Origin: Trueperaceae bacterium
GTDB taxonomy: Bacteria; Deinococcota; Deinococci; Deinococcales; Trueperaceae
Assembly (NCBI GenBank): GCA_965215565.1
Contig: CBDCDZ010000004.1
Location: 1,888,001-1,952,000 of the forward strand
DNA length: 64,000 nucleotides
Direction: 5' to 3'
The position numbers and the translations under genes were made by a program. The notes under the pieces are model-generated. The model saw only the letters and a program-made list of their open reading frames with translations. It made no database searches and was not told the DNA's origin. Positions 1-64,000 of the stretch are shown piece by piece; within the stretch, counting starts at the first letter, position 1; every line of letters starts with the position of its first letter.

Positions 1-745
1 AAGCATCTTCGCAGCCGAGCCTCTGAACCTCGTTCCAGAGGGCAGCTAAGTCGGTCATAGGATCGCTGCGCTGCGCCCGCTTGAAGTCCACCGAAGCGAT
101 GATGCGCGCTTGTGTGTCCGACCAGAGCACGTTATACGTGGTGGCGCTACCGTGACAGAGGGCGATAGGGGCGTCGGTGAGCAGCGGACGAGTGCGCTCG
201 AGCGCTCCGGTCAGCACCGCCGTGTCGATGGTGTCGTCATTGGTAGTCAAGGGTAGCAGACGCCGCCAAGCGGTCTCGAGGTGCGTCTCTAAACGCTCCC
301 CTCGCGCCTCCGGCAACGCCAAATCGCCCGCCCGCTCGAAGCGGATACGGTGAATTAGGCGCAGCGCGTGTCCCCAAGAGCGCACCGCTTGCTCGCGCTG
401 CGCCGCGTTAAGGCGGGGCCAAGCCTCAGCCAAGGTGGGCTCGGGCAAGTACTGTGTGAGGAGATATGGATACTCGAGCCGTGAACGGGTCGTGTCAGCG
501 CGAATAAGGGGGGGCGTTAAGTTGGGCAGAAGGCTGATCGCGGCGACGTAGCGCTCGACGCGGGGTTCTTGGTCGCGCTGATTGATCCATAAGACGTGTT
601 CTTCCCCGCTTGCCAGCAGCAGATAATAGGCAGCGTTGAGAGGGGTGGTCTCGAGTCGGTGCCACGCCAAAAGCGGCTCATCGATCACGCACGCCAGTCG
701 GTTGGGCGGTAACACGCTATGTGATGGCGCTACATCTGTAAGCAT
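1..745 (-). CDS. Aminoglycoside phosphotransferase (APH/choline kinase-like) family protein, 3' end runs off the window
   Basis: Hand translation from ATG at 745 (RBS-like AAAGGGAG upstream) is open to position 1. It contains ALCHGSATTYNVLW...ASVDF...DPMTDLA, the APH-type HGDxxxxN / DF / DP..DL layout. Confidence 0.65.
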   Translation of the reverse strand, partial: MLTDVAPSHSVLPPNRLACVIDEPLLAWHRLETTPLNAAYYLLLASGEEHVLWINQRDQEPRVERYVAAISLLPNLTPPLIRADTTRSRLEYPYLLTQYLPEPTLAEAWPRLNAAQREQAVRSWGHALRLIHRIRFERAGDLALPEARGERLETHLETAWRRLLPLTTNDDTIDTAVLTGALERTRPLLTDAPIALCHGSATTYNVLWSDTQARIIASVDFKRAQRSDPMTDLAALWNEVQRLGCEDA

Positions 746-1168
746 TGCTCCCTTTCTCTCGCTTGCCCCTTAATCTTATCTTAATTATTCTACACTATAC
801 ACGTGTTGAGATGCTGAGAAAGTAAAATAGCCGACGACCCAGCGAAGTCGACTTTGAGCCTCTAAGATTCACTTTTTACTCTGATCGCAGTGGTTTCTAC
901 AGCGTCATGCGACCTAGTAGTGAAGGCTCTGTCCTACACCACGACATTCGTCACCAGACGATCTTTAACAAATACACATGAATTTCATCAATGTACCTGA
1001 GATTACGTTATTGTGGATGCGCTTTCACACCGGAGCCGGAAGAACAATTCTCGGTATAACGGGAAAAGAAGTAAAGAACTTCGTCCGTTTTCCTCGTTCT
1101 ACCTACACATCTACCCCTTCTCACCTGCTCGAGCGCGCACGGCTACCGAAAAAGCGCTAGAGGAGCGA

Positions 1169-4728
<3,560 letters not shown>

Positions 4729-4732
<4 letters not shown>

Positions 4733-5253
4733 ATCCTCTTGACCTCGTCTTCGTTGTCGTTATCGCCGCCACTACGGTCTGCGCCGCGCAGCGCAAACTC
4801 GCCGGTCTGCTCGTCGGGCTAGGCGGCGTCCTCTTACTCAAGCCGCTGCTGCTCCTCGCGCAGTTCAGCCCTTTCGTCGGACTCACGCTCGCGCTCGCCT
4901 TCGGCTTAGCACTAGGCTTCGCAAGTCGCTACTTGCCCCCGCAGACGAAGCTACGTGCGCCGCTACGCACGCTCGCGGGCGGCGTCGGCGGCTTCGTGCT
5001 GGGTTGCACGCTCGTCCTCGCCGCGACGACCGCCTTACCTGTAACGAGAGACATCAACGACGCCATCGTCTATCCTCCCAGGGACGCGCCGCTGAGCGCC
5101 ACCTTGCAACGCTCACACCTCATCGGCTTGGGGCGTGATATTCTGCTCTATCCGCTCCTAGACCGTGAAGGTCTCATCTCACCGGAGCGGCGGGCGGTAC
5201 TGCGCTCTTTGCACGGCTTGCTCGTGGCGCGTCCCCCCTGGGAGCGAGGTTAG
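4729..5253 (+). CDS. Membrane protein, CvpA (colicin V production)-like
   Basis: Starts MNPLDLVFVVVI, has several hydrophobic helices and a GG..GF..G segment, and is translationally coupled to pheT. Confidence 0.5.
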
Positions 5254-5274
5254 TTGGCGTATCGAACTCGAGGA

Positions 5275-5580
5275 AGCGCAAGCCCTGAAGGGTTGCAAGC
5301 TCTTTAGGTGACGAGGTGGAGGGCTCTAGGTTTCGTTCGTTCGGTATTTCTCGGAGTGAATGTCACGCTAGAGATAGATGCAGGGAACGGTCTAGCGGTT
5401 ATAGGCTGAAACAGTGATCAACTAAGTTGGAATAGCGCAAGCATCATCTCTGAATGTATACGTGAGACTAGCGCTTCATCGGCTTAGACTGTTTCTGACC
5501 AGACGATACCTGCTACAAAACGCGAAATTAAGTCTGCGGGCCCCTCCTGAGACGAACCCCTCACTCGAGGCACTGGGTTC
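5275..5580 (+). ncRNA. glmS ribozyme (GlcN6P-activated), core interrupted by a ~195-nt insertion
   Basis: AGCGCA (5275), P1 stem 5284-5292/5300-5308, TGACGAGG (5309-5316), P2 5' TGGAGGG. The matching 3' half GTCTGCGGG-CCCCTCC is at 5532-5547. Candidate P3 5548-5551/5560-5563 and P3.1 GAACCC/GGGTTC. Located upstream of glmS. Confidence 0.75.
5437..5515 (+). repeat. ~76-bp hairpin repeat family, copy 1 (inside the glmS ribozyme)
   Basis: GCAAGCATCATC...GACGATACCTGCTA, with the upstream flank TTGGAATAGC shared with the copies at 22418 and 60029. Confidence 0.7.
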
Positions 5581-5831
5581 ACCCCGAACGACAAAAAGTA
5601 AAAAAGACGACGGCGCTGAAAGGTTAAGCGTCACGGAGCGCCGCCTGTTGTCAGGTCTACACTTGAGGCGTAGGTTTGCCTATCGTTGGTAACTGTCAAC
5701 TGACGATTCAAGCTCCTCCATAGTGAGTTTGCAGGGCCGGAGCACGAACGAACCGTGGTCCTCAACCGCTAAAGCTGCCTCAATCCTGCAGATTTGGGCA
5801 GGAAATATTTAGAGCTATAAGGGTTGAGCGA

Positions 5832-5906
5832 AGTAGGTATCATCACCCCATAGGGTGCGACACGCTTCAACCCCCACGACTAGCTCGAACGAGATGATAC
5901 CTACTA
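5832..5906 (+). repeat. ~76-bp hairpin repeat family, copy 2 (abuts the glmS RBS)
   Basis: Perfect 13-bp inverted repeat AGTAGGTATCATC / GATGATACCTACT. Confidence 0.75.
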
Positions 5907-5919
5907 TTAAGGAGTTTCT

Positions 5920-7755
5920 ATGTGCGGCATTGTGGGTTACGTTGGGCACCGCCAAGCAACCGAGGTGATCATGGACGGGCTGAGGAGGCTCGAGTACCGC
6001 GGCTACGACTCAGCCGGTGTGGTGGTATCACCGCGCGGCAGCAGCGACGCGCACCTCAACCACCTCGACATGGTGAAAAAGGCGGGCAAGCTTAAAAATC
6101 TGGAGGAAGCCCTCGAAACGCGCCCCCTCAAAGGAACACTAGGGTTAGGTCACACCCGCTGGGCGACGCACGGCAGACCCAATGACACGAACGCGCACCC
6201 GCACCTCTCCGAAGACGGTAAGCTCGCGGTGATTCATAACGGCATCATTGAAAACTACGTGCCGCTCAGGGAGAGGCTCATCGAGCAGGGACACGTCTTC
6301 GTGTCAGAGACCGACACCGAAGTGATGGTCCACCTCATCGAAGAGTACTACGAGGGCGACCTAGTCGCCGCCGTGCGCACGGCGCTGAGCCAAGTCACGG
6401 GCGCTTACGCGCTCGTCGTCTCGCACGCCGAGCACGACCTCATCGTGGCGGCGCGGGCGACGAGTCCAATGGTCCTGGGGCTCGGCGAGGGGGAGAACTT
6501 CGTCGCGAGTGACGTGCCTGCGCTGCTCCCCTACACAAGAGAAGTAGTCTTTTTGCACGACGGCGACATGGCGCTCATCGGCGAAGACGGTTTCACCGTT
6601 ACAAATTTCGCTGGCGAGACCCTGGAACGCGAAGTCTCTACCGTCGACTGGGACGCGGAGGCGGCTGAGAAAGCGGGCTTCGAACACTATATGCTCAAAG
6701 AGATTTACGAGCAGCCTACCGTGCTGCAAAATACCTTTGGCAGCCGCTTCGCCGCGAACGGCACCGATGTGCAGCTAGACCTCAATCTCGATCCACTCGC
6801 TTTTGACCGCGTCGTCATTACAGCGGCGGGCACCGCGTACTACTCGGGCATGGTCGGCGAATACCTCATCGAGAAGCTCGCCCGCTTACCTGTGGACGTC
6901 GAAATCGCCAGCGAGTTTCGCTACCGCGAACCTGTTTTAGACGAGCGAACCCTCTGCATCGTTGTCTCGCAGTCGGGCGAAACCATCGACACATTAGAGG
7001 CGCTCCGCGAGGCGCAGCGTCAGGGTGCTAAGTCTCTAGCCGTACTCAACGTTAAAGGGTCATCCATCAGCCGCGAGGTTGACGACACGCTCTATATTCA
7101 CGCCGGACCCGAGATCGGCGTGGCGAGTACAAAGGCGTATACCGCAATGATCGCCGCGTTTGAACTCGTCGCGATCTGGTTAGGACGCGCGCGCGGCACG
7201 CTGAATGATGCGGACGCTGCTGCGCTCATCCACGCGCTACGTCAGACACCGGGATTGCTCGAGGACGCCTTAGAGGAGCGCGAGCACATCGCCCAAGTAG
7301 CCGAGAGATTCAAGGGGCATAGCGACTATCTCTTCTTAGGACGCAGCATCAACTTTCCTACTGCCTTAGAGGGAGCCCTCAAGCTCAAAGAAATCTCCTA
7401 CATCCACGCCGAAGCTTACGCGACGGGCGAAATGAAGCATGGTCCGATTGCGCTTATTGATAGCGCAATGCCCGTTGTCGCCGTTGCAACAGCTTCCGCA
7501 CTTTACGAAAAAACGATCTCCAACTTGCAAGAGGTCAAAGCTAGAGACGGTATCGTTATCGCCCTCGCCAACCCTAACGACACGCAAATTGGGGCGCACG
7601 CCGACGTTGTCATCCGCGCGCCGCAAACCCACGAACTCGTCTCACCACTCATAAACGTTGTCGCGATGCAGCTCCTCGCTTATGAAACAGCCGCGCGACT
7701 GGGTCGCGATGTCGATCAGCCACGTAATTTAGCAAAATCGGTAACTGTCGAATAG
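5920..7755 (+). CDS. glmS: Glutamine--fructose-6-phosphate aminotransferase
   Basis: MCGIVG N-terminus, GHTRWATHG, SQSGET, and C-terminal DQPRNLAKSVTVE. Confidence 0.99.
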   Translation: MCGIVGYVGHRQATEVIMDGLRRLEYRGYDSAGVVVSPRGSSDAHLNHLDMVKKAGKLKNLEEALETRPLKGTLGLGHTRWATHGRPNDTNAHPHLSEDGKLAVIHNGIIENYVPLRERLIEQGHVFVSETDTEVMVHLIEEYYEGDLVAAVRTALSQVTGAYALVVSHAEHDLIVAARATSPMVLGLGEGENFVASDVPALLPYTREVVFLHDGDMALIGEDGFTVTNFAGETLEREVSTVDWDAEAAEKAGFEHYMLKEIYEQPTVLQNTFGSRFAANGTDVQLDLNLDPLAFDRVVITAAGTAYYSGMVGEYLIEKLARLPVDVEIASEFRYREPVLDERTLCIVVSQSGETIDTLEALREAQRQGAKSLAVLNVKGSSISREVDDTLYIHAGPEIGVASTKAYTAMIAAFELVAIWLGRARGTLNDADAAALIHALRQTPGLLEDALEEREHIAQVAERFKGHSDYLFLGRSINFPTALEGALKLKEISYIHAEAYATGEMKHGPIALIDSAMPVVAVATASALYEKTISNLQEVKARDGIVIALANPNDTQIGAHADVVIRAPQTHELVSPLINVVAMQLLAYETAARLGRDVDQPRNLAKSVTVE

Positions 7756-7780
7756 TAGACTTGTTGTGCAACAAAAATAT

Positions 7781-7847
7781 TGTGGAGAAATAAAAAAGTT
7801 CTGGACTAATAAAAAAGTCCTAGACTTTGGCGAGAAAGTTCTGGACT
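7781..7847 (+). mobile_element. Tn7-like right end at attTn7
   Basis: Terminal TGTGGAGA begins 25 bp after the glmS stop. Three 19-bp TnsB-site-like repeats: 7789-7807 AATAAAAAAGTTCTGGACT, 7808-7826 AATAAAAAAGTCCTAGACT, 7829-7847 GGCGAGAAAGTTCTGGACT. The 5-bp flank is AATAT. Confidence 0.9.
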
Positions 7848-7929
7848 TTTGCTCTTGAGTCTCTTAGAATAGATTAGAGCAGCTACTCGTTACAGTAGCG
7901 ACATCTCCGACATCGACTGCGAAGCAAAC

Positions 7930-7962
7930 TGAGCGAGCCTAAGCTCGCTCAATTCTTTGTTT
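7930..7962 (+). terminator. Terminator-like hairpin upstream of tnsA
   Basis: TGAGCGAGC-ctaa-GCTCGCTCA followed by a T-rich tract. Confidence 0.45.
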
Positions 7963-7973
7963 TGAGGAGTCGT

Positions 7974-8522
7974 ATGGCAAGGCGCAACCGAGGTCTCGCC
8001 AAGCAAGCTATCCAAAGACGTTGGAAAGAGGGACGAGGTCAAGGCGAAGGCGAATTCTACCAACCTTGGCTCACCGTTCGCGACGTCCCTTCGCGGGGCC
8101 AGTCCAACCGTCCCTTGGGTTGGAAGACGAAACGGATTCATCACCTCCTGAGTCTGAACGAATTGCGCTACTTCTACCTGCTCGAGTGGGCAACACAGGT
8201 CGCCGACATCCGCGAGCAGTACCCGCTGTGGCCTTTGGAGGAGACTCAGCGCATCGCCGCCGAACTCGGTTTCAAGCACCCCGCCCCGCCAGGCGGCGAT
8301 TACATGATCATGACCTCCGACTTCCTCATCGTCCTGGACGATAGGCGCTGGGTCGTGCGCACTGTCAAGGAAGCAAGTGAACTTGACAATGAGCGGGTCT
8401 TGCAGAAGCTCGAGATCGAGCGGGTGTACTGGCTCGAGTGGGGCGTGGACTGGGGTATCGTCATCGCTGAGGATATTCCGCTGGACTTGGTCGCTAACAT
8501 CCAGTGGTTGCACCCGCACTGA
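7974..8522 (+). pseudogene. tnsA: TnsA endonuclease, C-terminally truncated
   Basis: GRGQGEGEFYQPWLTVRDVPSRG, HHLLSLNE, DIREQYPL, MTSDFL and KLEIERVYW motifs. GAGGAG RBS before ATG 7974. It ends abruptly where TnsB-like sequence begins in another frame. Confidence 0.88.
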
Positions 8523-10098
8523 GCGCGTGTTGTACATGAGTAGCGAAGCCGACGCGGTCGTCGTCATTGAGGTTAAAGACAAGGGTCGCGCCCAACCTGT
8601 GTGGCTCGAGCTGTCCGGTCTCCGAGCTGAACTTGATGGTGGCAATGTCCATGTGCTCAGACACGACCCCTGGCTCGCCCTGCCGCGCGATGAGAAAGAA
8701 TTGATCCAGGCAGAGCGTGAAGGGCGGGACCGCGCCTGGAATATACTCGAGCCCATCGTCCAAGCCGGGACGGACATGTACGACCGCAAGGTGCGTGGTC
8801 GGCTCATCGCGCAAGTGGTCGAGAGCGGACTCGCAGTGAAAGAAACTGTCTACACCCTCCTCTACCGCTACTGGAAGGGCGGGCAGACCCTCCATGCGCT
8901 GATCCCGCGCTACGAGAAGTCCGGCGGTTACAGCCAGGACCGCACGAAGGACGTCGACCACAGCAAGCGGCGCGGTCACCCCACGCTCGTTAAAAAGGTG
9001 ACTGGGCGAGTCATGGGCATCAATGTCGACGAGGACGTCCGCAAGAAGCTCGTGAAGATCGGCGAAGAGTTCTTTGAGAGCGACGAGGGGCTGACCGAGG
9101 AAGAAGCGTTCCGGCGGGGGCTCAGCAAGTACTTCCGTGATGGCTACGATGTCCTGCCGAACGGCGTCCGAGTCCCTATCCTCCTGCCCGACGACCAGCT
9201 CCCTACTCTGGCGCAGTTCAAGTACTGGTACGGCAAAGCCAAAGACCCCGACCGCGCCCTTCGCAAGCGCGAAGGCGAGCGTGCCTATTACCTCAAGCAC
9301 CGTCCCATGCGCGGCGACTCCTCCGCCACCGCCGACCGACCGGGAGCCGTCTACTAAGTGGACGCGACCATCGGCGACGTTTATCTGGTGTCCTCACGCG
9401 ACCCGCGCCTCATCATCGGGCGTCCCGTCGTTTACGTCGTCATCGACCAGTTCAGCCGCCTCGTCGTCGGCTTCACGGTGGGGCTCGAGGGTCCGAGCTG
9501 GATGGCCGCCGTCTTAGCGTTTGAAAATGTTGCGACGGACAAGGTCACTTTCTGCCGTTCGCTCGACATATCCATCACCCCCGATGTCTGGCCGGTGGAG
9601 CACTTCCCGGAGTCCGTATTGGGAGACGGCGGCGAGCTGAAGAGCACTTATTCGGACGCTTTGGCGGAAGGGTTCGGCGTCAACGCCGCGAACACGCCGC
9701 CCTACCGCGCGGACTGGAAGGCCATCGTCGAGCGGCACTTCGGGCTGACGAACAAGCGCGTCCTCCACTGGCTGCCTGCCGCGGTGCGCCGGACCGTGCG
9801 CGGCGACAAGGACTACCGTCTGGAGAGCGCCCTCACCCTCACCGACCTGCGCAAAATCCTCGCCCTCTGCTTCGTCGAGCACAACCAATATGCGCTCATC
9901 AAGGACTACCCGAAAGACCCCGATATGGTGCGGTCGCGGGTGCGGACCAACCCGCTGGAGCTGTGGCACTGGGGCATCGAGCACCGCAGTGGCGCGCTCA
10001 GATACTTCGCCCCCGAGGTGGTGCGCCGCAAGCTGCTGCCGAACGCGAAGGCGACCATGACCCCGCGTGGCCTGCGCTACGGCGGCCAGTACTACGAG
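8517..10098 (+). pseudogene. tnsB: TnsB DDE transposase, start lost, internal nonsense codon, C-terminus lost
   Basis: LYRYWKGGQ, PTLAQFKYWY, then in-frame TAA at 9355-9357 within Y*VDAT (normally YQIDAT), followed by IGRPVVY..ID..SR, DGGE and KAIVERHF. It switches into tnsC sequence after GGQYY. Confidence 0.88.
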
Positions 10099-11583
10099 GT
10101 ACGCCGTCTCCGAGAACGACACCTGGCGCGACAACCCCCTCATCGAGGCGCTGCCCGGCATCCTGACGGACGACGAGTTCGCGCGGGCGGTCCGCTTCTT
10201 CCCGCCGCAGAGCCCGGAGCTGCGCGGGTACCCCAAACACCTGCGGCTCATGTACATCCAGCGTGCCTTGCAGTTCTTCACACCGATGGAGAACCATCTG
10301 CTGTTGCAGCAGCGGGTAGCCCGCGTTATCCGCGACGGCTACGTCGCTCGTAATCCGGTTAAGGACCTCGGCTGGAACCGCCTCCACCGGCAGCTCGACG
10401 AGCTGGCAGAAAAGCTCAAGTACGGCGTCGCGCCCCACGAGCCGCCTTCGGCGCTGGGCTTCTCCCTCATCGGCATCGGCGGCATCGGCAAGACCATCGG
10501 GATGAACGCCATTATGCGGACCTACCCGCAGATGCTCATCCACCGCTCTTACACGGATAGTACGGGGCGCGAGCACCTCCTCACGCGCTCGCAGATCGTG
10601 TTCCTCAAGCTCGACTGCCCGAACGACGGGACGCTCAAGTCGCTGTGCCTGAACTTCTTCCAGGCGGTGGACCGCATGACCGGCTGCACGCGCTACTATT
10701 GCGATTACGGCTTCAAGGGCAGCAAGCAGCGCACCGCCCGCCACGGAGATGCTGCCCGACATGGCCCGCGTCGCCGCCTTGCAGTCCATCGGGCTCTTGA
10801 TCATCGACGAGATTCAGTACCTCAGCAAGCAGAAGAGCGGCGGGCAGGAGCAGATGCTCCACTGGTTCACCGAACTGGTCAATACTATCAAGCTGCCCGT
10901 CATCCCTGATCGGCACGCCACGCGCCGAGGAGATTCTCAACGCCGCCTTCTGGCAGATGCGCCGCAACGCGGGGCAGGGCGAGAGCGACTGGAAGCCCAT
11001 GATGCAGGGCGGGGAGTGGCACCGCTTCTTGCGTTCCCTGTGGCGCTACCAGTTCGTTAAGAAGCCTTTAGAACTCGAAACCGGCGTAGACGCCAGGGGC
11101 AATCAAATGAAGTGGGTCCCGCAGGACCTGAACGACGCCCTCTACGAGGAATCGCAGGGCATCGCCGACTTCGCTGTGAAGATGTTCATGATCGCCCAGG
11201 AGCGTGCCATCAACACCGGGCTGGAGCAGCTCACCCCGGACCTCGTCCGAGTCGTCGCGGCGGACGCGTTCGGCAAGGCGCGGGAGATCATCCAGGCGAT
11301 CAGGACCAACGACCCGAAGATACTCGCCAAGGTGGACGATGTGAAATTCGACGCCGAACGCGCCCGCGAGGAGGTGAACAAAAAGAAGAAACCTGTCCCT
11401 ACCCATTCACCTCAAGCGCCTGCCAATCACGCTGCGTCGCCCGCGCCTCTACGCTCCGAAGACGCAGCGCTGACCCCGGTGCTGACCACGCTGGCCGAGA
11501 ACACCCTCACGCGCGGCGTGAGTGGCGGCGAGGCGCTGAGCGAGGCGGGTCACGTCCGCTCCCCGCTCGAGTTCGGGGTGTAG
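10099..11583 (+). pseudogene. tnsC: TnsC AAA+ ATPase, N-terminus lost, two frameshifts (~10740, ~10905)
   Basis: NPLIEALP, Walker A GIGGIGKT, LKLDCP.DG, Walker B LIIDEIQ and LYEESQGI are spread over three ORF-track frames. Confidence 0.88.
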
Positions 11584-11584
11584 C

Positions 11585-13151
11585 GTGCTCACCTTCTTCC
11601 CGTCTTCCTACGAAGACGAGCTACTTTATAGCCTCCTCGCCCGCTACGCTCGGCTGACCGGCTACAGCAACCTCAAAACGAACCTAAACGACCTGTTCAG
11701 GCGCACGACGGTAACAGCGGTCGCCGACCTGCCGACCCACCTCGGCGCACTCGCCGAACGACTAGCTCCTCTCGGCGGGCTGAGCGCTGATGAGATGATC
11801 GACTGCTACACCTTGTTCCCCTACTACGCCGCCTTCCAGCCCCTAGAACGCCGCCGGAGGGTCCGAGAGGCGATGCGAGGGGATGGCTACCCACACGGGC
11901 TCCTTGGGCTCATGGCGGCGCGGGGTCCTGCCCTGACTGAACGCTTTGCGCTACTGCCCGGTCTGCGCAAGCGGGGAGCGCAAACACTACGAGGAAGCCT
12001 ACTGGCACCGCTCGCATCAGCTTCCCGGCGTGCTCGCTTGTGAGGCTCACGGGACTTGGCTGGAAGAGAGCGAGGTCGTGCTGCCCGCGCCGGTGACGCG
12101 CCACGCCTTCGTCGCGGCGGAGACGGCGGTCCCGTATGACGGGTTCGCCAGGCGGCTGTCACCGGCGCAAAACGGACCGCTCATTCTCGACCTGACACGA
12201 CGTGCCCAGGCCTTAGTGACAGGCTCGAGCCCCGAATTCGATCTGACCGCTCTGCGCTCACGCTACATGAACGCCCTCGCCGAGCGGAAGCTGGCGACGT
12301 ACAGCGGTCGTCTGCGCCTCGAGGCGTTGCGGCAAGACATCGCGACGTTCCTGCCTGAGAACTTGCGTGACCGGCTGGGCGTGCCCCCTGTCGAAAGCTG
12401 GCTGCTGCGGCTCCTCCGTAAGCCCCGCACGGCGGCACATTCCCTACATCACCTGCTTTTGCAAATCTTCTTAGACACCGACCACGACGTACTAGAAACG
12501 CCCATCCGGTTCTTCGGGAAGGGCCCCTGGCCCTGCCTCAACCGCGCCGCCTCGCACTACGGCGAACGACGTGCGGTGCGCAAGCAAGCTGCGGCGCTCG
12601 GTTTGCCCTACGAACGTCCGGGCAGTCGGGCGGAGAACGCAAAAACGTCGGAGAAAGTTCGCTCCAAACCTGAGGAGGTTGCCTTCGCAGAGCGGCGAGC
12701 GGCGTGCCGGAGTACCTGGCTCGAGATGAAGCACAAGCGCCCCAACGCCTCGACCAAGGACCTACGCGCGGACCTGCCTGGCGTCTATATCTGGCTGTAC
12801 CGCAACGATAAAGCCTGGCTCGACGAGAATAAGCCCACGCGCCGTGTGCCTCGAGCGAGCGCCCCCCGCGTCGACTGGGCGCGGCGAGACGCCGACCTCG
12901 CCCGCCTCTTACGCAGGGCAGCCCGACAGGTGCTCGCGGAGGCGAAACCTGTACGTGTGACGCGCGGTCGGCTTGGGCGCATGATCGGTCATGCGGGGAT
13001 GCTGGATAAGAACCTGGACAAGCTGCCGATTTGCAAAGCGGCGTTGGACAAACTCACAGAGTCTCGCGAAGCGTTCGCGGTGAGGCGCATTCGCTCGGCG
13101 TCCTCCCGCTTGCACGAGTCCGGCAGGCAGGTCCCGCGCTGGCAGTTCGTG
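11585..13151 (+). pseudogene. tnsD: TnsD/TniQ target-selector, frameshift ~11940, internal deletion ~12565, truncated
   Basis: FFPSSYEDELLYSLLARY, TLFPYY, zinc-finger RYCPVC...YWHRSHQLPGVLACEAH, GPWPCLN, YIWLYRNDKAWL and RVDWARRD. Confidence 0.85.
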
Positions 13152-13529
13152 GGGTGCCCACTTCAACTTCGGTCCGAGCCGCCTTAAACGACCACTTCGT
13201 TTTGTGAGGATTTGGAATACGTGCCAGTCCGCTCGGTTCATAACGTCAAAGACTTGCTCTATAAAGGCATCTGGTATGTCTCTGTGAAACAGGTCGGACA
13301 TCGAGTTGACGAAAATGCGCCTCGGCTTGCGCCAGCGTAGCGGTTTCTCAAGACGTTCCTGCCAGAGCTTGAGGTCGAAGCCCTATTCGTAAGGGTGATT
13401 AGGTACACCTCGGAAGCGCTCGGCAAAGCGGAGGGCGTAGCAGTGGTCGCAGCCGGGGCTGACCTGGGTGCAACCTGTGGTTGGGTTCCAGGTGGCGTCG
13501 GTCCATTCGATTGAAGAGTTGATGCTCAT
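13149..13529 (-). pseudogene. DUF5131 (phage Gp37/Gp68-like radical SAM) protein, 5' fragment
   Basis: [32 protein letters not shown]...IFVNSMSDLFH...FQILTKR. In-frame TAG at 13385-13383, and fused tail-to-tail to tnsD. Confidence 0.85.
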
Positions 13530-13987
13530 TGAGTGCTACCTGAAAATATGTGCGTCAACTCATCCGGAAAGATTACTTCTGCACGACTACAAAAGTGGTT
13601 TTTGTCAAACGTAGGATGTTGATTTAGCATCTTTAGCTCAGCATCTTCGCATGATAGGAGCGGAAGATTTATCAGGTCTAAGTCGTTCTGCCTGCTATGC
13701 CTACGAAGAGAACCGTTTTTATGGCTCAGCTCAAAGGCAAAATGTATCATTTGTGCGTCCTCGAATCCTGCGTAGACAATAGGCGGATAGCAAATCGCAG
13801 AGAAGCCGTTAACCTCTGCGAGTGCCTGTATAAAAGTCGGAACTACAGCTTTGAACATGTATTTTTGATTTCTTGGTCCTCGCTTCAAATACCAATCAAG
13901 TGTATTTTGCCACTCCTCACTATCGTTTCAGTCTCGCCATCCTTCTAAGTAGTCTTTTATCTGATTTTTGATAGTATTCCTAACCTC
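13526..13987 (-). pseudogene. Low-GC gene fragment translationally coupled to DUF5131, cut by IS4
   Basis: ATGA overlap with the DUF5131 start. The frame continues up to the IS end with one in-frame TGA. AT-rich. Confidence 0.45.
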
Positions 13988-13988
13988 A

Positions 13989-15125
13989 CTACGGGGACAA
14001 AAGATTGAGACAAAGCTCAAGACTAACTTTAGCGGGCATAGGACCGGCTAGGGTGGCTGAACGCAGGACCTCGAGCCCGCGCTTGAAGTAGCTTTTGGGT
14101 AGGTAACCGTGCTTTTTGGTTTTGAGAGGATAGTGCTTGTAATACCACTCACCTACAAGATGGGCCCAAGCGAAAGCGATAGCTAAGAGGGTTAGCAGCT
14201 TGTTGAAGCGCTCGGGTTGAAGCGTATGCGTACCTTCTAAGTTAAAGCCGCGCGACTTCAAGGCTGAGAAGAGCGTTTCTATCTGCCACCTTTGGGCATA
14301 ACGCGCTAAGGCTTTGTCGGCTTTGACGTTGCAGGCTAACACAAGCAACTCACGCTCGGAGGTGCGCGTCACAGCGAGACGAACACGTAACCCGAGCAGC
14401 CAGCAGCGTTTAGGACAGACATAGACTTCTCCCGATCGGAGGTCAGTGTAGCGCTGCTGCGCCGAACGGGTTGTACCCTTAGAGCCCATCAAGCTGTTGT
14501 TACGCACGCGCATGACGAAGGTGAGTTGGCGTGCCCTGAGTCCTCTGAACCAGTCCTCGCCAATGAACTCACGATCAGCCACTACGCTATCTATTTTTTC
14601 AACTGCTAGCACGCTCAGTAATCTGTCAATTAGCTCTAAGCGCTCCGGCGTGTCGCTATTGCCCTTTTTAGCCAGCAACGTCCACAGCACAGGAAAAGCT
14701 AACCCTTTGTACGCAACACCCAGCATCAAAATATTGACCTCACAGCAACCGAGTGACCAAGTTGTTCTGTCAAGCGTTATCACTAAGCCGGTTTTGACGG
14801 GGAGCAGCGCAAGCATCAACGTTGCGAGCGCTTCACCTTCGAGCTTTACCTCTCGAAAGAAGCGCTTGATGCGTCTCTCGTTCGACTCAATGAGTACCAT
14901 AGGGTTTAGAGCGCTCGCTACCGTGCTCAAGCTCACGCCCCGCACTATAATAACTGCCATAATAAACCTCGCCATGAAATCCAGTCGCGCACCGTGTAAA
15001 GGCATAGCAACTTGGATTTCGTTCCTCAGTTCGTTACACTTGTACTTAAGTCAGTCCGTTGTCTTTGTTTGTGTTCACACCTCAATCATGGCACAGACTG
15101 GCTTCTCTCTCTTTTGTCCCGGTAG
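13989..15125 (-). mobile_element. IS4-family insertion sequence (transposase ORF 15005-13989)
   Basis: DDE motifs LDRTTW, VADREF and YAQRWQIETLFSALKSRGFNLE. TIRs CTACGGGGACAAAAGA (13989-14004) and TCTTTTGTCCCGGTAG (15110-15125) match 15/16. No target duplication is visible. Confidence 0.9.
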
Positions 15126-15255
15126 CTAGGGTCTGCTCAATGTTCGTGCTCTATGTACTTTGGCTACCGTTGCCTAGAGTTTGCTCGTACTGCTTAATAT
15201 TTGTCTACAACGTCCTGCAACCCAGCTTAAAGCAACCTTACTAGCACTGCGGTGA

Positions 15256-15639
15256 GTGGCGTGCACACCCCTCACCTACCTGAACGGGCCACAGGAAGAG
15301 AGGCAAGAGTCGACTGTGCTCGAGTACGGCGACACCGCTACTGGCGCAGTCACTACAGACTCCTACCGTTTTATGGGCACCTTCAACGAGACTATCCTTC
15401 TCAGCTTCAGCTACGACACCTCCGACAGCCGCTATAACGGCTCCTACCAGGTCGAGTTCTACCAGGTAGGTGAAGAGAAGCCCCTTGACACCACCAACAA
15501 CTACAGTACCTTCGCCGCGCTGCCCGAGCTGACCTTCACGCCGCAGGAGGACGGGGAGTACCTCATCCGAATCGTGGGGACAAGCACGCCGGGCATCAGT
15601 TTGGTGAGGTACAGCTTTGCGTTGGAAAGGCTGGAGTAG
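15256..15639 (+). CDS. Hypothetical beta-rich protein, probably a lipoprotein with damaged signal peptide
   Basis: Upstream in-frame LLALR*VACT resembles a broken lipobox. Host-like codon usage. Confidence 0.4.
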   Translation: MACTPLTYLNGPQEERQESTVLEYGDTATGAVTTDSYRFMGTFNETILLSFSYDTSDSRYNGSYQVEFYQVGEEKPLDTTNNYSTFAALPELTFTPQEDGEYLIRIVGTSTPGISLVRYSFALERLE

Positions 15640-15746
15640 GTGGGCGCTGTGAAGATATTCTTGACGGCAGCACATGGGAAGTCCGGCTGATGGCGCGAAA
15701 TTGAGGGAGTGGATAAGTCTGCCAAGAGTTCTATAAAACCCGACTC

Positions 15747-16532
15747 CATTTCATCATCTTCCTAGACGGCATCTCTAAAGGGAGCTACCGCGACATAGAC
15801 TACATCACCGACTTTCTCGGGGCAATGCAAGATGCATTGCCAGAGAGCCGCATTATCAGCGGCGTGCTACCCTACTCAGTCTTCAACTTAGCGCTGACCA
15901 GCCGCGACTACCCCTTCTCGCGCTTCTGGACCTGGGTCGAGCGGCGCAAAGACGCGGGCAATCCTTTTGGCTACCTCATCAATTTCCGCAACCTCTTACG
16001 GGTCATGGTCTCGGCGGATTGGCGCTACGGGCCGCTTTACCACGTCGGCATGACTAAGCTCATCTTGCGGCACCTGCTGCTGCGGGGCTACGAACCGCGC
16101 AATGAAATTGAGAAGGGTCAAACCACCTCCATTATTCTCATCGGCTGTAGCGGCGGTGGACAGGTTGCCGCAGGCGTTGCACCGCTCTTGGCGAAAACTC
16201 TAACAGTTCCCGTCAAGGTCGTCTCCATCGCCGGGGGGATGGCAGGCAACGCGGACTTTGGGAGCCTCGAGCGCTGGGTTCAAGTCGTGAGTAGTAGAGA
16301 CCCGGTGGAGAAACTTGGCGCAGTCGCCTTTCCGCTCCGCTGGCGCGTGGCGTGGTTTTCGCCTTGGGATAGAGCGAAGCGGCGGGGTGTGGTGGAGCTT
16401 GTGCACCTAAACGGAATGCGACACGACGGCAGCGGGAGTTATATGGATAAAGAGACCATCTCTACCGGGCGCTCGCACCTTGAGCGAACTGTCGAGGTCG
16501 TGGTACGGGTGGTGTCTGCTGAAAGGGGCTAA
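15747..16532 (+). pseudogene. Alpha/beta-hydrolase-like protein with damaged 5' end
   Basis: LIGCSGGGQV nucleophile-elbow motif. The frame extends upstream of ATG 15825 (HFIIFLDGIS) without a start codon. Confidence 0.5.
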
Positions 16533-16538
16533 AGCTAC

Positions 16539-16573
16539 CTCTTTCCAATATCTTTAAGAAGTTTCGCTACATT
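16539..16573 (+). promoter_or_regulatory. Tandem-repeat regulator site plus -10 (leaderless)
   Basis: CTCTTT (16539) and ATCTTT (16550), 12-nt gap, TACATT (16568), 6 nt, GTG. Confidence 0.6.
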
Positions 16574-16579
16574 GACCTT

Positions 16580-18109
16580 GTGATTGCCCCCAATATCCCT
16601 CGTCCCTCACAGCTCAAACTTGGTTCATACCCAAGAGCTGTTACCTCCCTCCTCTTCTTCACCCTCCTCAGCGCCTGTATGCCTATCCCCACCATCCGCT
16701 CAGAGCTAAATTTGGCACCGCCCGCCTACAGGGTCGCGCCCGACGCGGTTCAAACCGCGTACGTGAGCCTGCCCGGTTATGACGAGCCCAGCACGCCGGA
16801 CGAGTATGACCGCGCGTTCTACTCCCGATACTTCGCCGCAGACAGGGGCGCAAACCCCGACACGATCTTCGTGCTGATGCCGGGGCTCTTCGCCGGGGCG
16901 ACGAGCTTCGACCTCTACGCGCGGCAGCTCGTGGCGAGCCGTGAGGGGCTCGAGGTCTGGGTCACGGACCGGCGGGCGAACGCGCTAGAAGATAGAAGCG
17001 CCATGACTCAGAGCCTAGAACAGCGCGACCCGCAAGTCGCCTATGACTACTACGTAACGAACGCAGGTCGAGAAGAGGGCTTTAACCCGCTCACCCCCGA
17101 CGACCTGCGCTTCACCGCGTTTTGGGGTTTAGAGGTTCACCTGCGCGATTTGCATGAGGTTGTAAAGCGAGCGGAGGCTACAGCCGATACGGTCGTCTTA
17201 GGCGGACACTCCCTGGGCGGCAGCCTCGCCAACTTCTACAGCAGCTACGACTTTACGGCGAGTGACGCTATTGACTTCGGTTACACGCATATCGACGGTC
17301 TTCTACTCCTCGACGGCATCTTAGGCAAGACAGGCGGCTTCGGTTGGGAAGAGGAAGGACTGACCATCCGCGACATCCAACTCATCGCGAGCAAGTCGGA
17401 CTTAGAGGCGGGGCGCGGCGACCCCTACATGGTCCAAGGCTTCGACCCGACCTCGGCGGCTCAGACGGAGGTCGTGGCGCTCTTAGCCCGCTTCGCGCCA
17501 GACGCGCTCTCGCCCGGCGGCTTCGTGGACTACCCCGCGACGAACCGTGCCGTTGCCGGTATTTTAGATGACGACCAGTACGGCTTCTCGAGCGTCTTCA
17601 GCGCTTCATTAGGCGAGGTCACAGACGCGACCTTCGCAGGCAACCTCTTCGCGGTGCTCCTCGACGGGAGTCAGGGGATGCGCAGCAGTACGGTCACGGG
17701 TGTGGTGGAGGGCTCGAGCTTTGTAGATTGGACGCGCGGCGACCCTGAGCGCGAGGTCACCGACTTAAACGCCTATGTCCGCAGTAAGTCGAGCGCAGAC
17801 ACCAACAGCAGCGAGTGGTACTTCCCGCTTCGCTTGGGGCTCGATATAATTCAACTCGACGTGACATTAGACGATACTCCTAACTTCGTCCCGACGAACG
17901 ACGTGCCGACGCCGACGCTCGCGGTTGGGGCGGGTCGCGGGCTCGTCAGGTCGTTTGAAGACTTTTCAGCCTACGGCGCGGCAAGGGGGATTGGGGCGCG
18001 GTTTTCCGCCTACATCATTGACGGCTTTACCCATTCCGACATCATCGCGGCGGAGCAGAACCCGGTGGTGCCTCTGACTTTGCAGTGGTTGGAGCAGGTG
18101 GGGCGGTAA
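16580..18109 (+). CDS. Lipoprotein alpha/beta hydrolase (esterase/lipase-like)
   Basis: Lipobox LSAC, GHSLGG, DRRAN and C-terminal HSD. Confidence 0.75.
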   Translation: MIAPNIPRPSQLKLGSYPRAVTSLLFFTLLSACMPIPTIRSELNLAPPAYRVAPDAVQTAYVSLPGYDEPSTPDEYDRAFYSRYFAADRGANPDTIFVLMPGLFAGATSFDLYARQLVASREGLEVWVTDRRANALEDRSAMTQSLEQRDPQVAYDYYVTNAGREEGFNPLTPDDLRFTAFWGLEVHLRDLHEVVKRAEATADTVVLGGHSLGGSLANFYSSYDFTASDAIDFGYTHIDGLLLLDGILGKTGGFGWEEEGLTIRDIQLIASKSDLEAGRGDPYMVQGFDPTSAAQTEVVALLARFAPDALSPGGFVDYPATNRAVAGILDDDQYGFSSVFSASLGEVTDATFAGNLFAVLLDGSQGMRSSTVTGVVEGSSFVDWTRGDPEREVTDLNAYVRSKSSADTNSSEWYFPLRLGLDIIQLDVTLDDTPNFVPTNDVPTPTLAVGAGRGLVRSFEDFSAYGAARGIGARFSAYIIDGFTHSDIIAAEQNPVVPLTLQWLEQVGR

Positions 18110-18116
18110 GCTGAGC

Positions 18117-18151
18117 TTCTTCGCGAAATCTTATAAGCTAGCTCCTAAAAT
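18117..18151 (+). promoter_or_regulatory. Tandem-repeat regulator site plus -10
   Basis: TTCTTC (18117) and ATCTTA (18128), 12-nt gap, TAAAAT (18146). Confidence 0.65.
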
Positions 18152-18181
18152 AACTCAACTTCTTGAAGGGAGAGGGTCGAG

Positions 18182-19351
18182 TTGAAGAAAGCTCTTATTC
18201 TTTTTGCTACCATCACTGCCGGTGGCTCTCACGTATCTTCGGCAGAGGCGATGGCGCAAGCTGTCGAGGCAACCTATCCGGGTCGGTATAAGCTCGAGAT
18301 ATCGGACCTTATGAAAGACTTCGGCTTCGAGCGTTTTGACGCTCAGCATAAACGCTCTTGGCAAAACGCCCTAAAGCGTCCCTGGACGATCACGTGGGGG
18401 CAGCGGCTCATTGACAGTATGCCGAGCGTAACTGTGACGGCGCACCGCCTGATGTTACGTACGTTCGCCAAGCGAGCCGCAGCGCTCCTTCAGGAGCGGC
18501 AACCTAAGCTCATCGTTGCCAATCACGGATGGCTCACGACGGCGCTGACGCTGAGCCAACGCAGCTTCGGGCTCGATATACCTGTGCTGACCTTCCAGAC
18601 CTCTACCTTAGACGCAACTGCGCTCTGGGCTGAGCCCAGAGCGGAACGCTTCGTCTTAGGTTCGCCTGTGGCTAAAGAGATTCTGGTGCGCTTAGGGGTG
18701 AGCCGTCACAAAATTGATGTTGTGGGTTATCCAGTCAAGCAAGCTTTTCTCCACGCACAAGCGCGCGCTTGTGCCAGAAGAAAGCTCGGCTTGAAAGACC
18801 AGTTTACCTGCCTCATCTCCCTAGGCGGTGAGGGGATAGGCGGACGACCTCACGAGATCGCGCGGTCTTTGAGGCAGCTCGGCTTTCCCGTGCAAATCGT
18901 GGTCATCGCTGGGCGCAACGCCGTCCTAAAACGCGAGCTTGACGCCCTTGCGACGCGCGACCCGCTACTAAGCGTAGAGGGTTTCGTCGACAATATGGCG
19001 GATTTTGTTGCGGCGAGCGACCTCGTCATCGGTAAAACAGGTCCGGCGGCTGTTTTTGAGAGCTTAGCCGTAGGCCGCCCTGTTTTAGCTCCTAGTCGCT
19101 CGGGCGGTATTGAAAACGAGATGATTCGCTTTTTAGAGAAGTATCAGCTTGGTGCTTATGTGCCGACCTCCGAAAGCTTGGGACAAGCCGTGAGTGGCTA
19201 CTACAATCACCCTGAGCGCCTCGAGAGCGTCGAGCAGCGCTCGAGCCTGTTCGACTTTCCCGGCATGACCGAGCGCATGGCGCACTACATCGTGCATTAC
19301 GCCGAAACACGCCGCCCGGACCTCTCGCGCTTGGGTGATGGGATAAGCTAG
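18182..19351 (+). CDS. GT28 MGDG synthase/UgtP-like glycosyltransferase
   Basis: GGSH N-terminal motif, GYPV, GGEGIG, AGRN, GFVDNM...SDLVIGKTGP and E...GRP. Confidence 0.85.
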   Translation: MKKALILFATITAGGSHVSSAEAMAQAVEATYPGRYKLEISDLMKDFGFERFDAQHKRSWQNALKRPWTITWGQRLIDSMPSVTVTAHRLMLRTFAKRAAALLQERQPKLIVANHGWLTTALTLSQRSFGLDIPVLTFQTSTLDATALWAEPRAERFVLGSPVAKEILVRLGVSRHKIDVVGYPVKQAFLHAQARACARRKLGLKDQFTCLISLGGEGIGGRPHEIARSLRQLGFPVQIVVIAGRNAVLKRELDALATRDPLLSVEGFVDNMADFVAASDLVIGKTGPAAVFESLAVGRPVLAPSRSGGIENEMIRFLEKYQLGAYVPTSESLGQAVSGYYNHPERLESVEQRSSLFDFPGMTERMAHYIVHYAETRRPDLSRLGDGIS

Positions 19352-19357
19352 CGCTAC

Positions 19358-20371
19358 GTGCGTAGATTCTGGCAAACCCTCCTTTTTTCACTTCTTCTAA
19401 GGCTTGGCAGCCTCTACCTCGCCCTGCCCGAGACCTTTGACCGAGCAACGCTCCGCACGCTCGCAGTTCTTGGGGTGCCTCAACTCAGCTTGCTCATTGG
19501 GGTACTCGCTTTACGCTGGCTCGTAAGCGGCTGACGCACCATGCTACTCGTGCGTTTTAGCGGCGCGCCCCTCTCTTTCTGACAAGGCGTTCGCGCCCAC
19601 TTAGTCGGCATCTTTGCCTCCGTAGTGACGCCGGCTGGGGGTGGCAACGCGCTGGGTCTCACCTGGCTTCTGACGCGCTACAACGTTCCCTTACAGAACG
19701 CGGTGATGACAAGCGTCCTCGTGACGGTGCTCGACATGGCCTTTTTCGCTTGGAGCGTTCCTGTCGCCTTTCTCTATTTAGTGCGCGCCGGAACGACGCT
19801 GCCTCTAGCGGGGCTCGGCTGGCTCATCATGCTCTTCGCGCTCACCATTCTGACGCTGAGCTTGCTGCTCACCTTCCGCCTACAACTCTTTATCGGCGGA
19901 GTTCGCTTTCTCTTCCGCTTGCCTGGGTTACGCCGCCACGCACAGAGAATAGACGGGTTTCTGGAAGATCTAGACACTGTGAGCCGCACCTTCATGCGCA
20001 CTCTCTGGTACGTTCACTTAGGTCTACACGCCTGCACCGCGCTCTTCTGGACCATCAACTTCGCCTTTCTGAACGCGGTGGCGACCGCCTTACAGCTCGG
20101 TGTGCCGCAACTCGAGCTGCTCAGTATCCGCACCCTCATTCACGCCTTTGCCTTCGCCATTCCCACTCCGGGGGCGAGCGGCTATATGGAGGGCGCGCTG
20201 TCGCTCGCCCTAGCTGGACGCGCGCTCCCGCAAACCGTGTCAACGACGGTGCTCGTGTGGCGCTCGCTGAGCTACTACCTCTATTTCTTGCTCGGCCCAC
20301 TTATCGGCGGGCGAGCGCTCACCAAGCGTGCTCCCGCCGATACGCTCAGCAAGTCTGGTCGATCGGAGTGA
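19358..20371 (+). pseudogene. Lysylphosphatidylglycerol synthase TM-like (UPF0104 flippase-like) protein with two nonsense codons
   Basis: GTG 19358 is in frame with TPAGGG, PTPGASGYME and WRSLSYY. In-frame TGA at 19532 and 19580. Confidence 0.75.
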
Positions 20372-21356
20372 AGCCTAAAAACCAGCCGACGCGCCGCCGG
20401 TTGGTCTCTGAGAAAAAGGTTGTCAAGGTGAGTCCGTCAAAACAGGGGTAGACGCGCTCTAAAACCTCTGCGGGGACATACCTGGGCGGCTGCTCGCTCA
20501 GCATCGTATTGGCCTCTTTAATCGCTCGGCGCACCTCGCCCGGTTGTCCCGCCGCTGCTAGATGAATTAACCCTGTGAGGTAACGCCCGAGGAGCATTTC
20601 GGTCCTGCGCCAACCTCGGTAGTAACGCCTGATCGTGACGAGGTCATTGCGCAGGGGCAAGTACGCCGCGCTCACCTTGACCCTCGCGCCCCTCGCGTCC
20701 CACAGGTGATAGATGGGCGCGTCCGACAGATAGTCCGCTTCCCAACCTCGAGCTAGATACTCAATGACCGTAGGCGGCTCGGTCTCGTACATAAAGTAAC
20801 CTTTCGGACTCGGCGGAACCTGCAGGGCCGCCTCTCGGCGAAAGGCGACCGCGCCGGCGTGAAAGCCGCGCGTCGGCGCGTAGCGCTGACCCTTGCGGAG
20901 CGCGGGAAAGTAAGGTGTATAGCTGAGCCGCCCTGATTTGGGCTCGACAAAAGGCAACGCGATAAGACCAAGCGCGGCCCCGCGCTCCTCGAAGTGCTCA
21001 ATCACACGCTGAACCGCACCCTCGGCGGGATAGGCGTCGTCATCGAGCTGAAAAACGAACTCGCCACGCGCCATGCGGATAGCTTCAGGTAGGGCCTCAA
21101 ATCCTCTTGATACCTCACTGCGAAGCACGCGCACCTCGGGAAACTCGTTTCTAATCATCGAGGTCGTTCCGTCAGTTGAGGCGTCATCTACAACGATAAC
21201 CTCATGAGAGGGAAGCGCTAAGTCGCCAAGGGACCCGAGCAGCTTACGCATCATCGCTCGGCGGTTGTGTGTCGGAAAGATCAAGCTTACTTGAACGTCA
21301 TCTGCAGCGTCCAACTGTAACACTCCTTTATCGTGCTCACGTCGAGTAGTAGCCAC
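20346..21356 (-). CDS. GT2 family glycosyltransferase
   Basis: IFPTHNR, VIVVDDASTDGT and LDDD motifs. Confidence 0.88.
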   Translation of the reverse strand: MATTRREHDKGVLQLDAADDVQVSLIFPTHNRRAMMRKLLGSLGDLALPSHEVIVVDDASTDGTTSMIRNEFPEVRVLRSEVSRGFEALPEAIRMARGEFVFQLDDDAYPAEGAVQRVIEHFEERGAALGLIALPFVEPKSGRLSYTPYFPALRKGQRYAPTRGFHAGAVAFRREAALQVPPSPKGYFMYETEPPTVIEYLARGWEADYLSDAPIYHLWDARGARVKVSAAYLPLRNDLVTIRRYYRGWRRTEMLLGRYLTGLIHLAAAGQPGEVRRAIKEANTMLSEQPPRYVPAEVLERVYPCFDGLTLTTFFSETNRRRVGWFLGFTPIDQTC

Positions 21357-21431
21357 TCCAAATAGAGCAGACCTACGACGTAGTGTGATTTTTACTTACA
21401 GTAGCTAAGCTGTCAATTCGCCTGCCGACGG

Positions 21432-21465
21432 AAAAGTAAAATGACCGACCCACAAGGGGTCGGTT
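21432..21465 (-). terminator. Intrinsic terminator of the 22156 gene
   Basis: Stem 21443-21451/21457-21465 with an A run on the left (a U tract on the minus strand). Confidence 0.7.
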
Positions 21466-21505
21466 GGAGGGAAATCCTTACGTAGCTATTGCTAGCTGAA
21501 GAAGG

Positions 21506-22156
21506 CTAATTGCTGCTCATCGCCCGCAACGAGAGGCGAAAGAGCGAGAGCGTCTCGCCGTCATCTGTTGTGACGCGCACGTCGGACAAGGGACGGAAAC
21601 CTGGTGTGGTCGTTTCAAAGGTCGTCACATTACCTTCATAGGTCACGGTGAAGTAGTCGGCCTCGTTGACCCTCACCACTGGGTTGTCGCCCATGTTGGA
21701 GCCGTCGTTGAAGCGGTAGAAACCCGTCGCGATACCGTTGTCGGGTGTGCCTTCTGTGAAAACGGCAAGCTCAGTTTGACCGTCAATCGCCATCTGAATG
21801 CCCTGGACTACATCATTTAGCATCACCGCGTCGTCATCGCTCGCATTATCGATGCCATTAAGGTCCAAGACGGTGCTGGCCTGGCTCGAGCCAACACTCA
21901 CAATCTCAAAGGTCAAGCTGCCTTCACCGACATCCAAGGTGACGAACTCAGCGTCATCGACGGTATCGTCTTCGAAGGCACTCACTACTGATCCCGTCGA
22001 GAGAATCGTGGATTCAATCTCTTCGCCGCCGCTAAAGGGGTTGCTGTCATAGAAGGTCGCTTGCACGTCGAGGTTGGCGGGGTCGGTCTGAGCGCTAGCG
22101 ACGCCTCCGACAAGAACAGTTCCGGCTAAAACAAGGGTGGTGAGGATGTTTTTCAT
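21506..22156 (-). CDS. Secreted acidic hypothetical protein, paralog of 41335-41778
   Basis: Sec signal ending ASA-Q, with clear alignment to the 41 kb protein. Confidence 0.8.
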   Translation of the reverse strand: MKNILTTLVLAGTVLVGGVASAQTDPANLDVQATFYDSNPFSGGEEIESTILSTGSVVSAFEDDTVDDAEFVTLDVGEGSLTFEIVSVGSSQASTVLDLNGIDNASDDDAVMLNDVVQGIQMAIDGQTELAVFTEGTPDNGIATGFYRFNDGSNMGDNPVVRVNEADYFTVTYEGNVTTFETTTPGFRPLSDVRVTTDDGETLSLFRLSLRAMSSN

Positions 22157-22200
22157 AAGTTCCTTTCTCTTGCTGGATGGTGTGAGCCATCCCTAAAATG

Positions 22201-22257
22201 AGTATGCTTGCGGACTTGTAAGAATCATCTAAGGGACTTTGAAGAAATGTGTAAGAA
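22201..22257 (-). promoter_or_regulatory. Four 11-bp-spaced half-sites plus -10
   Basis: TTCTTA/TTCTTC/CCCTTA/TTCTTA at 22252, 22241, 22230 and 22219, 12-nt gap, CATACT at 22206-22201. Confidence 0.7.
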
Positions 22258-22417
22258 GGGGAAGATAAGGAGCGCGGTTTTCCGCACCCAAAACGACTGA
22301 CTGAGTCTGCGAAACGGCTTGTCCAAACCTTCATACGTTGTTGAAGCGATCTACAAAAATGACGTTCATCCTGGGTTTACAATGTCCAGCATCCAGTACA
22401 GCTTCTATACGTGGACA

Positions 22418-22534
22418 AATAAAGCAGTTCACAGAAGTACTGAATTGGAATAGCGCAAGTATCATTTAAGAATGTGCGTGTTCGCCCAAGTTCTCTAATG
22501 TGGGACTGGCTCAAATCAAATGATACTTGCTATA
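22418..22534 (+). repeat. Hairpin repeat family, copy 3 (117 bp with flank)
   Basis: About 10 mismatches in 117 bp versus 60029-60145. Stem GCAAGTATCATTT/AAATGATACTTGC. Confidence 0.9.
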
Positions 22535-22556
22535 GACTGACGCGCGGAAAGTGGGT

Positions 22557-23312
22557 ATGGCAACGCCGTGCGTTCTCCCTTAGCCTCTTTGTCCTTACGT
22601 TGATTTGGGGCGCGGCTCAACGCTCAGACCAGCCAACGAGCGTTGACGGGGCACAGCCCCACTTTCAAAGCGCCGTGACGACTGAGGACGCTGCACGCTC
22701 AAAGGTGTCGTAACGCCGCCATGCACGGCCGTGAGCCCCACAATACAAGGGGTCAACACACCGTTTAAGCAGCGCCGCTTCAAGCTGTCGCTCTCTGAAA
22801 ACGACGTTTTCTTCTCGGATAGAGGGTTGAGTCAGTACCTCGAGGTTCTCTACACCTCGCCGCTTAAAGATACGCTCACTCTTAATACCGCTCTAAAGTT
22901 CGAGATGGTGACGCCTGCACAAGCGCGTTACCTGTCGTCCGAAGGTGAATCGCTATGTTGTGTCTCGCCAGGTATCTACCACTACCCGCTCTATCTGGAG
23001 AGTCAGTGGGTGAGCGTTGCGCCGCTCACTGAGAGGCTCAACGTGCGGCTTGCAGGCCACTTGCGTGCCGGGGTTGACGCGCCCGAAGCGATTGGCGGAC
23101 CTTTACAAAACGCTTGGCACGACCTCATCGGGGTAGCTAATTTCGACGCAGTAGGCAAGGCGGCGTATTACGGTGGGCTAGGGGGGGGCGTTTTGCTCGA
23201 GGGCAGGTCGGGCGATTCAGGGATGAGACCTGCGCCCACCTGTCTCAACATTTCGTGGAACTGCTGGCAAAAACAGCTTGTACTCGGCCATGAGGTGGAG
23301 CGCAAAGAGTGA
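22557..23312 (+). pseudogene. Possible lipid A deacylase LpxR-like outer-membrane protein remnant
   Basis: SENDVFFSDRG and GPLQNAWHDLIG resemble the END..D.. and Q...H...G motifs of LpxR-family proteins. The signal peptide is in a different frame and the gene is truncated. Confidence 0.4.
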
Positions 23313-23374
23313 AGCTTCGCGGCGTCCCCGAAAGCGTGCAGGGGTTGGCGCTGCGCAGTACCGAAAACAAAAAA

Positions 23375-23417
23375 AACCGTAAGGGTGCGCAACGTAACGT
23401 TGCGCACCCTTACGGTT
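23375..23417. repeat. Perfect 43-bp palindrome (21-bp arms, 1-nt centre)
   Basis: AACCGTAAGGGTGCGCAACGT-A-ACGTTGCGCACCCTTACGGTT. Confidence 0.9.
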
Positions 23418-23446
23418 CGCCGCTTCTTGTAGCCTATGATAGTTTC

Positions 23447-24682
23447 ATGATGAAAACACAGCTTGGGGGCAAGAGGACGTCACCCATGAACCGGCTCAGC
23501 ACGCGCTTTTCCCTCACAATGATCGGTGTTTCGCTCGGCACATTGCTCGTTCTCATCGCGCTTCAGCAACTCATCGCGCAACCTCAGTTGGAGACGCTCG
23601 GACAAGACCTCGGCACCTCAGTTGAGGCTCTATTAGCAAGCCCGCTCCGCAGCGAAAGCACAGCGACAGCGGAACAACTTGCCACCTTACAGGCGCAGTT
23701 GGACGGGCTCGAGCAGGGTCTTCAAAACGCCTTTGCCGAAGGAGAACGCTACAACCAGGCGCAGCGGCGCTCGTTTTGGCTCTCCACAGGGCTCACGCTG
23801 CTGCTCACAGTAGGCTTCGGCTGGCTCGTCGGGCGGCGGCTCGCCCAGCCCATCATACGCATCGCGGACACGGCGAAAGAGGTCGCGGGCGGCAACCTGA
23901 GCGCCCGCGTCTCGCTAAGGAGCAACAACCAAGAGGTCAGCAATCTCGCCCGTACCTTTGACGCCATGACCGAGAGCTTGGAGCGCTTGGAAGAGGAGCG
24001 CAAAGCCACCTTGAACGACATCGCCCACGACCTCAGGACGCCCTTAACCTCCATGCAGTGGCGGCTCGAGGCGTTTGAAGACGGCGTCCGCCCGGTGACA
24101 CTAGAGAACGTGATGACCCTTCAGCACGCCGTTGACACGATGAGCCGCTTGGTGAAAGACCTGCGCACCGTAGCGCTCGCCGAAGGGGGCTACTTGCAGC
24201 TCAGCAAAGAGCCGGTGGATGTGACGGCGCTCGCTCGGACCCTCGTGGACGAGTTCGAGGATAAAGCACAGGGTCGGGGCGTCACGCTAGACCTTCACGT
24301 ACCTGATGCGCCCCTCTGCCTGAACGCCGATCCCGACAGGCTCTCGCAGATCATCTACAACCTCTTGGACAACGCGCTCAAGTACACGTCGCAGGGCGGA
24401 CGTGTGTCGCTTTTTGTGCTCGAGGCTCAGGGCGACGTGCAGCTCGTCGTCCGGGACTCAGGTAAGGGGTTAGGCGAAGAGGACATCAAGCGGGTCATGA
24501 ACCGCTTCTACCGCGTGGACGCCGCCAAAGAAGCGCCGAGCGAACTCGGCGCGAGCGGGCTGGGGCTGGCGATCGTCAACGCGCTCGCTACCTTGCACGG
24601 AGGGCGCGTCGAGATCGCTAACGCGCAAGAGGGTGGGGCGGAGTTTCGGGTGGCACTACCGAATATCGCTACAAGCGTCTAA
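23447..24682 (+). CDS. HAMP-domain sensor histidine kinase (BaeS-like) with no adjacent regulator
   Basis: Two TM helices, HAMP, IAHDLRTPL, NLLDNALKY, DSGKG and GLGLAI. TATGAT -10 lies 6 nt before ATG 23447; ATG 23487 is an alternative start. Confidence 0.9.
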   Translation: MMKTQLGGKRTSPMNRLSTRFSLTMIGVSLGTLLVLIALQQLIAQPQLETLGQDLGTSVEALLASPLRSESTATAEQLATLQAQLDGLEQGLQNAFAEGERYNQAQRRSFWLSTGLTLLLTVGFGWLVGRRLAQPIIRIADTAKEVAGGNLSARVSLRSNNQEVSNLARTFDAMTESLERLEEERKATLNDIAHDLRTPLTSMQWRLEAFEDGVRPVTLENVMTLQHAVDTMSRLVKDLRTVALAEGGYLQLSKEPVDVTALARTLVDEFEDKAQGRGVTLDLHVPDAPLCLNADPDRLSQIIYNLLDNALKYTSQGGRVSLFVLEAQGDVQLVVRDSGKGLGEEDIKRVMNRFYRVDAAKEAPSELGASGLGLAIVNALATLHGGRVEIANAQEGGAEFRVALPNIATSV

Positions 24683-24731
24683 GCAAAGCACCCATAGGGC
24701 GAGGTTGCTAGGATCAACCTACTCTCAATAT

Positions 24732-25676
24732 CTAAAAAAACGCTCTGAGGCTCAGGTTGAAGGTGAGTACCGTCGCCACTTCGCTGAAGCGTCCGCCTAA
24801 ACTCGCAGCGAGTTCTTGCTCACCTAGCACGGTGTAGTTGAGGGTCGGGCTGAATTCAGCACCGCTGTTTGGAAAACCGATGCGAGCATCTATTGCTAGG
24901 CTCGAGTCCGCGTCTTGTAGCAGGGTGAGTTGCCCCGCCACACGCGCTGCTGCCGGACCCAAGTCGGGCGCTAAAGCGTCGGGCTCTAAGGGTGCGTACG
25001 CGCCTTCTAAAGTCCAAAGCCTGTCGCCTAAGTAGCCCGTTACGCCAAGCGCGCCCCGCGCGTCCACAGGATTTGTAAGCAGCCACCCTTCACCGTACAC
25101 GACCAGCTCGCCAACCGAACCGCTGCCGCCTAAGCCTGCAACGAAACGGTCTTGGTATAGGGCTGTCGCTTCTAACTCAAACGCTCCAAAAGTCCGCCGC
25201 ACGTTGATAAGTGGGATTACGCTGTCTCTGTAGAAGACTGCGCCGCGCACCCGGTAGTTCTCTGGAAACCAAACAGCGCGCACCCCAGGCACGCCCAGTC
25301 GCACCCCTCTTTCGTTGATCTCCTCGACTGTGAAGGGCAAGGTGGCGCGGGCGTACTCGAGCGCCAAACGTTCGCGCCCCGCGCTTAGTTCAACGTCTCC
25401 GAAAGAGGTCCGCGCGTAAAGCTCGGTCAGCCCCGGCTCCGCTGTAACCTCTTCGCTGAAGCGGAGGCTCGGGTCTAGCTCGAGATTAAACGTCACAGGC
25501 TCCAAGCGGTAGTCCGCTTCGACGTGCGCCGCCACCGTCCAGCCAACTTGCTCGTCTGAGCCGAGGACGACAGTGGCGTCCTCGGCAACCTCTAGCTCAC
25601 CTCTATAGTTGAGTTGCGCAAAGGATAAAGAAGGGGTGAGCAAAGCGAACATAAAGATAAGGGCGGCGTACCTCAT
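24732..25676 (-). CDS. Exported, probably outer-membrane beta-barrel protein of the ABC operon
   Basis: Signal peptide, alternating beta-strand pattern, C-terminal Phe, coupled to the ATPase gene. Confidence 0.6.
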   Translation of the reverse strand: MRYAALIFMFALLTPSLSFAQLNYRGELEVAEDATVVLGSDEQVGWTVAAHVEADYRLEPVTFNLELDPSLRFSEEVTAEPGLTELYARTSFGDVELSAGRERLALEYARATLPFTVEEINERGVRLGVPGVRAVWFPENYRVRGAVFYRDSVIPLINVRRTFGAFELEATALYQDRFVAGLGGSGSVGELVVYGEGWLLTNPVDARGALGVTGYLGDRLWTLEGAYAPLEPDALAPDLGPAAARVAGQLTLLQDADSSLAIDARIGFPNSGAEFSPTLNYTVLGEQELAASLGGRFSEVATVLTFNLSLRAFF

Positions 25677-26365
25677 GCCGCTTGCAACGCCCCCTCGCGC
25701 AAGACGCGCCCGTCCTCCATGTTCACCGTGCGCTTCACATGGTCCAAGAGCCTCGGGTCGTGCGTCGAGAACACAAACGTCACGCCCTCATCTTCGTTCA
25801 GACGCTTCATCAACTCGATGAGGTCGCCCCCTGATTTGCTGTCTAGGTTCGCGGTAGGCTCGTCTGCTAGGATGATGTCAGGTTTAGCGGCGAACGCCCG
25901 CGCCACCGCCACGCGCTGCTGCTGACCGCCCGAAAGTTGGTTGGGGCGGCGGTCTGCAAACTCCTCCATGCCGAGGGCTTTAAGTGACTCTAAGGCTTTA
26001 GCCTCCCGCTTCTTCTTGTCCACGCCTTGGAGTTCCAACACGAAGGCGGCGTTCTCTAAGGCAGTCAGCACCGGAATGAGGTTGTAGGCTTGGAAGACAA
26101 ATCCGAGTTTGTCCAACCTCACCGCCGCCGCCTCTTTCTTGCTGAGCTGGTCGATGCGCTTGTCGTTCAGGTAGACCTCGCCCGAGGTGGGCTGATCGAG
26201 CCCGCCCATAAGGTGCAAGAGGGTACTTTTGCCGCTGCCCGAAGGTCCAGCGATGGCAGTGAATTCGCCTTTGTCAATGGAGAGGTCTACCCCTTGCAGG
26301 GCGTGTGTCTTGACCTCGCCGATCTGGTAGATTTTGGTCAAGTTCTTGACTTCGAAAAGTGACAT
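25673..26365 (-). CDS. ABC transporter ATP-binding protein (LolD/MacB-type)
   Basis: GPSGSGKS, LSGGQQQRVA, ADEPTANLD and STHD. Confidence 0.95.
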   Translation of the reverse strand: MSLFEVKNLTKIYQIGEVKTHALQGVDLSIDKGEFTAIAGPSGSGKSTLLHLMGGLDQPTSGEVYLNDKRIDQLSKKEAAAVRLDKLGFVFQAYNLIPVLTALENAAFVLELQGVDKKKREAKALESLKALGMEEFADRRPNQLSGGQQQRVAVARAFAAKPDIILADEPTANLDSKSGGDLIELMKRLNEDEGVTFVFSTHDPRLLDHVKRTVNMEDGRVLREGALQAA

Positions 26366-26407
26366 GGTGGTTCCTTTCGGTTGACAGGTTTAGATGTTCG
26401 CTGAGAC

Positions 26408-27634
26408 CTAGGCGGTGTAGCGCATCGCCTCAGCGGGTTCGGTATTCGCGGCGATACGAGCGGGCCAGAGGGCAGCGAGGAGCGCGGTTATGATGGCAAA
26501 GCCGACCGCAATAAGGATTTGCCAGGGCTCGATGGAGAGGTAGAAGACGCTGGGCAGGCCGAATTCTGCCAGTATCTCTTCGCTGTAGCCGGGTAGTTCG
26601 AGACCGTTTCTACCGAGCGCCACAATGCCCAAGCCGATAGCGAGTCCGATGGCTGCACCCGAAAGGCATAAGAGCAAGCTCTCGAGCGTCACCATACCCA
26701 TGACCCGCCGACCTCTCGCGCCTAGACTGATAATCACGCCGAACTCGCGGATGCGCTCTAGCGTGCTGAGGTACACCGTGTTCAAAACGAGCAAGCCTGC
26801 CAAGACAAAGAAGATCAGTGACATCACCACGATGACGGGCGCGAAGAACTGAACGATAGTAGCCAAGCTAGGGTCAATCTCCCGCCACCCTTCTACAACC
26901 ACACCGTCGCCTAGTGCGTTTCTGAACGCGGCGAGTTCGTCCGCCGTCTGCGCGTCTTGCGCCAAGGTGTTGACGCCGGGGAAGTGCAGCTCGAGCCTAC
27001 TCAGAGCGTCCGGTGCAGCTAACTCTTGCGCCGCCATAAGCGAGAGGTACGCGGCGCTAATTTCGCGGTTAGGGTCGTCAAAGTCCAAAAGCCCTTCGAC
27101 GGTGTACGCAGCCGCGCCGTAGCCCTCGGTGCCGGGCGCGTAAACGTAAACATCGTCACCCAACCCGACTTGGAGCGCTGTCGCAAGCGACTGACCCAGC
27201 ATAATGCCCGTGATGTTGTCACCCTCGACAAAGTTGCCTTCAACCAGATTATCCGCAAAGTCCTCGCGCACGACTTCGGGCCAGTCCTGACCTTGCACTG
27301 CCAGACCTCTCGAGCGGTTTTCCCCTGCCAGGAGACCGGGGACTTGCAGCGAGCCCACCGGAACCGCGCCGGGTAGAACCTGACTGACAGTCTCCCTGAC
27401 CTCTTCGGCGTTTTCCAAAAGCCCATCGTCAAAACCGCGAGCGTCCCTGTATCCTTCGGTGTGAATCTGAACGTTGCCGACCTCATCGGTCAGGTCCCCA
27501 TACATGCCGTTGGTCATCGCGCCGCCGAAGCTGTACAAAAGAATGGCAAAGAACACGACGAGCGCAACAGCCGAGAGCGAGATGAGGCTGCGCCGCCCCT
27601 GCCGCCAGAGGTTGCGCCACGCAAGCTGAATCAT
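26408..27634 (-). CDS. FtsX-like ABC permease (LolC/E-type)
   Basis: AWRNLWR N-terminus, ERIREFG and P.EAMR C-terminus. Confidence 0.9.
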   Translation of the reverse strand: MIQLAWRNLWRQGRRSLISLSAVALVVFFAILLYSFGGAMTNGMYGDLTDEVGNVQIHTEGYRDARGFDDGLLENAEEVRETVSQVLPGAVPVGSLQVPGLLAGENRSRGLAVQGQDWPEVVREDFADNLVEGNFVEGDNITGIMLGQSLATALQVGLGDDVYVYAPGTEGYGAAAYTVEGLLDFDDPNREISAAYLSLMAAQELAAPDALSRLELHFPGVNTLAQDAQTADELAAFRNALGDGVVVEGWREIDPSLATIVQFFAPVIVVMSLIFFVLAGLLVLNTVYLSTLERIREFGVIISLGARGRRVMGMVTLESLLLCLSGAAIGLAIGLGIVALGRNGLELPGYSEEILAEFGLPSVFYLSIEPWQILIAVGFAIITALLAALWPARIAANTEPAEAMRYTA

Positions 27635-28371
27635 TCGCAAGCCCCCTCACGCTCTAAAGCGTTTTGCGTGAAACACCCGCTCGGAATGTCCACCCCGAAC
27701 TCCGCGTCCTGCCAAGTCACGACGGTGCGGTGGCCCTCTTCTAAGAGGTCCGTCACCTCAAAGCGCTGCGGAATGTTGAGTCCGTCCACCTCGGCGTAGT
27801 CGGAGAGGATGTTCTCTTTCACGGCGTTACCTCTTTGATCGTAGTAGGTAATGTTCGTCGGAGCGTACGAAGGCTTCATAGCGGTCAGTTCGACCTTACC
27901 GTAGGGGGTGGGTGCGCCCTGATTCGGCACAAGTTCCAAAGTGACACTCTCCTCGCTCTCCTCTAAGATGCTCGCTTGGTAGTCCTCTTCTAAGTCATCG
28001 CCTGCAAGGTCGTTGTAGGAGATGTCCGAACCCAAGAACGAGTCACTTTGACCACTCGGTGGAAGTCTCAGTACCCTTCTCAAGCGGGGGTTGTAGATAA
28101 AGACGTTGTCACCGTCGTTGAGGAAGGCTTGCCCAGCGTCCCTGGGTGGTGCAATCACCCTGGTCAAGCCTTGCTCCTCCCCTTCGCTGTAGATGCGCAT
28201 GGTGTAGGTGTCCTCTTCGTCCGGACGGATGACTTGCATGTTCAGCGTCGCCGCTTGTGACTCGCCGCGCAGGTTGTTCACGATGGTGCCCAAGATGCTG
28301 CTCGCGTCCTCTTGGGCGTGAGCGAAGCCAAGCGTGAGTAAAAGGGTGAGGGTTGTGAGTACGAATTTCAT
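27631..28371 (-). CDS. Outer-membrane lipoprotein-sorting protein (LolA-like)
   Basis: Signal peptide, P.RDAG..FL, FLGSDISYNDL and YYD..G motifs. Confidence 0.85.
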   Translation of the reverse strand: MKFVLTTLTLLLTLGFAHAQEDASSILGTIVNNLRGESQAATLNMQVIRPDEEDTYTMRIYSEGEEQGLTRVIAPPRDAGQAFLNDGDNVFIYNPRLRRVLRLPPSGQSDSFLGSDISYNDLAGDDLEEDYQASILEESEESVTLELVPNQGAPTPYGKVELTAMKPSYAPTNITYYDQRGNAVKENILSDYAEVDGLNIPQRFEVTDLLEEGHRTVVTWQDAEFGVDIPSGCFTQNALEREGACE

Positions 28372-28425
28372 GTGTTCTCCTTTTAGAGAAGTAAGAAGTG
28401 GGAAAAAAGGTTCTTGCTCCTGCTC

Positions 28426-29652
28426 TTACGTTGCCCGCATCGCCTCAGCCGGGTTGAGATTCCTCACGCGCCTGCCCGGTATGGTGATGGCGAGCACAGC
28501 AGCGATCAGAATGGTGACCGCAGCCCAAGCGAGGTAGGTGAGGCTCGAGGCGAACACAAACGTGTCGCTGAGCGCTAGACCTTGCAAGTAGTTGCCATAA
28601 AAGGTGTTGATGAAGGGTCCCATCAGGTTAGTCGCGGACATGAGGGCGTTTAAGCTGAACCCGAGCACTGCGCCTAAGGCGAAACCGATGAAGGTGGTAT
28701 AGATAGCCTCCAGCGTCACCATCCGTGCGAGCTGATTCTGATTCAAACCCAAAGAGGTGATGACGCCGAACTCTCTCGTGCGCTCGATGACGCTCACGAT
28801 GACGGTGCTCATGACTGTCACAGCGGCAAAGAGCGCGATCATCAGGACGATGGGAATCATCGACGCGCGTTTGTCTTCAATCACCGCTAAGAGACCGCCC
28901 AAAAGTTCAGAGATAGGGTAAGCTCCAACGTTTTGAGGTAGAACCGACGCGGCATTGACCGCTTCTGCAACCGCTTCTTCATTGCCCTGCTGCACGTCGA
29001 GCGCCACGCCCGTCGCCGTACCTACTCCCGTGAGCGTTCGCGCGTCTTCCAAATGCACCAGCACCACGCCCTCGTCCACGGGGTTGATGTTGCTGTCGAT
29101 GATGCCAACGACTTGCAGACCTGCGCCTTGTGCGCCTGCGAGTGACTGCACATCGAGCGCTAAGCGTTCTCCAACGCGCACGTCGAGGTCTTGGGCTAGC
29201 TCAACGCCCAACACAAGCTCACCGGGGTTTTCGATAAAACGCCCCTCACCGATGTCGCCAGGAATATCGCTGACTTGCGGCTCTAAGCTGGGGTCGATAC
29301 CCCTTACTTGTGAGCCTAGCGTTCGGTAGGGCGAGCGCATTAGCACTTGAAACTCTAACCTCGGTGCACTCCCGCGCACCCCTTCGACCTGCTCGAGTTC
29401 GCCCACAAAGTCCAGCGTCGGCAAGCTGTTTTCCGGGTCAGGATCGGTGCGGTAGCTTTCAGATTGCACCATCACCGGCGCGTTGAGGTAGCGGGCTTGT
29501 CCGCCTAAAAGCACGTTGACGAAGCCGTCATAAAAGCCCCAGAAGAAGATAATGGCAACTGTGGCGTAGGCGACGACGGCGAGCAGAAGTTGCGTGCGCC
29601 GCTTGTGCCGCCACAGGTTGCGCCAGGCGAGTCTGGAGATAGAGGTGTTCAT
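28426..29652 (-). CDS. FtsX-like ABC permease (LolC/E-type)
   Basis: LAWRNLWRHKRRT, ERTREFG and NPAEAMR. Confidence 0.9.
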   Translation of the reverse strand: MNTSISRLAWRNLWRHKRRTQLLLAVVAYATVAIIFFWGFYDGFVNVLLGGQARYLNAPVMVQSESYRTDPDPENSLPTLDFVGELEQVEGVRGSAPRLEFQVLMRSPYRTLGSQVRGIDPSLEPQVSDIPGDIGEGRFIENPGELVLGVELAQDLDVRVGERLALDVQSLAGAQGAGLQVVGIIDSNINPVDEGVVLVHLEDARTLTGVGTATGVALDVQQGNEEAVAEAVNAASVLPQNVGAYPISELLGGLLAVIEDKRASMIPIVLMIALFAAVTVMSTVIVSVIERTREFGVITSLGLNQNQLARMVTLEAIYTTFIGFALGAVLGFSLNALMSATNLMGPFINTFYGNYLQGLALSDTFVFASSLTYLAWAAVTILIAAVLAITIPGRRVRNLNPAEAMRAT

Positions 29653-29749
29653 GTGTTCCTTTCTACGTAGATAGGGTTCGCCCTTGCTCGTTTGACGTGG
29701 ACGCGCTTATAAGTAACGAGTGCAAGCAACATGGCTCCGAAAAAGAAGG

Positions 29750-30211
29750 TCATACCGGGTTCAACTCCTCTTCCCAGCGCTCGAACACGCGAGGGAATTC
29801 ACGCTCAGCGAAGGCGTAGAAGGCGTGCATCTCTTCTAAGCCGCGCCTCACTTTGGGGTCGTTAGTCTCGAGCAGCCCTAGCCCTCTCTCCGCAAGTTGG
29901 CGAAAGAGGCTCAACTGCTCGACGCCCCGGCGGGTCATCTCGAGCCATGCACCTGGCTTACAACGGAAGTAGTCGCGCCGCTCGCCGGGCTTAGTCACGC
30001 GCTCGGTGAGACCAAGCTGGATGAGGTAGCGCGTGGCGGTGCTGATCGAGCCGCGACTGGCTTGGAGCGTGTCGGCTAACGTCTCGGCTGACTGCTCGGC
30101 AGGCTCGGCGACGAGCAGCGCCCCCAAAACGCGCCCCGCCATGCGCGGTACGCCGCTCTGCTCGAGCAGCAAGCCGACCTCTTCGATATACCTCTGCTTG
30201 TCGTTCGTCAA
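29750..30211 (-). CDS. GbsR/MarR-family transcriptional regulator
   Basis: GVPRMAGRV, LQASRGSIS and PGERRDYF. A palindrome-like TTTCAGAACGTTTTGAAC upstream may be its operator. Confidence 0.85.
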   Translation of the reverse strand: MTNDKQRYIEEVGLLLEQSGVPRMAGRVLGALLVAEPAEQSAETLADTLQASRGSISTATRYLIQLGLTERVTKPGERRDYFRCKPGAWLEMTRRGVEQLSLFRQLAERGLGLLETNDPKVRRGLEEMHAFYAFAEREFPRVFERWEEELNPV

Positions 30212-30260
30212 AAGCCACCTCCGACTAGACTATCTAAACGTTCAAAACGTTCTGAAACTT

Positions 30261-30295
30261 ATTGTAACTAGCAATTGCAAAGATTCTTTGAAGAT
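30261..30295 (-). promoter_or_regulatory. Tandem-repeat regulator site plus -10
   Basis: ATCTTC (30295-30290) and ATCTTT (30284-30279), 12-nt gap, TACAAT (30266-30261). Confidence 0.65.
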
Positions 30296-30430
30296 GGTTT
30301 TGACGATCTCTGAGGTCTGTAGGCGCATGACGCTGTTGGGAACCTTCGACGCCTAGCCGTCTGTATTTGGCTCGAGGTATCCCCGTCATTACCACTATGG
30401 ATTGAGGGTAGAAAATGTCAATGCGAGGCG

Positions 30431-31660
30431 CTACTCCAGCATCACAGGCATTTCCTTGTACTGATGCCAGCCGGGTCGCGTCACGAACTGCAACGCGCTT
30501 GGCGCTACCGCTAGACGAAGGTTGGGGCTGCGCCCCAGCAGCCGCGTAAGCGCGATTTTGGTCTCGAGCCGCGCCAGCGGAGCGCCGAGACAGTAGTGAA
30601 TTCCTTGTCCAAAACCGAGGTGACGTTTAGGCGCACGCTCTATGTCAAACACGTCTGGACGCTCAAAAACGTCGGCGTCGTGGTTGCCCGAGCCCAGTAG
30701 CGGCATCACGCTCGAGCCCTTGGGAATCTTTGTCCCTCTGATGGTGACGTCTTCAGTCGCGTACTCCGGCTTGGTCGCGTGCAGGGGTCCGTTGAAGCGC
30801 AACACCTCTTCAATCGCACCGTCCATCAGCGCCGGTTCTCTGCGCAACCGCCCTAGCTGTTCTGGATGGGTTAAGAGCGTATAGACCGCGTTGGTGATCA
30901 GGTTATAGGTCGTTTCGTGACCGGCAACGATTAGCAGGAACACCATCGCCACTAGCTCGTCTTCGCTGAGCGTTTCGCCCTCTTCTTCTGCTGCGATGAG
31001 CGCTGTCAGGATATCGTTGCCCGGATTGCGGCGCTTACGCTCAATTAGTTGGCGTACGAACGTCACTGCTTTGGGCAAATCCCAGACAAGCGTACGAGCG
31101 AGTGTCACACCAGAAAATCCTTTGGTGAGGGCGTCGACAAACGAGGCAAATTTAGGGACTTCATCCCGTTCGACGCCCACCATCTCCGCAATCACCGTGA
31201 CGGGGATGGGCTGGGCATAAGCTGTCATGAGGTCGATAGGTCCCTGACCCCACATCTCATCAAGTAGCTGTTCGGTGAGGATTTCGATGCGCCCTGCCAA
31301 GTTCGCAACCGTGCGAGGGGTAAACGCCTTGTGGACGAGGTTGCGCAGGCGGCGGTGCTCCGGCTCGTCTTCGTTGATCATCGAGTTCATCATCAGCGAG
31401 ACCGACTTAGGCATGGGGAAGGGCATTCGTCCGCCGCCCGTCGCGGTGGTGCGGTTGCGCACGAAGCGCTTGTCTTTGAGCATAAAGGCGCAGTCGTCGT
31501 AGCGGGTCAGGAAATAGGACCCCATCACGCTCATCAGTTTGCCCTTATGCACGGGGTCGTGCTCGCGCAAGTAGGCGTAGTGGGCGTATTTGTCGTCCGC
31601 GAAGGCTTGGCTACTGAGGTTGAGGGGCAGGCTTATTGCAGCTTTTGTTATAGAAGTCAT
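30431..31660 (-). CDS. Cytochrome P450
   Basis: AGHETT, EEVLR and FGQGIHYCLG. Confidence 0.95.
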   Translation of the reverse strand: MTSITKAAISLPLNLSSQAFADDKYAHYAYLREHDPVHKGKLMSVMGSYFLTRYDDCAFMLKDKRFVRNRTTATGGGRMPFPMPKSVSLMMNSMINEDEPEHRRLRNLVHKAFTPRTVANLAGRIEILTEQLLDEMWGQGPIDLMTAYAQPIPVTVIAEMVGVERDEVPKFASFVDALTKGFSGVTLARTLVWDLPKAVTFVRQLIERKRRNPGNDILTALIAAEEEGETLSEDELVAMVFLLIVAGHETTYNLITNAVYTLLTHPEQLGRLRREPALMDGAIEEVLRFNGPLHATKPEYATEDVTIRGTKIPKGSSVMPLLGSGNHDADVFERPDVFDIERAPKRHLGFGQGIHYCLGAPLARLETKIALTRLLGRSPNLRLAVAPSALQFVTRPGWHQYKEMPVMLE

Positions 31661-31863
31661 AGGTCCCTTCTTGTGGCGGTTAGCGGGCGTCAGATTTGTA
31701 ACGCTGAGGCAGGTCAGAACACACTTCTCAGCTTAGAACGTTAAGGCTCACCAACAGGACTCAGTCGCTTGTCCAGATTAGGCAGAAGGTGAGCTTCCAG
31801 GTAGGACTAAAGCTGCACAATTTTTCTAAGGTCATCTCGAGCCCTACCCGGAGCAAGAGGAGG

Positions 31864-32679
31864 TTACACAGGCGTCACCAAAATGACCGAATTGGGTCTG
31901 ATATTGAGCACGTCCTTCGCTCGCCCGTCACGCACGGCGAGTTCTAAAAGCCCGCTGCTGCCCACGTAAGCGAGTGTCCAACCGGGGCGCACATCGGTAA
32001 AGGTGCGGCGGATGGGACCGATGTCAACGCTGTCTAATCTGACATGCCACCTCGACACCTCCGGCTCCAAGAGTGAGCGGTGCAAATTCGTCACCAGGTT
32101 GCCAAACTGGTCGGCGTGGATGGTGTCAGCTTCCCAACCCGCCCCATTGCCGACCTCTTTGCGGCGCGGCTCAGTCCAGGAGAGCTGCGTTAAGGTCTCG
32201 GGGTAGACCGTGGGTCCAAGCTGCTCGATGTCCATGCCCGCCGCTAAGTGCGCCGCGACAGGCGCGAAGATGTCGCGTCCGTGAAAGGTGGTGCTGATGT
32301 CGGTGAGGTGATAGTCGGAGTTCTCTAGTAAGACCGCCGCCGAGACCTCCATGCCGAAGGTCACGCCTGTGAAGAGACCGTTGTCCGGTCCGACGAAGGT
32401 GTAAGGACCGCTATCATCTGAAGTGATGTCCAAGGCTATGGCTCGCCTATCACTGCCCACGCCGGGGTCCACCACACAGCAGAAGATGGTCCCGGCTGGG
32501 AAGTAGCGGTAGCCCACGAAGAGGTCAAACGCGCCCTCGCGCACGTCGCCGACGGGAATCTGATGGGAGAGGTCGATGATACGTGCCTCCGGTGCAATTC
32601 GCGCAATCACCCCTTTCATCATGCCCACGTAAGCGTCGCGCAAGCCGAGGTCGGTGAGGAGGACGATAATAGGTGTCAT
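31864..32679 (-). CDS. SAM hydroxide adenosyltransferase (DUF62 family)
   Basis: LLTD.G..D.YVG.MKG, VVDPGVGSDRR, TFHGRDIFAP and DQFGNL. Confidence 0.9.
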   Translation of the reverse strand: MTPIIVLLTDLGLRDAYVGMMKGVIARIAPEARIIDLSHQIPVGDVREGAFDLFVGYRYFPAGTIFCCVVDPGVGSDRRAIALDITSDDSGPYTFVGPDNGLFTGVTFGMEVSAAVLLENSDYHLTDISTTFHGRDIFAPVAAHLAAGMDIEQLGPTVYPETLTQLSWTEPRRKEVGNGAGWEADTIHADQFGNLVTNLHRSLLEPEVSRWHVRLDSVDIGPIRRTFTDVRPGWTLAYVGSSGLLELAVRDGRAKDVLNIRPNSVILVTPV

Positions 32680-32739
32680 AGGGTCTCCTTTACAAGAGAT
32701 ATAGCGGGTCTACCTTTAAGAGGTAGACCCTGTGGTGGG

Positions 32740-35700
32740 TTACGCCTTGCTCGTTGAGGTCTGCGGTTGCAGCTTGGGCGTCGCGACGGTTGCGTTGTCA
32801 GTTTTTGCTTCAGCTTTGCGCTCGCCTGTGCCGCCTGCGCCCTCTTCGTAGTTACGGCGCTCGAGCTGATAGAACGCTGCCGGGACCACGTAGAAGGTGA
32901 GAATCGCCGAGGTGACGACGCCGCCTAAGATGACGACACCCAAGGGGAAGCGGAACTCGCCCCCCTCACCGAGCCCTAAGAGCAGCGGTAAGCTGATGAT
33001 GACGATGGTCACGGTCGTCATTAAAATCGGTCGGAATCTGAGGCGACCCGCCTCGACCAGCGCCTCCTTGAGCGATTCGACCCTGCCGCCTTGCTCCTTG
33101 ATCTGTTCCATCAAGACCTCTAAGAGCAAGATGGCGTTCTTGGTGACCAGTCCGACCAGCATGATGACGCCTAAAACGCTGATGATGTCCAGCGAAGCGT
33201 CTAGGGCGAACAGGAGCCACAACGCCCCAATGAGCGCCAGCGGCACGGTGAGGAGCAGGTAGAGCGGGAACTTGAACGAGTTGAACTGTGTGCCGATGAC
33301 GAGGTAGTTCAGCAGCAGCGCCAGCGCGAAGGCGATAGGACCGTAGAGGACCAAGTCGCCCAAGAGGTCGAGCCCGGTTGCCGTACTGACCGTGACCGTA
33401 TTGTCAATTAAGCCTTCGTCCCTCAGCACTGCTTCGATGTTGTTCTGCACGGCGAGCGAGTCGGGGCTGCCAGGGACTAAGTCGGCGGTGAAGTCGAGCG
33501 CGTAGGCGCGGTTAGCGCGGCTGATGACCGAGGGCGCGTCCTGTGTGTCGAAGGAGCCGAATTCGCGTAGCGGTAACTCGCTGTTCAACGCAGGGGCGTA
33601 GATGGGCAGGCTGAGAAGGGACTGCTCGTCGCTCAAAAAGCGTGGATTGAGCGAGACCATGATGGGCGACTCGTCGCCGCCCGAGCGCAAGGTGGCGGCT
33701 TCTTCGCCCACGTTGTAAGTGCGAATCGTCTGGTAGATATTGGCAGGCAGAAGACCCGTTCCGGTGAGGCTCGAGTCGTTGATCTGAAAGACGCGCTCGC
33801 TGACGGTTGCCGCCAAGCTCGACTCGACGTTGCGCAAGTTGGCGTTGTCCTGCAAGATAGCGCGAATCTGCGGCTCGCGTTCGCGCAAGGCGTCCAGGTC
33901 GTTCGAGGAGAGGTTGAGGCTATAGTCGCTGCCCGTGGGTGGACCGCCACCCTCTTCCGTGCCAACGCTCAACTCCGCTTCGGGTGTGTTGGCGAGCACT
34001 TCGCTCAGGCGCTCTTCGTAGACTAGGGCGAGTTCATCCGTGGTCCGCTCGCGCTCGTCGCCGAGGTCAACCGTAAAAGTCGCGCGTTCGGGGCTCGAGC
34101 CCGTTCCCGCCGTAGCGTCGCCTGCGCCCACCGTAAGTTGAACCTGCTCGACCAAGGGGTCGCTGAGGAGGTTGGACTCGAGCTGTGACGCTACGCCGTT
34201 CGTGCGGTCTAAGCTCGTGCCCGTGGGCATCTCGAGCGTGACGGAGAGCGTGCCCGCGTCCGAAGGCGGCGTGAAGTTAAAGCCGATGCGCGGGAAGACG
34301 AAGACCAAGCTGGCGAGCAGGAGCGCGGCGACGCCGAGCACCGCCCAAGCGTAGCCGAGCGTCGCTCTAAGCGAACTCGCGTAGAGGTCGCGAATCCAGG
34401 TCGTCGCCGCGTCGCCCACTTTGTAAGTCGTCAAGAAGATCGCACCCAAGACGTAGAGGGTAAGCCGCCCAAGATAGCGTACCGCGAAGAGGACGACGGG
34501 GAGGAGGAGGGCGAAGAGCGGCATAATGAGGCTGGGTAGGGGTAGGCTCGAGCCCGCAAAGTAGAGTCCGACAGCTAGCGCGACGAGTAGTACCCAGAAC
34601 CAGACGCGCCGCCACAGCGAGAGCGTCCAGCGCAGGTCAGGCATGAACTTCTTGCCTGCTTTGGGTAAGTCGCTCCAGGACGGGGGCAGCGGGTTAGGTA
34701 CGTAAGCCAAGACCATCGTCAAAAAGAACATCGAGGCGAGGTACGAGACTAACACCATCGTCGCCATCGCCAAGCCAAACTGCTGAAAGAAGTCACCAAT
34801 GACGCCGGGTAAAAAGGAGATGGGCAGAAATACCGCTAGAAGCGATAGCGTTGACGCAAGGACCGGCGTACTGACCTCACCCGCCCCTTGAATCACCGCG
34901 TCTTTGTTTGAATAGCCCATGCTTTGAAAGCGGTCGATGTTCTCCGCGACAACAATCGAGTCGTCCACCACCAGTCCAACGGCAACCGTGATGGCGAGCA
35001 GGGTAATCAGGTTGAGGCTAAACCCGAAGAGCCCAAAGATGATAAACGCGCCCGCGATGGAGATGGGAATGGAGAGCACCACGGCAAAGACCGTACCCAA
35101 GCGCCCCACGAAGAACATGATGACCAAACCCACCGCGAGGATGGCGATGCCGGTTTCTAAAAGCGTGTCGTTGACCGTCGCTTCGGTCTCAATCGTGGTG
35201 TCGTTGATGATTTGAGTACTGTAACCCTCGGGAAGTTGCAGCGAGGCGAGACTGTCGCGGACGTTGTGGGCAGTTGAAACTGAGTTGCCCCCGGACGTTT
35301 TGAGGATGTTAAGCAAGATGACGGGCTCGCCGTCCACGCGGGAGTAGGAGCTGGCTTCGGCGGCGGTGTCGCGCACGGCAGCGATGTCCGAGACGCGGAC
35401 GCCCCGCGCCGTATCGACTTGGATGTTTTGAACTGCTTCTAGTGAGTCCGGCGTGTTGCGCCCGCTGAGCGTGATGCGCGAGCCGGAGAACGACAAGCTG
35501 CCGAGCGGCAGGTCGAGCGCCGTGCCCCCAATCGCCTGCGTGACCTGCGAGGTGGTGAGCCCGTACGCCTCCATCTGGTCAGGGTTTAAGAGCACCTGAA
35601 TCTCTTGGTCGTTGGGGCTGGCGATGGACACGTCCGCCACGCCGTCCACGCGCTGCAACTCGGGCTGGACATTGTTCTCGACGTAGCGCTGCGTCTCGCT

Positions 35701-36153
35701 CAGGCTCACGCCCGCCGCTGAGACCGCGATGCTCATGATGGGCTGCTCGTTCGGGTCGAACTTCTGCACGGTGGGGGTCTGCGCGTCGTCCGGTAGCTGC
35801 CCCACGACGGCGTTGACCCGTTGTGACACGTCGATGGCAGCTTGGTCCACGTTGATGCCCGAGTTGAACTCCGCAATCACCGTGCTGAAGCCCTCGCTGC
35901 TCGTTGAGGTGACGTTGCTGATGCCTGCGAGTGTGGCGAGTGACCCCTCGACGGGTTCAGAAACTTGCTCGGCGATCTCTTCGGAGCCCGCCCCCGGATA
36001 GACCGTCGAGACCGCAACGACGGGCACTTCGATTTCAGGGAAGAGGTTGATGCCTAGCCCCACGTAGCTCACGACGCCGAAGAGCACGAGTGCGCCGAAG
36101 ACGCTGATGGAGGCGACGTAGCGGTTGACAAAGACGCTGATGAGGTTCTTCAT
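32740..36153 (-). CDS. RND efflux transporter (AcrB/HAE1 type)
   Basis: GLVVDDSIVVAENI, GLVTKNAILL and RFRPILMTT. Confidence 0.95.
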   Translation of the reverse strand: MKNLISVFVNRYVASISVFGALVLFGVVSYVGLGINLFPEIEVPVVAVSTVYPGAGSEEIAEQVSEPVEGSLATLAGISNVTSTSSEGFSTVIAEFNSGINVDQAAIDVSQRVNAVVGQLPDDAQTPTVQKFDPNEQPIMSIAVSAAGVSLSETQRYVENNVQPELQRVDGVADVSIASPNDQEIQVLLNPDQMEAYGLTTSQVTQAIGGTALDLPLGSLSFSGSRITLSGRNTPDSLEAVQNIQVDTARGVRVSDIAAVRDTAAEASSYSRVDGEPVILLNILKTSGGNSVSTAHNVRDSLASLQLPEGYSTQIINDTTIETEATVNDTLLETGIAILAVGLVIMFFVGRLGTVFAVVLSIPISIAGAFIIFGLFGFSLNLITLLAITVAVGLVVDDSIVVAENIDRFQSMGYSNKDAVIQGAGEVSTPVLASTLSLLAVFLPISFLPGVIGDFFQQFGLAMATMVLVSYLASMFFLTMVLAYVPNPLPPSWSDLPKAGKKFMPDLRWTLSLWRRVWFWVLLVALAVGLYFAGSSLPLPSLIMPLFALLLPVVLFAVRYLGRLTLYVLGAIFLTTYKVGDAATTWIRDLYASSLRATLGYAWAVLGVAALLLASLVFVFPRIGFNFTPPSDAGTLSVTLEMPTGTSLDRTNGVASQLESNLLSDPLVEQVQLTVGAGDATAGTGSSPERATFTVDLGDERERTTDELALVYEERLSEVLANTPEAELSVGTEEGGGPPTGSDYSLNLSSNDLDALREREPQIRAILQDNANLRNVESSLAATVSERVFQINDSSLTGTGLLPANIYQTIRTYNVGEEAATLRSGGDESPIMVSLNPRFLSDEQSLLSLPIYAPALNSELPLREFGSFDTQDAPSVISRANRAYALDFTADLVPGSPDSLAVQNNIEAVLRDEGLIDNTVTVSTATGLDLLGDLVLYGPIAFALALLLNYLVIGTQFNSFKFPLYLLLTVPLALIGALWLLFALDASLDIISVLGVIMLVGLVTKNAILLLEVLMEQIKEQGGRVESLKEALVEAGRLRFRPILMTTVTIVIISLPLLLGLGEGGEFRFPLGVVILGGVVTSAILTFYVVPAAFYQLERRNYEEGAGGTGERKAEAKTDNATVATPKLQPQTSTSKA

Positions 36154-36268
36154 GGCTTAGGCTCCTAGTTTCTTATGCGGGCACTTAACAAGAAGTGTCC
36201 GCGTGCGGCTTGCTGAAGTTGGGTTCACGGTTCGGCTCCTTTTGAACAGATATAGGTTCACAACGCCC

Positions 36269-36325
36269 AGTATGGCGAGCGTTCTGTAAGAACCTTTTTA
36301 GTGAGTTGTAAGATTTGATTAAGAG
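36269..36325 (-). promoter_or_regulatory. 11-bp-spaced half-sites plus -10, internal promoter for the RND gene
   Basis: CTCTTA, ATCTTA, (CACTAA) and TTCTTA at 36320, 36309, 36298 and 36287, 12-nt gap, CATACT at 36274-36269. Confidence 0.65.
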
Positions 36326-36440
36326 AGCTAAATAGTTGTGTGAGGGAACGTGGTTTCGCCCGAACGAGCTACGTCGCACTCAAATAGAGGTTGGGCTCAA
36401 CCTGCTGAACCCAACCTCCGAATGTGCGTATGCGAAAGGT

Positions 36441-37721
36441 TTAGCCTTCGCCACTAATGACGCTGACAGGTGCGCCGTCTCTCAGGTCGGCGGGCAGCGG
36501 AAAGACGACCTGTATGCCGGGCTCAACGCCGTTGACTACGACGTCGCCACCCGCTTCACCGACCACGCTCACCGTTTGCTGCCGCGCCACGCCGTCTTGC
36601 ACCGCGAGCACCGCGCTCTGTCCACCCGAGGTGCGCACTGCACCCGAGGGCAGCTTGACCCCTTCGGCTAAGGTGATAGTGTAGCTGAGCTGCGCGACTG
36701 TCCCAACCGGGATACTCGTTTCAGAGGGATAGACTCGAGCCGTGATATTCACCAAGCGCGACTCACCGGGAACCTGCGAGGAGCGAATCACCTGCGCGGC
36801 GTAGTCGAGCCCGTTGTAGTCAATGTAGACGAGACCTTGCCCAACTAAAGGTGCGGCGTCCTGTGGCGGCACGGAGAACTTGGCAAGTTGCTCTTCGGTG
36901 CTGACCAATCTAAATGCTGGACTACCCGAGCCGATAAATTCACCTTGCTCGACTAAGACCTCAGCAACTTCGCCTGTGAAGGGCGCGGTGATGTCGGCGT
37001 CGTTGAGTGAGCGCTGGGCTTGCTCGAGCTGATTCTGCGCTTGTCGCACCTGGAGGCGTTGCAACTCGAGGCTTTCGCTCGGCGCACGCTGATTCTGCGC
37101 CAAGCTGTTCTGCGCTTGCTGATACGCCGACTGCGACTGCTGAAGCTGCGCCCGGTACTGCGTGAGTTGGGTGCGCGAGATGCCGCCCGAGTCGTAAATC
37201 TGCTGCCCTTCGTCGTACTGCTGCTGGGCGAGTTCTAGGTCAACTTCGGCAGCTTGCAGCGCGGCTTGCGCCCCTTGTGTGCCCTCTTGGGTCGAGTTTT
37301 GGGCACTCTGTAAGTTGACACGTGCGGTTTGCAAAGCGGTGCGGGCGTTGTCCACTTGAAGCTGCAAATCTTCGGCGTCTAAGCGGATAACCGTGTCGCC
37401 CTGCTGCACTTGGGCTCCCTCACGCGCCACGATGCTCGAGACCTGACCCGACGTACCCGCCGCGATTTGGCTCTCCTGACCGGGCTCGATATTGACGGAT
37501 GTGCTCCTTTGGGTGGTGAGTTCTCCCTGTTCGGCTTTGAGCGTGCGGACGCGCCTATTGTTTTGAGATTGGGATGACTGGGCGCTTTGAGATTGAGCCT
37601 GACTCTGAGCTTGCTGTTGCTGGCTCTGGCTTTCTTGTCCCTGAGAGGTGCACGCGGCTAACGTGACGACGAAAAGAGCGGTCAGGAGTAGCATAAGGGC
37701 GCGTTTAACGTTACTGGTCAC
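36441..37721 (-). CDS. RND periplasmic adaptor (MFP), lipoprotein
   Basis: AGGAGGA RBS before GTG 37721, lipobox LAAC, Q/S-rich linker and ITAPFTG. Confidence 0.9.
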   Translation of the reverse strand: MTSNVKRALMLLLTALFVVTLAACTSQGQESQSQQQQAQSQAQSQSAQSSQSQNNRRVRTLKAEQGELTTQRSTSVNIEPGQESQIAAGTSGQVSSIVAREGAQVQQGDTVIRLDAEDLQLQVDNARTALQTARVNLQSAQNSTQEGTQGAQAALQAAEVDLELAQQQYDEGQQIYDSGGISRTQLTQYRAQLQQSQSAYQQAQNSLAQNQRAPSESLELQRLQVRQAQNQLEQAQRSLNDADITAPFTGEVAEVLVEQGEFIGSGSPAFRLVSTEEQLAKFSVPPQDAAPLVGQGLVYIDYNGLDYAAQVIRSSQVPGESRLVNITARVYPSETSIPVGTVAQLSYTITLAEGVKLPSGAVRTSGGQSAVLAVQDGVARQQTVSVVGEAGGDVVVNGVEPGIQVVFPLPADLRDGAPVSVISGEG

Positions 37722-38898
37722 GGCTGTCCTCCTGAGAAATTGCGGCACCGTCGGCTCCGTCTGCGGTTGCGTTTGTCTGGGTGTTTTCACCTGCATCACG
37801 TCCTTTTTGGGAAGAGGTTTGTGCCCTCACAGTGTCGTTAGGGCGCGTCGGCTGCACAATCTCGCTAGGGAGCGGCGCGTCGAGCGTGTCGGGTCCTGCT
37901 AGATTTACCAATGTTCCTGACTGAAGCTCTAAGAGAGAGGTCAGGTAGCTGTAGCGGGCTTGAAGTGCGGAGAGTTCAGCTTGCAGGTTAGAAAGCTCCG
38001 CTTGGCTCAGTTCGATTTGAGAGATGAGCCCGCCTTCAAAGCGTTGCTGCTGGGTTTGGAGGCGTTCGTTGGCATTTTGAAGGGCTTCTTGCTGGGTCTG
38101 GTAGGTCTCCTGGGCGCTCGAGGCGCTATTGAAGAGGTTCCGCGCCTGGATGCGGAAGCCGCGCGTGGTCTCCTGTAACCCTTTTTGGGCGTTAGTGAGT
38201 CCTGTATCGGCACTATCTATCTGCGACTGTGACGCATATGAGGGCGCGAGCACCTCTGTGTTGAGTTGCGCCAAAGCGAGTTGCTGCTCGGCTTGAATGA
38301 CGGTGGGGTGTTCGGCGGCGGCGTCGAGCACGGTCTTTAGCTCAGGAATCTGCACGAGGTAGTCGTCCGGTACGCTTTCTAAGTCCTCGGCGGCAAGCTC
38401 TTGATTCAAGATGCTCTCCAAGTTGCTCAGTGCGACGTTGAGGTTGTCCTGGGCTGAACGTAGGCCGTTCTTCGCCTCATTGAGAGCGGTACGTGCCTCT
38501 TCTAAATCGAGCCTCGTACCGCTGCCGTTGTCCACGCGAATTTGGGCAATCTCCAGCGACTTCTCGCTGACCGAAACGCTCTTTTGAGACACCTGGACGC
38601 CGACGCGGGCTTGCAGCACGTTCGTGTACGCCGTTTCAATCTCGCCTAGAGCCTGGTAGTACGCTTGGGTGAAGCTGACCTTAGCGAGGGCTAAGCGCTG
38701 CTCCGCTTGGAGGGTGTCGCTTCTCACCGCTAAGGGGTCGCCCTGGACGCGCTCCAAATTCATGGCGGCGTCGCGCAATTCGATGCGGGCGGTAGAGACT
38801 CCTGTGCGCGTCGGCGCAGCCTGAAGTGCCTCTTCCAGGGTGAGCGCCTGCGCGAAGGGCAGCACGAGGGCGAAGAAGAGGGGGATAAGGCGGATCAT
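37711..38898 (-). CDS. TolC-like outer-membrane efflux protein
   Basis: Signal peptide, LTLEEAL, repeated R...G..S..EL motifs. Confidence 0.8.
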   Translation of the reverse strand: MIRLIPLFFALVLPFAQALTLEEALQAAPTRTGVSTARIELRDAAMNLERVQGDPLAVRSDTLQAEQRLALAKVSFTQAYYQALGEIETAYTNVLQARVGVQVSQKSVSVSEKSLEIAQIRVDNGSGTRLDLEEARTALNEAKNGLRSAQDNLNVALSNLESILNQELAAEDLESVPDDYLVQIPELKTVLDAAAEHPTVIQAEQQLALAQLNTEVLAPSYASQSQIDSADTGLTNAQKGLQETTRGFRIQARNLFNSASSAQETYQTQQEALQNANERLQTQQQRFEGGLISQIELSQAELSNLQAELSALQARYSYLTSLLELQSGTLVNLAGPDTLDAPLPSEIVQPTRPNDTVRAQTSSQKGRDAGENTQTNATADGADGAAISQEDSRDQ

Positions 38899-40715
38899 GG
38901 TAAGACCTCCGAAGGGGGTAAAGCGTAGAATTCGTACGTGTCGAGCAGGGCTTGTAGGGCGCTGAGCCGCGCTTGGCGCAGCTCTAAGTCTTCTTCTAAG
39001 AGGTCCACCAGAGACTGCTGCACCTCTAAGGGCGTGATGAGCCCCAACTCCTGGCGCTGCTGGTTCTCCTCGAACGCCCTTTGCGCGTTGTCGAACTGAA
39101 TCTGCTCGAGTGCCACCGTGCGCTCAGCTTGGTTGAGGGCGTTCTCGAGCGAGGCGTTTTGCAGCTCCGCACCTTCTTGGCTCGCCTCGAGACCCGCCCT
39201 AGCTGCCTCCCGCTGGCTCTCGGCGGCGTCGATCTGGTTGAAGACGCCGAACGAGATGCTGGCGGAGACGCCGACTTGAAAGCCGCTGTTGATGGCACTT
39301 TCAGGAAAGGAACGCTCCGGGTCTTGATAGCTGTAGCCGATGCTCGGTTGCAGCGTGCGCGACTCGATGGAGGCACTTAAAGAACTGCTGTCGTCCAGAT
39401 TGTAGCTGTAGCTCGCGTTCGCTGTGGGGTAGAGGTCGCGCCTGGCGCTGCCTACCCCGATGGCGGCTTGGGCTAGAGAAATCTGCGAACGCTGCACGGA
39501 GAGAGGTGAGCCCTCATTGACACGGGGCAGCGCGAGGAACGCGCCGATATTCTCAGCCGCGCTACTCTCTAAGACGCTGATTAGGTCTTCTAAGTCCAGA
39601 TTGCGCAGGCTCAACCGAGCTAAGTCAAGGTCCGCTTGTGCGTTCTGTAGAGCGTTCTGCGCTTGCTGAAAGTTCGCCTCAGCGTCACGCAGTTCGCGCT
39701 CGTTCGCTGCACCTCTATCAAAGCGCTCTTGGGTTGCCTCTAAAGCGGAGCGGGCAGCTTCTAAGGTGTTCTGAACCAATTCGACGGACTGCTGCGCGAG
39801 CTGAAACTGTAAAGCAGCTTCTAAGGCTTGGCGCTCCAACCCTGTCACCGACTCGCGAAAATCTAGGACGGCGTTTTCTAACGCCAACTCCTGCTGCTGC
39901 ACCGCGTCGCGGGTGTCGCCGAAGGGGAAGGGGCGAAAGGTGGCGTTGGTGCTGAGTTGGGTCTGGCTGTCGGGTATCTCCCCCTGCCCCGGTTCTTGCT
40001 GCGGGGCCATCACGGGGTCAACGTCGGAGCGGTTATAGGAACCTTGTACCTCTAAAGAGGCGGGGTTGTACGCCGCGCTCAGTTGCGCTTCAGCGGCGCG
40101 AACGGCGGCTTGCGCGGCGATATAGCGCGGGTTGTTCTCCAGGGTGACGAGGAGGGACTCGAGCAGGTTCTGTCTCGCCTGCTGCGCCACCTCTTGCTCA
40201 CGTACTCTTTCTTGCTCGGCTTGTCGCACCGACGCGCGGAGGGTTTCAACTTCAGCTTCTTGCGCGGCTAGGGTTTCCTCTTGCGCCGCAAGCTCGGCTT
40301 CTAACGCCTCAACCTCTTGAATCTGGTCTTGCAACGCGGCTTGCTGTGCTTGAACAGCTTGGCGCTGCAGCTCGAGCGCCTCACGCTGCGCCTCGGACAC
40401 GCCCTCCTGAGCATTCAAGGCGTCTTCTTGCGTCTGTAACGCCGTTTCTTGCGCGGTAAGAGCTGCGAGTTGTTGATCTAACGCCTTACGGCGGCGCTGC
40501 ACTTCGGCTTGCTGCGGCGCTAACGTTTCTCTCGCTTCGGCTAAAACACTTTCGCGAGCGTTCAGCTCGGCGCGTTGGCTTTCTAAAGACTGGCTTTCTG
40601 AAGGCTGCTCCGCTGGTGCGCCACCCGTTTGAGATTCTTGTGCAAAGGACTGAGTAAATGTCAAAGCGAAAAGCAGGGCGCAGAGAAACGTGAATCGGGA
40701 CTTAGGTCGGGTCAT
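38895..40715 (-). CDS. TolC-like outer-membrane efflux protein with N-terminal coiled coil
   Basis: Signal peptide, long Q/A/E heptad segment, then TolC repeats (ERFDRGAANEREL, RQELGLITPLEV). Confidence 0.75.
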   Translation of the reverse strand: MTRPKSRFTFLCALLFALTFTQSFAQESQTGGAPAEQPSESQSLESQRAELNARESVLAEARETLAPQQAEVQRRRKALDQQLAALTAQETALQTQEDALNAQEGVSEAQREALELQRQAVQAQQAALQDQIQEVEALEAELAAQEETLAAQEAEVETLRASVRQAEQERVREQEVAQQARQNLLESLLVTLENNPRYIAAQAAVRAAEAQLSAAYNPASLEVQGSYNRSDVDPVMAPQQEPGQGEIPDSQTQLSTNATFRPFPFGDTRDAVQQQELALENAVLDFRESVTGLERQALEAALQFQLAQQSVELVQNTLEAARSALEATQERFDRGAANERELRDAEANFQQAQNALQNAQADLDLARLSLRNLDLEDLISVLESSAAENIGAFLALPRVNEGSPLSVQRSQISLAQAAIGVGSARRDLYPTANASYSYNLDDSSSLSASIESRTLQPSIGYSYQDPERSFPESAINSGFQVGVSASISFGVFNQIDAAESQREAARAGLEASQEGAELQNASLENALNQAERTVALEQIQFDNAQRAFEENQQRQELGLITPLEVQQSLVDLLEEDLELRQARLSALQALLDTYEFYALPPSEVLP

Positions 40716-41176
40716 AAGGTCTCCAGTAAGGTGCGGTGGATGCGGTCTAAGGTGTTGAGGTCGTCCTCGCTGAGCCGCTCGAGCTTCTCGCTTTGCAGCT
40801 CACGCCAGGACGCTTTTAACCTCTCGAGCTGCGCTTCCCCTTGCTGGGTTAGCGAGACACGGGTGCGGCGGTGGTCTTCGCAGTCGAGTTGCCGCGTAAC
40901 GAACCCGCGCTGCTCCAAGCGACGCAAAAGAATCGAGACGACGGGCGCGGAGGTCTCGAGCGCGTCGGCGAGGTCTTTGGGATGGAGCGAGCCATGCGCA
41001 GTGAGGTCTAAGGCGAACGCCTCCAAGGGTTTAAGCTCAGCGGCGGAGAAGACTGCGTCGGCTTCTCGTTTGAAGACCCACAAAAGGCGAAACGAGTCGT
41101 TTTGGAGGCGGGTCTCGAGCCTCTCGCGGGGACTACTGTATTCGTTTGTAGGAATTTCACTCACGGAGTCGTTCAT
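40712..41176 (-). CDS. MarR-family regulator
   Basis: LEQRGFVTR...DHRR...LT..G winged helix. Confidence 0.9.
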   Translation of the reverse strand: MNDSVSEIPTNEYSSPRERLETRLQNDSFRLLWVFKREADAVFSAAELKPLEAFALDLTAHGSLHPKDLADALETSAPVVSILLRRLEQRGFVTRQLDCEDHRRTRVSLTQQGEAQLERLKASWRELQSEKLERLSEDDLNTLDRIHRTLLETL

Positions 41177-41183
41177 AGCTCCG

Positions 41184-41240
41184 AGTATGGACGCGAGGTT
41201 ATAAGATTCTTTGAACCAAGCTTAAAGATTTAGAGAAGAT
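41184..41240 (-). promoter_or_regulatory. 11-bp-spaced half-sites plus -10 (leaderless marR operon)
   Basis: ATCTTC, ATCTTT, (TGGTTC) and ATCTTA at 41235, 41224, 41213 and 41202, 12-nt gap, CATACT at 41189-41184, 7 nt, ATG. Confidence 0.7.
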
Positions 41241-41269
41241 CAACCGTTCACCTGTTGTGAACTATTGAC

Positions 41270-41302
41270 AAAAGAAAAGGCTGACCTAGTTCAAGGTCAG
41301 CC
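41270..41302 (-). terminator. Intrinsic terminator of the 41778 gene
   Basis: GGCTGACCT/AGGTCAGCC stem with an A-rich run on the left. Confidence 0.75.
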
Positions 41303-41334
41303 CGGAGGGAGGAGTATTCAGGAACTATGCGAGG

Positions 41335-41778
41335 TCAGTTGCGCTGAGCGAGTTGCGCTGAGGCGCTAGGGCTAGTCTGCTCGAGCTGCGCTAAGACGCC
41401 GGGGTTCTGCGCTACTTCGTCCAAAAATTCACCCAAAGTTATAGCGTCGTCACGGTCCACGTTGTCGATGTCTAAGTAGATGGAGTTCTTGCTCGAGCCG
41501 CCGTTGAAGGTTTCAACACCAAATGTCTGTCCGCCAATCTCAAAGGTGACGTACTTGACGGTTGCGTCGTCGTCGCCCGTACCGACGAGACGCTCAGCGA
41601 CGGGACCGTCGCCCATCATCGCGGTTGCGAGCACGTCGCCAAACTTAGCGGGGTTTTCGTCGTAGAGGGTGACTTCGGCGAAGTCGCTGGGGTTATTGGA
41701 GGCAAAGCTCTGGGCGCTGGCGAGTCCTCCAAAGAGGACGGCTCCGGTTAGGGCAAGGGTCAGGGTTGCATTTTTCAT
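41335..41778 (-). CDS. Secreted acidic hypothetical protein, paralog of 21506-22156
   Basis: Sec signal ending ASA-Q, divergent from the response regulator. Confidence 0.8.
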   Translation of the reverse strand: MKNATLTLALTGAVLFGGLASAQSFASNNPSDFAEVTLYDENPAKFGDVLATAMMGDGPVAERLVGTGDDDATVKYVTFEIGGQTFGVETFNGGSSKNSIYLDIDNVDRDDAITLGEFLDEVAQNPGVLAQLEQTSPSASAQLAQRN

Positions 41779-41821
41779 CTTGTCTTCCTTTCTCGAAGGC
41801 TTCTGCCGTTCGTATGTCTAT

Positions 41822-41878
41822 AGAATGCACCCCGCGTTTATAGTTTCGTCTTAGGAACTGCAAAGGTTTCATGAAGAT
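41822..41878 (-). promoter_or_regulatory. Degenerate 11-bp-spaced half-sites plus -10
   Basis: ATCTTC, ACCTTT, TCCTAA and AACTAT at 41873, 41862, 41851 and 41840, 12-nt gap, CATTCT. Confidence 0.5.
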
Positions 41879-41996
41879 TCGATTTGACATCAAGAGAGGT
41901 TGTTTTCTCGTCTTTCACGGCAAAAGGTTGATTTGAAGCTCAAAAGAACGCCGCTGCGTTTATAGAATCTATAAACTTCTAGCCTAATCTCGCTCT

Positions 41997-42692
41997 ATGG
42001 AACCTCGTAAAGTAAACACTATGGCGCTTGTACTTGTTGTAGAAGATGAACCGGAAATCGCCGAACTCATGGAGGACTACCTGCGCAGTAACGGCTACCG
42101 CACCGAGCGAGCAAGAGACGGCAACGAAGCGCTCTCCCTCTTTCGGCTGGCGCGACCCGATCTCGTCTTGCTCGACATCATGATGCCAGGCTTAGACGGC
42201 GTCGAAGTCTTGAAGCGGCTGCGCTCACAGAGCAACGTGCCCATCATCATGCTGACCGCCAAGACCGAAGAGACCGACAAGATTATCGGCTTAGAACTCG
42301 GCGCGGACGACTACATCACCAAACCCATCCGGCTCAAAGAGGTCATCGCCCGCGTCAAGGCGGTCTTGCGCCGCACCCGCATGAGCGAGCCCACGCACGC
42401 GCCGCTGCGCGTCGGACCTTTGGAGATCGACCCTCTCCAGATGGTCGCCACTGCGAACGGTCAAACCTTACCGCTGACCGTGACCGAATTCCGCCTGCTG
42501 GCGCACCTCGCCGAGCAGAAGGGGCGCATCTTCAGCCGCGTCGAACTTTTAGAAGCGGTCCTGCCCGAGAGCGACGCTTTGGAGCGCGTGATGGACGTTC
42601 ACATCGGTAACCTGCGCCGGAAGCTGGACACGCAAGAGGCGAGTTATTTGCTTCAGACGGTACGCGGCGTGGGCTTCAAGCTCACCGAATGA
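41997..42692 (+). CDS. OmpR/PhoB-family response regulator (BaeR-like)
   Basis: VVEDE, LLDIMMP, LTAK, GADDYITKP and TVRGVGFK. Confidence 0.95.
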   Translation: MEPRKVNTMALVLVVEDEPEIAELMEDYLRSNGYRTERARDGNEALSLFRLARPDLVLLDIMMPGLDGVEVLKRLRSQSNVPIIMLTAKTEETDKIIGLELGADDYITKPIRLKEVIARVKAVLRRTRMSEPTHAPLRVGPLEIDPLQMVATANGQTLPLTVTEFRLLAHLAEQKGRIFSRVELLEAVLPESDALERVMDVHIGNLRRKLDTQEASYLLQTVRGVGFKLTE

Positions 42693-42814
42693 AGTCTCTA
42701 AGCCCGAAGGTGTCCCGTTTTACATGGTTATGGACACTCAATTGCCTCTCTTGCAAGCTTTTTGTGACCTCGCACGCAAAACGTGGTACACCGCTTAAAA
42801 TAGGGGGGGACTGA

Positions 42815-44011
42815 ATGGGTCGGCTCTGGGTCCGTATCGCGCTGCTGTGTGCGCTCAGCATCGTCGTCACGGTGATGACGATGGTTGGCGTACAAAACTA
42901 CTACTTCGCCCAGGCATTAGAGCAAACCAGCCCCCTCTTCCGGAACGCAATTGAGGAAATCCGTGCGAATCCGAATCTGGACGGGGCGGCGCAGCTCGAG
43001 CTTCTGCGCGAAGCGACCCGCCAGACGACGGAGGATACTGCGGCGTTTCGTCAGTACATGATGCAACTCCGCGTCATGCTCGACGCGGACAGGCGTTTCC
43101 CACGTCTCGCCGCGTGGATCAGCTTGCCTATTTCACTGCTTTTCGCGGGTGTAGTTGCCTACTTTATCGCGCGACCTATCCGGCGCGTTTCAGTAGCGGC
43201 TGAACGTATTACCGAGGGGGACCTAAGCGTACGCGCCGCACCCGATCAGGTGTGGGCTCAAGGTGAACTCGCGCAGCTCGTCCACAACTTCAACGCGATG
43301 GCTGAGTCACTAGAGCGGCTCGAGCGCGAGCGGCAGGACATGATCGCCGACATCGCCCACGAGCTGCGCACACCGCTGACCGTCTTGCAGTGGCAGATTG
43401 ACGCTATGCGTGAGGGCGTGCGTCCCTTAAACGAAACTTCACTCGAGCGTTTGGATAGGCAGACGCAGCTCCTTGCGCGGCTCATCGAAGACTTGCGGAC
43501 GCTCTCGCTGGCGGAGGCGAAACGGCTTTCGCTCGAGCGTAGAACGTTGGACATCGTGCCCTTCACGGAGCAGGTTACTGCCAGCTTTGACGAACGGGCG
43601 GCGGAACGCCGGGTTCACCTCTCGTTCGCCTCGGCGCTTGAAAAAGGCGTGACGCTCGACGCGGACCCGGACAGGCTCGAGCAGGTAGTATCCAACCTAA
43701 TCAACAACGCCCTTAGGTACACGCCTGAGGGTGAAGAAATCATCGTCAGCGTCGAGATGTATGGAGACTGCGTAAGCATCTCGGTCCAAAATACCGGACC
43801 AGGACTTTCAGATGAGGCGCTGGGGCGCGTCTTTGACCGTTTTTATAGAGAGGGTGAGCGGGCTTTAGTGGCGGAAGGTAGCGGTTTAGGTCTTCCGATT
43901 GCGAAGGCGCTCGTCGAACTTCATAAGGGGACGATTGAGGTTAGGAACGCGCCACAAGGCGGCGCGGTGTTCCAGGTGTTTCTGCCTTTGTCATCTGCCA
44001 GTCTAGCTTGA
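42815..44011 (+). CDS. HAMP-domain sensor histidine kinase (BaeS-like)
   Basis: IAHELRTPL, NLINNALRY and GSGLGLPI. Confidence 0.93.
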   Translation: MGRLWVRIALLCALSIVVTVMTMVGVQNYYFAQALEQTSPLFRNAIEEIRANPNLDGAAQLELLREATRQTTEDTAAFRQYMMQLRVMLDADRRFPRLAAWISLPISLLFAGVVAYFIARPIRRVSVAAERITEGDLSVRAAPDQVWAQGELAQLVHNFNAMAESLERLERERQDMIADIAHELRTPLTVLQWQIDAMREGVRPLNETSLERLDRQTQLLARLIEDLRTLSLAEAKRLSLERRTLDIVPFTEQVTASFDERAAERRVHLSFASALEKGVTLDADPDRLEQVVSNLINNALRYTPEGEEIIVSVEMYGDCVSISVQNTGPGLSDEALGRVFDRFYREGERALVAEGSGLGLPIAKALVELHKGTIEVRNAPQGGAVFQVFLPLSSASLA

Positions 44012-44051
44012 TGAGGCTATCCTACGGTAACTTGGAGAGGTCAGGAAATAA

Positions 44052-45480
44052 GTGGTCCATCCGCCAAATACGTGCAGGGTGTAGAGCAGGGTTCACTTCA
44101 CGAAGGAGGCCGCGCTATGCGCTCTTACGCTCGTGTTCGCAAGTTGACCGAGGAGGAGTATCAAGAACGCAAGCGCTGAGAACGTTCCAGGACAATGGCG
44201 GCAGGTAAGGTCAAGCGGGCTCGGACGGTGCTGTGCTCGAACCAAGGTTATACCTGCACCGAGATTACGCAGAAGCTCGAGATGGGTGAACGCACAGTAA
44301 GATGGTGGGTGACGCGCTTCAACAAGCTGGGTATCCCAGGACCAGAAGAAGAGCAGCGCCCGGGACGCCCACGAGTTTTTACTGCCGAGCAAGTGGGAGC
44401 AGTGATTGAAACGGCGTTGACGAAACCTGACGAGTTGGGGCTGCCCTTCGGTGCTTGGACCCTAGCTAGGCTCGTTGCCCATCTCAGCAAAGAGAAGGGC
44501 GTCGAGATGAGCCGCAGCCGCATAAGCGAGATTTTTAGGCGTGAAGGACTTAGGACAGGTGATCGCCTAAAGCGAAGTCGCGTGGTCCCGCTCCCGCTAG
44601 CCGCCGTTGGCGGTAACCTTTGGCGGCAGCAGGAGAGCTGGTTTGATAAGCGTGTCGATCCTGAGTTCGCCAAAAAAAGGGTGCCACCCTACGGCTTTAT
44701 ACGGCACCCCCGGCAGAAAGCGTCGTCCTCTGCATAGACGAGATGGGTCCCTTGTCAGTGCGGACCTATCAGGGTAAGGAACTCGTCAAGGTTCACGGTC
44801 CCCCTGCCGGACGCGCGAAAGCTGACCTCATCTACACCGGGCAGCCGTTCGGCGGTTACGTCTACGGCGCATTAGAACCCGCCACAGGTGCAGTGTTCAC
44901 CGAGGTCTATTCGCGTCGCAACGTCGGGTATTACGTCGAGTTCTTAGAAAAAGTCGAGCAGTGGGTCTCACCCGAGATCAAACGCATCTACGCCATCGTC
45001 GACAACTTGGCGGCGCATAGCGCGTATGACATCATGCTCTTCAGCCTTGCCTACCCACGCTGGGAGTTCGTGTTCCAACCTATAGCAGGTATCATCTGGT
45101 CAGAGACACTCCTACTTTGTAAAACGATGTCTAGCACGCACTTTAAGGGATGATACCTGCACTCATCCGTCTCAGTATATTTTGGAACTGCTACTAAGTA
45201 TGCTAGGTTACCGGCAAAGCCGGATTCGCCTAGCGGCGATCACCTATGGCTATCTCAACCTTATCGAGCCTTGGTGGAAGACGCTGCGCTCGCTTGCTCT
45301 CAAAGGACGACACTTCAACTTGTGGGACGAGATGATCGAACCCATCAGGAGAGCGACCGCCTACTGGAACGAGCACAAGCATCCCTACGTCTGGGGCAAG
45401 CGCAGAAGGCAGCGCCGCGCTTGCAAGTATGGCGTCGCTTCCCTGCCTAGTCCGGTCGGTTTTTAGCGGATGGACCAGTA
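44052..45480 (+). mobile_element. IS630-family element, inactivated by a nonsense codon and nested insertions
   Basis: TIRs GTGGTCCATCCGCCAAA / TTTAGCGGATGGACCAG-TA. orfA from ATG 44117 has TGA at 44177. A7G slippery site at ~44672, then DEMGP, VDNLAAH and YLNLIEPWW. Confidence 0.88.
45081..45197 (-). repeat. Hairpin repeat family, copy 4 (inserted in IS630 orfB)
   Basis: TATA-GCAGGTATCATC...GATGATACCTGC (76 bp) plus a flank shared with 46622. Confidence 0.85.
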
Positions 45481-45643
45481 AGGGTGCTGTTCGGGCCGAG
45501 TCACGCATAAGGATTTGACTCAACGGTTCACCGCCACAAACTGAAAGTTCACAACCTTATTCAAATTCAGTACGGTTTGGAGTATAATAGTAGGGTTGTT
45601 CGAAATTTTTTGTTCACAGCTCTACTTTAATTCTACAGCTATT

Positions 45644-45674
45644 TGTGTAGAGAAATAGAAAAGTTCTTTACTAA
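45644..45674 (+). mobile_element. Second Tn7-like end, same orientation as 7781, cut by IS630
   Basis: TGTAGAGAAATAGAAAAGTTCTTTACTAA (45646-45674) versus TGTGGAGAAATAAAAAAGTTCTGGACTAA (7781-7809): 25/29 identical. Confidence 0.6.
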
Positions 45675-46315
45675 GTACTCCGTCAATTAAGTTTTACGCC
45701 ATGTTTGGTAGTGCCTTTTGAGCTTGCCACGTGCACTCTGGATAGGGAACTGCCAATTAAAGGTAATACATTTGGCGTTGCGAGCTTCTACCCAAGCTAA
45801 GACTTCGTGCTCGAGTTGTTTTTGGCAGGGGATGTGTCTATTGAAACGTTGCCTAGCGAGGGCAGAGAACTCGATTTCAATAGCGTTGAAGCCAGCTTGC
45901 ACCCTTGGGGGGAAGTGCATCTCGAAACGCTCACAGAGTGCAAAGGCGTCTTCTGGAAGTAGGTGCGCATAGAAGGAGCCGCCCTGATGGGTGTTCAGAT
46001 TGTCTTGCGCGAGTTCAATCGTTTCAGCTTCAGGCAATTGCTCGCTGAGGCGCTGCATAAAGAGGGTGTATTCCTTGGCGGTTCTGCGCTCATAGACTTT
46101 AGCCCAGCGCCTACCTGCGTGGGGCTCGAACGCCATGAGTAGGGCGCAGGAGCCGTGCTTAGTGTAGCAATAGTCCTCGCGCTTGGGCTTGCCTGCACTC
46201 ATGAAAATAGGCACCACCACATCGCCAATCAAGAAACAGGGGCGTTCGTCAAAACAGATCACGGGACGTTTGGGGTCATAGAGGCGGGCATAGAGTACGA
46301 AGACCTGCTCCACTA
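45675..46315 (-). pseudogene. IS630-family transposase, 3' half with right end
   Basis: YDPKRPVICFDE, QDNLNTH and NAIEIEFSAL. The element ends ...TTGACGGAGTAC. Confidence 0.85.
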
Positions 46316-46432
46316 GAACGGGCGAAGCCCGGTCCGTTGGGCTGCGCGGAAAAGAGCCTTGAGCTGGAGGTAGCCTTCTCCCGGAGGAGGGCGACGCAAA
46401 CGGGCAGCCGCCCTGCCTTTGCATCTTCAAAT

Positions 46433-46599
46433 CAACGCGCGTAGATAACGGCTCACTGTGCGCCGCGTGGTCCCGCGTTTCGCAAAAGCGAAAACTGCGT
46501 AACACTTCGTTCCCACTGGTCCGCTAGCTGCTAAAGGCTTCTCTGCGAATAGAAATAAGCGCTATCAGTGGTGTGGCAATGACTCATGGAATTGCTATT
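46433..46599 (-). repeat. 167-bp repeat, inverted copy of 56521-56687
   Basis: The reverse complement matches 56521-56687 with one mismatch. Confidence 0.95.
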
Positions 46600-46621
46600 G
46601 GATTATTTCGGCGCACCTACC

Positions 46622-46737
46622 TATAGCAGGTATCATCTGGTTTGAGACGCTCTCACTGTAAAAAACACCGTTTATCACGCACATTCGGAGATGATATCTG
46701 CGGCACTCCGTCTCAGTATGTTTTGGAAGTGCTACTA
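46622..46737 (-). repeat. Hairpin repeat family, copy 5
   Basis: TATA-GCAGGTATCATC...GATGATATCTGC (76 bp) plus flank. Confidence 0.85.
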
Positions 46738-46855
46738 ATACCGAAGTGAGTCTGTGAAGGTTGCCCGTAGCAAGAGAGTGTGAAGTAATACACATTGGCT
46801 CAGGCGACTCTGCTACAGTCAGAGACGTAGAAAGCAAGGAAATATACGTTCGGGG

Positions 46856-47095
46856 GTGCGTGAATATCATTCTATAGCTCGTTCTAAGAGCCTCAGCGGG
46901 CTGGACCGCCAGCCTCACTACCAAGACAGACCAGGGTTTGTTGCTCGACATCGTCGGCGCGTTTATAAGCGGCTTCTATGCAACCTTTTTGGCGCGGCGG
47001 GGGTGACGAACTCCAACATCTCTAGCATCTCGGGCGCTACCATCGGCTCAGTCGCGCTGCTCTTTGTCGTCAAAATAGTTGTGAGCCGAATTTAG
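46856..47095 (+). pseudogene. GlsB/YeaQ/YmgE stress-response membrane protein remnant
   Basis: DIVGAFISGF and LFGAAGVT...ATIGSVALL occur in different frames. Confidence 0.55.
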
Positions 47096-47170
47096 CCGCT
47101 AGATTGCAGATGGATACAGACTGGATTAAAACCGTTCACGATAAGCAGTACCGCTCATAAAGGGGGCAAC

Positions 47171-47389
47171 ATGGCAAGCGATCCACAAGACCGAAAAGTC
47201 GGCGTCTATGGGGGCGACGACACAACTACCGAGACCGCCGAACCGGCCCGAACGGACACGACTACAACTGAAACCCGCACAACTGAAACTTATTCAGCGG
47301 ATGAGAAGAAGAGCGGGGGCATCCCGAGCTGGGTGATTGCACTGATCGTCCTGGTCGTCGTGATTCTCGCCATCATCCTCCTCTTTTAA
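47171..47389 (+). CDS. Small Thr-rich protein with C-terminal membrane anchor
   Basis: AAGGGGG RBS and a hydrophobic tail WVIALIVLVVVILAIILLF. Confidence 0.75.
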   Translation: MASDPQDRKVGVYGGDDTTTETAEPARTDTTTTETRTTETYSADEKKSGGIPSWVIALIVLVVVILAIILLF

Positions 47390-47396
47390 CGTAGGG

Positions 47397-48023
47397 GTGA
47401 ATGAGGTGGAGTTCGTAACGCTCACTGACCTAGAAGGCCGCCGTACCAGAGCGGAATTGCTCTCTCAAGACGGGGGTCAGCGGCATATTCGCTTAGAGGG
47501 CGGCCAAGCTGTCTCCCTGCCTGAAGACGCGCTGGTCAAGCAAAACAGCGGTGATTACTACCTGCTCCTCAAGCTGAGCGAGTTAGAGGCGAGTGCGGGC
47601 GAACCTGGGAGGGCGGACGTGTCACCCGAACGTGAAGAGGTTGTCATTCCCGTCGCTGAAGAGCGTATCAAAGTCGAGAAGCGCCGGGTTGAAGGCGCGA
47701 CGGTGCGCGTGACTAAAGAGGTCTTCGAGGAGGACGAGGTCGTCGACGAACCTCTCCGGGGCGAAGAGGTCTCCGTGGAGCGTGTCAAACTGGGCCGAAT
47801 AGTCGAGGAAGCCGAATCCATCCGCACGGAAGGCGACACGACCATCATCCCGCTGTACGAAGAGGTCTTGGTGGTTAAGAAGCGCCTCGTCTTAGCCGAA
47901 GAGCTGCGCGTGACCAAGCGGCAGACCGAGCGGCGCGAGCCGCAGACCGTAACGTTGCGCCGCGAAGAGGCTACCATTGAGCGCCTAGAACCAGGAGAGG
48001 GGGTGGTCAAGGGGGACGAATAG
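47397..48023 (+). CDS. YsnF/AvaK (DUF2382) domain protein
   Basis: VIPVAEERIKVEKR and TIIPLYEEVLVVKKRLVLAEELRV. Confidence 0.85.
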   Translation: MNEVEFVTLTDLEGRRTRAELLSQDGGQRHIRLEGGQAVSLPEDALVKQNSGDYYLLLKLSELEASAGEPGRADVSPEREEVVIPVAEERIKVEKRRVEGATVRVTKEVFEEDEVVDEPLRGEEVSVERVKLGRIVEEAESIRTEGDTTIIPLYEEVLVVKKRLVLAEELRVTKRQTERREPQTVTLRREEATIERLEPGEGVVKGDE

Positions 48024-48099
48024 GTAGCAGAGGTAATGCGCGACGAAACACAACTCATCAGAAACACAACCGCTACTCAGAATATAAAGGAGACACATC

Positions 48100-48861
48100 A
48101 TGGCAAACACCATTATTGGACTTTACAACGACGCCAGCACCGCCGAGCGCGTGATTGACGATCTGACAAACAGTGGCTTTAACCGCAGCAACGTCGAGAT
48201 GCACCGCGAGAGCGACGCTTCAGGCTTGCACAGCGAACTCGTGGACGAAGGCATCCCCCGTGACGACGCGGACTACTACGTCGAAGGTCTGCGTGACGGC
48301 GGCGTGCTGGTCAGCGTCCAAGCGGATGACAGTGACACGGATAAAGCCGTCAACATCATGAACCGCTACGCGGACGAGGGCGGCTACGAGGACAGGCGCG
48401 AGTTCGACGACGACCTAGCCAGCAGAGACGCGGCTGACCGGGGCGACCGAGATGCGGATAGAAGCGCGAGGACGACGGACGACGACACCATCGAAGTCGC
48501 CGAAGAGCGGATGAACGTCGGCAAGCGCCGCGTCAACCGGGGCGGCGTGCGCGTGCGTAGCCGCGTCGTCGAGGAAGAGGTCGAGGAGGACGTGACCCTG
48601 CGCGACGAAGAGGTCAAGGTTGACCGTGAGCGCGTGGACCGCAAGGTGGACGGCGCGGATGGCGACCTCTTCCAAGAGCGCACTATCGAAGCCACCGAAA
48701 CCGACGAAGAGGCTGTAGTAGATAAAGAGGCCCGCATCACCGAGGAGATACACGTCGACAAAGAGGCAACGGAGCGCACCGAGACCGTGCGCGACACCGT
48801 GCGCCGCACCGAAGTGGACGTTGAAGAGACGGACGGCGACACAAGGCGCGACCGAAGCTAA
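48100..48861 (+). CDS. General stress protein with YsnF/AvaK (DUF2382) domain
   Basis: GIPRDDADYY.EGLR.GG.LV N-terminal domain plus EE.M.VGKR.V.RGGVRV repeats. Confidence 0.88.
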   Translation: MANTIIGLYNDASTAERVIDDLTNSGFNRSNVEMHRESDASGLHSELVDEGIPRDDADYYVEGLRDGGVLVSVQADDSDTDKAVNIMNRYADEGGYEDRREFDDDLASRDAADRGDRDADRSARTTDDDTIEVAEERMNVGKRRVNRGGVRVRSRVVEEEVEEDVTLRDEEVKVDRERVDRKVDGADGDLFQERTIEATETDEEAVVDKEARITEEIHVDKEATERTETVRDTVRRTEVDVEETDGDTRRDRS

Positions 48862-48922
48862 ATGACTAAACCAGGGGGCCTTTTCAGGTCCTCCGCTCGC
48901 ACTATTCAATCAGGAGAACCTT

Positions 48923-49903
48923 ATGGCAGAAGCACATCCGAGGCGCGACGACCGCGTCATCGTCCAATCCGACTCAAACGACTATGACCGCGACAACCGC
49001 GACGGCAGACCCGTTAAGCGCATTTCATGGGGCGCGATCGTCGCGGGCGCACTTACTGCGCTCGCGGTGCTCACGCTCCTCAACATGCTCTTCTACGGCA
49101 TCGGCATCTCGACGATTAACACGGCGAGCGAGCAGAATCCCTTTGCAGGCTTGCCCGTAGGGATGCTCATCGCGACCATCATCAGCAACCTGGTTGCGCT
49201 CTTCGTCGGCGGTTACGTCGCGGGCAAGCTCGCGGGCACGCCGCGCACCTTCCCCGGTATCATGCACGGCATCCTCACTTGGGTGCTCCTGACGATCTTC
49301 ACCTTCTACCTGGCAACTACGGCAGTGGGTAGTCTGGTCAGCGGCGTGACGAGCACGCTCGGCTCAGCCTTTAGCGCCGCCAGCTCGGGTATCAGCAGCG
49401 CTGTGAGCGCCGTGCCCGGAAGCGCCGTGCCGAACTCGCCCCAGGGTGCGGCTGGTGCGCTCAACCAGATTCCCGGTCTAAGCAACGTTCAGGGCCAGAT
49501 AGATCAGCTCCTCAACCAAGCGGGCGTACAGAACCCGCAGCAGGCCAGCCAACAGCTAGTCAGCACTGCGGTCAATACCATACAGTCTGGTGAGAGCTTG
49601 ACCTCGGAGGCGACGCAGCAGGAATTCACCAACGTCATCGCTCAGAATTCCGATCTCTCCGAGCAGGAGATTCAACAGCAGGTTCAGCAATTCTCGCAGA
49701 ACGCGCAGCAGCAGATCGACCAGGCGCAGCAGCAGGCTTCTGAAACCGCGCAAGCTGCGGCTAACGCGGTAGGCACAGCCGCCATCATCGCCTTTTTCGT
49801 GCTGCTTGTCGGCGCAGGCGTCGCCGCTGCCGGGAGCAGCGTTGGCAGTCCGAAAGATGCGCGCGAAGCGCAAGGTGAAGGCGCGCGGACCCGCAGGGCG
49901 TAA
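48923..49903 (+). CDS. Conserved membrane protein (RISWGA family) with Q-rich domain
   Basis: RISWGAIVAG, GGYVAG.LAG and G..HG..TW. Confidence 0.75.
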   Translation: MAEAHPRRDDRVIVQSDSNDYDRDNRDGRPVKRISWGAIVAGALTALAVLTLLNMLFYGIGISTINTASEQNPFAGLPVGMLIATIISNLVALFVGGYVAGKLAGTPRTFPGIMHGILTWVLLTIFTFYLATTAVGSLVSGVTSTLGSAFSAASSGISSAVSAVPGSAVPNSPQGAAGALNQIPGLSNVQGQIDQLLNQAGVQNPQQASQQLVSTAVNTIQSGESLTSEATQQEFTNVIAQNSDLSEQEIQQQVQQFSQNAQQQIDQAQQQASETAQAAANAVGTAAIIAFFVLLVGAGVAAAGSSVGSPKDAREAQGEGARTRRA

Positions 49904-50075
49904 GCCGTCAATCTCATGTGTTGCGGCGTGCTCAGTAGGGGTCACCGCAACACCTCGCAACATCTTCGTACTAAGCCAAACTCAGGTCTCAAGTTCAGGT
50001 TAGACAACTTGACGCAGACACGCTCATTCTGACAAGAACCTCATTCACGCACACCTTAGTCCAAGGGGGGACACT

Positions 50076-51392
50076 ATGTCACAGAACACACCACAATCCG
50101 CTGCACAGAAGCGAATTTTAACCTGGCTGAGCGACGCCTACGCGATGGAGACCGAGGGCGCGAAGACGCTCGAGCGCCACGCGAACGCCGCCGAGAACTA
50201 TCCCCAAATCCAGTCGAAATTGCAGCGCCACGCCGAGGAGACACGCCGGCACGCCGAGAAGGTCAAAGGTTGCGCTCAGCGGCTCGGCGGGCAACCGTCC
50301 GCCGCCAGGGAAGCGTTAGGTACGGTAATGGGCACGGCTAGAGGCGTCGCCACCCGCGCCGCTAAGGACACCGTTGTCAAGAACGCGCTGGCTGACTACG
50401 CCTCTGAGCACTTCGAGATCGCCTGCTACAAGTCGCTCATCGCCGCCGCCGAAAGGGAGGGCGACCAGGAAACCGCCAGGGTCTGCCGCGAGATTTTAGA
50501 AGAAGAAGAGGCGATGGTTGGGTTTTTAGATGAGCAAATAGGCGACGTAACCGAGCGATTCCTGAGCAAGCAGGCGAGCGAAGAGCAGAGCAGCAACGGC
50601 TCGAGTTCGCAAGACATGCAGGAGACAGGGCAGAAACTCCTCAAAGGGGCGCAGCAGAACGCCCTACCCATCGTGGGCGGACTCGTCGTCGCGGGCGCAG
50701 GCGCGGGACTCTTGCTCACGCGCGTGCTCGGAGGCAAGCAGCAGTCCAGTGAAGACCAGGACGCGAACCGAGATGTGTACGGAAGCTCAGGCTATGGAGA
50801 CGAGAGCAGTCCGTACGACGCCGTCCGGGGCGGAGCCTACTCGGGCGAAGCAGCCGGCTACGCCCAGCCCCTCGAGCAACCTTACGACCAGCCCATGGTG
50901 ACGCCTACTCAGCTCGAGTCGGATGTTGATAGTGGGTTGCAGGGTGACCTGCAAAGCGATGGGCTGCAAAGCGGTGGCTTGCAGAGTGTCGGGCTACAAA
51001 GTAGCGACTTACAAAGTGGCAGCCTGCAAGACGACCTTCAAAGCAGCGCGCAGCGTGACGGCTTTCAAAACGACGTTGTAGGCGTGCAGAGCACTATGGA
51101 TCAAAGCTCCGTTCAAAGCGGTGATGCGGGTGCCGCAGTTGTAGAGGTTGCCGAAACCGAAGAATCTCCAACCGGCGACCCGGTAGCGGACGAGGTCATG
51201 ATGCGCCTCAAGGAGCATAAACAGATAGACAATAGCGATATCGAGGTTACCGTGGAGAAGAACGGGCGTGTGACCTTGAAGGGCACCGTTGACAGCAAAG
51301 ACATCAAGCAGCGGGCGGAAAAGGCTGTTGCAGGCGTTTTGAGCGTCAGCCAGGTCCGCAACCAACTCAAGGTGAAGTCGCAAAAAGCGTAG
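50076..51392 (+). CDS. DUF892 (YciE/YciF) ferritin-like protein fused to TM, LQS repeats and BON domain
   Basis: WLSDAYAME, H.EET..H and EHFEIACY..L. C-terminal I.V.V..G.VTL.G.V...A...GV..V.N.L. Confidence 0.85.
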   Translation: MSQNTPQSAAQKRILTWLSDAYAMETEGAKTLERHANAAENYPQIQSKLQRHAEETRRHAEKVKGCAQRLGGQPSAAREALGTVMGTARGVATRAAKDTVVKNALADYASEHFEIACYKSLIAAAEREGDQETARVCREILEEEEAMVGFLDEQIGDVTERFLSKQASEEQSSNGSSSQDMQETGQKLLKGAQQNALPIVGGLVVAGAGAGLLLTRVLGGKQQSSEDQDANRDVYGSSGYGDESSPYDAVRGGAYSGEAAGYAQPLEQPYDQPMVTPTQLESDVDSGLQGDLQSDGLQSGGLQSVGLQSSDLQSGSLQDDLQSSAQRDGFQNDVVGVQSTMDQSSVQSGDAGAAVVEVAETEESPTGDPVADEVMMRLKEHKQIDNSDIEVTVEKNGRVTLKGTVDSKDIKQRAEKAVAGVLSVSQVRNQLKVKSQKA

Positions 51393-51415
51393 CGCTCGCA
51401 CTTTAGGAGACCGAC

Positions 51416-51889
51416 ATGGATAAACTCAGCAGCCTCTTCGGGGGTGATCAAAATCGCCATGACGAGCTGCGCGACTTCGAGCGCCGCCACCGCGAAAACC
51501 CGGACGATATCTCCGAAGAGGAGGCGGCGCGGCGCTACCGCGAGATGATGGCCCACACCCATGACGAGGACGAAGACGAGGAGATGCACCGCGAGTACGA
51601 GCGGGCCTTTTCACAGATGTCACCCGAGGAGCGGCGCACCTTGGCGCAGCGCTTTCAAGAAGCGCATCATGACAGCAACCGTCCCTACAGCCACGGCGAA
51701 GCGCAAGACCTAGACCAATCCAGCTCACCGCGCTCGCTCGGACGTATGACCCGCCAAGCCGCGCACAAAGACCCCGACCTGCTCCAGCAGCTCACCGGGC
51801 CGGGCAGCCCCTTGTCAGGTAGGATCGGCAAGATGGCGATGTCCGGGCTCGCCGCCTACGCCGCCAAGCGTTTTCTGGGCCGTCGCTGA
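51416..51889 (+). CDS. Hydrophilic hypothetical protein
   Basis: AGGAG RBS, host codon usage, terminator downstream. Confidence 0.75.
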   Translation: MDKLSSLFGGDQNRHDELRDFERRHRENPDDISEEEAARRYREMMAHTHDEDEDEEMHREYERAFSQMSPEERRTLAQRFQEAHHDSNRPYSHGEAQDLDQSSSPRSLGRMTRQAAHKDPDLLQQLTGPGSPLSGRIGKMAMSGLAAYAAKRFLGRR

Positions 51890-51906
51890 GCAGAGTGTAA
51901 AAAGGC

Positions 51907-51943
51907 GCGACGTGATGGGGAACGCCATCACGTCGTTTTGTTT
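51907..51943 (+). terminator. Intrinsic terminator
   Basis: GCGACGTGATGG/CCATCACGTCGT stem followed by TTTGTTT. Confidence 0.75.
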
Positions 51944-51947
51944 GGTC

Positions 51948-52052
51948 ATGCCCATCGCAGATACCAACTTTACAGGGCGCACCGTGTTTCACTGCCATGT
52001 CGTAGAACACGAAGACCTCGGGATGATGAGTATCGTAGAGGTCAACGAATAG
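51948..52052 (+). pseudogene. Multicopper oxidase C-terminal remnant
   Basis: Translates to ...FTGRTVFHCHVVEHEDLGMMSIVEV, the HCHxxxH..xM multicopper oxidase signature. Absent from the ORF track. Confidence 0.8.
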
Positions 52053-52112
52053 GGCTTGGGGACGCTCTATACCCGGGTCAATCGCGCTTGCTGAGCGAGG
52101 CAAAGAGTACAG

Positions 52113-52171
52113 TTGAACCGACTCGAGATTTGCGTTATAATTAATCTACTAACCCACCCCCCCAGGGGTGG
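52113..52171 (+). promoter_or_regulatory. copA promoter with CsoR-like operator
   Basis: TTGAAC-17 nt-TATAAT, then the palindrome CCACCCC-CCCA-GGGGTGG (52154-52171). Confidence 0.65.
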
Positions 52172-52201
52172 AAAGGGAAACGTTAGCGAAAGGATATCGG
52201 T

Positions 52202-54706
52202 ATGCGTACCATCCAGATTGGCATCAGCGGGATGACCTGCGCGAGCTGTGTTGCGAGAGTCGAACGCGCTTTGAACAAGGTTGAAGGCGTTGAAGAGGTA
52301 GGCGTCAACTTAGCAACTGAAAAAGCGAGCATCAGCTATAACCCGGAACAGACTGATTTGGAAGCACTACTCGGTTCTATTGAGAAGTCCGGCTACGAAC
52401 CGCGCAGCACGGAGATGAGCTTTGGCGTTACAGGTATGACCTGTGCGAACTGCGTCAGCCGCGTGGAGCGCAAGCTAGGTAAGACTGGGGGTGTTCTGGA
52501 AGCGAGCGTCAACCTAGCTACTGAACGCGCCACCGTGCGCTATCTGCCCGGTGTCGTGAGCGAACGCGACGTGCGTCAAGTTGTAGAAAAGACAGGCTAC
52601 GGTATTTTGCAAGAAGAGAAGGGCAAAGACCGCGTAGACACGGAGCGTGAAGCGAGAGAGGAGGAGCGGCGCACGCTGCGGCGTGACCTCCTCGTTGCGG
52701 CACTTTTCAGCGTTCCCCTCATTGTCGTCACCATGCTTCACATGTTCGTCCCAGCAGTCGACGACTGGCTGATGTCTTCGCTGGGAATGCAGGGCTTTTT
52801 CATCCTCTCATTCGTCTTAGCGAGTGTCGTGCAGTTCGGCCCCGGTCTGCGCTTCTACAAACCCGGCTGGAAGAGCTTGAAAAGTGGCTCACCGGACATG
52901 AACAGCTTGGTGATGATCGGCACCTCGGCGGCGTACGGCTACTCCGTTGTGGCAACCTTTATCCCCCAGGTCTTGCCCGCAGGGACAGTCAATATCTACT
53001 ACGAAGCCTCGGCTGCGATTATCACCCTTATCCTAGTCGGGAAGTATTTAGAAGCCATCGCCAAAGGACGCACCAGCGAAGCCATCAAAAAGCTCATGGG
53101 TCTGCAAGCGAAGACGGCGCGGGTCATTAGGAACGGTGAGGAACTAGAACTCAGCACCGAAGAGGTCGTGCCAGGCGATGTTGTGTTGGTGCGCCCTGGC
53201 GAAAAAGTACCCGTTGACGGCGCAGTCGTTGAAGGTTCTTCTTACGTGGACGAGTCCATGATCACGGGTGAAAGCGTGCCCGTACAGAAAGCAAGCGGCG
53301 CTGAGGTCGTCGGCGGCACCATCAACAAAACGGGCGCGTTTCGCTTTGAAGCCACTAAGGTTGGGGCGGACATGGTACTTTCTCAGATCATCAAGATGGT
53401 CGAGGACGCGCAAGGCTCTAAGCCGCGCATTCAAGCCTTAGCCGATAAGGTTGTAAGCGTCTTTGTTCCCGTCGTGCTGGGTCTCGCTACGCTCACCTTT
53501 CTCGTTTGGATAGTTTTCGGACCTCAACCCGCCTTGACCTTTGCTTTAGTCAACACCGTCGCCGTACTTATCATCGCTTGCCCCTGCGCGATGGGTTTAG
53601 CTACACCGACTTCGATTATGGTCGGTACGGGTAAAGCCGCCGAGATGGGCGTGCTTTTTCGCAAGGGTGACGCTTTACAGAGCTTACAAGAGGCTAAAGT
53701 CATCGCTTTAGATAAGACGGGAACGCTCACCAAAGGTCAACCGGAGCTAACCGACTTCGCCCTACAAGCGGGCTTTGAGCGAGGTGAAGTTCTAGCGCTC
53801 GTCGCCGCCACCGAAGCGACTTCGGAGCATCCGATTGCGGAAGCGATTGTGCAAGCTGCGAAGGATGAGGGGCTCGAGCCTGCCACTGCAACAGACTTTA
53901 ATGCCACTCCCGGTTACGGCGTTGAGGCTGAGGTTGCAGGGCGCAAAGTACAAGTCGGCGCAGACCGCTTCATGACGCAGTTAGGTTTAGATGTCACCCT
54001 CTTTGCCGATGAAGCAGGTCGCTTAGCCGATGAGGGTAAAACACCCCTTTACGCTGCGGTTGACGGCAAGCTCGCCGCTGTGATTGCAGTAGCCGACCCC
54101 ATCAAAGAGGCGACACCCGTTGCTATCAAGACCCTGCATGACCTAGGACTCAGAGTTGCCATGGTTACAGGTGACAACGCCCGCACCGCTCACGCCATCG
54201 CTAAGCAACTCGGTATTGATGAAGTTCTAGCTGAAGTCTTGCCAGATGGGAAGGTGGACGCAATCAAAAAACTTCAGGATGAAGGGGGTAAAGTCGCCTT
54301 CGTTGGCGACGGCATCAACGACGCACCTGCGCTCGCCCAAGCAGATGTCGGTCTAGCGATTGGTACGGGCACCGACATCGCCATCGAATCTGCCGATGTG
54401 GTGCTGATGTCAGGTGACTTGCGCGGCATTCCGAACGCTCTAGCACTTTCTCGCTCGACCTTGAACAACATCAAGCAGAACCTCTTCTGGGCCTTTATCT
54501 ACAACACTATCTTGATACCTGTTGCGGCGGGCGCACTCTACCCAGCCTTCGGTATTCTCCTTTCGCCCATCCTAGCGGCGGTGGCGATGGGGCTATCCTC
54601 TGTCTTTGTCCTCACGAACGCGCTAAGACTTAGGCGCTTTACCCCGCCGATGGAGTCGCAAGTGGAGAGCGACGTAGCCTCTTCGGGTCAGCTCGCTACG
54701 GCGTAA
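52202..54706 (+). CDS. copA: Cu(I)-exporting P1B-type ATPase
   Basis: Two GMTCxxC HMA domains, [16 protein letters not shown] and YN...MGLSS. Confidence 0.95.
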
Positions 54707-54718
54707 GGGAGCGTTAGT

Positions 54719-54983
54719 ATGGCTCGAGTTACGCTTTACACGACCCCCGGTTGCCCCGACTGCGCAGCGGTTAAGCGCTTTTTAGAGCAACAAGGCGTTG
54801 CGTTTCAAGAGAAAGACGTGAGCCAAGATGGAGGGAGCGTGGTTTGACGAGATGAAAGCGGTGTCGGGCGTGCGTATTGCGCCCGTTACGGTAGTTGAAA
54901 ATGAGGCGTTCTACGGTAGAGTCGAGAGGCAGAGGCGAGGGTTGGAGCGAGCCCTCACCTACTTTGAAACGGAAGAGACTTGA
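54719..54983 (+). pseudogene. Glutaredoxin/NrdH-like protein, frameshifted at ~54835
   Basis: MARVTLYTTPGCPDC...EKDV continues in another frame as EMKAVSGVRIAPVTVV. Confidence 0.75.
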
Positions 54984-55476
54984 TTCAGCGTCTTTTCGTT
55001 CCTGCTGGTATAGGGTTTTTCCTATCGGTCAGCACCGTGCTCTTTTCTCTTGTTTTATCCGATGCGCAAGCATTTGAGTTTCACGCCGTCCTGCTCACGC
55101 TGATTGCCAGCATCTACATCGGCTTTGCGCTGCAAGGCGGGAATCGTTGTGAGGTGGGGCTCGAGCTTACCGTGGCCGCAGCGTTCACCATCTTCGCGCT
55201 CATCGGACTGTGGCTCTCGCCCTGGTTTATCGTTCTCGGGCTCGCCCTGCACGGTGTTTGGGACTTCTTATACGGAATTGCACGATTTACTTATCCTTGC
55301 CAAGAGCGTTGGAGCTTACCATCGCAGATGGGCACGGCATAGTTTGCAAACTATGCCGTGCAAGCTCGTATTACATCACGGTCTTATCCACACCCCGGTG
55401 CCGCGGGTACATCCCTTTTTGCATAGTCTACGACGGTCTTGTGGCGGGATTTTTGTCCCTGTATCTCGTTCTATAA
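54980..55476 (+). pseudogene. Small membrane protein interrupted by a 100-bp MITE
   Basis: HGVWDFL|HHGLIHTPVP...YIPFC..YD is split by the 55271-55370 insertion and a further frameshift. Confidence 0.7.
55271..55370. mobile_element. 100-bp MITE with TTA target duplication
   Basis: TTA at 55268-55270 and 55371-55373, TIRs matching 11/14, internal perfect 30-bp palindrome at 55332-55361. Confidence 0.75.
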
Positions 55477-55493
55477 TCGAAGTGAGGTTGGAT

Positions 55494-55940
55494 GTGAAAA
55501 AACGTTTCATCGACAGGTATTTTTGGCAAGTCATCGCCGGGCTTGTGGTAGTTGGTCTAGGTATCAACGCGCTGGTCTGGTTCGCGCCAGGACGAGAGCA
55601 AGAGGTATCGACGGTACAAGAGTTGCCCTCGTATCCGGTTGAGCAAGTCGTGCAGGGGCGTGAACTGTACGCGGCGAACTGCGCCACGTGTCACGGGGCG
55701 AATGGTGCAGGCTACGCTCAGGCGGGCGTGCCTGCGCCCGCACTCAATGGTACGATGCACGCCTGGCACCACCCTGACGCGCAAATTGCGGGCTTCATCC
55801 GCAACGGAGTTGGGCAGATGCCAGCCGTCGGGCAGAATTGGACGGATGAAGAGATTGACGCCGTGCTCTCCTATGTCAAGCAGTGGTGGGAGCCGGAACA
55901 GTTGGCTGAGCAGACGGAACGCTCGGCGCAGAATCCGTAA
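55494..55940 (+). CDS. Membrane-anchored c-type cytochrome
   Basis: GAGG RBS, GTG start, TM helix, CATCH, H.WHH.D and MPA. Confidence 0.85.
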   Translation: MKKRFIDRYFWQVIAGLVVVGLGINALVWFAPGREQEVSTVQELPSYPVEQVVQGRELYAANCATCHGANGAGYAQAGVPAPALNGTMHAWHHPDAQIAGFIRNGVGQMPAVGQNWTDEEIDAVLSYVKQWWEPEQLAEQTERSAQNP

Positions 55941-56159
55941 ACCGAGTCATTGGACGAGGTTAGCGAACGCGAGAATCGGAAGAACGGCGAAGCGGACTGT
56001 CTATAGCAGCAGACATGGAGGAGACTCCGTCAAGTCTCCTCCATCTTCTCTCACCGCAACGGAACTTCATCACAATCAAGTGCGTGCTACGTTTCTGAAA
56101 GCTGCTCCGCGGAAGCGAGCAGTCTGAAAGCCCGTAGGGACGCAAGTTTACTGCCTAGT

Positions 56160-56205
56160 AACGACATTTTTCAAAGTGAGAGTGTCCCAAACCAGATGAC
56201 TATAG
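56160..56205 (+). repeat. Hairpin repeat family, degenerate partial copy
   Basis: AAAGTGAGAGTGTCCCAAACCAGATGA-CTATAG matches the reverse complement of 46622 with a 6-nt deletion. Confidence 0.5.
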
Positions 56206-56349
56206 TGCCCCTGCCCTCTAGGGGTATACTTGCTATTTGTACGCTCAGTTAAACTGCCGCGTGAGTCTGTTGCACACCTCTTCACAGCGGCGGCACGACT
56301 CCATGCAGACTTTACAGTGTTCGTGCATCTCGGCGTGCTGTTCGCACTC

Positions 56350-56525
56350 GTCGCCGTCAACGGAAGAGTAAGTCATACTAAGGGATGCCAAAGAAACTTT
56401 ACGAAGTCAAACTCAATAGTGAAGAACACCAGAAGCTAGAAGACCTAACGAGCAACGGTGAGGTAAAAGTGCGGGTATATAAGCGTGCTTGCATCTTGCT
56501 GTTAGCCGATAAAGGATATAAATAG
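56350..56525 (+). pseudogene. IS630-family transposase 5' fragment
   Basis: ATG 56385: MPKKLYEVKLNSEEHQKLE...VYKRACILLLADKG, cut by the 167-bp repeat. CCGTCAA upstream matches the end at 45680. Confidence 0.75.
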
Positions 56526-56687
56526 CAATTCCATGAGTCATTGCCACACCACTGATAGCGCTTATTTCTATTTGCAGAGAAGCCTTTAGCAGCTAGCGGA
56601 CCAGTGGGAACGAAGTGTTACGCAGTTTTCGCTTTTGCGAAACGCGGGACCACGCGGCGCACAGTGAGCCGTTATCTACGCGCGTTG
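56521..56687 (+). repeat. 167-bp repeat, inverted copy of 46433-46599
   Basis: One mismatch to the reverse complement of 46433-46599. Confidence 0.95.
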
Positions 56688-57077
56688 GGCTTCAAGCTCC
56701 ATGCAGTCGTGAGCGAGCGCGTGATGTTCGAAAAGTGGCTTTTCGCGCCTATCCACTCCGGTCTGCTAAGTGGGTAGCAAACGAGGTTATTCGCTCTGCG
56801 AAAACTGCGTCTCTGCGGGCTTTCAGAAAGCAGCACGCACATTTTGAGATGAAATTCTGTTAGCTCTGCGAATTAAGCCCGGGGAGGTCGTCCACCCAGA
56901 TACTGACCAGTTCGCCCGCCTCTGGGTTCTCGCTGAGCAGGTGACGAGCAGCTTAGCGTTAATTCACGAAAATTGATTCACAAAGAGAGGTAATGAGGGG
57001 ATGCGCCCGCTAAACCGTGCACTGCCGCGCAGAGAACGCACGCTCTCTGCGCTAACCTCTATTCAGGAGGCAACCTC

Positions 57078-57617
57078 ATGATTCGAAGGCTAACACTTTG
57101 CTACCTCACGCTGCTGGCGCTAGGCTCTACTCTCTCAGTCGGCGCGGCGCAAGATGCAGAGGGCGAGACGCTCGCGCTCACCAACGTCGGCGCGAGCGCC
57201 TGGCAGGTAACGGAGGCGAGCGAAGACATCGCCGAGCAGGGCGCTGACAACCCCGAGCTAACGCTAGCGGTTGGTACGCGCTACACTTTTGACGTAAGCG
57301 GCGTGAACAGCTCGGTCCACCCGTTCGACTTCCGCGCTGGCGATGACACCATCTTGCTATCGCAGAGCGGCGAGGGCGAGCTTGAAGGGGACGAGGCTAT
57401 CGGCTTTGAAGCCTCAGACGAGGCGGTGAGCTTCACGCTGACCCCTGACCTGGCTGATAGACTCGCGCGTTACCGCTGCACCGTCCACGCCAGTATGGTT
57501 GGTGATGTGGTGACCTCCGCAGCGGGTGCGGAAAGTGAGACCGGCGGCGACACGGAAAGCTCAGATGAAAGTGAGGCGGGCGCGTCAGACGAGGACGAAG
57601 ACAGCTCGAGCGATTAG
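57078..57617 (+). CDS. Secreted cupredoxin-like (type 1 copper) protein with acidic tail
   Basis: Signal peptide, HPF...YRCTVHASMVG ligand pattern (H, C, H, M). Confidence 0.7.
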   Translation: MIRRLTLCYLTLLALGSTLSVGAAQDAEGETLALTNVGASAWQVTEASEDIAEQGADNPELTLAVGTRYTFDVSGVNSSVHPFDFRAGDDTILLSQSGEGELEGDEAIGFEASDEAVSFTLTPDLADRLARYRCTVHASMVGDVVTSAAGAESETGGDTESSDESEAGASDEDEDSSSD

Positions 57618-57821
57618 CGCAGCAGGTTCCACGTAATAATCTTAGTCATGGCTCAAGTAGAAACCATTCAAACAGCAATCGAAGCACTTTCAGACGGAGA
57701 GTTTGCGCGTTTGCGGAGAAAAATGAAGAGCATCAGGATGAGCAGCTCGAGCAGAAAAGCGCCGGCGCAAGCAAAAAAAGAACAGCGAATGTAAGTCCGC
57801 TGTTCTTATTTTTACTTTAGA

Positions 57822-58175
57822 CTATCGAAGATTACCTCCGGCGGGATAATCATAACTGCCCGGACCTTGGTAGAGGTCCAAGTTTAGTGACGCTTTGTAG
57901 TCTCTATTGAGACTACAAATGCCTTCGAACGGACGTGTTCCATCAACGTGCAACTCAGCAAGCTGCACAAGAAATTGTTCGAGGAACAAAACCTTTCCTG
58001 TATCCAACTTAGGGGTAACCCTTCGTATGGATACCACCTTCTCACTGATGTACGCGCGCAGAACTGTTAAATCCAACCCTGGATGAGTTAGTAAGCAGTC
58101 TACTCCATCTTTATCTTGAGAGGTGATCTCAACTTGATAGTCTACTCCCTCGATTTTTATGGGATATTTACTCAT
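57822..58175 (-). CDS. Low-GC hypothetical protein
   Basis: 117-aa ORF in an AT-rich segment, no recognised motif. Confidence 0.5.
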   Translation of the reverse strand: MSKYPIKIEGVDYQVEITSQDKDGVDCLLTHPGLDLTVLRAYISEKVVSIRRVTPKLDTGKVLFLEQFLVQLAELHVDGTRPFEGICSLNRDYKASLNLDLYQGPGSYDYPAGGNLR

Positions 58176-58578
58176 TAGTTTTTATTTACTTTACAACTTA
58201 TAGCATATAGCTACGTAGACGATTCTACTCTACACGCTCGCAGCTTAGTGAAGTTAAGGTTGCGGTCTACTCTTGCATCTTGTTACTTTTGCAAGATTAA
58301 GGCAGTGTAAGCCTGCAACTCTATACCTTTGACAACGCATCCGTAGACGTGCCAGAGCACGACTTCAAAATATACTTCCTTTCTAGGTGTCGTTCACAAC
58401 TGCTACGTTGACCTCGTAGAAACTCGCCGTTCATTCTTGGATGAGCTTAGCGTCCTAATTTCAGGGGCTAGGTACTGCTTGACATCAAAAGGGCTCGCGT
58501 TACGCTATACTTTTCTATCTCGAGCCCCACCCGGCTCTTTCTTTTTGCCCCTTTCCTACGCTACTAAGACAGGCTTCC

Positions 58579-58655
58579 GCAGGTATCATCCTTAGTGTGC
58601 GTGCTAACTGACGCTCTTTCCAGTGAGCGCGTTTGTGACCAGATGATACCTGCTA
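58579..58655 (+). repeat. Hairpin repeat family, copy 6 (overlaps the rimO RBS)
   Basis: GCAGGTATCATC...GATGATACCTGC-TA-GGAG. Confidence 0.85.
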
Positions 58656-58663
58656 GGAGCCAC

Positions 58664-60016
58664 ATGTCTGGAAAAGTCGGTTTCGTAAGTTTAGGCTGCC
58701 CCAAAGCCTTAGTCGACAGTGAACGCATCCTCACCCAACTCCGTGCGGAGGGCTACACGGTCTCGCCCACCTACGACGAGGCGGATGTCGTGGTGGTCAA
58801 CACCTGCGGCTTCATCACGCCCGCCGTCGAGGAGTCTCTAGGCGCAATCGGTGAAGCGTTGGAACAAAACGGCAAGGTCATCGTGACGGGCTGCTTGGGC
58901 GAACGCCCCGAAGAGATTATGGAGCGCCACCCGAACGTCTTGGCGGTCACGGGACAAGCGGACGTCGAGGGCGTCATGGCGAACGTTCACAAGGTTGCGC
59001 CGCCTGACGAGAACCCCTTTACAAGCCTCGTGCCGCCGCAAGGCGTCAAGCTCACACCGCGTCACTATGCGTACCTCAAGATTGCCGAGGGGTGCAACCA
59101 CAAGTGCTCGTTTTGCATCATCCCGCAGATGCGCGGGTTGCAGGTCTCTCGCGACGCGGGCGACGTGCTCTATGAGGCGTATAGGCTGGTCTCGAGCGGC
59201 ACGAAAGAACTCATGGTCATCGCGCAGGACTCCTCGGCGTACGGCGTGGACATCCGCTACCGCGACTCCGAGTTTCAAGGGCGACAGGTGAAAGCGCACC
59301 TCGTTCCGTTGGTAGAAGAACTCGCGCAGATGGGCGCGTGGCTGCGGCTGCACTACGTCTACCCGTATCCGCACGTGAGGGGGCTCATTCCGCTGATGGC
59401 GGAGGGGAAGCTGCTCCCCTATCTGGATGTACCTCTGCAACACGCGAGCCCCAAGATTCTGCGCGCGATGCGGCGTCCGGGTGGGGCGAAGAGCCACTTG
59501 GAGACAATTCGCGAGTGGCGCAATATCTGCCCGGAGCTAGCGATTCGTTCAACGTTTATCGTTGGCTTTCCAGGCGAGACGGAAGAGGATTTTGAGTTGC
59601 TTTTGGATTTTTTGCGGGAGGCGCGGCTCGAGCGTGTCGGCGCGTTTACCTACAGCGAAGTGCCTGGCGCAGCGGCGAATCAGTTCCCTGGTCAAGTGCC
59701 CGAAGAGGTCAAAGCGGAGCGTTTAGAGCGGCTTATGACGCTTCAGCAAGAGATTAGTTTAGAGAAGAACCAGGCGAAAATTGGTCAAGAGGTTGACGTC
59801 ATCGTGGACGACTACGGCGACTTACCCGGTGACCTCATCGGGCGCACCAAAGCGGACGCCCCCGGCATCGACGGCACCGTGAGCGCCACCTCGGACGGGA
59901 CGGTTAAAATCGGTGACATCGTGAAGGTTAAAGTGACGGACGCCGACGCTTACGACCTCTTCGGCGAGGTTGTCTCGCAAGTCGCGTGGCGTCCAAACGT
60001 GCTCAGTATGGTCTAA
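58664..60016 (+). CDS. rimO: Ribosomal protein S12 methylthiotransferase
   Basis: [30 protein letters not shown] and TRAM domain. AGGAG before ATG 58664. Confidence 0.95.
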
Positions 60017-60028
60017 GGTTTAGAGGGC

Positions 60029-60145
60029 AATAAAGCAGTTCACAGAAGTACTGAATTGGAATAGCGCAAGTATCATTCAAGAACGTGCGTGCCCGTCGAT
60101 GTCCCCTAATGTGGGACTGGCTCAAACCAAATGATACTTGCTATA
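60029..60145 (+). repeat. Hairpin repeat family, copy 7 (117 bp with flank)
   Basis: Near-identical to 22418-22534. Confidence 0.9.
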
Positions 60146-60183
60146 TAACTTAGGACTATAGATAGCTGTTGGCTTCTGCAAAA

Positions 60184-60236
60184 AGCAATGAGCAATGAGT
60201 CTAAAGATTTTTGCTCATTGCTCGTTTCTCATTGCT
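60184..60236. repeat. AGCAATG heptamer inverted-repeat cluster
   Basis: AGCAATG x2 facing CTCATTG-type units. Confidence 0.6.
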
Positions 60237-60245
60237 TAAAAAGAA

Positions 60246-61376
60246 CTAAAACCCCCGTCGGTTCAGCGGTCGCTCGGGCTCCTTCTCGCTGCTGCCTTGC
60301 ACGTCACCCTTCTTCTGCGTCAGCATGAGGCGGAATTCGTGCGAGCTGGTTGCCATCGCTAAAGCGTCCTCCATGCTGATCTGCCGCTCCAAGTAGAGGT
60401 CTACGAGATGTTGGTCAAAGGTTTGCATCCCGCGAATGTTATCGCCCAACATCGCCTCTTTGATGAGCGGCGTTTTGGTTTCGTCCTTGATGTAATCGCG
60501 GATAAGCGGGGTGTTGACGAGAATTTCTAGGGCGAGCACGCGCCCGGTGCTATCTGCCCTGGGCAAAAGCCGCTGGCTCATGATGCCTAAGAGCGACTCC
60601 GCCAACATGATGCGAATCTGGTCGCGCTCATGCGGCGGGAAGAAATCGATAATGCGGTTCACGCTGCGCACCGCGTCCAAGGTGTGGAGCGTGCTGAAAA
60701 CGAGGTGTCCCGTCTGGGCGGCTGAAATCGCCGCTTCGACGGTCTCTTTATCGCGCATCTCGCCGATCATGATGACGTCGGGGTCTTGGCGCATGGCGTA
60801 CTTGAGGGCGTGGACGAAGTTGTCGGTGTCGAGTCCGACTTCCCGTTGAATGACGAGCGAGCGCTGGTTGTGGTGCAAAATTTCGATGGGGTCTTCGATG
60901 GTGATGATGTTACGCGGGTAGCGGCGGTTGACAAAGTCCACCATCGTGGCGAGCGTCGTGGACTTGCCCGAGCCCGTCGGCCCGGTGACGAGGACTAAGC
61001 CGCGCGTTTGACTCGAGAACTCCGTCAAGACCGGCACGGGCAGCCCGAGTGTCTCAAAGCTCGGCACGATGTCGCCGACAACGCGCATAACGATGCCCAC
61101 CGAAGAGCGCTGCATAAAGGCGTTGCAGCGGAAGCGGGCGACTTGCGGAATAGAAAAGGCGAAGTCCAACTCGTGATGATGCTTAAATAGCTCGCGTTGC
61201 GGCTCGCTCATCATCGCGAGAGCGATCTGTTCGGTCTGTTGCGGCGTGAGGGGCGGGATACCCTCCAAAATCTGTAAGCTCCCGTCCACGCGCATGTGCG
61301 GCGGCGCACCCGCTTGCAGGTGAATGTCCGAAGCGCGCTGCGCCACCATCGTGTTAAGCATGTCGGCAATTTTCAT
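60246..61376 (-). CDS. pilT: Type IV pilus retraction ATPase PilT/PilU family
   Basis: ASDIHL, GPTGSGKSTT, TIEDPIE, RQDPDVIMIGEMRD and TGHLVFSTLH. Confidence 0.9.
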   Translation of the reverse strand: MKIADMLNTMVAQRASDIHLQAGAPPHMRVDGSLQILEGIPPLTPQQTEQIALAMMSEPQRELFKHHHELDFAFSIPQVARFRCNAFMQRSSVGIVMRVVGDIVPSFETLGLPVPVLTEFSSQTRGLVLVTGPTGSGKSTTLATMVDFVNRRYPRNIITIEDPIEILHHNQRSLVIQREVGLDTDNFVHALKYAMRQDPDVIMIGEMRDKETVEAAISAAQTGHLVFSTLHTLDAVRSVNRIIDFFPPHERDQIRIMLAESLLGIMSQRLLPRADSTGRVLALEILVNTPLIRDYIKDETKTPLIKEAMLGDNIRGMQTFDQHLVDLYLERQISMEDALAMATSSHEFRLMLTQKKGDVQGSSEKEPERPLNRRGF

Positions 61377-61435
61377 CTCCTCCTAGTTTGACGGAGCCGC
61401 GCGACTTAGCGTGTGAAATTCGTTGCCTTGTAAGG

Positions 61436-61502
61436 AGCAATGAGCACCGAGCAACGAGCAATGAGCCTAAAGGGTTTCACTCATTGCTTTCAACTCGTTA
61501 CT
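61436..61502. repeat. AGCAATG heptamer inverted-repeat cluster
   Basis: AGCAATG AGCACCG AGCAACG AGCAATG ... CTCATTG. Confidence 0.6.
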
Positions 61503-61728
61503 GTTTTCCGCTCATCAACCTTTTTGCAGCTTGTGCTACACTTCTCTATGGAGAAAAAACCTACCTCTTTACGGATGTTGGAGTCTCTATTCGAGTGCGA
61601 GCAGCCGCACGTGGGGGACCTTCTCGAGCGGTCACACGAGAATGAGCACGCCTTGCGGCGCTCCAGACCGAACATGGAGCGCCGCAGCGTTTCGCCCAAG
61701 GTTTCAACGCAACCTACTCAACAAGAGG

Positions 61729-62475
61729 TCAGTGAGCTAAGCCGATGAGGTGCGGCGCGGCGGCGCTGTAGCGGCTTTTACCGAAGCCACCGTAGAGTTG
61801 AACGTGCGTAAAGCCCACGTGGTAGAGCATCCGCTCCAATTCAAAGCGCGTGTAGTAGCGCTGCGTGAGCGTGCTCTTCTGCCGTCTTAAAACACCTTGT
61901 TCATCCACCCAGTCGAGGTAGTAGTGCGACGTGATAAGTTGCGCGTCCGGGTCGTGATGCTGTAATAGAAAGAGGTCGCCGTGCTCGCCGCCGACAGAGG
62001 ACCATTCGGGCTCGAGCCTCATCACCCCGAATTCTCCAAAATTCTCCCCATTCGGATTGTAGAGGTCAAACGCAAAGCGCCCACCGGGTTCTAAATGCTC
62101 CTTTACCGTTTGCAAAGTTGCGTTTTGGTCCGCGAGCGTGTAGGCGTGCATCAAGGTGTTAAAAGGCGCGATGACGAGCGGGAAGCGCTGCTCTAACCTC
62201 ACTTCGCGCATGTCACCTTGACGGTACGTCACGTTTTCTTGAAGCCCCGCCTCTACAAGCCGCGCCTGACCTCTTCCGATCATCTTGCCCGAAAGCTCTA
62301 TAGCGACAACCTCATGTTCCGCCCGCGCCAACGCCGCGCTCACCCTCGCGCTGCCCGCTCCGAGTTCTAAAACAGGGCTGCCGTAGTCGTCGGCTAAGCG
62401 CGTATAAAAGGAGAGGTCGTCTCTATAGTGAGCGTACTGCAGGTCGTAAAGGTCAGCTAAGAGGTCGTAATTCAC
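61729..62475 (-). CDS. Class I SAM-dependent methyltransferase
   Basis: VLELGAGSAR, GDMR and HLEPGGRF. Confidence 0.9.
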   Translation of the reverse strand: MNYDLLADLYDLQYAHYRDDLSFYTRLADDYGSPVLELGAGSARVSAALARAEHEVVAIELSGKMIGRGQARLVEAGLQENVTYRQGDMREVRLEQRFPLVIAPFNTLMHAYTLADQNATLQTVKEHLEPGGRFAFDLYNPNGENFGEFGVMRLEPEWSSVGGEHGDLFLLQHHDPDAQLITSHYYLDWVDEQGVLRRQKSTLTQRYYTRFELERMLYHVGFTHVQLYGGFGKSRYSAAAPHLIGLAH

Positions 62476-62490
62476 GCTTTGCCTCGAGCG

Positions 62491-62928
62491 TTATTGCGCA
62501 AAGACAAACGCAAGTTGCGCCTCCGCCGCCACCTCTTCACCCACAAGCGCCACCGCGCTCACCTTGCAGAGCCTGCGCCGAAAGAGAAGAATCTCGCCCG
62601 CCAAGCGGAGCTGGTCGCCAGGCACGACTTTACGTTTGAACTTCGCGCCGTCGATGCCTGCGAAGTAGCCGACTTGCCCCTCCTGAAGCCCGTCGCGCAC
62701 CGCCAAGCCCACCGCCGCCGCCTGCGCCAACGCCTCGATGATCATCACACCGGGCATCACGGGCTCTTGCGGAAAGTGCCCTTGGAAAAAGGCTTCGTTG
62801 TGCGAGACGTTTTTGAGGCATTCGAACGAGTCGCCCTCTTGTGAGACAAAGGCGTCCACCATCAGAAAGGGGTAGCGGTGGGGGAGGATGGCGCGGATAT
62901 CGACTTGTTGCTGTGTTTCGGGAGTCAT
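62491..62928 (-). CDS. fabZ: 3-hydroxyacyl-ACP dehydratase
   Basis: LPHRYPFLMVD and FFQGHFP..PVMPGV..IEALAQ. Confidence 0.96.
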   Translation of the reverse strand: MTPETQQQVDIRAILPHRYPFLMVDAFVSQEGDSFECLKNVSHNEAFFQGHFPQEPVMPGVMIIEALAQAAAVGLAVRDGLQEGQVGYFAGIDGAKFKRKVVPGDQLRLAGEILLFRRRLCKVSAVALVGEEVAAEAQLAFVFAQ

Positions 62929-63076
62929 AGAGGCAGTTTACCTTTAGATTTCACGAAGAGGTTGGACAAAAGGAGAGTCTTGTTAAACTTGGCGGGCTCG
63001 AGTACACTCACATTACCACTGGTCTGACTTCGCCCCAATTCAGTTTGTATACGCAGTCAAGCTGCTAAGGAGACGT

Positions 63077-63547
63077 GTGTCTGATGTTCGCAGGGAAGAT
63101 TTCACTGGCAACCTTTTTACCTTTCTCGTCGAGACCTTCGAAGGTCCACCGGAGTCCGCTAGCGCTTATTTAGATCAGAAGGCAGGGCTATTTGACACCC
63201 TCGAGCACCTCTCTGCAGCCCAAGCCTCACAACCAATCGCTGAAGGCGCAATCAGCATCGCTGCCCACGTCGAGCACATACGCTTTTACTTGAATGTCGT
63301 GGAGCAATTCATGAGTGGACGAACTGAAAAGGTGAATTGGGAAGACAGTTGGTGCGTTCAGAAGGTGACACCTGAGACGTGGTCAGCGTTGAAGCAAGAC
63401 TTGAAGGCTGCCTATACAAGCGTCACTAAAACGTTCGAAAGCATAGGCAAGTGGGAAGATGATGAAGTGGGTGACAGCCTAACGATTGTCGTCCATACGG
63501 CGTACCACTTGGGCGCGATTCGTCAAGTGGTTAAGGTGATCGTCTGA
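63077..63547 (+). CDS. DinB-like family protein
   Basis: SIAAHVEH and HTAYHLGAIRQ. Confidence 0.8.
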   Translation: MSDVRREDFTGNLFTFLVETFEGPPESASAYLDQKAGLFDTLEHLSAAQASQPIAEGAISIAAHVEHIRFYLNVVEQFMSGRTEKVNWEDSWCVQKVTPETWSALKQDLKAAYTSVTKTFESIGKWEDDEVGDSLTIVVHTAYHLGAIRQVVKVIV

Positions 63548-63566
63548 GCTTAAAGGAAAATACTGT

Positions 63567-64000
63567 CTAGCGCATGTCGTCCTGGTCTTCATCTGGCTCA
63601 CCGGGAAAGGGGTCGGGCTCTATAGGCGGCTCCCCCTCCACGGGCGGCTCTTCTAGCGCTTCATCTGAAGGTGCGTCCTCACCTTCAGCCCCGCCTCCTG
63701 CACCGCCAGTTTCGTCACCACTCGCTTCCCCGTCTGCGCCAACCACCTCAACCGTGAGTATTTCGCTGCCGCGCACCGGATAAGGGAGCGACAAGCGCGA
63801 GAGTTCTCGCAGTTCGTCGTCTACGTACGCCTCGACGATGAGGTCGCTCGAGGGGTCATTCTGCCGCAACACCTCTAAAAGTTCGTCAAAGGAGAGTAGC
63901 GGCTCGCCGTCGCCGGTGGCTTCGCCGGGCTCTAAACCGCCCCTTACCGTAAGGTCTAAAGGTCCTGAAAGCGACTCGGGCAGTGGGATGCGGAGCGTCT
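63567..64000 (-). CDS. 3' end of a gene entering from the right, possibly a SpoIVB/S55 peptidase-domain protein
   Basis: Open frame from the window edge: LRIPLP...LDLTVRGG...SFDELLEVL, with an acidic Pro-rich tail. Confidence 0.45.
   Translation of the reverse strand, partial: TLRIPLPESLSGPLDLTVRGGLEPGEATGDGEPLLSFDELLEVLRQNDPSSDLIVEAYVDDELRELSRLSLPYPVRGSEILTVEVVGADGEASGDETGGAGGGAEGEDAPSDEALEEPPVEGEPPIEPDPFPGEPDEDQDDMR

Follow-up and report, generated by a model that had tools for sequence, protein, structure and literature searches.

In the leader of a Trueperaceae glmS gene, the two halves of a glmS ribozyme core stand on either side of an insert of ~190 nt, which raises the question of whether a mobile element broke the core or the insert is part of the ribozyme. 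The core of glmS ribozymes is a drug target, and it is regarded as almost unvarying. The original prediction, made on the window (the whole 64,000-nt stretch of DNA analyzed here), left two options: either a mobile insertion had split the core and removed GlcN6P feedback control of glmS, or the insert folds out and the RNA is a natural expanded ribozyme.

The ribozyme lies within the glmS leader, 645 nt upstream of the gene recognized by TIGR01135, and its site is 21 nt past the stop of the upstream gene. A scan of 4600-6000 found no consensus promoter and no terminator.

5910-5914, + strand: ribosome-binding site of glmS
5920-7755, + strand: glmS, glutamine-fructose-6-phosphate transaminase, 611 aa (TIGR01135, 818.8 bits; cut-off 418)

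Contigs from two runs of one sample (possibly the window's own source) cover 5307-5556 with zero differences, which argues against an assembly artefact. A hydrophobic ORF of 174 aa (4729-5253), with no Pfam or NCBIfam match, is located between pheT and the ribozyme, and a coding sequence resembling it precedes the ribozyme in many relatives. The same leader holds another low-copy repeat (5706-5807), which has a few genomic matches at 77-85% and, judged by eye, is absent from the leader of G001, a genome of the same genus. The position directly past glmS is the customary Tn7 target, and a Tn7-like element (7762-13187) begins 7 nt past the glmS stop; it has a TGT end, short repeats at ~7790-7850, and TnsA-like, AAA, TniQ and TnsD genes, several of which seem frame-split.

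Every motif named by the original prediction was found where it had been placed: in the 5′ half, the cleavage-site motif (5275-5280), GACGAGG (5310-5316) and the end of the P2 5′ strand (5323); the 3′ half of the core (5523-5547); the hairpin closed by 5324-5329/5368-5373, which is the extra stem A listed below; and the complementarity of 5380-5384 to 5509-5513, which belongs to extra stem B. Its list of elements was nevertheless incomplete, P0 (5267-5272/5564-5569), P3 and P3.1 having been overlooked, and the usual UUAUCG strand, which it had called unrecognizable, has an identifiable replacement at 5517-5525. From 5′ to 3′, the elements are:

5267-5272, + strand: P0 5′ strand, upstream of the cleavage site, partner 5564-5569
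5275-5276, + strand: predicted self-cleavage site, A5275 (A-1)/G5276 (G1), from homology to RF00234
5277-5283, + strand: P2.2 5′ strand (C2, G3, C4, A5, G7), partner 5534-5538, from complementarity
5284-5308, + strand: P1 hairpin, two-sided changes at 5 of 7 pairs, pair probability ~0.8
5310-5316, + strand: GACGAGG, comprising the P2.1 5′ strand (C5312, G5313, A5314) and the general-base guanine equivalent G5316
5318-5323, + strand: P2 5′ strand, partner 5542-5547, all six pairs paired in 81 of 81 sequences, the search pattern having fixed the 3′ strand
5324-5373, + strand: extra stem A, directly after P2, family-wide, from covariation
5374-5376, + strand: junction AUA between stems A and B
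5377-5515, + strand: extra stem B (5377-5384 with 5509-5515) and its enlarged loop
5516-5525, + strand: purine-rich junction (AAA, 5517-5519), P2.1 3′ strand (G5522, C5523, G5524) and A5525
5526-5532, + strand: short linker, in the place of an optional stem C of other family members
5533-5547, + strand: P2.2 3′ strand, ligand-contact guanine equivalent G5539 (G57; Tte G65) and P2 3′ strand
5548-5563, + strand: P3 hairpin, 100% paired, two-sided changes at 2 of 4 pairs; its loop (5554-5559) is the P3.1 5′ strand
5564-5569, + strand: P0 3′ strand, at the canonical P4 start
5575-5580, + strand: P3.1 3′ strand, from complementarity

The active-site set of A(-1)G1, P1, P2, P2.2 and both active-site guanines is present in the window, and the ligand-contact guanine equivalent (G5539) is retained there and in the 27 protein-found leaders described below; the general-base numbering at 5310-5316 is our own mapping from PMC7125110 and PMC5311495. 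The P2.2 pairs are each complementary in 77-81 of 81 sequences, with the sixth canonical pair mismatched in 80 of 81, and P2.1 keeps two pairs in all 81 with an A-G third pair in 80 of 81; much of this conservation of P2, P2.1 and P2.2 was built into our search patterns, and the 5533-5547 block itself served as the pattern in several locus searches. P3.1 has at least five Watson-Crick pairs in 69 of 80 sequences, compared with 7 of 80 in a control placed 60 nt further on. In 70 of 72 sequences, no more than 16 nt separate P3 from the P3.1 3′ strand, which leaves no room for P4, a helix that the original prediction had likewise not seen. The place of stem C holds at least 20 nt in 57 of 81 sequences, 56 of which fold there at -3 kcal/mol or lower.

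The strand at 5516-5525 stands in for canonical UUAUCGA and is present in 108 of 108 sequences. Under a register for positions 41-42 that is our own assignment, the canonical A42 position is C or U in 106 of 108 sequences, the canonical U43 position is G in 106 of 108, and the canonical U41 position is a purine family-wide (A in 53 and G in 55 of 108). Two related sequences, L024 and L159, retain the canonical bases A42 and U43 when read in that register and differ at 5′ core positions 4-6, which is possibly a coupled change.

Alignment to the glmS leaders of relatives had been named beforehand as a check, and it showed the match to exceed chance. Leaders were picked by the GlmS protein alone, giving 35 regions, three of them at a contig edge; among the 32 usable leaders, 27 carry the same halves in the same order and in the same split design upstream of glmS. 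No ribozyme was found within 1.5 kb upstream of the GlmS match in L034 (G028), L025 (G020), L041 (G013), L029 (G009) or L046 (G017), and L034, which keeps only a decayed 5′ half, shows what ribozyme loss looks like. Of 128 family genomes, 94 contain the 3′ core motif, among them 63 of the 79 that are of good quality. A scan of the species collection with the 3′ core pattern yielded 75 loci, mostly titled Trueperaceae or uncultured bacterium; 73 also have the 5′ core and the junction, a contig end truncates another, and the last is a chance match (Streptomyces). Among the 80 of 90 metagenome matches that were listed, 54 have both halves, two are contig-end cuts, 20 are one unrelated sequence and four are other chance matches; with the 27 distinct sequences drawn from these, the collection totals 108. 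The junction pattern was found in 45 of 95 genomes of the family; outside it, 1 of 205 genomes (G264) gave a match, in unrelated sequence. The unpublished genome G035 contributes a single row to these counts, and none of the conclusions rests on it.

In 80 of 81 sequences, the core is followed downstream by a GlmS start. The MITE (described below) that the window's insert carries is absent from 105 of the 108 distinct sequences, and the core of all 105 is split at the same place; the distance from P2 to the P2.1 3′ strand is 29-142 nt in these 105 and 181, 191 and 216 nt in the MITE carriers. In L018 (G006), the junction and the P2.1 strand occur in three tandem copies. Four genomes (G144, G149, G022 and G304) have two core-pattern or R1 (see below) matches each, both of those in G144 being full loci (L118 and L123); the double matches could reflect duplication or bin contamination.

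These leaders and the covariation of the stems support the option of a natural expanded ribozyme whose insert folds out. The option of a mobile insertion that split the core and removed feedback is not supported, since the 105 MITE-free sequences are split alike, the stem whose loop holds the MITE was there before it, and the core has been nearly invariant since the MITE arrived. By this comparison, a mobile insertion is not the cause of the core split. The insert had also been treated as a single unit; it is structured, as predicted, but it consists of an ancestral module and a later MITE passenger. The relatives indicate that about 70 nt of the ~190-nt insert, namely the two stems and the purine-rich junction, are ancestral to Trueperaceae generally.

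Covariation was assessed in 35 short members chosen by length from the 108, with the window's genus left out. Two-sided changes were observed at 6 of 7 pairs of stem A (95.5% paired; slid registers pair less), 4 of 4 pairs of stem B (95.6% paired) and 4 of 6 pairs of P0 (85.7% of cells paired). For the named structure as a whole, 92.6% of cells are paired, compared with 36-49% in slid registers. Two-sided changes occupy 191 cells, compared with 56 in shuffles, a test that is inflated by related sequences, so the slid-register control weighs more. P2, P2.1 and P2.2 are nearly invariant and therefore provide no covariation support. The alignments show family-wide covariation for stems A and B, P0, P3 and P3.1. 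The junction after the best-pairing stem A is AUA in 87, ACA in 7 and GCA in 5 of 108 sequences. Stem B is usually 10-59 nt long (85 anchored sequences); its base is imperfect in the window's genus, and position 5516 is C, compared with G in 93 of 108 sequences.

Nested folding, for which pseudoknots are outside what the method can model, gave pair probabilities of 0.92 for stem B (five pairs), ~0.8 for P1, 0.44-0.46 for stem A, 0.44-0.72 for P2 and, in the window fold, 0.45 for P0; stem B and P1 are thus well supported by folding, and stem A, P2 and P0 moderately. The insert is predicted to pair internally (74.5 nt inside vs. 0.9 outside). The folding energy of 5270-5560 is no better than that of shuffled sequences (z = -1.01).

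The Rfam glmS model, a search with which had been proposed as a check, aligned the ribozyme at the window site with the insert in place (RF00234; 19.5 bits, E 0.59) but fell short of the gathering cut-off of 37, and a search of the window's genome gave no hit genome-wide. In 36 family genomes, RF00234 gave a single hit, the best family member, at 25.6 bits and under the cut-off; two sister families were each hit in 6 of 6 genomes, and two others in 0 of 6. A family model, R1, was built from 35 short family members with the window's genus left out. R1 scored 58.5 bits at the window (E 5.5e-15; the next-best place in the window scored 12.3 bits) and 107.4 bits for G001. In its alignment, stem A corresponds to 5324-5373 and 139 nt are passed over at stem B; the 5′ part of the model aligned to a look-alike motif at 5295, off the true cleavage site. 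R1 found nothing in five family leaders without the core motif. In the two sister families, it recovered 12 of the 12 loci that Rfam also detects, with scores of 18-44 bits, and the variant is thereby linked to RF00234. Rfam misses the family form, so surveys undercount it: a single genome of 36 was hit, below the cut-off, whereas the motif was present in 94 of 128. An Rfam search of 1-15000, at E up to 1, returned no match to a group I intron or other structured RNA over the insert. We also rejected the idea that the insert is an intron whose self-splicing would restore the canonical strand, given no Rfam match and stems that covary across the family and vary in length.

In the canonical ribozyme, GlcN6P is the cofactor, cleavage produces a 5′-OH end and RNase J1 degrades the message (PMC3997798); the P4 internal loop braces P2.1, and P4 is dispensable in vitro (PMC11602151). 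PMC7125110 gives rates in the canonical minimal core of 1.1e-3 per s for U43G, 3.6e-4 for A42C and 5.9e-4 for A42U vs. 6.4e-2, i.e., 57- to 177-fold slower, and all three respond to GlcN6P with a KM of 2.2-2.8 mM (the source-data numbering is the paper's plus 6, an offset that we infer). Changes at 42 and 43 are thus harmful singly in the canonical core, which argues against an easy transfer of the canonical mechanism.

Alternatively, the family RNA could self-cleave with a rebuilt pocket that uses another cofactor or only divalent metal, and so be no simple GlcN6P sensor. Positions 41, 42 and 43 of the pocket differ family-wide, and the laboratory cofactor-independent variant described in PMC5311495 has adenosines at Tte 49, 51 and 65, which are positions 41, 43 and 57 by our own mapping. 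The same paper, however, names the change at 65 as the most important one for the loss of GlcN6P use, and the equivalent G5539 is kept. Moreover, G at 43 is also found in Rfam-positive loci of sister family f2, U43G alone remains GlcN6P-responsive (PMC7125110), and the downstream gene is GlmS in nearly every sequence (80/81). A change of cofactor is accordingly considered unlikely.

The copy of a repeat family that the original prediction had seen in the insert is real, and a second copy lies in the same leader.

5393-5515, + strand: MITE-like repeat, 123 nt, in the stem B loop (HMM of genomic copies, 70.6 bits)
5822-5909, + strand: second, decayed copy of the MITE family (E 4e-7)

The repeat has 561 hits in the window's genome (G000), 289 of them near-full copies; it is ~110-125 nt long, with short inverted ends and TA-rich flanks, and ~60% of 203 parsed copies are immediately flanked by TA. 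Only 1 of the 289 copies is inside a long ORF, although long ORFs make up 68% of the contig. MITEs are likewise short, non-coding, intergenic and present in high copy with inverted ends. The TA flanks recall IS630/Tc1-type elements, which we take as a lead only. The repeat family was detected in 5 of the 41 genomes searched. No autonomous partner or transposase was found by paired-end scans in G000 or around eight copies in G005 and G020. An IS4-family transposase gene is encoded on the minus strand at 13989-15005 (NF033591, 226.9 bits); this element has its own inverted ends, which differ from those of the MITE, and it was rejected as the partner. The whole insert as one mobile element was also rejected, as only 5393-5515 is repeated. 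In two copies elsewhere, L126:2220-2412 (G020) and L129:1917-2055 (G005), the last 24 nt are in tandem two or three times. The copy at 5822-5909 forms an inverted repeat right upstream of the glmS ribosome-binding site, as in the G001 leader too, and could affect glmS translation or decay.

Within the ribozyme, the MITE is present in 3 of 108 sequences, which are all three genomes of the genus (G000, G001 and G002), always in the stem B loop and in the same orientation. The three copies have 3, 5 and 5 rare states in common per pair, compared with a mean below 1 for other copies, a level matched by 48, 6 and 3 of 578 controls; this sharing fits one ancestral insertion. We infer a single arrival of the MITE, in an ancestor of the genus, and its persistence there as a tolerated passenger. 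Since the insertion, the core has remained identical at 101-102 of 103 positions among the three species, while the MITE copies are 71-75% identical and the first 130 nt of glmS are identical at 102-107 positions (78-82%). P1 and inner stem A have changed in sequence and length with pairing retained. G001 and G002 keep a separate 8-nt host strand past the MITE end. It is missing in the window's genome, where the right end of the MITE is itself the stem B 3′ strand and pairs with 5380-5384.

The insertion might instead have crippled the ribozyme in the window's genus, leaving it slow or misfolded, with feedback weakened or lost and the core as a remnant. The inserts of the carriers exceed those of all 105 other sequences, the base of stem B is imperfect, and the window's genome has lost the host strand that G001 and G002 keep. 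Against this stand the 1-2 differences in 103 core bases among three species over a time in which the MITE drifted by 25-29%, and the altered yet still paired P1 and inner stem A, which are unexpected of a remnant. We consider a crippled ribozyme improbable; an almost invariant core beside a drifting MITE suggests that the insertion has probably not abolished GlcN6P feedback.

Least probable by our judgment, and quite doubtful, is an RNA that does not self-cleave efficiently and instead binds a ligand or protein, or serves between the upstream operon and glmS as an element for processing or stability: the 21-nt gap to the upstream stop, the lack of consensus promoter or terminator in 4600-6000, a P0 that would hold the 5′ piece bound, and two homology-predicted Fusobacterium glmS RNAs that were inactive when tested (PMC10099748) all fit it, but neither the cleavage dinucleotide nor the general-base guanine has been lost, and the ‘radiovictrix’ ribozyme is cited as self-cleaving in that same source.

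The locus is therefore best read, with reasonable though not full confidence and from sequence comparison, as a Trueperaceae-type glmS ribozyme with two extra core stems and a MITE in the loop of the second, likely still cleaving the glmS message at high GlcN6P. In such a ribozyme, stems A and B would project away from the double pseudoknot, so that the two core halves could meet as usual, and the conserved purines of the AUA and AAA junctions may replace the P4 internal loop that braces P2.1 in Bacillus. GlcN6P-dependent cleavage at 5275/5276 would leave a 5′-OH end, and the product would be degraded by RNase J, which is encoded in the window's genome (544 bits, cut-off 400), resulting in less GlmS. 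Through P0, the 5′ piece may stay attached to the product until displaced. A bolder version, to which we give little credence, holds that the supporting domain has moved from P4 into the core as a multi-way junction with invariant adenosines bracing P2.1, that the rebuilt pocket has altered which cofactor drives cleavage, and that stem B is an expansion port with a strand supplied by a transposon end.

The 108 sequences define fixed junction bases and show a site within the core that takes from 10 to over 150 nt. Support of P2.1 without P4 and the grafting of aptamers into stem B both become testable, and the MITE is a dated natural experiment in tolerance to insertion within the core.

With respect to known systems, McCown, Roth and Breaker (2011, RNA 17:728) reportedly described Deinococcus-Thermus variants with additional catalytic-core stems and changed supporting substructures. 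This architecture may already be shown in McCown 2011 and 2012, Cochrane 2007 and Ferre-D'Amare 2010 with their supplements. PMC10099748, citing McCown 2011, describes a ‘radiovictrix’ glmS ribozyme, its genus given as ‘Thermoanaerobacter’, as unusual in sequence and self-cleaving at 50 C; the accessible part of PMC5473149 holds nothing further on glmS variants. Searches of open-access text brought up no account of a MITE within a glmS ribozyme, nor of the form shared across the family. What is known is thus the unusual self-cleaving ‘radiovictrix’ ribozyme cited in print, and what is new is the MITE passenger and the description from 108 sequences. The Truepera radiovictrix-type ribozyme belongs to the same family as the one described here, a likeness drawn from its description in the citing text and not stem by stem. 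L067 and L098, titled Truepera radiovictrix MAG (titles perhaps loose), have the same architecture. Unlike the Truepera radiovictrix type, only the window's genus (3/108) has the MITE in stem B.

The canonical RF00234 ribozyme (Bacillus, Thermoanaerobacter type) shares with the Trueperaceae form the position upstream of glmS, the cleavage dinucleotide, P1, P2, P2.1, P2.2, the general-base and ligand-contact guanines, P3 and P3.1. The Trueperaceae form differs in the 29-216 nt between P2 and the P2.1 3′ strand, the optional third stem, P0, the missing P4, the changed bases 41-43 and a score below the cut-off; the RF00234 model has no place for stems A and B. The glmS ribozymes of sister families f2 and f5 (L001-L011, L013) are without stems A and B and have a longer structure after P3, whereas the A5-U53 version of P2.2 is common to both and to the Trueperaceae form, the f2 loci have G at 43 too, and several f2 and f5 loci could, judged by eye, form a short P0.
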